Of a DNA stretch of 29,533 nt, positions 1 through 29,533 are shown piece by piece. The position numbers and the translations under genes were made by a program. The stretch comes from a virus (lineage: Duplodnaviria > Caudoviricetes). The stretch's first letter is position 1. Each line of letters opens with the position of its first letter. Location: positions 1 to 29,533 of IMG/VR virus record IMGVR_UViG_3300032330_001915. The stretch is one strand, 5' to 3'. Under the pieces are notes generated by a model. It was not told where the DNA came from and made no database searches. It saw only the letters and a list, made by a program, of their open reading frames with translations.

Positions 1-61
1 AAATACACAACACCACAAACATACGTGATACCGAAATGCCAGATATACCAACAGCGGTAAG
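1..61. repeat. Terminal direct repeat identical to 29473-29533 (assembly overlap of a circular/circularly permuted genome)
   Basis: Bases 1-61 are identical to the last 61 bases; an ORF starting at 29427 continues in frame to a stop at 111-113. Confidence 0.95.
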
Positions 62-113
62 ACAAACTTTAATATGTAAAGATTGTGGTAAAATAAAACA
101 AATAAACCTTTAA
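1..113 (+). CDS. 3' part of junction-spanning 52-aa Cys/His protein (starts at 29427)
   Basis: Manual translation across the junction: MLRKLIEKWSCKHKWEIHNTTNIRDTEMPDIPTAVRQTLICKDCGKIKQINL; CxH...CxxC zinc-ribbon-like pattern. Confidence 0.8.
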   Translation, partial: IHNTTNIRDTEMPDIPTAVRQTLICKDCGKIKQINL

Positions 114-124
114 ATCAGAATAAT

Positions 125-205
125 ATGAGAAAATACATAGGGTATTATAATACCAACTTAATTATCAAAACACGGAATGTGAAACTTAAACAACAAGAAC
201 AATGA
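125..205 (+). CDS. 26-aa micro-ORF of the mini-gene array
   Basis: MRKYIGYYNTNLIIKTRNVKLKQQEQ; starts within linker 109-127, ends in linker 185-204 with ATGA overlap to the next gene. Confidence 0.5.
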   Translation: MRKYIGYYNTNLIIKTRNVKLKQQEQ

Positions 206-420
206 AAGAGAAAGAATTAACAGCAGTAGAATGGTTAGTGCATAAATTAGGTTTAGATTGCACAACTGACCACGAAGATGAAATTCATGAGGCTATTGAA
301 ATGGAGAAGGAGCAGATGTTAAATGCCTTTCAAGAAAGTAGACTAACGCATCCAATGATTGGATTTAAACACGAAACATTTGTGAAGTATTACAAACAAT
401 TTAAACAACAAGAACAATGA
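202..420 (+). CDS. TAVEWL-family small protein (72 aa)
   Basis: Has LTAVEWL, EAIEMEKEQMLNA and YYKQFKQQEQ blocks shared with 563, 28697 and 29180. Confidence 0.85.
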   Translation: MKEKELTAVEWLVHKLGLDCTTDHEDEIHEAIEMEKEQMLNAFQESRLTHPMIGFKHETFVKYYKQFKQQEQ

Positions 421-521
421 AGACAGCAGTAGAAATAATAGTTTACTTGATAGCTGGGTTAGCTATAAGTAGGTTTTTAGGAAAAATAATTATTCAAAAA
501 TTTAAACAACAAGAAAAATAG
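417..521 (+). CDS. 34-aa chimeric membrane micro-protein (MKTAVE head + hydrophobic helix + KFKQQEK tail)
   Basis: Manual translation MKTAVEIIVYLIAGLAISRFLGKIIIQKFKQQEK; ATGA-coupled to the upstream gene. Confidence 0.7.
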   Translation: MKTAVEIIVYLIAGLAISRFLGKIIIQKFKQQEK

Positions 522-562
522 GGGTGCGTCTATGTTACCGCACAATTTAAAATCTATATATT

Positions 563-991
563 ATGGAAAAACAATTAACAGCAGTAGAATGGTTGCAGGA
601 GCAATTTAAAGCAGGATTAAATTACAATATTGAGGAAGGCTATGAGAAGCGAAGAGATGAACTATTTGAACAAGCAAAAGAAATTGAACACGCTCAATTT
701 CAAATGTTAAAAACTCAAACGCATTCAGTAACAAAAAACGAAGCACTTGCAATTTTAGAAAAATTTAGTAAAGTTCAAGATGCTATTAATTTTTCAACTG
801 ACCAATCAATTATTGATAAGTGTAATAAACACAATGAAGAATTAGGAGAAGTAGGCAAAATATACTACGATTTATTAGCTATTGAATCAGCTAAAATTGC
901 AGTTGACTTGATTATTAATTGTGAATGTCTACATTATCCAGAGGACAGATTGTTTTGGAAGTCAGTTAAAAAAGAACTTGAATTAATGTAG
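563..991 (+). CDS. TAVEWL-family protein fused to a different C-terminal helical domain (142 aa)
   Basis: N-terminal LTAVEWL and EQAKEIE blocks, then an unrelated ~85-aa region (AKIAVDLII...FWKSVKKEL). Confidence 0.85.
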   Translation: MEKQLTAVEWLQEQFKAGLNYNIEEGYEKRRDELFEQAKEIEHAQFQMLKTQTHSVTKNEALAILEKFSKVQDAINFSTDQSIIDKCNKHNEELGEVGKIYYDLLAIESAKIAVDLIINCECLHYPEDRLFWKSVKKELELM

Positions 992-1000
992 TAATTAAAT

Positions 1001-1029
1001 AGGAGGGTGGTTAGTTCTGCCCTCCTTTT
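1001..1029 (+). terminator. Putative intrinsic terminator/attenuator near the end of the mini-gene array
   Basis: AGGAGGGTGG-TTAGTT-CTGCCCTCCT stem (two G-U pairs) followed by a short T run. Confidence 0.55.
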
Positions 1030-1041
1030 AAACCAAGAACA

Positions 1042-1200
1042 ATGAAAATAGAAATAACACACTATGGCGATAAAGCAAGTTTTGAATTTAACCACGAAGA
1101 TGTGGAGCTTGTAGATTTATTGTACCACATTGAAAAACTAATTCGATTGACTGGATATAATTTTGAAGGCAGATTAGAAATCGTAAACGAGGAGCAATGA
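1042..1200 (+). CDS. Hypothetical protein (52 aa)
   Basis: Manual translation MKIEITHYGDKASFEFNHEDVELVDLLYHIEKLIRLTGYNFEGRLEIVNEEQ; preceded by array-type linker, ATGA-coupled to the next ORF. Confidence 0.75.
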   Translation: MKIEITHYGDKASFEFNHEDVELVDLLYHIEKLIRLTGYNFEGRLEIVNEEQ

Positions 1201-1301
1201 AACCAGACCAGGAATACCTCGCAGCACTGTTCACCATGATACTCGTGACCGCTGTGGTCATCATATTGATTATTAAAACTATCTTTACAACATGGAACTG
1301 A
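1197..1301 (+). CDS. Single-TM micro-protein (34 aa)
   Basis: MKPDQEYLAALFTMILVTAVVIILIIKTIFTTWN; ATGA overlap with upstream stop. Confidence 0.6.
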   Translation: MKPDQEYLAALFTMILVTAVVIILIIKTIFTTWN

Positions 1302-1543
1302 TTCTATCATATCTCGCACTCGGTTGGTTCATCGCCAACTTCGAGCCTCTGCACTGGGTCATTGACCTACTATTCATCAAGGTCATCCCAAGCTCCAAGC
1401 TCGGTGATTACATTCACGCTGGCTTTGGTTGTTGGAAATGTACCTCATTTTGGACTGCTTTGGCACTTTCTGGCAATATATATACGGCAGCAATCACAGC
1501 GATGGTCGCCTATATAATAAGCGAATGGATAGAGAGCAAATAG
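1292..1543 (+). CDS. Small membrane protein with CxxC (DUF1360-like)
   Basis: Hydrophobic segments flanking GCWKCTSFW. Confidence 0.7.
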   Translation: MELILSYLALGWFIANFEPLHWVIDLLFIKVIPSSKLGDYIHAGFGCWKCTSFWTALALSGNIYTAAITAMVAYIISEWIESK

Positions 1544-1725
1544 ATTACATCACAGCAGTCAAAGCAATGGATGACGCAGAGCGATACAGCAAGAGAACGC
1601 TGAACGTGCTCAAGCGCATCAAGGTATCAGAGACCGGACAGCCTGATCGTGAATGTTTCTGCTCTCAGCTGAGGCGCAAAATATGGTACAAGGAATTCAT
1701 CAACTGGTATGAAGGCAATTCTTGA
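1525..1725 (+). CDS. Hypothetical protein with CxC motif (66 aa; start moved to MDREQ)
   Basis: ATG at 1525 gives a short overlap with the upstream gene; PDRECFCSQ motif. Confidence 0.7.
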   Translation: MDREQIDYITAVKAMDDAERYSKRTLNVLKRIKVSETGQPDRECFCSQLRRKIWYKEFINWYEGNS

Positions 1726-2242
1726 CCGCTACATATCTACTCACTACGAGGAGCTGCACAGATACACCAGGTACTTCTGCTCCAAATACAATCCACATCT
1801 AACAATCGATACGGTCATTTCCAACGCATACCTTCACTGCATCGAAATCAATGACAATACCGAGGATGTCGGCAAGGTCAAGAGCTATATCCTTAACTCA
1901 ATCAAGCGGCAAGTCATCTGGAAGAACGTCGACACCTACAAAGATGAGCGAATCCTGGCATCAGAAATCTCAGTTCCTGACACTTTCGATGATGGGGAAG
2001 ACCTCAGCTATAAAATCGCAATCGAACAGCAATACCAGGGATGGAAGTCATCGGTGGACATATACCGAGATGGACTGACGGACAACGTCAAGATAGCAGT
2101 GGCCAAGGCCTACTTCGATAAGGGCCTCACGACAGCACGATCAATGGCTGAGTACTTCAACATCCCTGTAACCTCAGCTCACTACCTAATCGCAGACATA
2201 AAAAATACACTAAAAACCATACACTATGAGAATAAAAGATGA
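1709..2242 (+). CDS. ECF-like RNA polymerase sigma factor (putative late-gene activator)
   Basis: 177 aa; region-2-like HYEELHRY...DTVISNAYL...KSYILNSIKR and region-4-like HTH YFDKGLTTARSMAEYFNIPVTSAHYLIADIK; lies just before the packaging genes. Confidence 0.7.
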   Translation: MKAILDRYISTHYEELHRYTRYFCSKYNPHLTIDTVISNAYLHCIEINDNTEDVGKVKSYILNSIKRQVIWKNVDTYKDERILASEISVPDTFDDGEDLSYKIAIEQQYQGWKSSVDIYRDGLTDNVKIAVAKAYFDKGLTTARSMAEYFNIPVTSAHYLIADIKNTLKTIHYENKR

Positions 2243-2513
2243 ATACAAGGGCAAGACTATCATCAAAAAGACCACGCTCGGAAACATGACGGTAGTTGTT
2301 GACAATATAGATGTCAGCAGATACCGTCACTATGTATCCATAGGATTCGGCTATCTGTTCGAACAGGAGAACGTCAGCACAACTGCACCAGAAGTCTGCA
2401 TCAGATATGAAGGCATCGAGGCAGATGAGCAGACGGAAGCTCAAGCAGCAGAACCAACACCAAAACGCAAAAGACAAACCAATGCCAAAGCAAAAACACA
2501 TCGAAACGCCTGA
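2226..2513 (+). CDS. Hypothetical protein with basic C-terminal tail
   Basis: 95-aa ORF overlapping both neighbours in operon fashion. Confidence 0.65.
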   Translation: MRIKDEYKGKTIIKKTTLGNMTVVVDNIDVSRYRHYVSIGFGYLFEQENVSTTAPEVCIRYEGIEADEQTEAQAAEPTPKRKRQTNAKAKTHRNA

Positions 2514-2904
2514 AGATATGTGGCAACTATTTGTCGAATATCGCACCTGGTGCAAAAACAATCCGAGATATCAATATCAGCTATCCAACAAGACTGGAGA
2601 GGCTGTGCCATTGCCACTCGAGAGACCACTCACCGTCGTGGGATTCAGAGCATTCGCTGCCGATAAGCACAAAAGCATTGAGGATTACTTCGCAAATACC
2701 GATGGGAGATATTCAGCGTATACCACAGTCTGCCGCACGATAGAGGCAAACATCAAGCAAGACCAAATCGAGGGAGGGATGGCTGGGCAGTACAACCCTT
2801 CCATCACTCAGCGACTGAATGGTCTGACTGAAAAGACTGACATCACTTCTGGAGGGCAGAGCATCTCTGAGGTGAAAGTCAACATAATTAGACCGACAGA
2901 GTAG
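2482..2904 (+). CDS. terS: Terminase small subunit (P22 gp3-like DNA-packaging protein)
   Basis: ETPEDMWQLFVEY, PLTVVGF and GQYNPSITQRLNGL motifs; directly upstream of TerL; start moved to MPKQK. Confidence 0.8.
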   Translation: MPKQKHIETPEDMWQLFVEYRTWCKNNPRYQYQLSNKTGEAVPLPLERPLTVVGFRAFAADKHKSIEDYFANTDGRYSAYTTVCRTIEANIKQDQIEGGMAGQYNPSITQRLNGLTEKTDITSGGQSISEVKVNIIRPTE

Positions 2905-2913
2905 TATTATTGC

Positions 2914-2921
2914 TATATTTG
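2914..2921 (+). promoter_or_regulatory. Bacteroidota sigma70 -7 element upstream of terL
   Basis: TATATTTG matches TAnnTTTG in the terS-terL gap; no clear -33 TTTG. Confidence 0.4.
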
Positions 2922-2981
2922 TCGGAAGTGTCTATATGAGAGAAATACTCGTATAGCATCCCTATTGCCTAAACTTGACCT

Positions 2982-4142
2982 ATGGCTGAAATCACAATCG
3001 ACAGCACTGTCATCTTCGAGAAGAACTACACCGCCCTGGAAGACAAGAGCATCCGCTTCATCATCAATGAGGGTGGCAGCCGCTCGAGCAAGACCTACTC
3101 GCTCTGCCAAATGATCGTGGTGTACTGCCTACAACATCCTGGCAAGGTGGTCAGTATCGTGCGCAAGACCTTCCCAGCTCTGAGGGCAACAGTCATGCGT
3201 GACTTCTTTGAAATCATGAAGACCATGGAAATCTATGACGTGCAGAGCCACAACAAGTCAGAGCACATCTACACCTTCGGCAACGGAAGCATCGTGGAGT
3301 TCTTCAGTGTAAATGACGAGCAGAAGATTCGAGGTCGTAAGCGTGACCTTGGGTGGTGCAATGAAGCCAATGAGCTGTGGTTCGAAGACTTCCAGCAGCT
3401 GAACATGAGAACCGAGCACAAGCTCATTTTCGACTACAACCCGAGTGAGTCATCATCTTGGCTCTATGACCTACCGATGGATGAGAGCATCATCATCAAG
3501 TCAACATACAAAGACAATCCATTCTTGCCCGACAGCATCAAGCGGCAGATTGAGGACCTAAAGCGCACCGATGAGTCGCTGTATCAAATCTATGCACTCG
3601 GCGAGAAGGCCATCAGCAAGAGCAACATCTACTCCAATTGGACATTCGTCAAGCATAGGCCAGCAAGATTTGTGAATTTTGTATACGGATGCGATTTCGG
3701 GTACAATCACCCAACAGCCCTGGTGCGAGTCTACTGGTGCGACAATGACATCTACATCGAGCCTGTCATCTATGAGAGCTACCTCACGACCACCAACCTC
3801 ATAGATCGTATGCAGCAAATGGATGTTGAAAAGAATGTCACCATCGTGGCTGACTATGCTCGACCCGAAATCATTGCCGAGATGAACAACGCTGGATACG
3901 ATGTGCAGAACGCTGATAAGTCAGTCAAGAAAGGCATCGACAACATCAAGACATTCGGAGTGTTCTGCGAGGATGACCCACGCATCAAGAAAGAATACGA
4001 GAACTACAAATGGAAAAAGATTGGTGACCTAATCGATGACACACCAGTGAAGCTCTTCGATGACGCCATGGATGCTGTGCGATATGCTGCCACCCACATC
4101 CGCCAGGAGTACTATACCGATGACAGTTACTTTGCGTTCTAA
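2982..4142 (+). CDS. terL: Terminase large subunit, PBSX/SPP1-like
   Basis: Walker A-like GGSRSSKT, Walker B WCNEANE, coupling motif DYNP, nuclease GCDFGY and DDAMDAVRY. Confidence 0.95.
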   Translation: MAEITIDSTVIFEKNYTALEDKSIRFIINEGGSRSSKTYSLCQMIVVYCLQHPGKVVSIVRKTFPALRATVMRDFFEIMKTMEIYDVQSHNKSEHIYTFGNGSIVEFFSVNDEQKIRGRKRDLGWCNEANELWFEDFQQLNMRTEHKLIFDYNPSESSSWLYDLPMDESIIIKSTYKDNPFLPDSIKRQIEDLKRTDESLYQIYALGEKAISKSNIYSNWTFVKHRPARFVNFVYGCDFGYNHPTALVRVYWCDNDIYIEPVIYESYLTTTNLIDRMQQMDVEKNVTIVADYARPEIIAEMNNAGYDVQNADKSVKKGIDNIKTFGVFCEDDPRIKKEYENYKWKKIGDLIDDTPVKLFDDAMDAVRYAATHIRQEYYTDDSYFAF

Positions 4143-4169
4143 ACATTTGGCTGATAATTTGCAATATAA
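4142..4169 (+). promoter_or_regulatory. Putative phage late promoter, copy 1
   Basis: AACA-N13-TTGCAATATAA, 9 nt before ATG 4179; identical 11-mer found at four structural-gene starts. Confidence 0.7.
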
Positions 4170-4178
4170 AGAAAAAAC

Positions 4179-4451
4179 ATGGGAACAAATCTAATGGGCG
4201 AACTTGTCGCCGACATGGGCACATACATTGCCAACAACACAACAGAAGTAACCAAGACTATTGAAGCCATCGTTGTGCTTCAGGACACTGTCTTCACATC
4301 CATCAAGGTAGCTGGCACAGACGTCAAGTCGACATACATCGCAGCGACAGGCACTGCCGTCAAAGCTGGTGCAATCATCACCCCGATCAACAATCTTCAA
4401 TTCAGTGGTGTGCAGTTGGCGAGTGGTTCTGTTGCATTAGTTCTTGGGTAA
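4179..4451 (+). CDS. Small beta-rich putative virion protein
   Basis: 90 aa, first gene after the late promoter, coupled to the fibre gene. Confidence 0.7.
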   Translation: MGTNLMGELVADMGTYIANNTTEVTKTIEAIVVLQDTVFTSIKVAGTDVKSTYIAATGTAVKAGAIITPINNLQFSGVQLASGSVALVLG

Positions 4452-5797
4452 TGTACTTCTATAGTTTATACAACGCTCAGTTCCGCATTCTAAATGGGAG
4501 TAGTGGAGGTGGTGCATCGCCTGTCAACACGGTTGCTCCTGTAATCAGCGGAAGCACTTCCCTTGGTAGTGTCTTGAGCTCTACGACGGGAACCTGGACA
4601 GGAGACACGCCGATAACATATGCTTATCAATGGCTACGAAATGGCTCACCAATCTCAGGCGCAACCTCATCGACATATACCATTGTTGTGGCAGATTCAG
4701 CTGCAAGCATCACTTGCGTTGTGACTGCGACCAACCTCTTTGGTTCTACTGCTGCGACATCCAACACAATCACAGTGCAAACATTCACAGCTCCTGTGAA
4801 CACCGTCGCCCCTGTGGTTAGTGGTTCGGGTGTAATTGGTCAAACGTTGACAACAACCAACGGCACATGGACTGCGAACCCTTCATCTATCACATACGCC
4901 TACCAATGGCAGCGTGACGGCTCACCGATTTCTGGTGCTACATCATCGACATACCTTCTCGTATATGCTGACAGGGGAGCGAATGTGCGTTGCGTTGTGA
5001 CGGCTACCAATGTAATCGGCTCGACTGATGCCAACTCAAATGCCATTGCAGTTGCTGCTTTCGACACTGACTACCAAGCAATTTTGGACAAGGCGTCATC
5101 CGTAGGTTTTGGCTACACCCTACCAAGCGACAGCGTAAAAGTTAAGCAGAACACATTGCTTACTTCGATGAAAACAATCGGTGTATGGGCAAAGCTGGAT
5201 GTATTCTATGTGTTCGCTCAAGATGGTGGCTCAGCATTCGGCACACTCAACTGGAAGAATCCTAATGCTAATCAATCAACGCTTGTAAACTCGCCTACGT
5301 TTGTAAGCAATGGCGGATTACAAGGCAACGGAACAAGTAGCTACATAGATACAAACTTTAACCCAGCAACACAAGGCGTTCAGTACACATTGAATAACGC
5401 TTCACGTTACTTTTTTACTCATGCTATTAGTGGTACGGGTAGATTTGATGGCAATACAAACGCAGGTATTAATTCAATAGTTAGAGGTTTAGCTACTGCT
5501 CAAAGAATAAATTCTGGAAGTGTTGGTACTTTGGCAACTTCTTTTGATTTTACTGCTACCGCAAATACAAAATCAATTCACAGAACATCATTAGTTGATG
5601 TGACCCTATACAACAGCACAACAGGCTCAAGTACAACGCAGACTTCAACATCGGTGCAAAGTGCAAACCAATTTGTATTGCGTTCTGGTACAACATATGC
5701 AGCCCACATCTGTGCAGCATATGCAATGGGAGCATCAATGATTGCTGAACATACAAATTTTATTAATACTTGGAACACTTATAAAAATAGCTTATGA
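4451..5797 (+). CDS. Tail fibre/decoration protein with two Ig-like repeats and a variable C-terminal domain
   Basis: Two ~91-aa repeats PVNTVAP...TYAYQW.R.GSPISGATSSTY...CVVTATN; S/T/G-rich C-terminal region. Confidence 0.75.
   Translation: MYFYSLYNAQFRILNGSSGGGASPVNTVAPVISGSTSLGSVLSSTTGTWTGDTPITYAYQWLRNGSPISGATSSTYTIVVADSAASITCVVTATNLFGSTAATSNTITVQTFTAPVNTVAPVVSGSGVIGQTLTTTNGTWTANPSSITYAYQWQRDGSPISGATSSTYLLVYADRGANVRCVVTATNVIGSTDANSNAIAVAAFDTDYQAILDKASSVGFGYTLPSDSVKVKQNTLLTSMKTIGVWAKLDVFYVFAQDGGSAFGTLNWKNPNANQSTLVNSPTFVSNGGLQGNGTSSYIDTNFNPATQGVQYTLNNASRYFFTHAISGTGRFDGNTNAGINSIVRGLATAQRINSGSVGTLATSFDFTATANTKSIHRTSLVDVTLYNSTTGSSTTQTSTSVQSANQFVLRSGTTYAAHICAAYAMGASMIAEHTNFINTWNTYKNSL
4520..5060 (+). 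repeat. Tandem 273-nt-period Ig-like domain duplication
   Basis: Repeat starts at 4520 and 4793; strong protein identity with diverged codons. Confidence 0.85.
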
Positions 5798-5991
5798 TAG
5801 TTCTACACCCAAACGAGGAGCAATATACAGCATTGAACGGCTATAAGAAAAACACAAGCGAGCTGCTATTCGTCAAGGATGGCAGTGACCGCTTCATCGT
5901 CGGCCTCGAGGTATTGAATGACCCTAACTTCAGCGAGATTCGTGAGCAGTTGCTTGAGCTTGAGCAAATCACCTACACACCGACAGAGTAA
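5794..5991 (+). CDS. Small protein, possible fibre-associated chaperone
   Basis: 65 aa, ATGA-coupled to the fibre gene; function inferred from position only. Confidence 0.65.
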   Translation: MIVLHPNEEQYTALNGYKKNTSELLFVKDGSDRFIVGLEVLNDPNFSEIREQLLELEQITYTPTE

Positions 5992-7436
5992 TGGCTCAGA
6001 CACTCATCGCATCACCTCAATCATTCACGGCAGCGTACAACCCTGTCAAGTTCATTGTTGACTCAACGAATAAGTCAAAGGATGGATTTCGCTATATCTT
6101 CGACATCTATGAAGCTGGCACCTCCAACAAGATAGCGCAGTACAAACCACTACCAACCTTCGGCACTGGCTATGGCGAACAGGACCTCTCAAAGCTACTG
6201 CAAAACAAAGTAAGCTGGGACCTCGACACGAGCAACACAGGGAGCTATTCCGCACCGAATTCATACTATTTGTACGACGTGAAGATAGGCGAGGAGTACA
6301 CCTTCTTTGATTTGTACACATCGAGCTTGACCAATGCGAGCGGCAATGTGAGGATAAACATGACCAACTCATTTGCACCAGGTGACCAGCTTATCATCAC
6401 GCAAGATGATGGTGGAGTTGCCAACCCACAGCTCGAAGGACTGCACACTGTAATCAGTTCGATATCGACATCATTCGTGGTCAACGTAAACTGGTCCACG
6501 ATCACCAACGCTGCCATCGATGGCTCGGTGAGCTATGCTGACAAGCGAAAAACTGACACTCCTGGAATCATCGAGATTGATTCATACAAGGTATTCAACG
6601 GAGCCTTCAGATCGGAGGAATGGACATCTTATGATGGCACCGACTTCTTGCCTGTGAATGTAACTAAAAGATGGTTGACAAACCAACCTACGTCATTTCA
6701 GTGCACACTCGGTCAAGACCTATGGCTGAACCTATGGAAGCCCAGTTTCACTGGCCGCATCTATTTTCAGAATAGCAACGGAGCATCATTCTACAAGATA
6801 GCAGCCACATCGCCTCAGATTATGCAAGCGGGTGTCGGTCCAAACAACTACGGCTCATTGACCGGTACAGGTGACCTCATCGAAAACACCGTTGAATGGT
6901 ACGACGTATGGTTCAACAATGATGCGACAGGCACATCTCAAGACACGCTCAAGTACCGCATCCATCTCGACAGGCGTGCATCCATCAGCGAGCATGAGCT
7001 GTTGTTCCTGGACCGCCTTGGCTCTTACTCATCATTCTCCTTCCAGCTGCGTGCATACCAGCGAGGAGACGTGACTCGTGATATGTACAACAGAGATGTG
7101 GTCGGCTACGTCAACGCATCAGACGAGTGGACATACACAACAGAGGACTTCGGCTTCAACACATTCAACATCAACGTCATCAAGCGCATGGAGCTCAACA
7201 CCAACTGGATGACCCAAGAGATGGCGACATACTTCGAGGAGCTCATCACATCGCCTCAGGTCTTCATCAAGTCGGTGAGCTACACTTGTGGTGATGACTT
7301 GGTGCCATCGAGCAGCACATACCAACCTGTCATCGTGGAGACCAACTCATACGAGATGCTCAACCAACGAAATAAGAATCTGATGCGCCAATCAATCACC
7401 GTGCGCTTCGCAAACCAGGACAACATAAATGGTTAG
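5991..7436 (+). CDS. Tail/baseplate structural protein
   Basis: 481 aa in the late operon; C-terminal FLDRLGSYSSFSF...LNTNWM...EELITSPQV region typical of Bacteroidota siphovirus tail proteins. Confidence 0.65.
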   Translation: MAQTLIASPQSFTAAYNPVKFIVDSTNKSKDGFRYIFDIYEAGTSNKIAQYKPLPTFGTGYGEQDLSKLLQNKVSWDLDTSNTGSYSAPNSYYLYDVKIGEEYTFFDLYTSSLTNASGNVRINMTNSFAPGDQLIITQDDGGVANPQLEGLHTVISSISTSFVVNVNWSTITNAAIDGSVSYADKRKTDTPGIIEIDSYKVFNGAFRSEEWTSYDGTDFLPVNVTKRWLTNQPTSFQCTLGQDLWLNLWKPSFTGRIYFQNSNGASFYKIAATSPQIMQAGVGPNNYGSLTGTGDLIENTVEWYDVWFNNDATGTSQDTLKYRIHLDRRASISEHELLFLDRLGSYSSFSFQLRAYQRGDVTRDMYNRDVVGYVNASDEWTYTTEDFGFNTFNINVIKRMELNTNWMTQEMATYFEELITSPQVFIKSVSYTCGDDLVPSSSTYQPVIVETNSYEMLNQRNKNLMRQSITVRFANQDNING

Positions 7437-10122
7437 AATACAACTCGAGAATGGATTCCTCGACGTGAAGGAAGGGACAGTCTTCCCATTGAACTTCGCA
7501 GTCGGGGACATTCGTGACCTCACCAAGCGCAGCGGAGCCTTCTCAAAGACCATCACATTGGTTGGCAGCAAGAACAACAACGAGCTGCTCAATCATTACT
7601 ATGATGTCAACATCCAAGCTGGAACCTTCGACATCAACGCACTGACCAAGTGCAGCGTCATTCAGAACGGGGTGCCAATCATGGAGTCTGCGCTTCTTCA
7701 GCTGCTCTCAGTCAACAAGAATCAGCAGACCGATGCGTATGAGCAAGCTGTTGAATACGAGGTGCTCGTAAAGGATACCAGGGTCGAGTTCTTCACTGCG
7801 ATCACAAACAGGGAGCTGACTGACCTCGACTTCACTGACCTCAACCACACCTTCTCGGCTGCGGCAATCATCGATACATTTGACAACACTGTTGTTGATG
7901 GCTTCAAGTATGTGTTGCCATATGACAACGACAACATCTACAACGTGCGCCAGATGAAGCCAGCCATATATGCCAAGACATACTTTGACCGCATCTTCGC
8001 CACTGCTGGCTTTCAATACGAGTGGAGTGAATTGGCTGCTGCTCGCTTCGACAAGCTGCTCATCCCTTACAATGGGGACAGCAACACATTCGACAATCAG
8101 GACTATTTGGTTGAGGCAACAGATTCAGGTTTTGAGGTAGATACTCCGACAACATCATATGGCTCATATAGCAACGTCACAGGATGGACTGAAATCACTG
8201 ATGTGCAAGGCTCATTCAACCCATCGGCTGGAGTATACACAATACCAATAACGACCACCGCATCGGCTGGCACAGGCTACACGATGGAGTATGAGATAGA
8301 TTTTGACTTCATCCTGGACAACACAAGTGGCAATAACGCCATAAATAGTAACAATGCGCTGAATTGTCGGCCACGCATTGCTGCTGCATTTGGCTCATAT
8401 GTGGGTCAGTTCAGCAATATCACAGCTAATCAGACGGTTCCCATCAACACAACTATCGCACCAGGTCCAACGTCACTTATCAACGGCATTAAGACTGGTA
8501 CTGTTGCCATCACACAGAGCACATCTGGTTCGGGCATTCTCATTGCTGGTAGTACATTTCAAATAAAAATTGGAAATCATACAAGCTACACGGCATGGTT
8601 TAACACATCAACAAGCGCAGCAGCTGCTGTGAATCTTGTCATGAAGGTCAACAGGCTTCGAGTGCGCATCCTTCCAACTGCAAATATACAGGTGATTGGT
8701 GGCATCTTAGGAATGAATCAATATGTGCCGCTGAAAATTAAGCAGAGCGACTTTGTGAAGTCAATCTTTCAGATGTACAACCTATTCGCTGACAGCGATG
8801 TTGCCCAACCAAACAAGCTCATCCTTCGCCATCGTGACGAATACTATGACAGCGGAGCAGAGAAGGATTGGTCGGCCAAGCTGATGAAGGACAGAGAGCA
8901 GAATCTCATATTCCTACCTGACCTAACAGCCAAGAAACTCAAGCTCACATACAAGCCCGACAAGGATTCACCGAATGAGGTGTACACTCAAATGACTGAT
9001 GAAATTTATGGGCAGCTCGAGTACACCTTTGATAACGAATATGTCAAGGATACCGACACCAAGGAGCTCATCTTCTCACCGACTCCAGTAGTGTCCACGA
9101 CATTCGATTCATATGTGCCAGCTTTGAATGGTGAGGCACCAAAGACCAACATCCGCATCTTGTATGATGGTGGTCAGCAGTCATGCGGCTCATGGGACCT
9201 CATCGAGTACGGCACAACAGGTGTGCTCGGTGTCACTGTTTATCCGATGCTCGGTCACTTCGACAATGCGCTCACACCGACATTCGACATCAACTTCGCA
9301 ACGTGCGACTATTACTACTACACACCTACCACGCTGACTGCCAATACGCTTTACAATCTGTACTGGCGTAGAACAGTGAACCAGATAAATGTGGGCAAGA
9401 TGTTGGTGGCTTACTTCCACTTGAATGAGGCTGACATTCAGACACTCAAGCTCAATGACAAGATACGCATCGACAACTCATGGTGGAACATCAACAAGGT
9501 CATCGACTATGATGCCAACTCAGATGTCCCGACCAAGGTGGAGCTCATCAGCATTGATAGCGAGATTGACCTCGCTCCATTCGTAACAAATCCAGGAACA
9601 CCGACCTCACCGCCAATCACTTCCGTATCGAATGACAGCATCCTTGTTACCAAATCAACGGAAGCCAATATCAACCTATCGGGTCACGACGTCGTTGTTC
9701 TTGGCAAGGGAAACAACATCGGTGATGGTCTCAAAGGCTTGGTCATCGGTGACAACAAAACGCTCCAGGAGGATGGAATATTCACGCCACAAATCAACGG
9801 AGCCGCAGCTGTACAGCAGACATATGTGGCCTTGCTAACGCAAAGCAGAAATGATATGCCAACTACTTTGGTGATGGCCAATAATATTGGAGAAATCAGA
9901 TGGAATCGCTCTGCTCAAGGTATCTATGTGGGCACACCGCCAACACCATTTGAGCCTGCAAACACTTTTGTAATTATCGGCAATGTAGAACACGATCACC
10001 TTACTTCGGCATACATCAACAGCAGCGGAGAGATTGTGGTCAGAACAACCAACACGCAGAACCATCAACACAATGATGGCATATTATTAAACACACCAAT
10101 CGAAGTCAGAATCTATGGCTAA
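7429..10122 (+). CDS. Large tail tip/hub protein
   Basis: 897 aa adjacent to the tape measure gene; DIRDLTKRSGAFSKTITL N-terminus and IKQSDFVKSIFQMYNL motif flank a beta-rich insert. Confidence 0.7.
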   Translation: MVRIQLENGFLDVKEGTVFPLNFAVGDIRDLTKRSGAFSKTITLVGSKNNNELLNHYYDVNIQAGTFDINALTKCSVIQNGVPIMESALLQLLSVNKNQQTDAYEQAVEYEVLVKDTRVEFFTAITNRELTDLDFTDLNHTFSAAAIIDTFDNTVVDGFKYVLPYDNDNIYNVRQMKPAIYAKTYFDRIFATAGFQYEWSELAAARFDKLLIPYNGDSNTFDNQDYLVEATDSGFEVDTPTTSYGSYSNVTGWTEITDVQGSFNPSAGVYTIPITTTASAGTGYTMEYEIDFDFILDNTSGNNAINSNNALNCRPRIAAAFGSYVGQFSNITANQTVPINTTIAPGPTSLINGIKTGTVAITQSTSGSGILIAGSTFQIKIGNHTSYTAWFNTSTSAAAAVNLVMKVNRLRVRILPTANIQVIGGILGMNQYVPLKIKQSDFVKSIFQMYNLFADSDVAQPNKLILRHRDEYYDSGAEKDWSAKLMKDREQNLIFLPDLTAKKLKLTYKPDKDSPNEVYTQMTDEIYGQLEYTFDNEYVKDTDTKELIFSPTPVVSTTFDSYVPALNGEAPKTNIRILYDGGQQSCGSWDLIEYGTTGVLGVTVYPMLGHFDNALTPTFDINFATCDYYYYTPTTLTANTLYNLYWRRTVNQINVGKMLVAYFHLNEADIQTLKLNDKIRIDNSWWNINKVIDYDANSDVPTKVELISIDSEIDLAPFVTNPGTPTSPPITSVSNDSILVTKSTEANINLSGHDVVVLGKGNNIGDGLKGLVIGDNKTLQEDGIFTPQINGAAAVQQTYVALLTQSRNDMPTTLVMANNIGEIRWNRSAQGIYVGTPPTPFEPANTFVIIGNVEHDHLTSAYINSSGEIVVRTTNTQNHQHNDGILLNTPIEVRIYG

Positions 10123-12169
10123 TGAAATAGAAATACCTCTCAAGGTCTCAGGTGTTCAGTCACTCAAGGCCGAGCTCCGTTCACTCAAGGCAGCCATTGC
10201 AGAAGCATCTGACCCAGAACAAATGGCCGCCCTCGCCCAGAAAGCTGGTGAGGTAGCGGATAGAATAAAGGATGCCAATGATGCTGTAAATGTCTTCGCA
10301 TCCGGTTCGAAATTCGAGCAGATTTCCAACTCATTTGGAGGCATAAAGGACTCATTGATGTCACTCGACTTCGAGGAGGCATCTGAGAAAGCAAAGGTCT
10401 TCAGCAAGTCACTTGGTGGACTCAATGCTCAGGACATCAGCAAATCAATGAAGGGCCTCACGAGTACTGTCACCACTATGGGTGGCGCATTCGTTAAGCT
10501 CGGAGCGCAGATTCTCACCAATCCGATATTTTTAATCGCTGCCGTTGTCACAGCCATTGTGGTTGCTATTGGTATATGGTTGAATAAGATTGGTGTGCTC
10601 CAGAAAGCCATCGACTTCTTGATGATGCCAATCAACTTGCTCATCGATGCATTCAAGGAGCTGACCGATGCCATTGGTCTCACGAGCTATGAAGCTGAGG
10701 AGAACGCACGCAAGATGGAGAAAGCCAACGAGAAGGCATTCAAGTCATCTGAGAAGAAAACTGCTGCCATCTCCGACCAATATGATATCGAGATTGCCAA
10801 GGCAAAAGCAGCTGGAAAAGATACCACGCAGCTCGAGCTTGACAAATCCAAAGCAATCACCGATGCAGCAAAGGATAGGCTTGGAGATGCTCGCAATGAA
10901 TATTCCAAACTCAAGGGTCTTACTGATAAGGACAGCATCGAGCGACGCAAGGCATTGCGCAAGCGCATTGAGGAGGAAAATAAACTAATCAAGGATGGCT
11001 CAAAAGAACGTCAGCTTATTCAAATCGCTGACGATGCAGAAGAGAAAGCCAAAGAAGATAAGAAAGCGGAGGAAGCAAAGCAAAGAAGAGAGGCCGCCCA
11101 GAAGGCATACAAAGACGGCAAAGATGCCATCAGAAAAGAGATAGCAGCTGCCAATAAACTTGTGGCTGACTCTGCCAAAACAGAACAACAGAGAGAGGTT
11201 GATGACGTCAAGACCAAGTATGCTGCGTTAATTGCGGAAGCGCAAAAATACAAGCAAGATATCACTGGTCTTGAGAAGGCAAGAGAGACCGAAATCGCCA
11301 AGATAAATGAAGATGCAGCCAAGGCAGCAGCTGACAAGGTCAAGGCAGAGAACGAGAAAAAGTACGCCATCGAGGATGCTCAGTTCTTGAAGCTGCAAGA
11401 GCTCACGATGAGTGCCGATGAGTTCAAAAAATTTCAGCTCCAACAACAATACGATGCCGACATCGCAGCGGCAGCTGGCAACGCAGTACTTGAGACAGAG
11501 CTCACCAAGAAGTTGCAATCTGACCTCACCGCAATCGATGTGGAAGGCAACAACAAACGCAAAGAAGAACAAGATTCTGCCGATAAAAAAGCAATCGCAG
11601 CAGCTGCTGCTGTGGAAGAGCAGAAGCGATCGATTCAAATGCAAGGGCTTGAGGTAGCATCTCAAGGAGTCAAATTGATTGCAGGGCTATTCGAGAAGTC
11701 AAAAGGTGTGCAGAAGGCAGCAGTCATCGCTGAATCAGCCATCGGTATCGCCAAAATGATAATCGCCAACAAGACAGCAAACGTCGGAGCATTGGCAACA
11801 CCTCAAGCAATCGCCACATCAGGTGCGGCAGCGGCTCCAGTCATTGCACTCAACAACATCTCAACAGCCATCGGAATCGCTGGAAACATCGCAGCCACAG
11901 CCAAGGCATTGCAGTCATTAGGAGGAGGCACACCACCAACCCCTCCATCAGTTGGAGGCGGTGGAGGTTCAGCTGGAGGAGGGAATTCAGCCGTTCCATC
12001 ATTCGTGCCTGGTAACCTATTCGGTCAAGGTAACGCAGCCAACAACGTCGGTGCTACCAACAATGCAAATGGAGGGCAGAATATCACCGTCACCGCTGTG
12101 GTCAGTGAGACCGAGATGACAGCCACACAAAGTAAGGTCAACAAAATAATGAAAAACTCAGTACTATGA
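10115..12169 (+). CDS. Tail tape measure protein
   Basis: 684 aa, Ala/Lys/Glu-rich helical; NPIFLIAAVVTAIVVAI hydrophobic segment; Gly-rich C-terminus. Confidence 0.85.
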   Translation: MANEIEIPLKVSGVQSLKAELRSLKAAIAEASDPEQMAALAQKAGEVADRIKDANDAVNVFASGSKFEQISNSFGGIKDSLMSLDFEEASEKAKVFSKSLGGLNAQDISKSMKGLTSTVTTMGGAFVKLGAQILTNPIFLIAAVVTAIVVAIGIWLNKIGVLQKAIDFLMMPINLLIDAFKELTDAIGLTSYEAEENARKMEKANEKAFKSSEKKTAAISDQYDIEIAKAKAAGKDTTQLELDKSKAITDAAKDRLGDARNEYSKLKGLTDKDSIERRKALRKRIEEENKLIKDGSKERQLIQIADDAEEKAKEDKKAEEAKQRREAAQKAYKDGKDAIRKEIAAANKLVADSAKTEQQREVDDVKTKYAALIAEAQKYKQDITGLEKARETEIAKINEDAAKAAADKVKAENEKKYAIEDAQFLKLQELTMSADEFKKFQLQQQYDADIAAAAGNAVLETELTKKLQSDLTAIDVEGNNKRKEEQDSADKKAIAAAAAVEEQKRSIQMQGLEVASQGVKLIAGLFEKSKGVQKAAVIAESAIGIAKMIIANKTANVGALATPQAIATSGAAAAPVIALNNISTAIGIAGNIAATAKALQSLGGGTPPTPPSVGGGGGSAGGGNSAVPSFVPGNLFGQGNAANNVGATNNANGGQNITVTAVVSETEMTATQSKVNKIMKNSVL

Positions 12170-12615
12170 TAAGCTATCAAGCACTCGTCAACGAAATCAT
12201 CGCATTCTACAACGCACATCTTCAAGTCAAAAAGGTTAACTCTGACTTCAAGGAGCAGCTCTTCAACTTCGCTACCAAAGACGAGAAGTATCCGATTGTC
12301 TACATCGTGCCTGTGGATGCCATCCCAACTGAGAACACCAATGACTTCACACTTGAGATATATTGCTTCGACATCATCCAAAAAGACCGTGCAAACATCA
12401 ACACCATATTGAGTGACTGCCATCAGATTCTAATGGACCTTTATCTCAACTACACATTCAATGACAATGATCGTGATTTTGATGTGGTCGGCTTCCCAGC
12501 TTTGGTGCCGCTCAACAATGACCTCCTCGACTATGCTGCTGGATGGTTGATGACCATCACATTCACCATGGATTCCTGGACCGATTGCCAGATTCCTAAA
12601 CAAATCGGTGACTGA
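12166..12615 (+). CDS. Putative tail terminator/completion protein
   Basis: 149 aa, acidic, YPIVYI motif and alpha/beta pattern; structural context. Confidence 0.55.
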   Translation: MISYQALVNEIIAFYNAHLQVKKVNSDFKEQLFNFATKDEKYPIVYIVPVDAIPTENTNDFTLEIYCFDIIQKDRANINTILSDCHQILMDLYLNYTFNDNDRDFDVVGFPALVPLNNDLLDYAAGWLMTITFTMDSWTDCQIPKQIGD

Positions 12616-12626
12616 TTGCAATATAA
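12599..12626 (+). promoter_or_regulatory. Putative phage late promoter, copy 2
   Basis: AACA-N13-TTGCAATATAA, 3 nt before ATG 12630. Confidence 0.65.
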
Positions 12627-12629
12627 GTA

Positions 12630-13055
12630 ATGGGAAGGTACAAAAACACCGGCGAATACAACTACAAATATCCTCTAAGGAGACGAGTCGCCAACACACT
12701 CAAGAAAGTAATCAAGGATGAAGCTCTCATCGACACAGGTACGTTGTATGATTCGGTTCGCATCAATGCAAAGGTGAGCACTGAGGGCAACATTCGCATC
12801 GAAATTCTTGCCGCATACTATTTTGGCTACCTCAATAACGGAACAGCCACCATTGTACCATTTCACCTGGTGAAGAAATTCAACCAAGCACTTGAGATGA
12901 ATGGATTGATAGCTGAAATGTATGGAATGTATGTGCAAAATTTGGCACAAAATTTCCCGATTCTTGAGCTCGGTGGATTATTGCGAAAAAAGCCAAAGGT
13001 CATCTATGATTTCAAGCCGTTATTTGGTGAATTCAACTACGCACTCGACTACTAA
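12630..13055 (+). CDS. Putative neck/tail-completion protein (HK97 gp10-like)
   Basis: IDTGTLYDS and YFGYLNNGT resemble the DTGxLxxS...YxxYxxxGT pattern. Confidence 0.6.
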   Translation: MGRYKNTGEYNYKYPLRRRVANTLKKVIKDEALIDTGTLYDSVRINAKVSTEGNIRIEILAAYYFGYLNNGTATIVPFHLVKKFNQALEMNGLIAEMYGMYVQNLAQNFPILELGGLLRKKPKVIYDFKPLFGEFNYALDY

Positions 13056-13789
13056 ATCTCGAGCTCTTTTCTCATCGCCAAGAAATTAAACACAAGCACC
13101 AGCTTCATGTTAATTACTTGGTCGTATTTGGTGATGTCACCGTTGCACATGGACCAGATTAGCTGCTCCCAACCCCATTTTTGAGATGATTTCTCACGCT
13201 CCGCTTCTTTCTTTTCATCCGGGTCAGTGATGTCATTGAGGTCTTCAGCGACTTGCTCGGTCATCAGGTTCTTGTGGCTCGTGATGAAGGTATCTCTGAA
13301 TTTGATATACTCGGTAAGAACTCCATAAACTTTGGTGATTGGTTGGTCCAGGAAATAGTGCACCCGACTTGATGTCTTGAACTTGGTTGACTCCCACTGT
13401 GCAACCACATTGTCCTCCACAAGTTCTGGTATGCGATACAGCAGAGCGCATATGTTGGGAAGATACTGAAGATAGTCATTGGTGAAATAGTACTCCAGGT
13501 CTATAAACTCACCGAGAGTGAGGTCAGTCATTGGCTTGAGATAGAACTTGCCTATCCTATCGGCATACAATTTGCTCGGCTCGGTGTAGAGCCACTGAAG
13601 GTCCTTGAAGATTTCAGCCACCTCTGCGATGTCGAGGTCATCGAAGTCTTCAGGTAATGAGTCTGTGAGTACGCAGAGGATGTCGATGTTGTGGTTGAAT
13701 ACACCATCCTCACCTTTCAGTTGTCGAAGCTCAATGAACTGCTCAAGACTGACTTGATTCCACCTGTTCGGCAGTGTTGGTCTGGGCAT
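13052..13789 (-). CDS. Hypothetical protein, possible tail assembly chaperone; paralogue of the upstream minus-strand gene
   Basis: 245 aa; LPNRWNQVSLEQF and LTLGEFIDLE motifs; C-terminal KWGWEQLI...DITKYDQV. Confidence 0.65.
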   Translation of the reverse strand: MPRPTLPNRWNQVSLEQFIELRQLKGEDGVFNHNIDILCVLTDSLPEDFDDLDIAEVAEIFKDLQWLYTEPSKLYADRIGKFYLKPMTDLTLGEFIDLEYYFTNDYLQYLPNICALLYRIPELVEDNVVAQWESTKFKTSSRVHYFLDQPITKVYGVLTEYIKFRDTFITSHKNLMTEQVAEDLNDITDPDEKKEAEREKSSQKWGWEQLIWSMCNGDITKYDQVINMKLVLVFNFLAMRKELEI

Positions 13790-14291
13790 ACTCAGCGATT
13801 TTCTCAGTCACAAATACAATGTAAGGCACACACAACTCAGCCTTCTGAGTGCGGAATAACTTGGCCTTGTGCTTGAGATGGGCATCGGTGAAGTGCTCAG
13901 TGTTCGACAGGTCAGTGCGTTTGAACATGATCGCCATGATGTCACTGATGTAGTTGTTTGGCTTGGTGTTCACAATCTTCTCGATGAGCTTGGTCTCCTT
14001 CACTGAGAGCTTGAGCTGCGCCTCATAGGTGTAGCCATCCACCTCGATGCTTGTGACTGTTTCACTTGGAGTGAATGAATTGAGGTTGAATTCCTTGATG
14101 AGCTCAACAAATTTGCTGAATGGGTAGTCATCCCATAGCTCCTCTTTTATTCCAAGATATTTGAACATCTCAACATATCTCTCGATGTTGTCGAAGTCTT
14201 GGTTGTTAAGGATTTGGCTGATTTTTTCGAACTGCTCAATGGTCAGCTCGCTCATTTTGTTAGGGATTTCCTGGTCGAATACTTGTATCAT
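13743..14291 (-). CDS. Hypothetical protein, possible tail assembly chaperone
   Basis: 182 aa; IPNKMSELTIEQF and LSVKETKLIE align with the downstream gene. Confidence 0.65.
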   Translation of the reverse strand: MIQVFDQEIPNKMSELTIEQFEKISQILNNQDFDNIERYVEMFKYLGIKEELWDDYPFSKFVELIKEFNLNSFTPSETVTSIEVDGYTYEAQLKLSVKETKLIEKIVNTKPNNYISDIMAIMFKRTDLSNTEHFTDAHLKHKAKLFRTQKAELCVPYIVFVTEKIAEYAQTNTAEQVESSQS

Positions 14292-14306
14292 AAAAATTAT
14301 TTTATG

Positions 14307-14333
14307 AACAAAGATACAATTTTTGCAATATAA
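14307..14333 (+). promoter_or_regulatory. Putative phage late promoter, copy 3
   Basis: AACA-N12-TTGCAATATAA, 2 nt before ATG 14336. Confidence 0.7.
14309..14316 (-). promoter_or_regulatory. Bacteroidota sigma70 -7 element for the minus-strand gene pair
   Basis: Minus strand reads TATCTTTG (TAnnTTTG), 17 nt before the ATG at 14291. Confidence 0.5.
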
Positions 14334-14335
14334 GC

Positions 14336-15337
14336 ATGACCAAAGATATTCCAGTTTACAAAATTACCATCGAAGACGAGTACAGCGACGGCGAGAATCT
14401 TGGAATTGAGATGATAGCGTTTACGAAAACTCCAGCCATAAAGGTTCGTGGCTTAGCTTTCAGCGCAGATAAAAAAATGATTTTCGCTGACGATCTAAAG
14501 TATCGCATCACGGCACCGGCAATGATACCTATGGACATCTACCGCAACAGCAAAGAAGATGGCGAGTATTATGTGCAGTTCACTGCTGAGGTCATCGACA
14601 AGATTCACTCGAAATTCATGGCTGACCTCCGCAATCGTGACATCTTCAACCTGGAGCATGACACAGAAAAGAAGGTACCAGCCTACATCCTTGAAACATG
14701 GGTCGTGGACAACCCAACCAAAGACAAAGCATTGAGCACATTTGGCATCGACGTACCGAAAGGCACTCTAATGTTGACTGTTCAGGTAACTGACCCCGAG
14801 TACTACAACAAATTGGTTGAAGATGGGCAAGTCGGTTTCTCCATCGAGGGCTTTCTTGGTCTTAAATTATCGGAACAATTAAACACAAATAACATGAACA
14901 AGTTACCAGATGGAGAATATCTTGTTGAGGACAAAATCTACGTCATGAAAGATGGCGAGGTTGTTGAAATCAAAGAGATGCAAAAAGAAGAACCAGTTGC
15001 TGAAGAGCCAGTTGCTGAAGAAATGTCAGCTGAGCCAGTAGCGTTGGAAGACACAACAGTTGATGAGACAGTCACTGAAGATGCAACCATCACTGATGAA
15101 GAGATGGCTATCGACCCGACAGCAGATTCTGAAGCGATTCTTGCAATCGTGATGCCTGTGATTGAGGAGCGTGAGAAGGCATTGATTGCCATGATTGCAG
15201 ACCTTCGCAATCAGATGGAAGAGATGTACGCTGAAGAAACACAAGCAGAACTTGGAGCAACCGACAACAAAACAAAGATGTCAGTGCAAGAAAAGTTCAC
15301 CGCAGTAAGTAAATTTTTAAACCTAAATAACCAATAA
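14336..15337 (+). CDS. Prohead protease (XkdF-like) with acidic scaffold-like C-terminus
   Basis: NLEHD and VGFSIEG catalytic-type motifs; EEPVAEEPVAEE acidic tail; precedes the capsid gene. Confidence 0.85.
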   Translation: MTKDIPVYKITIEDEYSDGENLGIEMIAFTKTPAIKVRGLAFSADKKMIFADDLKYRITAPAMIPMDIYRNSKEDGEYYVQFTAEVIDKIHSKFMADLRNRDIFNLEHDTEKKVPAYILETWVVDNPTKDKALSTFGIDVPKGTLMLTVQVTDPEYYNKLVEDGQVGFSIEGFLGLKLSEQLNTNNMNKLPDGEYLVEDKIYVMKDGEVVEIKEMQKEEPVAEEPVAEEMSAEPVALEDTTVDETVTEDATITDEEMAIDPTADSEAILAIVMPVIEEREKALIAMIADLRNQMEEMYAEETQAELGATDNKTKMSVQEKFTAVSKFLNLNNQ

Positions 15338-15349
15338 AAACCAACCAAA

Positions 15350-16282
15350 ATGAGCAGAAAATTAAGATTCGACTTGGACATTGACGCATCGGCGTTATTG
15401 CAAGCAAACAGCGAGGCATTCTATTCTCGTGCGTATTTGAACGAGGAAGTTGCTGACAACTACCGTACACTTCCAGGTGTCAAATATAAGACTAAAATTT
15501 CGACCGTAACTTTCGGTCAGGTCCTCCAGGCAGAGAACTGCGGATGGAACGCAAGCGATGACGACCTCTCATCTGTTGAAATTGACGTATGTGGATTATC
15601 GGCAATGGCCGAGGTCTGCCAATTCAATTTGGAACAATCATTCGTATCATTGCAAATGACAAAAGGTTCTAATGGTGACTTCACTGTTGCATCTTTCATG
15701 GACTTCTACTGGAATGAAATGGCTAAGACAATCGCCGAGAACATCGAAAAACTTCGTTGGTTAGGTGATACAACTTCATTGGTACCAGCACTTGCATTGT
15801 GCGATGGTTATGTGAAAGGATTGCTTGCTGATTCAGCTGTGATTGACATCGCTTCACCAGTTGCGATCACTCCATCAAATGTCCTTGCTAAATTGGCTTT
15901 AGTTTACGCTGCTATCCCAGCTGCTGTAATCGCCAACCAAGAAGACTTGAGAATCTATGTATCGACTCCAGTTGCTACGGCTTACCGTGCTGCTGTTGCT
16001 GCTGCCAACACTCAAGCCAACTTGACTCAAGCTCTTGACTTCACATACTTAGGCATCAAGATGGTATTGTGTCCTGGTATGGGTACGACATCCAAAATTG
16101 TCGCTACGTTGAAAGGCAATCTTATATACAGTTTTGATGCTGAAGGTGATGGCAAAGCATTGCGTGCTATCAACTTAGCAGACACAGTTGCTGAGCCGGT
16201 TATCCGTACTCGTGCAAACATGAAAGTCGGATTCACTCACGTGAATGGTGGAGAGATTGTATTCTACAACGCAGCTGCCTAA
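15350..16282 (+). CDS. Major capsid protein
   Basis: 310 aa after the protease; HK97-fold-like E...WLGD...CDG pattern; followed by a strong terminator. Confidence 0.85.
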   Translation: MSRKLRFDLDIDASALLQANSEAFYSRAYLNEEVADNYRTLPGVKYKTKISTVTFGQVLQAENCGWNASDDDLSSVEIDVCGLSAMAEVCQFNLEQSFVSLQMTKGSNGDFTVASFMDFYWNEMAKTIAENIEKLRWLGDTTSLVPALALCDGYVKGLLADSAVIDIASPVAITPSNVLAKLALVYAAIPAAVIANQEDLRIYVSTPVATAYRAAVAAANTQANLTQALDFTYLGIKMVLCPGMGTTSKIVATLKGNLIYSFDAEGDGKALRAINLADTVAEPVIRTRANMKVGFTHVNGGEIVFYNAAA

Positions 16283-16289
16283 ATAATTT

Positions 16290-16317
16290 AGGGGGGTGAA
16301 ATTCCCCCCTTTTTTTT
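16290..16317 (+). terminator. Intrinsic terminator after the major capsid gene
   Basis: AGGGGGG-TGAAATT-CCCCCCT followed by a T run. Confidence 0.85.
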
Positions 16318-16339
16318 AACTGACTAAATTCAAAAAAAA

Positions 16340-16852
16340 ATGTGTGAAGCTTTAGAAACAATCGTAAAATCGTGCGACAACAATAGTGGTGGCATCGAAA
16401 AGATTTGGATTAATCAGCAAGACAATATAGATACCGCCGTTGTTCCAACTGGCACATGGGAGATAAATGACATCAATTTAATGGTCGGTGCTCCTGACTA
16501 TACTCCATTCGAAATACGTCGCAACACTGGAAGCTATGTTGAAGATGCAGCCATTGACCTTGTGAATGGTTCATCTTATGTCACTGCGACCATCACGTTG
16601 ATGTTCCACAGACGTGACCAGGACAAATCTCAAGCCATCAAAATCTTGGGTGCTGGTCAACAATACCTCAACGCAATTGTGAAGGATATGAATGGGAAAT
16701 ATTGGTACTTCCCATACCTTCAGTTGAGCGCAGTTGGTGAAGGCTCTGGCCAAAATCGTGCAGATGGTAGTAAGTATTCCGTGACTTTGGTGGCGGAGAA
16801 TGACTATCTTGCATACGAAATCGCAGAGGCTGCTGTACTTGCTGTTATTTAA
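16340..16852 (+). CDS. Major tail tube protein
   Basis: 170 aa; C...C...SGGIEKI N-terminus, NGSSY, IVKDMNGKYW and G...ADGSKYSVTL pattern seen in Bacteroidota siphovirus tube proteins. Confidence 0.7.
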   Translation: MCEALETIVKSCDNNSGGIEKIWINQQDNIDTAVVPTGTWEINDINLMVGAPDYTPFEIRRNTGSYVEDAAIDLVNGSSYVTATITLMFHRRDQDKSQAIKILGAGQQYLNAIVKDMNGKYWYFPYLQLSAVGEGSGQNRADGSKYSVTLVAENDYLAYEIAEAAVLAVI

Positions 16853-16870
16853 TTTGAAATAACCTACTCA

Positions 16871-16899
16871 AAGAGCCATCCAAACGGGTGGCTTTTTTT
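16871..16899 (+). terminator. Intrinsic terminator after the tail tube gene
   Basis: AGAGCCATCC-AAAC-GGGTGGCTTT followed by a T run. Confidence 0.8.
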
Positions 16900-16906
16900 G
16901 TTTGTG

Positions 16907-16934
16907 AACATTTTTTGACCTATTTGCAATATAA
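16907..16934 (+). promoter_or_regulatory. Putative phage late promoter, copy 4
   Basis: AACA-N13-TTGCAATATAA just after a terminator, 5 nt before ATG 16940. Confidence 0.7.
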
Positions 16935-16939
16935 CTATA

Positions 16940-17281
16940 ATGATATACATCAATAAAGGAGAGGTGAATTCGATTGTGCTGACGCTGACAGAGGTGTCAA
17001 CACTTACTTCACCTTATTATTTGTTCGTTTTTCAGAACGAAATGAACCCAACATCCGACACGATTCTCTTCACCGCACCTGATGACTCCGACTATCCAGA
17101 GAGATTCAATCTATTCTACCTGGATGAGCCTGTTGATGTCGATCTCGTGAAGGGACAATATACATACAGCGTTTATGAGTCAACCATACCGCCCACAGAA
17201 ATCAGTGACACCACTGGAGTGGTCATTGAAGAGGGCAGAATGGTTGTCAGTGGCGCATCAACATCATCAATTTACGACTAA
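16940..17281 (+). CDS. Putative beta-sandwich virion protein
   Basis: 113 aa, GQYTYSVYE...IEEGRMVV; upstream of portal. Confidence 0.65.
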   Translation: MIYINKGEVNSIVLTLTEVSTLTSPYYLFVFQNEMNPTSDTILFTAPDDSDYPERFNLFYLDEPVDVDLVKGQYTYSVYESTIPPTEISDTTGVVIEEGRMVVSGASTSSIYD

Positions 17282-17283
17282 TC

Positions 17284-18615
17284 ATGGGCATATTTGACCG
17301 ATTCAGAACATCACAGCAAAAAGCACCAGAGATGGTAGAGGGATATCAATCCTTCTCAACACCATTTCTCAACATTGGTGCTGGCAATTTATCTCTTCCA
17401 TATGTAAATGGTAGACATCAGACCACCGGATGGATTCCATTTGGCGATTCGAATCTATTTCCAAGCGTATTGAATCAGCTTGTTTACTCATCGCCTCTGC
17501 ATGGTTCCATCGTTGACTACAAGACAAATGCAGTAGTTGGTGGTGGCATCGAGTTGAAACCATCCACGACCACACCTCAAGAGCTTCTTGAATTGTACAC
17601 ATTCGAAAAGAAATCTCGACTAAAAAAGACAGTCAGAATCACAACAGAGCAACTGATTGTTCACAATCGTGTATACTTCAAGCTGCACTTTGATGAGAAG
17701 ATGAAGCTCACTCGCATCGAGAACCAATCACCAGACAAGGTGAGGAGAGGTAGAGACCCACAAAGCTATTTTATTTGTGACGACTGGAGCAGCCGCATTG
17801 ATGTAATGCCGATAAAGAGATATCATCCGACTTGTACTGATCGTTGTCAGTTATTTGTATACGAGGTCGAGTGCTTGGGCCAAGAGTGGTATCCGCTTCC
17901 AAAGTACACATCGGCACTAAATTTCGCATATCTCTCTGGCGAGCTTTCGTACTTCGCAAAATCAAACATTCAAAACAGCATCTTCCCATCATTTGCCATG
18001 ATGTTTCCGAAGCGACCACAAAGCGAAGAGGAGAAGAATGTCTTGAGAAGCACCATTGACAAGATGAAGGGAGCCGCCAACTCGGGCAAAGCTGTCGCAT
18101 TTTTTGCCAACTCACAAGACCAACTACCGAAGATTGAGAGCATCCCAACCAACTCGAATGACAAGCTCTTCCAGGAGGCCTCAGGACTCAACACAGAGCA
18201 AATCTGTTTTGCTCACACCATTGACCCTATCTTGATGGGTGTACGCACCACTGGCTCACTTGGTTCTGGTAGCGATATCAAGCAAGCATATGTCATATTT
18301 GAAAAGAATGTCGTGATGCCATTGCGTGAGCAAGTGGCTGACATCTTCAATGATATCCTTCGCATTGCCAAAATCAATGCCGACTTCACGATCAACAACT
18401 TCCAAATCATCAATGAGACTATTGTTGAAATCGAAGGCGATGCATCAAAGACATCTGATGCACTCAACTCACTCAGCCCATTGGTTGCTACCAAGGTACT
18501 CGAGCAGATGACACCAAACGAGGTCAGAGCACTCGCATCACTACCACCGATTGAAGGTGGTGACATGACTCAAGCACAAGCAGCAGCAGCACAAAATCAA
18601 ACACCTCAAGCCTAA
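17284..18615 (+). CDS. Portal protein
   Basis: 443 aa; WIPFG.SNLFP, SSPLHGSI, YPLPKY, KGAANSGK, QICFAH.IDP.LMG and NEVR motifs. Confidence 0.85.
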   Translation: MGIFDRFRTSQQKAPEMVEGYQSFSTPFLNIGAGNLSLPYVNGRHQTTGWIPFGDSNLFPSVLNQLVYSSPLHGSIVDYKTNAVVGGGIELKPSTTTPQELLELYTFEKKSRLKKTVRITTEQLIVHNRVYFKLHFDEKMKLTRIENQSPDKVRRGRDPQSYFICDDWSSRIDVMPIKRYHPTCTDRCQLFVYEVECLGQEWYPLPKYTSALNFAYLSGELSYFAKSNIQNSIFPSFAMMFPKRPQSEEEKNVLRSTIDKMKGAANSGKAVAFFANSQDQLPKIESIPTNSNDKLFQEASGLNTEQICFAHTIDPILMGVRTTGSLGSGSDIKQAYVIFEKNVVMPLREQVADIFNDILRIAKINADFTINNFQIINETIVEIEGDASKTSDALNSLSPLVATKVLEQMTPNEVRALASLPPIEGGDMTQAQAAAAQNQTPQA

Positions 18616-19181
18616 TGTTGTACTTCATCACAGAAAACTATCTCAAGACCAACACACCCATCACCGCCAATGTGGATGTGACTGATGTATTTCCATATGT
18701 AGCAACTCAAGCGCAGCTTCGAGTCATGCCGATACTTGGCACCGTATTCTATAACCATTTGCTCGAGGCATACAATGACCAGACTCTCACAACAGAAGAG
18801 GAGCAGCTCGTGGCTTTCATTCAGCCTGTAATCGCTTGGAGGTCTGCCGAAGATGCTGTCTTTGGTTTGACCTATCAGCTCAAGAACAAGGGTCTCCAGC
18901 AGCAAAGTGGTGACTATTCGCAGCCAGTAGGGCGTAGCGAGGTTGCATTCGGCATGGAGCACTTCGCTCAGAAGGCTTCATTCTTTGAAATGCGCCTCAT
19001 CAGATACCTGGTCAAAAACCGAGCAGAGTATCCCATCTTCATCAGCCACGAGAATCGTGATACTGACCTTCGCCCACAAATCGAATGCGTGCAGTGCACA
19101 GGTGATTGCTTCATGAATAATGAGTGGAACTGCGGATATCCACGAAATAACGGATATAACAACCAAATGCTTGTGATCTGA
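18615..19181 (+). CDS. Putative head-tail adaptor
   Basis: 188 aa coupled to portal; FITENYLK...AQ...PILGT..Y..L helical pattern; Cys-rich tail. Confidence 0.6.
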   Translation: MLYFITENYLKTNTPITANVDVTDVFPYVATQAQLRVMPILGTVFYNHLLEAYNDQTLTTEEEQLVAFIQPVIAWRSAEDAVFGLTYQLKNKGLQQQSGDYSQPVGRSEVAFGMEHFAQKASFFEMRLIRYLVKNRAEYPIFISHENRDTDLRPQIECVQCTGDCFMNNEWNCGYPRNNGYNNQMLVI

Positions 19182-19408
19182 TGACCGAATTCGTTACCAT
19201 CATAAAAAAATACGGAGTGACTGGGGTGCTTGCTTTGTGGTTGTGGCACACTGACAGTCGACTCAATAAAGTTGAGACAGCGTTGTATGACTGCTACAAA
19301 GAGCAGAGCTATCGCCAAGCTACACACACTCGAATCGAACTACCAGAACGACTATATGCAGTGCTGCCAAATGATAAAAAAACTAATAAGCGACACACTC
19401 AAGCCTGA
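19181..19408 (+). CDS. Single-TM lysis-associated protein (holin/antiholin-like)
   Basis: YGVTGVLALWLW TM segment then a short coiled coil; first gene of the lysis cluster. Confidence 0.55.
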   Translation: MTEFVTIIKKYGVTGVLALWLWHTDSRLNKVETALYDCYKEQSYRQATHTRIELPERLYAVLPNDKKTNKRHTQA

Positions 19409-19598
19409 AGGCAAGTGGTCAATGAAGCGATTGAGCGCATTCACATCATTTTGGATGGCGATTATTTACGCATTTCTGCCGCTTCTCAAGCCATTCAAGG
19501 TGCATGAGTTCGTCTTTGTAGGGCTTCTCACCTACTCAGCTACTGCCATCGGCCTCACCGTATGGAATAAAACAATAAAAGATGGTCAAAACGTATAA
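19371..19598 (+). CDS. Putative two-TM holin (start moved to MIKKL)
   Basis: GKWSMKR followed by two hydrophobic helices and a basic tail; precedes the endolysin candidate. Confidence 0.6.
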   Translation: MIKKLISDTLKPEGKWSMKRLSAFTSFWMAIIYAFLPLLKPFKVHEFVFVGLLTYSATAIGLTVWNKTIKDGQNV

Positions 19599-20157
19599 CG
19601 ATAAGCAACTACTTGAGCGAGTCAAGTCGATTCACAACTATGTTGGTATTCCATCAGGGTACTGGATTCTTGGAGTGCGCTCCACTGAAGATACAGCCAA
19701 CAGCTTCGATGATAAATTCTACCTATTCCATGGCGAGGAGTTCATTTGGGTGACATCTGGCACCACTAACCCAGGAACACCGACTCTCAAGCAGTTTGAA
19801 AAGGTCAATAAAAATGGTGCAGCTGTGCTCAAATCGGAGCAATGGTACTATGATGTTTGGAAGTTTGGCAAGCACAATGGCAAGGTCGATGCACTTCTCC
19901 AGCTTGGAGCTGCTGTCCAGGTGTATCGTGATGCCGACAAGGATGACGACAGCGAACAGCAAGGCAAGCTCGACACCGGATACTTCGGCATCAACTTTCA
20001 CCCAAACACATACGACTTGAGCAAGCCATCAGGCACCTCGATTGGATGGTGGTCAGCTGGTTGCCAAGTGGTCAACAACGTCACCAAATACAAAGAGTTC
20101 ATTAAGCTCTGCAAGCCACAGAAATTCACCTCATATTGTCTGATAAATGAATTTTAA
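19582..20157 (+). CDS. Putative endolysin with L,D-transpeptidase (YkuD)-like catalytic motif
   Basis: GINFH...WWSAGCQV resembles the HxN-SxGC signature; lies between holin and spanin. Confidence 0.65.
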   Translation: MVKTYNDKQLLERVKSIHNYVGIPSGYWILGVRSTEDTANSFDDKFYLFHGEEFIWVTSGTTNPGTPTLKQFEKVNKNGAAVLKSEQWYYDVWKFGKHNGKVDALLQLGAAVQVYRDADKDDDSEQQGKLDTGYFGINFHPNTYDLSKPSGTSIGWWSAGCQVVNNVTKYKEFIKLCKPQKFTSYCLINEF

Positions 20158-20557
20158 GTCACTATTTTTGCTCATTCTTGTGACAAGTTGCACCGCCAAC
20201 TATCATCTGACCAAAGCTATCAAGAAAGGATATCGCTGTGATAGCGTAGCGGACACCATCCGCATCACCTCAGTGGACTCATTTCCTATGATTGTAGACA
20301 ATAAGATTGTATACGAGTACTATCACACCACCAAAGACACGATAGTGCGCTATAAGACGTCTTTTGTGCCATTGACAAGATATCAGGAGCGCATTCGATA
20401 CAAGCTCAAGCGTGACACCATTCACCAGGTGCAGAAGATTGAGGTGGCAAAGTACAAATCACAGAAAGAAAAGCCCGCATTTTGGGTGCTGATTCTTGGC
20501 TTTGTTGTTGGTATGGGTACCATGTACCTATTCAGATATTCTAAAAAAGAAATATGA
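20147..20557 (+). CDS. Putative unimolecular spanin
   Basis: Lipoprotein signal MNFKSLFLLILVTS-C plus C-terminal TM FWVLILGFVVGMGTMYLF and basic end. Confidence 0.65.
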   Translation: MNFKSLFLLILVTSCTANYHLTKAIKKGYRCDSVADTIRITSVDSFPMIVDNKIVYEYYHTTKDTIVRYKTSFVPLTRYQERIRYKLKRDTIHQVQKIEVAKYKSQKEKPAFWVLILGFVVGMGTMYLFRYSKKEI

Positions 20558-21432
20558 TTGTAAAAAAACACGCCAAGAATATCCACGAGCTTCAGCTTGA
20601 TGGTAACTTGGTAGAGATAGCGATGATATCAGACCTCCATTGGGACAATCCAAAAAGCGATTGGAAAATTCTCAAGCGTGACCTCGACCATTGTCTTGAG
20701 CACAACATCCCTGTCATGATTAATGGTGATATGTTCTGCCTGATGCAAGGGAAGGGAGATCGCAGAGGAAATAAGTCTGACATCCGACCAGAGCACAACA
20801 ATGCAAAGTACTTGGATAGTGTGGTTGAGACCGCTGTCGAATGGTTTCTGCCGTATGCTCACATTCTGACGGTAATCGGATACGGCAACCACGAAACCGC
20901 AATCATCAAGCACCAGGAGACCGACCTCCTTCAGAGATTCGTAGACCTTCTAAACTACAAAGCTGGCAGCAATGTATTCACTGGTGGCTATGGTGGTTGG
21001 CTTATTGTGCGTCAGACGTTCAACGGCAACGTGCAGATGACTACCAAAATCAAATACTTTCACGGCAGTGGTGGTGGTGGTGTAGTCACCAAGGGAGCAC
21101 TCAACTTGACTCGTGCTTTGGAGATGTATGAGGACTTCGATGTCTTCACAATGGGACACATCCACGAGAATGCAGCCCGAAATGATGTGCGTGATACAAT
21201 CACTTCGCACTCCAAGACTGGATACCGCCACCAACACAAAGACATTCATCTCATGCTAACAGGAACTTACAAAGAAGAGTACGGTGATGGGTCAAAAGGG
21301 TGGCACGTTGAGCGAGGTGCTCCAGTGAAGCCAACAGGAGGGCGCATCCTTACCATTGAGTGCCGAAGATATGAGCAAGACAATGTAAGAAAAACCGTCA
21401 AAAGTATAGATTCAATGAAATTTCCTTTGTAA
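20554..21432 (+). CDS. Calcineurin-like metallophosphoesterase
   Basis: SDLH, NGD, GNHE, FHG and GHIH motifs in canonical order. Confidence 0.9.
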   Translation: MIVKKHAKNIHELQLDGNLVEIAMISDLHWDNPKSDWKILKRDLDHCLEHNIPVMINGDMFCLMQGKGDRRGNKSDIRPEHNNAKYLDSVVETAVEWFLPYAHILTVIGYGNHETAIIKHQETDLLQRFVDLLNYKAGSNVFTGGYGGWLIVRQTFNGNVQMTTKIKYFHGSGGGGVVTKGALNLTRALEMYEDFDVFTMGHIHENAARNDVRDTITSHSKTGYRHQHKDIHLMLTGTYKEEYGDGSKGWHVERGAPVKPTGGRILTIECRRYEQDNVRKTVKSIDSMKFPL

Positions 21433-21464
21433 TTTAGTGCCGTATTTATAATACGTTGTTTTGG

Positions 21465-21488
21465 GGGAGCTTTCGGGCTCCCTTTTTT
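21465..21488 (+). terminator. Intrinsic terminator ending the late region
   Basis: GGGAGCT-TTCG-GGCTCCC followed by T6. Confidence 0.9.
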
Positions 21489-21491
21489 GTT

Positions 21492-21542
21492 TAATATATT
21501 ATACAAAATCGGCAAAAAACCGACTAAATGTATAATATATTA
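21492..21542. repeat. Perfect 14-bp inverted repeat with 23-nt spacer
   Basis: TAATATATTATACA (21492-21505) / TGTATAATATATTA (21529-21542). Confidence 0.9.
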
Positions 21543-21560
21543 CACCTTAACGGGTATTCA

Positions 21561-21621
21561 TGTCATAAAATAAGGGTAAAACCTGACGAAAATTGTCACA
21601 AAATCAGGGTAAATCCTTACG
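21561..21621. repeat. 28-bp imperfect direct repeat (24/28), operator-like
   Basis: TGTCATAAAATAAGGGTAAAACCTGACG and TGTCACAAAATCAGGGTAAATCCTTACG, 33-bp period. Confidence 0.8.
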
Positions 21622-21649
21622 CTCCAAAAATAAATGTGAAAAAAAATAA

Positions 21650-21700
21650 AAAATTTGTTTAAAAAAGTGAACATATTTGCAAATGTTGCGTATATTCGCA
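21650..21700 (+). promoter_or_regulatory. Putative early promoter region
   Basis: CATATTTG and TATATTCG near-matches to TAnnTTTG after a long A tract, before the first early gene. Confidence 0.45.
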
Positions 21701-21719
21701 GAAACAAAAACAATTTATT

Positions 21720-21905
21720 ATGGAAAAAGAACAAATTTTAGAGCTCATCCGCAGCAAAGAAGCTGAATTGTATGCGGACTTTAGATGTTGCCAAAGTCAA
21801 TATGGCACAGACCACAAGCACACCCGTTATGCTTTAGGAGCATGGGGCTCAATGTTAAATTTATTAGAAACCATCGAAACAATCGAAGAAAATGAAAACA
21901 ATTAA
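21720..21905 (+). CDS. Hypothetical early protein
   Basis: 61 aa, A-rich translation initiation region. Confidence 0.75.
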   Translation: MEKEQILELIRSKEAELYADFRCCQSQYGTDHKHTRYALGAWGSMLNLLETIETIEENENN

Positions 21906-22122
21906 GAACCTAAACCAAGACCAACGTGAGATACTTAGTGGCGCAGCTGTGATGGTTGCGGGACTCGCATTCCTTTTTTGGCTGACTACAACCGTATCAA
22001 GACCGGTGATGGACCACCCAAGCATCGACCAACAAATATATCATGAGAAAAGCTACGAGCTGCCAGCTTCTTTTGATAAGTACGTCAACCATGTGTACAA
22101 CGACAAATACAATAAGCAATGA
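21892..22122 (+). CDS. Hypothetical single-TM early protein
   Basis: 76 aa, GAAVMVAGLAFLFWL helix. Confidence 0.7.
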   Translation: MKTIKNLNQDQREILSGAAVMVAGLAFLFWLTTTVSRPVMDHPSIDQQIYHEKSYELPASFDKYVNHVYNDKYNKQ

Positions 22123-22427
22123 TTGATATCGATATCCGTGACCATGAATGCATCAAGATATTTGGCGAAGCTGCCGTTGATTTATTCGTTGAATTCGAAG
22201 ATGTGGGTGAGACCGAGACCAATGGAACAACCATGGCAAACTATGTCATCAAAGTGGGTGACAGTTATGGCGATTATAAAATAACAGAAAAACACTATTA
22301 TGAAGGACTTACAATTAAACAAACAAAAGAATGCGATGACTACCTCGCAAAGCTCTACGAGCAATGCTACTTCGAGCAAGCCTATGTCGAAGCCATCAAC
22401 GAGGATGAGCTTGATTGGTTCGTTTAA
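22119..22427 (+). CDS. Hypothetical acidic protein
   Basis: 102 aa, ATGA-coupled, D/E-rich. Confidence 0.75.
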   Translation: MIDIDIRDHECIKIFGEAAVDLFVEFEDVGETETNGTTMANYVIKVGDSYGDYKITEKHYYEGLTIKQTKECDDYLAKLYEQCYFEQAYVEAINEDELDWFV

Positions 22428-22512
22428 CCACTACCAGGTCAACCGCTTTTGGACGTCGTTCAATCATGACTTGTACAACCGAATTTGTGAAATCAAAATG
22501 CAAGAGCTATGA
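22405..22512 (+). CDS. Hypothetical micro-protein (35 aa)
   Basis: MSLIGSFNHYQVNRFWTSFNHDLYNRICEIKMQEL fills the gap and is ATGA-coupled to 22509. Confidence 0.5.
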   Translation: MSLIGSFNHYQVNRFWTSFNHDLYNRICEIKMQEL

Positions 22513-22655
22513 GATTCAAACTAACATACCACATCGGCCTCGCAGTCGTGCAAGAGTGGATATTCACCAGCAAATCGCTGGCATACTGGAAGAAGATGGA
22601 CCTGATTGAGACAGGTCGGTTCAATGATGGACAATTCAAAGTGACACCGGTATGA
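22509..22655 (+). CDS. Hypothetical protein (48 aa)
   Basis: MRFKLTYHIGLAVVQEWIFTSKSLAYWKKMDLIETGRFNDGQFKVTPV; ATGA overlaps at both ends. Confidence 0.65.
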   Translation: MRFKLTYHIGLAVVQEWIFTSKSLAYWKKMDLIETGRFNDGQFKVTPV

Positions 22656-22891
22656 CAAGAGAACAAAAACTACTCGCCCTCTGCGGCGTGCTTCCAGTGC
22701 TCGGTGACTTCATCGAGGACCTCAACGATCAAGGTGTATTCAAGCGAGTCATCAAGCAGAAGGCAACCATGCTGCTCCAGGAGATTCAGAAGGCAGATGC
22801 AACCATTCTCGCTGGTGGCAACATGGATATATTTCAGCAACAAATAGAGATACAACAATCATTTCGCCAATGGGTGGAGAAAAACTTTTAA
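22652..22891 (+). CDS. Hypothetical protein
   Basis: 79 aa helical, ATGA-coupled. Confidence 0.75.
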   Translation: MTREQKLLALCGVLPVLGDFIEDLNDQGVFKRVIKQKATMLLQEIQKADATILAGGNMDIFQQQIEIQQSFRQWVEKNF

Positions 22892-22893
22892 TC

Positions 22894-23298
22894 ATGACAA
22901 TACAAGAACTAATTGACCAAGTAAAAGAAGAAATAGAAACAAGAGAGCTATCCTTGAAACATGGTGCCATCAATCGTGCACGTCACAAGGTGTACCAGCG
23001 TTACTACTTATTCTCATTCCTTCGCTCTCACCATCTAACGATGTACGATATAGGCAAGCTATTCAATATGGACCATTCGTCAGTGGTTCATGGTGCGCAA
23101 AAAGCAAAAGAATGGAAGAACGACCGCCTATTCCTTCGCATGACCGATGAGCTGCGCCAAAAATTTGAGGCATACACAGCCATGGACTACTTGGTTGAGC
23201 GCAATATCATGCTTGATGTACTCCAGTGCGAGTCATTTTGGGAGATGAGAAAGATACAGGATGACATCAAGAAAGGGGTGTATGGCGTGACGCAATGA
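22894..23298 (+). CDS. DnaA C-terminal (domain IV)-like HTH protein
   Basis: LTMYDIGKLFNMDHSSVVHG resembles the IGxxF..DHxTVxH signature; start moved to MTIQE. Confidence 0.7.
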   Translation: MTIQELIDQVKEEIETRELSLKHGAINRARHKVYQRYYLFSFLRSHHLTMYDIGKLFNMDHSSVVHGAQKAKEWKNDRLFLRMTDELRQKFEAYTAMDYLVERNIMLDVLQCESFWEMRKIQDDIKKGVYGVTQ

Positions 23299-23472
23299 CG
23301 GATTCTCTTATATACCGATTACTGAAGAGATATCAAACACACCAAGAGCCAAAAATTTTTGATAGCGTCATCGTCACGCAAAAACGTTAATTCGCACAAT
23401 ATCAATTTTTTAAGCCTCAAGATTTGCATATTTATCGTCACGCATCGTCACAAAACAGCCATTTATCGTCAC
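23285..23472. repeat. Iteron-like repeat cluster, putative replication origin
   Basis: ATCGTCAC at 23370, 23434, 23444, 23465; inverted TGACG copies at 23288 and 23296; non-coding and AT-rich in between. Confidence 0.65.
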
Positions 23473-23509
23473 AAAATGCCTATATTTACAGCCCACAAAA
23501 CAATATTTT

Positions 23510-25909
23510 ATGAAAGTATCAATCTTTAAATCACTCTTTAACATCAAAGAGACCCCTTTTGAACTGTCTATTCAAGAGGTATACAACCGCATCAGACTCG
23601 GCAACCCCGAGCTAATCAAAAAAGTGACAACAATACGATCACTTGAGAAGGCAGACCCAGAGCATGACCGCCTCAAATCCTCACTGAACGCAATCATGTT
23701 CAATGGTACCTTCACCGAGCGCAATGACAGCAGCTTGGTTGAGCATTCTGGTCTGTGCATCCTTGACTTCGACCAATATCCAACCAAGAATCTGATGATT
23801 GAGGAACGCAAGCGACTGATTGCTGACCCTCATGTGATGATGGTATTCACTTCGCCATCTGGGAATGGGCTGAAAGCTGTCATCAGAATCCCGAAATCAG
23901 ACAAGGTAGAGCACAAGCGCAGATTCACTGCATTCGGTAAGTATTTTGACAGCGAATACTTCGATACAAAGAACAGCAACGTCAGTCGTGTGTGTTTTGA
24001 GTCATACGACCCTGACATCTACTTCAATGAGTTCTGCCAAGTGTTCGAAGGCATAGAGCAAGACCAAGGCTTCAGCTACACCGAGCGCACTCCTATCTGC
24101 ATCCTATCTGATGAGGACAAAATCATCAGCCTCATTGAGCGATTCGACCATGGCTGTCAGTTCGTTGAGGGCAGCCGCAATGAATTCGTGTTCAAATTGG
24201 CAGCAGTGCTGTGCGAGTATGGCATCTCAAAGGATACGGCAGAACAGTACATATACACCAGGTATGCTCAAGGCACCAGCTTCAGTGAGCAAGAGATGGT
24301 CACAACAGTGCGCTCTGCTTACAAAAAAGCATCCTATGGCATCAAGTACTTCGAAGATAAAGATACCTTTCAGAAGGTCCGTCAGAAGCTCAAGAGCGGC
24401 ATCACTGATGATGACATCAAAAAGCAGCTGAACGTGCGAGAGGATGTAATTGAGGATATCAAGAAAGAGATTCAGACCGGTGATGATATCTTTTGGTCAG
24501 TCAATGAGAAGGGTGGTATCACCATACAGCCATCAAATTACGCTGAATTCTTGGTCAAAAATGGCTTCAATAAGTACTATCCAGAGAACGCTGAGAAACC
24601 TACATTTGTCAGAGTCAAGGAGAACAAGGTCAAGATATCCTCAGCCGAGCAAATCAAGGACTTTGTGCTGAACTATCTGCAAGGCAAGGGCGAGATGGAT
24701 GTCTGGAACTACTGCTCACGCAATGCGTTTTTATTCAATGAGAATTTCATCAATATGATTGACAGCATCAACATCTTAATGCTACAAGATAGCAAGGATA
24801 CATCATATATCCCATTCAAGAATGGAGTGGCCAAGATATCCAAGAGCAAAGTGGAGCTCAAGAGCTACATCGATGTCGATGGCTATATTTGGGAGAATCA
24901 AATCATCGAGCGAGATTTCACCAAGCTGGATGAATGCAAGAATGACTTTCAAGATTTTGTCAGCAAGGTATCAGCAGATGACAGCGGCAGAGTCGATGCC
25001 CTGGAGACAACACTTGGCTACTTGATGCACACCTTCAAGGACAAGACAGACCAGAAGGCAATCATCTTCAATGACCAAGAGATTGATGACAATCCGAATG
25101 GTGGGTCAGGCAAGTCACTGATGTTGGCAGCACTCGGCAATCTGCGCAGAGTCGTGAAGATTGATGGCAAGAGCTTCAATCCATCCAAGTCAGATTTCGT
25201 TTATCAGCGAGTCAACCTGGACACACAGATTCTTGCATTCGATGACGTGAGAAAAGCATTCGACTTCGAGCAGCTCTTCAGCCTCATCACCGAGGGTATC
25301 ACTGTCAACCGAAAGAATAAGGATGAGATATTTATTCCATTCAACAGATCACCAAAAATTGTCATCACCACCAACTATGTCATCAGTGGTGCCGGCTCTT
25401 CTCATGATCGCAGAAGGCACGAGCTTGAGTTCTATCAGTACTTCCACAGCAAGCGCAGCCCACTCGATGAGTATGGTCGGCTATTATTCGACTCTTGGAC
25501 CGATGAAGATTGGTTGAATTTCGACAACTACATGGTGAAGAACCTCCAAAAATACCTGACAAATGGATTGATGAAAGCCATCAGCATCAACGCAGATGCC
25601 AAGCGACTCATCCAGGCAACGTGCAAGGACTTCTTTGACTGGGCTGAAGAAGGCAACCTTGCTCTTGATGTTTACTACTACAACGGAACTAAGATTCAAG
25701 AATTCACCTCCGAATTTATCTCATTCAAGGAGCTCGAGCCACGCCGATTCCTTAAATGGGTGCAATCGTATGCCGATTACAAAGGATACAATCTCAACAA
25801 AGGGCGCAACCACAACGGCAGATACTTCCTTCTCGATTCGGGAACTCCCAAACCGACTCAAGAAGCTGATGATATTTGGGATGAACTTAACGAAAAAGCG
25901 AAGCAATGA
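23510..25909 (+). CDS. Primase-helicase (VirE-N/BT4734-like domain + PriCT-like + SF3 helicase)
   Basis: HSGLCILDFD and FTSPSGNGLK; GSRN PriCT-like motif; Walker A GGSGKS, Walker B ILAFDD, motif C ITTN. Confidence 0.88.
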   Translation: MKVSIFKSLFNIKETPFELSIQEVYNRIRLGNPELIKKVTTIRSLEKADPEHDRLKSSLNAIMFNGTFTERNDSSLVEHSGLCILDFDQYPTKNLMIEERKRLIADPHVMMVFTSPSGNGLKAVIRIPKSDKVEHKRRFTAFGKYFDSEYFDTKNSNVSRVCFESYDPDIYFNEFCQVFEGIEQDQGFSYTERTPICILSDEDKIISLIERFDHGCQFVEGSRNEFVFKLAAVLCEYGISKDTAEQYIYTRYAQGTSFSEQEMVTTVRSAYKKASYGIKYFEDKDTFQKVRQKLKSGITDDDIKKQLNVREDVIEDIKKEIQTGDDIFWSVNEKGGITIQPSNYAEFLVKNGFNKYYPENAEKPTFVRVKENKVKISSAEQIKDFVLNYLQGKGEMDVWNYCSRNAFLFNENFINMIDSINILMLQDSKDTSYIPFKNGVAKISKSKVELKSYIDVDGYIWENQIIERDFTKLDECKNDFQDFVSKVSADDSGRVDALETTLGYLMHTFKDKTDQKAIIFNDQEIDDNPNGGSGKSLMLAALGNLRRVVKIDGKSFNPSKSDFVYQRVNLDTQILAFDDVRKAFDFEQLFSLITEGITVNRKNKDEIFIPFNRSPKIVITTNYVISGAGSSHDRRRHELEFYQYFHSKRSPLDEYGRLLFDSWTDEDWLNFDNYMVKNLQKYLTNGLMKAISINADAKRLIQATCKDFFDWAEEGNLALDVYYYNGTKIQEFTSEFISFKELEPRRFLKWVQSYADYKGYNLNKGRNHNGRYFLLDSGTPKPTQEADDIWDELNEKAKQ

Positions 25910-26364
25910 CACGACAACATCGACAAATCATAAAAGACCTCCAGCTCAAACACAAAATGGAAAAGTATCCAACCATCCCACCGCACCTCATCGCCCTGGA
26001 CCAATGGAATGACAACAGTGCCAATGCACTGACCAAGTCAATCATCGCATTCCTTCAGTTCAGCGGATGCCAAGCTGAGCGAATCAATACGATGGGTGTG
26101 TATCGCAAGAAATACCGCACAGATGGAGTGGCAATCGGTGGGCAATGGACCAAGGGAACCGGAACACCAGGCTCGGCAGATATCTCCGCCACGATCAAGG
26201 GCCGCTCGGTCAAGATTGAGGTCAAATATGGAAAGGATAGGCAGTCAGATGCGCAGAAAGCATACCAGAAAGCCATTGAAGAGGCTGGTGGTGTGTATGT
26301 TATTGCCCGAGATTTTGAAGGATTTTTGCAATTTTATGAGCAATTTTGCGAATCAATCAAATAA
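25906..26364 (+). CDS. VRR-NUC-like PD-(D/E)xK nuclease / resolvase
   Basis: GSADI...KIEVK.GKDRQS..Q......E.AGG. Confidence 0.8.
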   Translation: MTRQHRQIIKDLQLKHKMEKYPTIPPHLIALDQWNDNSANALTKSIIAFLQFSGCQAERINTMGVYRKKYRTDGVAIGGQWTKGTGTPGSADISATIKGRSVKIEVKYGKDRQSDAQKAYQKAIEEAGGVYVIARDFEGFLQFYEQFCESIK

Positions 26365-26377
26365 AAGCGTATATTTA
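26345..26377 (+). promoter_or_regulatory. Bacteroidota-type promoter for the recombination module
   Basis: TTTG-N21-TATATTTA; the same TATATTTACA occurs at 23481 before the primase gene. Confidence 0.5.
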
Positions 26378-26396
26378 CAATTCAAAACAACATATT

Positions 26397-26930
26397 ATGA
26401 CTACAAAGAAAGCGGAGGCTACACTCGCAGAGCCAATGAACATTTGGCAAAAATTACACGCTGCCAAGCAGCAAATCGGAAAGGTTGCAAAGAATGCAAC
26501 GAATCCTCATTTCAAGAAGAGCTACGCTGATATCAATGCGCTGCTCACAACGGTGGAGCCAATCCTTCACGAGCATGGACTGCTTCTCTTGCAGCCAGTG
26601 GTTGGCAATGATGTGGTGACTCGTATCATCGACATCGATTCTGGTGATGTCATCGAGTCATTCATGAGCCTTCCAGTCATCACAGACCCACAAAAGGTGC
26701 TCGCTGCCGTCACTTACTTCCGTAGAGGTACATTGCAGTCACTGCTATCACTTCAAGCTGTGGATGATGATGGAAACACAGCCGCTCAAGGTGCAGCATC
26801 CAAGCCAACGATCACAGATGACCGCTTCAAAAAAGCACTCGAATCAATCGAAGCTGGCAAGTACACAGCAGAACAGTTGAATTCCAACTATGCACTCACT
26901 GAAGTACAACTCAAAGCTCTCGCACTATGA
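26397..26930 (+). CDS. erf: ERF-family single-strand annealing protein
   Basis: KNATNPHFKKSYAD and PQK...AVTYFRR.TL.SLL.L...DDDGN; start moved to MTTKK. Confidence 0.88.
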   Translation: MTTKKAEATLAEPMNIWQKLHAAKQQIGKVAKNATNPHFKKSYADINALLTTVEPILHEHGLLLLQPVVGNDVVTRIIDIDSGDVIESFMSLPVITDPQKVLAAVTYFRRGTLQSLLSLQAVDDDGNTAAQGAASKPTITDDRFKKALESIEAGKYTAEQLNSNYALTEVQLKALAL

Positions 26931-27544
26931 AATGGCATCCATCGCAAATCGGAAAGCTGATGACCAATGGCAGAGCCAAGGACAGCATCGGAGAAACAGC
27001 CAAGAGCTACATCAAGGAATGTGCGAAGCAAGACTTCTACAACTACACCACAGAACTCAACAACAAATACATCTGGAAGGGTAGAGAGCAAGAGCTGGAA
27101 TCAATCAACCTCATCAACTCGGTGAGATTCACACAGTATACCAAGAATGAAGTGACTATCGAGAATGAATATCTCATCGGAACTGCTGATATCATAATCG
27201 AGCAGCGAGTCATCGACGTCAAAACATCGTGGTCATTGGATACTTTTCCGGCACTGATGGAAGATGCTGTCAATCCACTCTATGAATGGCAGCTGCGTGC
27301 TTACATGATGCTCTATGACAAGCCATGTGCTGAGCTCATATACTGCATGGTCACAACCTGGGATGAATTCCTCAATGAATACGAGAATCTCCAGCTGCAC
27401 AGAGTGGACCACATCAATCCTGAGAAGCGAATCACAGCTCTCTGGTACGATAGAGATGAAGATATTGAGGCAAAGATGGTTGCTCGCCTTAAAGAAGCAT
27501 CCGATCTATATCACGAATATTATGAACAATTAAACAATAAGTAA
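26927..27544 (+). CDS. YqaJ/lambda-exonuclease-like PD-(D/E)xK nuclease
   Basis: G...E, GTAD, IDVK, YEWQL.AYM motifs; coupled to ERF. Confidence 0.82.
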   Translation: MKWHPSQIGKLMTNGRAKDSIGETAKSYIKECAKQDFYNYTTELNNKYIWKGREQELESINLINSVRFTQYTKNEVTIENEYLIGTADIIIEQRVIDVKTSWSLDTFPALMEDAVNPLYEWQLRAYMMLYDKPCAELIYCMVTTWDEFLNEYENLQLHRVDHINPEKRITALWYDRDEDIEAKMVARLKEASDLYHEYYEQLNNK

Positions 27545-27545
27545 A

Positions 27546-27869
27546 ATGGAAGAGCTAAAAGCAAAGGGCACCATTCACCACCTTGGTGAAGCCAGACAAG
27601 TGAGTGAGAAAATGAACATCAGAGAGTTCGTGCTCTCAATCGGTGACAAGTATCCGCAGTTGGTACAATTTCAAGCAGTCAATGAGCGAGTGAAGTTCCT
27701 TGATGGAGCCAAAGTCGGTCAAGAATGTGAGGTCAAGTTCGACCTTCGAGGCAGAGAGTACAATGGCAAGTATTATGTCAGCCTCAATGCTTGGGATATC
27801 CGCATCGCAACGACAGCAGCACCATCAAAACCAATCACAGATGAAATCGATGACGATTTACCTTTCTGA
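27546..27869 (+). CDS. Single-stranded DNA-binding protein (DUF3127-like)
   Basis: REFVL...KYPQ, V.F.LRGREY, AW and acidic DDDLPF tail. Confidence 0.85.
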   Translation: MEELKAKGTIHHLGEARQVSEKMNIREFVLSIGDKYPQLVQFQAVNERVKFLDGAKVGQECEVKFDLRGREYNGKYYVSLNAWDIRIATTAAPSKPITDEIDDDLPF

Positions 27870-28050
27870 TGGCGAGAACATTCGGGACTTCATCCACAAA
27901 GAGTTGAGGTCCCGACTCTCGATTCGCTACAAAATGACACATTTGGCCGAGGATATGAATCTCAACTACTACACCGTCAACCGATTTATGAGAGGTCATG
28001 GGGTGGGAGATGAGTTCTACATTCAAGCATTCAACTTTCTGATGAAATGA
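27850..28050 (+). CDS. Cro/XRE-like HTH protein (start moved to MTIYL)
   Basis: KMTHLAEDMNLNYYTVNRFMRG HTH pattern. Confidence 0.6.
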   Translation: MTIYLSDGENIRDFIHKELRSRLSIRYKMTHLAEDMNLNYYTVNRFMRGHGVGDEFYIQAFNFLMK

Positions 28051-28235
28051 AGTACTTCATCGCATACATAGGCACCAAGAATGACAACCTCGATAACTTG
28101 GTTGCAAGGGTGCATGACTTATTCAACATGATGCCAGGTGTCAACACTTGCATCGTGCTCACCATCTCTGATGAGGTACACATCTCTGAAGTGACTCCAG
28201 AGGAATTTTATGAACAATGGTCAAGCCTTAACTAA
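28047..28235 (+). CDS. Hypothetical protein
   Basis: 62 aa, coupled on both sides. Confidence 0.7.
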   Translation: MKYFIAYIGTKNDNLDNLVARVHDLFNMMPGVNTCIVLTISDEVHISEVTPEEFYEQWSSLN

Positions 28236-28450
28236 TGGAACAGCAAATACAAGACCCAATACTAATCAAGGTGCTTGGTAAGTATTATGAGCGCAGCCAG
28301 CTCGGAATCGAGAAATATGGGCGCACTTTAGATCGTGATGATTTGAGCCTCACCGATTGGCTGAACCACTTACAGGATGAATTGATGGATGCCACGCTCT
28401 ACATTGAGAAGCTGAAGCAAGATGTCAAAACGAATAATGATAAGTGGTAA
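28235..28450 (+). CDS. All-alpha NTP-pyrophosphohydrolase (MazG-like) small protein
   Basis: G..KYG.TL......WL.H.QDELMDA.LY motif. Confidence 0.55.
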   Translation: MEQQIQDPILIKVLGKYYERSQLGIEKYGRTLDRDDLSLTDWLNHLQDELMDATLYIEKLKQDVKTNNDKW

Positions 28451-28547
28451 AAAATGCCACATATGTAAACACGAAATGTAATAAGGGATAGGCGCAACAA
28501 CTCCTGTTTTCAATAGAACGCTGACGGCTCGGAAAGACGAGCAACAT

Positions 28548-28673
28548 AGTCAGGTGGCGGAATGGTAGACGCTATTATCTGAGACGCTGGGCGTGATTCT
28601 CGTTCGATTCGAGAAGTAGACTCTGGTGGGGGTAGGCGCAGCTCATTTACAGGTTCGAATCCTGTCCTGACTA
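28548..28673 (+). ncRNA. tRNA-like RNA (Leu-type D arm) with an expanded, non-canonical anticodon domain
   Basis: Acceptor AGTCAGG/CCTGACT plus discriminator A; D arm GCGGAATGGTAGACGC; T arm ACAGG-TTCGAAT-CCTGT; 76 nt between D and T arms. Confidence 0.8.
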
Positions 28674-28696
28674 CTAACCTTTAAAAAACAAGAAAA

Positions 28697-28891
28697 ATGA
28701 AAACAGCAGTAGAATGGTTAGTTGAGCAATTACCATTAATTCAACAAGAGGGATTAAGAGATATAATTGAACAAGCCAAAGAAATAGAGAAGGAGTATAT
28801 AATTAATGCACATTATCAAGGATATAGACCTTCTATTGGTACTACAGAAATATCAGAACATTACTACAACAAAACATTTAAATCAGAATAA
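28697..28891 (+). CDS. TAVEWL-family small protein (64 aa)
   Basis: MKTAVEWL...EQAKEIEKEYIINA...SEHYYNKTFKSE. Confidence 0.85.
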   Translation: MKTAVEWLVEQLPLIQQEGLRDIIEQAKEIEKEYIINAHYQGYRPSIGTTEISEHYYNKTFKSE

Positions 28892-28892
28892 G

Positions 28893-29033
28893 ATGGAAAA
28901 TAAATTAATAGAAAAAATGAAAGGCATGGTTCTCATTATAGTAATAGCAATATTGGGATTGGGTATTATAAATACATTTATATTATTACAGAGAATACAA
29001 GAATTAGAAAATAAAATAGAAGCGATTAAATAA
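28893..29033 (+). CDS. Single-TM micro-protein with coiled-coil tail (46 aa)
   Basis: MENKLIEKMKGMVLIIVIAILGLGIINTFILLQRIQELENKIEAIK; ATG is part of the linker. Confidence 0.75.
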   Translation: MENKLIEKMKGMVLIIVIAILGLGIINTFILLQRIQELENKIEAIK

Positions 29034-29040
29034 GAATAAT

Positions 29041-29172
29041 ATGACAGGTCTATTTTTATTCACATTCATTTTTATCATTGCTCATTTTTTTGAAAAGTCA
29101 GACCATGATAGAATGAAAGAAGCAGAAAAACTACAAGAAGCAGAAAAATACTATAACGAAACATTTAAATAA
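29041..29172 (+). CDS. Hydrophobic N-terminus micro-protein ending in the family C block (43 aa)
   Basis: Manual translation MTGLFLFTFIFIIAHFFEKSDHDRMKEAEKLQEAEKYYNETFK; linker on both sides. Confidence 0.7.
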   Translation: MTGLFLFTFIFIIAHFFEKSDHDRMKEAEKLQEAEKYYNETFK

Positions 29173-29179
29173 GAATAAG

Positions 29180-29425
29180 ATGAAAACAGAAAAACAATTA
29201 ACAGCAGTAGAATGGTTGTGTAATGAATGGCTTTATTTAGACCAACAATTTGATATGTGCCTAATAGATAGAAATATTTATTGGGATAAACTTCGACAAA
29301 TTCAAGAACAATCCAAAGAAATGGAGAAGGAGCAGATAATGAATGCTTTTGATGAATGCGGAATGTGGCAAGATAATTATTCAGACTCAGAACATTACTA
29401 CAACAAAACATTTAAATCAGAATAA
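29180..29425 (+). CDS. TAVEWL-family small protein (81 aa)
   Basis: LTAVEWL...EQSKEMEKEQIMNA...SEHYYNKTFKSE. Confidence 0.85.
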   Translation: MKTEKQLTAVEWLCNEWLYLDQQFDMCLIDRNIYWDKLRQIQEQSKEMEKEQIMNAFDECGMWQDNYSDSEHYYNKTFKSE

Positions 29426-29426
29426 G

Positions 29427-29533
29427 ATGCTACGTAAGTTAATAGAAAAATGGTCTTGTAAGCATAAGTGGGAAATACACAACACCACAAACATACGTGA
29501 TACCGAAATGCCAGATATACCAACAGCGGTAAG
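29427..29533 (+). CDS. 5' part of junction-spanning 52-aa CxH...CxxC protein (ends at 113)
   Basis: ATG in linker 29411-29429; frame continues through the terminal overlap. Confidence 0.8.
   Translation, partial: MLRKLIEKWSCKHKWEIHNTTNIRDTEMPDIPTAV
29473..29533. repeat. Terminal direct repeat identical to 1-61
   Basis: Exact 61-nt match. Confidence 0.95.

Follow-up and report, generated by a model that had tools for sequence, protein, structure and literature searches.

The window considered here, i.e., the whole stretch of 29,533 nucleotides that was analyzed, represents a complete circular phage record (~29.5 kb, with direct terminal repeats and a 61-nt overlap of its ends) harboring a slot in which micro-genes are strung together by short linkers. 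The content of this slot is likely varied by short-homology recombination at the linkers and at additional joints, and the linker likely doubles as a translation start. The idea of such a linker is already known; the noteworthy part is the nesting of joints within the genes along with the presence of RNA cassettes. To judge from the sequences compared, half-genes appear to be recombined at these joints into chimeric micro-proteins, which is new here; the joints within genes were overlooked in an earlier, sequence-only reading of the window.

The Phage and Its Putative Host

The genes recognized in the window with Pfam and PHROGs include those for TerL, portal, protease, primase, Erf, exonuclease, and SSB. 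Judged by TerL, the phage has no close cultured relative (the best match is 31–35%). The host is probably a member of Bacteroidota, likely a freshwater one and probably belonging to Flavobacteria, as suggested by the scarcity of SD-like starts (an SD-like word was found at 2 of 35 core gene starts), by the BT4734-like domain detected with Pfam in the primase, and by matches to Flavobacterium phage elemo, whose isolates account for 68 of the 72 DNA matches between the array and cultured phages. The Erf-family annealing protein, the exonuclease, and SSB are encoded at 26346–27869 on the + strand (Pfam ERF, 1.5e-16; PHROG exonuclease, 4.8e-51, and SSB, 1.2e-18), and this block is a candidate for the recombination machinery.

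Layout of the Array

The overlap of the ends and the direct terminal repeats imply that the array runs from 28680–29533 into 62–1044; all the elements described in this section lie on the + strand. The GC content of the array is 29.5% vs. 45.9% in the core, and the values initially reported for two sample stretches, 17/60 at 28921–28980 vs. 33/60 at 7021–7080, are both exact.

The slot opens with a conserved left head (28457–28482), present by definition with at most four mismatches in all 41 slots discussed below and, in a degenerate version, in 45 metagenome stretches. After two RNA elements (see below), a variant type 2 linker (28681–28699, recognized by pattern match) gives the ATG of g1 (28697–28891; 64 aa, with 209 unnamed homologues), a member of the TAVEW family with internal joints at 28703 and 28772. 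The next linker, of type 1 (28877–28895, read as FKSE and a stop), leads to g2 (28893–29033; 46 aa, with a hydrophobic stretch), which adjoins a g1-type 3′ half in another locus, L268, too. Between the type 1 linkers at 29025–29043 (read as IK and a stop) and 29164–29182 (FK and a stop) resides g3 (29041–29172; 43 aa), combining a hydrophobic N-terminal part with the TAVEW-family tail YYNETFK. It is followed by g4 (29180–29425; 81 aa, TAVEW family, joints at 29201 and 29309) and a further type 1 linker (29411–29429) read as FKSE and a stop. The circular join is spanned by g5 (29427–29533, then 62–113; 52 aa, with CxH..CxxC), and the type 1 linker at 109–127, read as NL and a stop, precedes g6 (125–205; 26 aa). 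The type 2 linkers at 186–204 and 401–419, both with an ATGA overlap, precede g7 (202–420; 72 aa, TAVEW family, joints at 220 and 289) and g8 (417–521; 34 aa), respectively, the latter beginning with a TAV joint (423) followed by a hydrophobic stretch. A type 2 linker lacking a start codon (502–520) forms the left border of the cassette of g9 (563–991; 142 aa, with a TAVEW start at 578), and a short type 2 linker (1028–1044) leads to g10 (1042–1200; 52 aa), the commonest last gene of the slot (cluster c0, 17 of 41 slots). The hairpin noticed previously near the array end is real (995–1030, z −3.5); it is a part of the g9 cassette, and outside the window it was found in L406 alone, again following g9.

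None of the array genes was matched in PHROGs (0 of 10 queries) or Pfam (0 of 9). The 106 cassette ORFs outside the TAVEW family gave two matches to a DUF above the cut-off and one weak family below it, and the ESM Atlas returned only viral clusters without names for the cargo. Past the third linker of L051, a much longer ORF was observed, so the cargo is not confined to micro-genes.

The Linker as a Conserved DNA Element

All ten linker sites proposed by the sequence-only reading were confirmed, the type 2 copies starting one base after the positions given there; the starts of the five type 1 copies are spaced by 148, 139, 247, and 170. No further linkers were found elsewhere in the window on either strand. 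A union pattern of both types gave 10 matches vs. 0.23 expected from shuffles of the whole window and 0.17 from shuffles of the AT-rich zone alone (at most 2 in 1000 shuffles), the pattern being built from these same ten copies, so that relatives offer a better test. In nine of the ten copies, all oriented along the + strand, the linker is followed by ATG. The exception to the claim that it usually gives the next ATG is the copy at 502, which ends in ATA; the ATG of g9 at 563 is located 43 nt past this copy and has no linker immediately upstream. The motif is not equally common before core genes: none of the 35 core starts was within two mismatches of the linker, the actual distance being 3–10 mismatches.

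The linker is asymmetric and unfolded (two linker regions at −0.6 and 0 kcal/mol), and no recurrent inverted repeat was found. Promoter-like sites in 28200–29533 numbered 2 vs. 5.8 expected, neither of them at a linker, and TAnnTTTG, the Bacteroidota −7 box, is absent from the + strand of the array.

The constraint on the linker acts on nucleotides, irrespective of the frame and not on the peptide, as had been argued before. In viral stretches, exact linkers are estimated at ~490 for type 1 and ~330 for type 2, and the stop of the upstream frame is found at diverse offsets: +1 (100 cases), −15 (40), and others for type 2; −4 (42), −14 (19), and −21 (12) for type 1. Translated and untranslated copies are equally exact: the type 2 14-mer was intact in 76 of 100 translated vs. 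50 of 61 untranslated copies and, in loci chosen by protein, in 13/17 vs. 14/18.

The linker consensus is A-rich and devoid of an SD. In the nine window linkers with ATG, adenine occupies positions −3, −6, and −12 in all cases and position −13 in eight, and it is A at these four positions that raises translation initiation in Flavobacterium johnsoniae (PMC6847099). This agreement makes the linker a likely Bacteroidota-type translation start. At the same time, the Kozak-like start, as it is described in the cited passages on F. johnsoniae, is, though equally devoid of an SD, a loose base preference, whereas the linker has 14 fixed letters.

One may suggest that the linker is solely a strong start or coupling signal (SAS-like, see below), and that the mosaics come from illegitimate recombination with selection at gene borders. 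This explanation, which we find unlikely, agrees with the pattern of adenines and with the presence of an exact type 2 linker ahead of an ordinary gene in a chromosome of Arenibacter nanhaiticus (L446, 2001–2021); in the 185,579-species genome set, the only other exact type 2 linker belongs to L447, a contig with phage-like features from a Flavobacteriia MAG. It is less compatible with the distance of the core starts from the linker and with the conservation of all 14 letters, beyond the adenines. It is also at odds with the ATG-less linker at 502, which still bounds a cassette, and with the linkers flanking tRNA-like RNAs.

Variation of the Slot among Relatives

The content of the array is not fixed among relatives, which agrees with variation of the slot by recombination. 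Retrieval with the left flanking protein yielded 80 partly redundant loci. In the 65 of them possessing both anchors, the slot gap was 9–1,608 bp (2,317 bp in the window), and 79 of the 80 had no linker upstream of the slot. In the pooled set of retrieved loci, 41 distinct slots, delimited by the head mark on one side and the right anchor on the other, represented about 26 organizations, a count depending on the calling of degenerate linkers, and ranged from one linker with no cassette to the nine units of the window. Comparison of relatives revealed the cassette indels bounded by linkers that the sequence-only reading had predicted. Thus, L022 features the head, a linker, and the last gene, and L250 the head, a linker, a cassette, a linker, and the same last gene, i.e., the empty and the filled states differ by a cassette and one linker. 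Ahead of the window's last gene, L314 adds one cassette and L217 adds three.

The one-linker and two-linker topology of the empty and filled sites would also suit a site-specific recombinase, encoded by the host or by a helper element, for which the linker is an att site. Other facts in line with this possibility include the tendency of like linkers to follow one another (in 11 mixed arrays, 17 switches of type vs. 24.7 expected) and the shortness of the bare linker for homologous pairing. Nevertheless, the involvement of such an enzyme seems very unlikely. No tyrosine or serine recombinase was found in the complete genome (PF00589 gave 0 matches with controls at 14/14, and there was none among 50 ORFs searched with Pfam), and the linker shows neither symmetry nor folding. 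Furthermore, the same 3′ half-gene can end in a type 1 or a type 2 linker, and runs of one type are expected from homologous exchange as well. Three distinct sequences serve as joints, which fits homology-driven exchange.

The Shared Pool of Cassettes

The sequence-only reading also anticipated near-identical cassettes in unrelated phages, and such cassettes are present in phages of very different size: linker-to-linker, they are 95–100% identical in phage contigs of ~29 kb, 67 kb, and 174 kb. In particular, a 28.9-kb contig (L029) and a 174-kb contig (L278) have 240 bp in common at 95.4%, linker-to-linker, and a 67-kb contig (L334) and L337 have 252 bp at 99.6%. The window block 501–1047, including the hairpin, is 92.8% identical to its counterpart in L406, with linkers at both ends and other neighbors. 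The flanks were compared for 57 pairs of blocks having 2.5 kb or more on each side: 26 lacked a related flank protein, 11 displayed flank protein identity <50%, 15 fell within 50–80%, and 5 were above. Short flanks do not prove that the phages are unrelated, but contig sizes differ widely.

The linker-started ORFs (n = 524, median 64 aa) represent 213 families, of which 152 have a single member. This diversity conflicts with the notion that the array is a gene accordion, i.e., one small-gene family duplicated in tandem, whose conserved ends, and not joints, make up the repeats, a notion drawing on four full TAVEW members in the window and two more genes with the family end, on the largest family comprising 122 of the 524 ORFs, and on a 115-bp exact duplicate in L095. 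Since, in addition, many different frames are used across the linker and some copies remain untranslated, unrelated genes are traded linker-to-linker, and non-family cassettes possess exact linkers, we deem the accordion very improbable. The TAVEW family may represent the origin of the linker.

The mosaics could also be viewed as assembly chimeras formed where contigs of different phages share repeats, the data all being metagenome assemblies. In run X1, which contains 93% of the sampled window words and may be the source of the window (runs with small shares of these words were left out of any habitat assignment), the array is split at the joints into short contigs with a depth of 42–94 vs. 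44–46 for the core; one X1 contig with g2 differs from the window at 4 positions, and some window junctions are unbridged among the X1 contigs listed. On the other hand, exact shared stretches are mostly <30 nt, and the words usually employed in assembly are longer than that. Moreover, X1 contigs cross the linkers at 29025, 29164, 502, and 1028 unchanged (one of them covers 29010–29194, comprising both g3 linkers, with zero differences), the exchanged blocks are often 92–99% and not 100% identical, and the same organization was found in several contigs. Overall, chimeric assembly is an extremely improbable source of the mosaics; the exact succession of cassettes in the window may to some degree reflect the path taken during assembly. 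Joints considered as circles or deletions were rejected, their sides being <30 letters and probably originating from other phages, and no excised circle was seen among the contigs.

Ends of the Shared Blocks

Breakpoints are not random relative to linkers. In 249 de-duplicated loci, blocks of at least 80 bp shared at 92% identity or more had 344 of their 499 ends at linkers (113 expected), 54 at the QAKEMEKEQ joint (26.5 expected), 34 at the TAVEW joint (17.6 expected), and 67 elsewhere (342 expected), these ends being non-independent events and a crossover having no assignable position within an identical linker. When queries were chosen by protein and the end linkers were dropped, 72 ends were left: 36 at linkers (8.3 expected), 20 at QAKEMEKEQ (4.8), 6 at TAVEW (1.5), and 10 elsewhere (57.4). 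Left block ends pile up at the 5′ edge of the linker, and right ends at the next ATG.

As a control, ends were counted at 87 of 171 internal linker starts, 10 of 42 linker-less gene starts, and 42 of 592 mid-cassette positions. Thus, plain gene borders are enriched about threefold over mid-cassette positions, and the linker about doubles this enrichment. The enrichment of borders lacking a linker speaks for the start-signal explanation and implies that whole-gene selection accounts for part of the pattern, but that explanation does not cover the frozen codons (see below) and the block ends at intragenic joints. Whether conserved boundary sequences give rise to mosaic junctions, or whether these result from random joining followed by selection, is an old question (PMC3029335); with linkers, plain gene borders, and intragenic joints in one dataset, both junction models become countable apart.

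Probable Half-Gene Exchange in the TAVEW Family

The commonest gene family, TAVEW, is unnamed in Pfam, PHROGs, and the ESM Atlas. It is hallmarked by two codon-frozen internal joints, TAVEW and QAKEMEKEQ. Among 104 ORFs of the family, picked by a protein motif, the joint codons were ACA in 102/104, GCA in 103/104, GTA in 102/104, GCC in 80/98, GAG in 78/81, and CAG in 83/104. With the background usage of 0.49 for ACA, 0.11 for GCC, and 0.17 for CAG, the frozen GCC and CAG run against preference, and codon choice is mixed at the conserved residues next to the joints (Leu, TTA 45/TTG 41; Gly, 18/11/7/5).

The accumulation of block ends at these frozen joints points to half-gene chimeras as well. 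Thus, L268, belonging to the same clade as the window, combines the 5′ half of g7 with the 3′ half of g1, followed by g2. The 3′ half of g1 is found behind other 5′ halves in L268, L275, L426, L431, and L439; the 5′ half of g4 is 95.7% identical in L262, where the 3′ half differs; the 5′ half of g7 occurs in L060, L268, and L333, and its 3′ half in L276 and L374, with other partners each time. The strict count of two-segment chimeras is modest: more than one partner was found for 7/40 of the 5′ and 3/46 of the 3′ segments (50 genes). Half-gene swaps would show that the joints create new proteins, beyond moving old ones, and may explain how aquatic phages come to have so many small orphan proteins.

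A cultured phage, Flavobacterium phage vB_FspP_elemoA_7-9A (MT497017; L448, 8001–8430), whose annotation includes an ERF protein and an exonuclease, also has a TAVEW gene in which both joints are present, along with three variant-linker copies. MT497017 lacks the type 2 linker, and in the three cultured elemo regions compared, the annotated genes around the TAVEW gene occupy the same coordinates; hence, the elemo isolates offer no breakpoint test. What a cultured Flavobacterium phage with the TAVEW family and a related linker does provide is an entry to bench work.

Structured RNAs Heading the Slot

The tRNA-like RNA described earlier as heading the array was confirmed (28548–28673; Rfam tRNA, 37.3 bits). 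It has constant acceptor, D, and T arms and a variable middle, and it does not conform to a canonical tRNA gene, which has an anticodon stem-loop and a CCA end: ARAGORN called 0 genes, 66 nt of the middle are unmatched, and there is no CCA. Thirteen versions of 65–144 nt were found, their middles all different, two of them with type 1 linkers on both sides. The members of this RNA family come from the window, L145, L180, L051, L287, L308, L322, L340, L341, and L419, with more in sequencing runs. The constant ends of these RNAs are themselves possible exchange joints.

A small structured non-coding element at 28484–28545 represents an alternative slot head (10 distinct contexts, in several of them with a linker immediately 3′; fold z −1.8; no Rfam family). 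At least two other structured non-coding alternative heads were noticed (L014, L435, L418, L137), one with a terminator-like hairpin end. The Rfam search of the non-coding heads returned nothing beyond tRNA, and that in 2 of 10 loci. In L415 (1400–2300), a slot head of ~100 bp is duplicated around three cassettes, which may be the pattern left by a circle integrating via the head, or an assembly error.

A Possible Mechanism of Exchange

Judging by the gene content, the exchange is probably carried out by the phage's own Erf together with the exonuclease. Every cassette ends in a linker that provides a stop as well as a start for the gene that follows, so recombination between any two linkers would result in an expressible junction. 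Crossovers in the TAVEW or QAKEMEKEQ joints would preserve the frame, giving rise to chimeric proteins, and repeated exchange would keep the joints uniform. The cargo would then be dispensable host-interaction proteins sampled in co-infection, a function suggested by dispensability.

In phage D3, an Erf/Exo pair recombines DNAs that have diverged, and the same source quotes a pairing minimum of 23–27 nt for Red-beta (PMC3945230). The exact homology of random linker pairs has a median of 19–20 nt, with 12–15% of pairs reaching 25 nt. The bare linker is thus just under the pairing minimum, so exchange at a bare linker would be rare; family tails lengthen the homology, e.g., in the 64-nt repeat at 28853/29387. 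Overall, the notion of a plug-in array with recombination joints, put forward by the sequence-only reading, is supported by the varied slots, the block ends, and the sharing of cassettes, whereas the recombining enzyme and the role in translation are ones that we infer. It is a tentative and somewhat doubtful suggestion that unrelated Flavobacteria phages share an integrase-free library of linker-plugged micro-genes and tRNA-like RNAs, together with a small helical protein family diversified by swaps of its two variable halves at the codon-frozen joints, the resulting large set of chimeric proteins being selected against changing host targets.

Relation to Known Systems

The system is not the undescribed one for which it had been considered the best candidate, since its kind is already described for PeSLs and boundary sequences. 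In the way it works, the array resembles the shuffling at T4 PeSLs or boundary sequences, although it belongs neither to PeSLs nor to integrons. Integrons are tandem, AT-rich, variable arrays of mostly single orphan genes, operated by the tyrosine recombinase IntI at attC sites, whose inverted arms fold as a single-stranded hairpin. The array is likewise tandem, AT-rich, variable, and composed of single-gene cassettes; here, however, there is no IntI and no attC-like hairpin, and the joint is located within the stop/start region. Consequently, its earlier description as integron-like without an integrase is apt with regard to the layout only.

The PeSL cassettes of T4-type phages comprise a repeated expression signal before orphan genes, with no integrase, and their mini-circles have been shown (Arbiol et al. 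2010, PMC2839356; Comeau et al. 2014, PMC4122927). Two copies of the repeat surround a gene in one phage with a single copy in a relative, homologous exchange being proposed; gene indels bounded by a repeat were found among the relatives of the window, too. The PeSL repeat, according to these accounts, is a ~100-bp promoter plus stem-loop, whereas the joint here is a ~19-nt unstructured stop/start, often within coding sequence; neither a sigma-70-like early promoter nor a terminator stem-loop was found in the linker. Compared with PeSLs as they are portrayed there, the array also has intragenic joints and a pool spanning phages of different size.

The original cases of boundary sequences come from lambdoid phages. 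These short conserved sites at module borders were proposed to serve homologous recombination by general enzymes (PMC3029335). The array likewise has a short conserved sequence at module junctions. The phage encodes Erf and an exonuclease, which may carry out general recombination at the linkers, their homology being mostly 19–20 nt. In comparison with that account, the sites here mark almost all gene borders of a single slot, on the single-gene and half-gene scale, and block ends were counted.

The SAS of cluster K mycobacteriophages are asymmetric short repeats in one orientation, directly before the ATG of non-structural genes; they are 13-bp, SD-like, spread over half the genome, and proposed to function in initiation (PMC3203893). 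The placement of the linker is alike (+ strand in 10/10, ATG next in 9/10), but it lacks an SD, does not match the SD-like consensus of cluster K, and marks exchange points; the passages on SAS propose no recombination role (PMC3203893). Literature on the linker, the TAVEW family, or half-gene swaps was not found in a search of mainly open-access papers.

Other Features of the Window

Inside the structural module, two genes at 13052–14291 are encoded on the opposite (−) strand and belong to no Pfam family. The repeat TTGCAATATAA occurs four times on the + strand, at 4159, 12616, 14323, and 16924, each time just upstream of a gene of the structural module, with no copy on the − strand. This repeat is a candidate late promoter.
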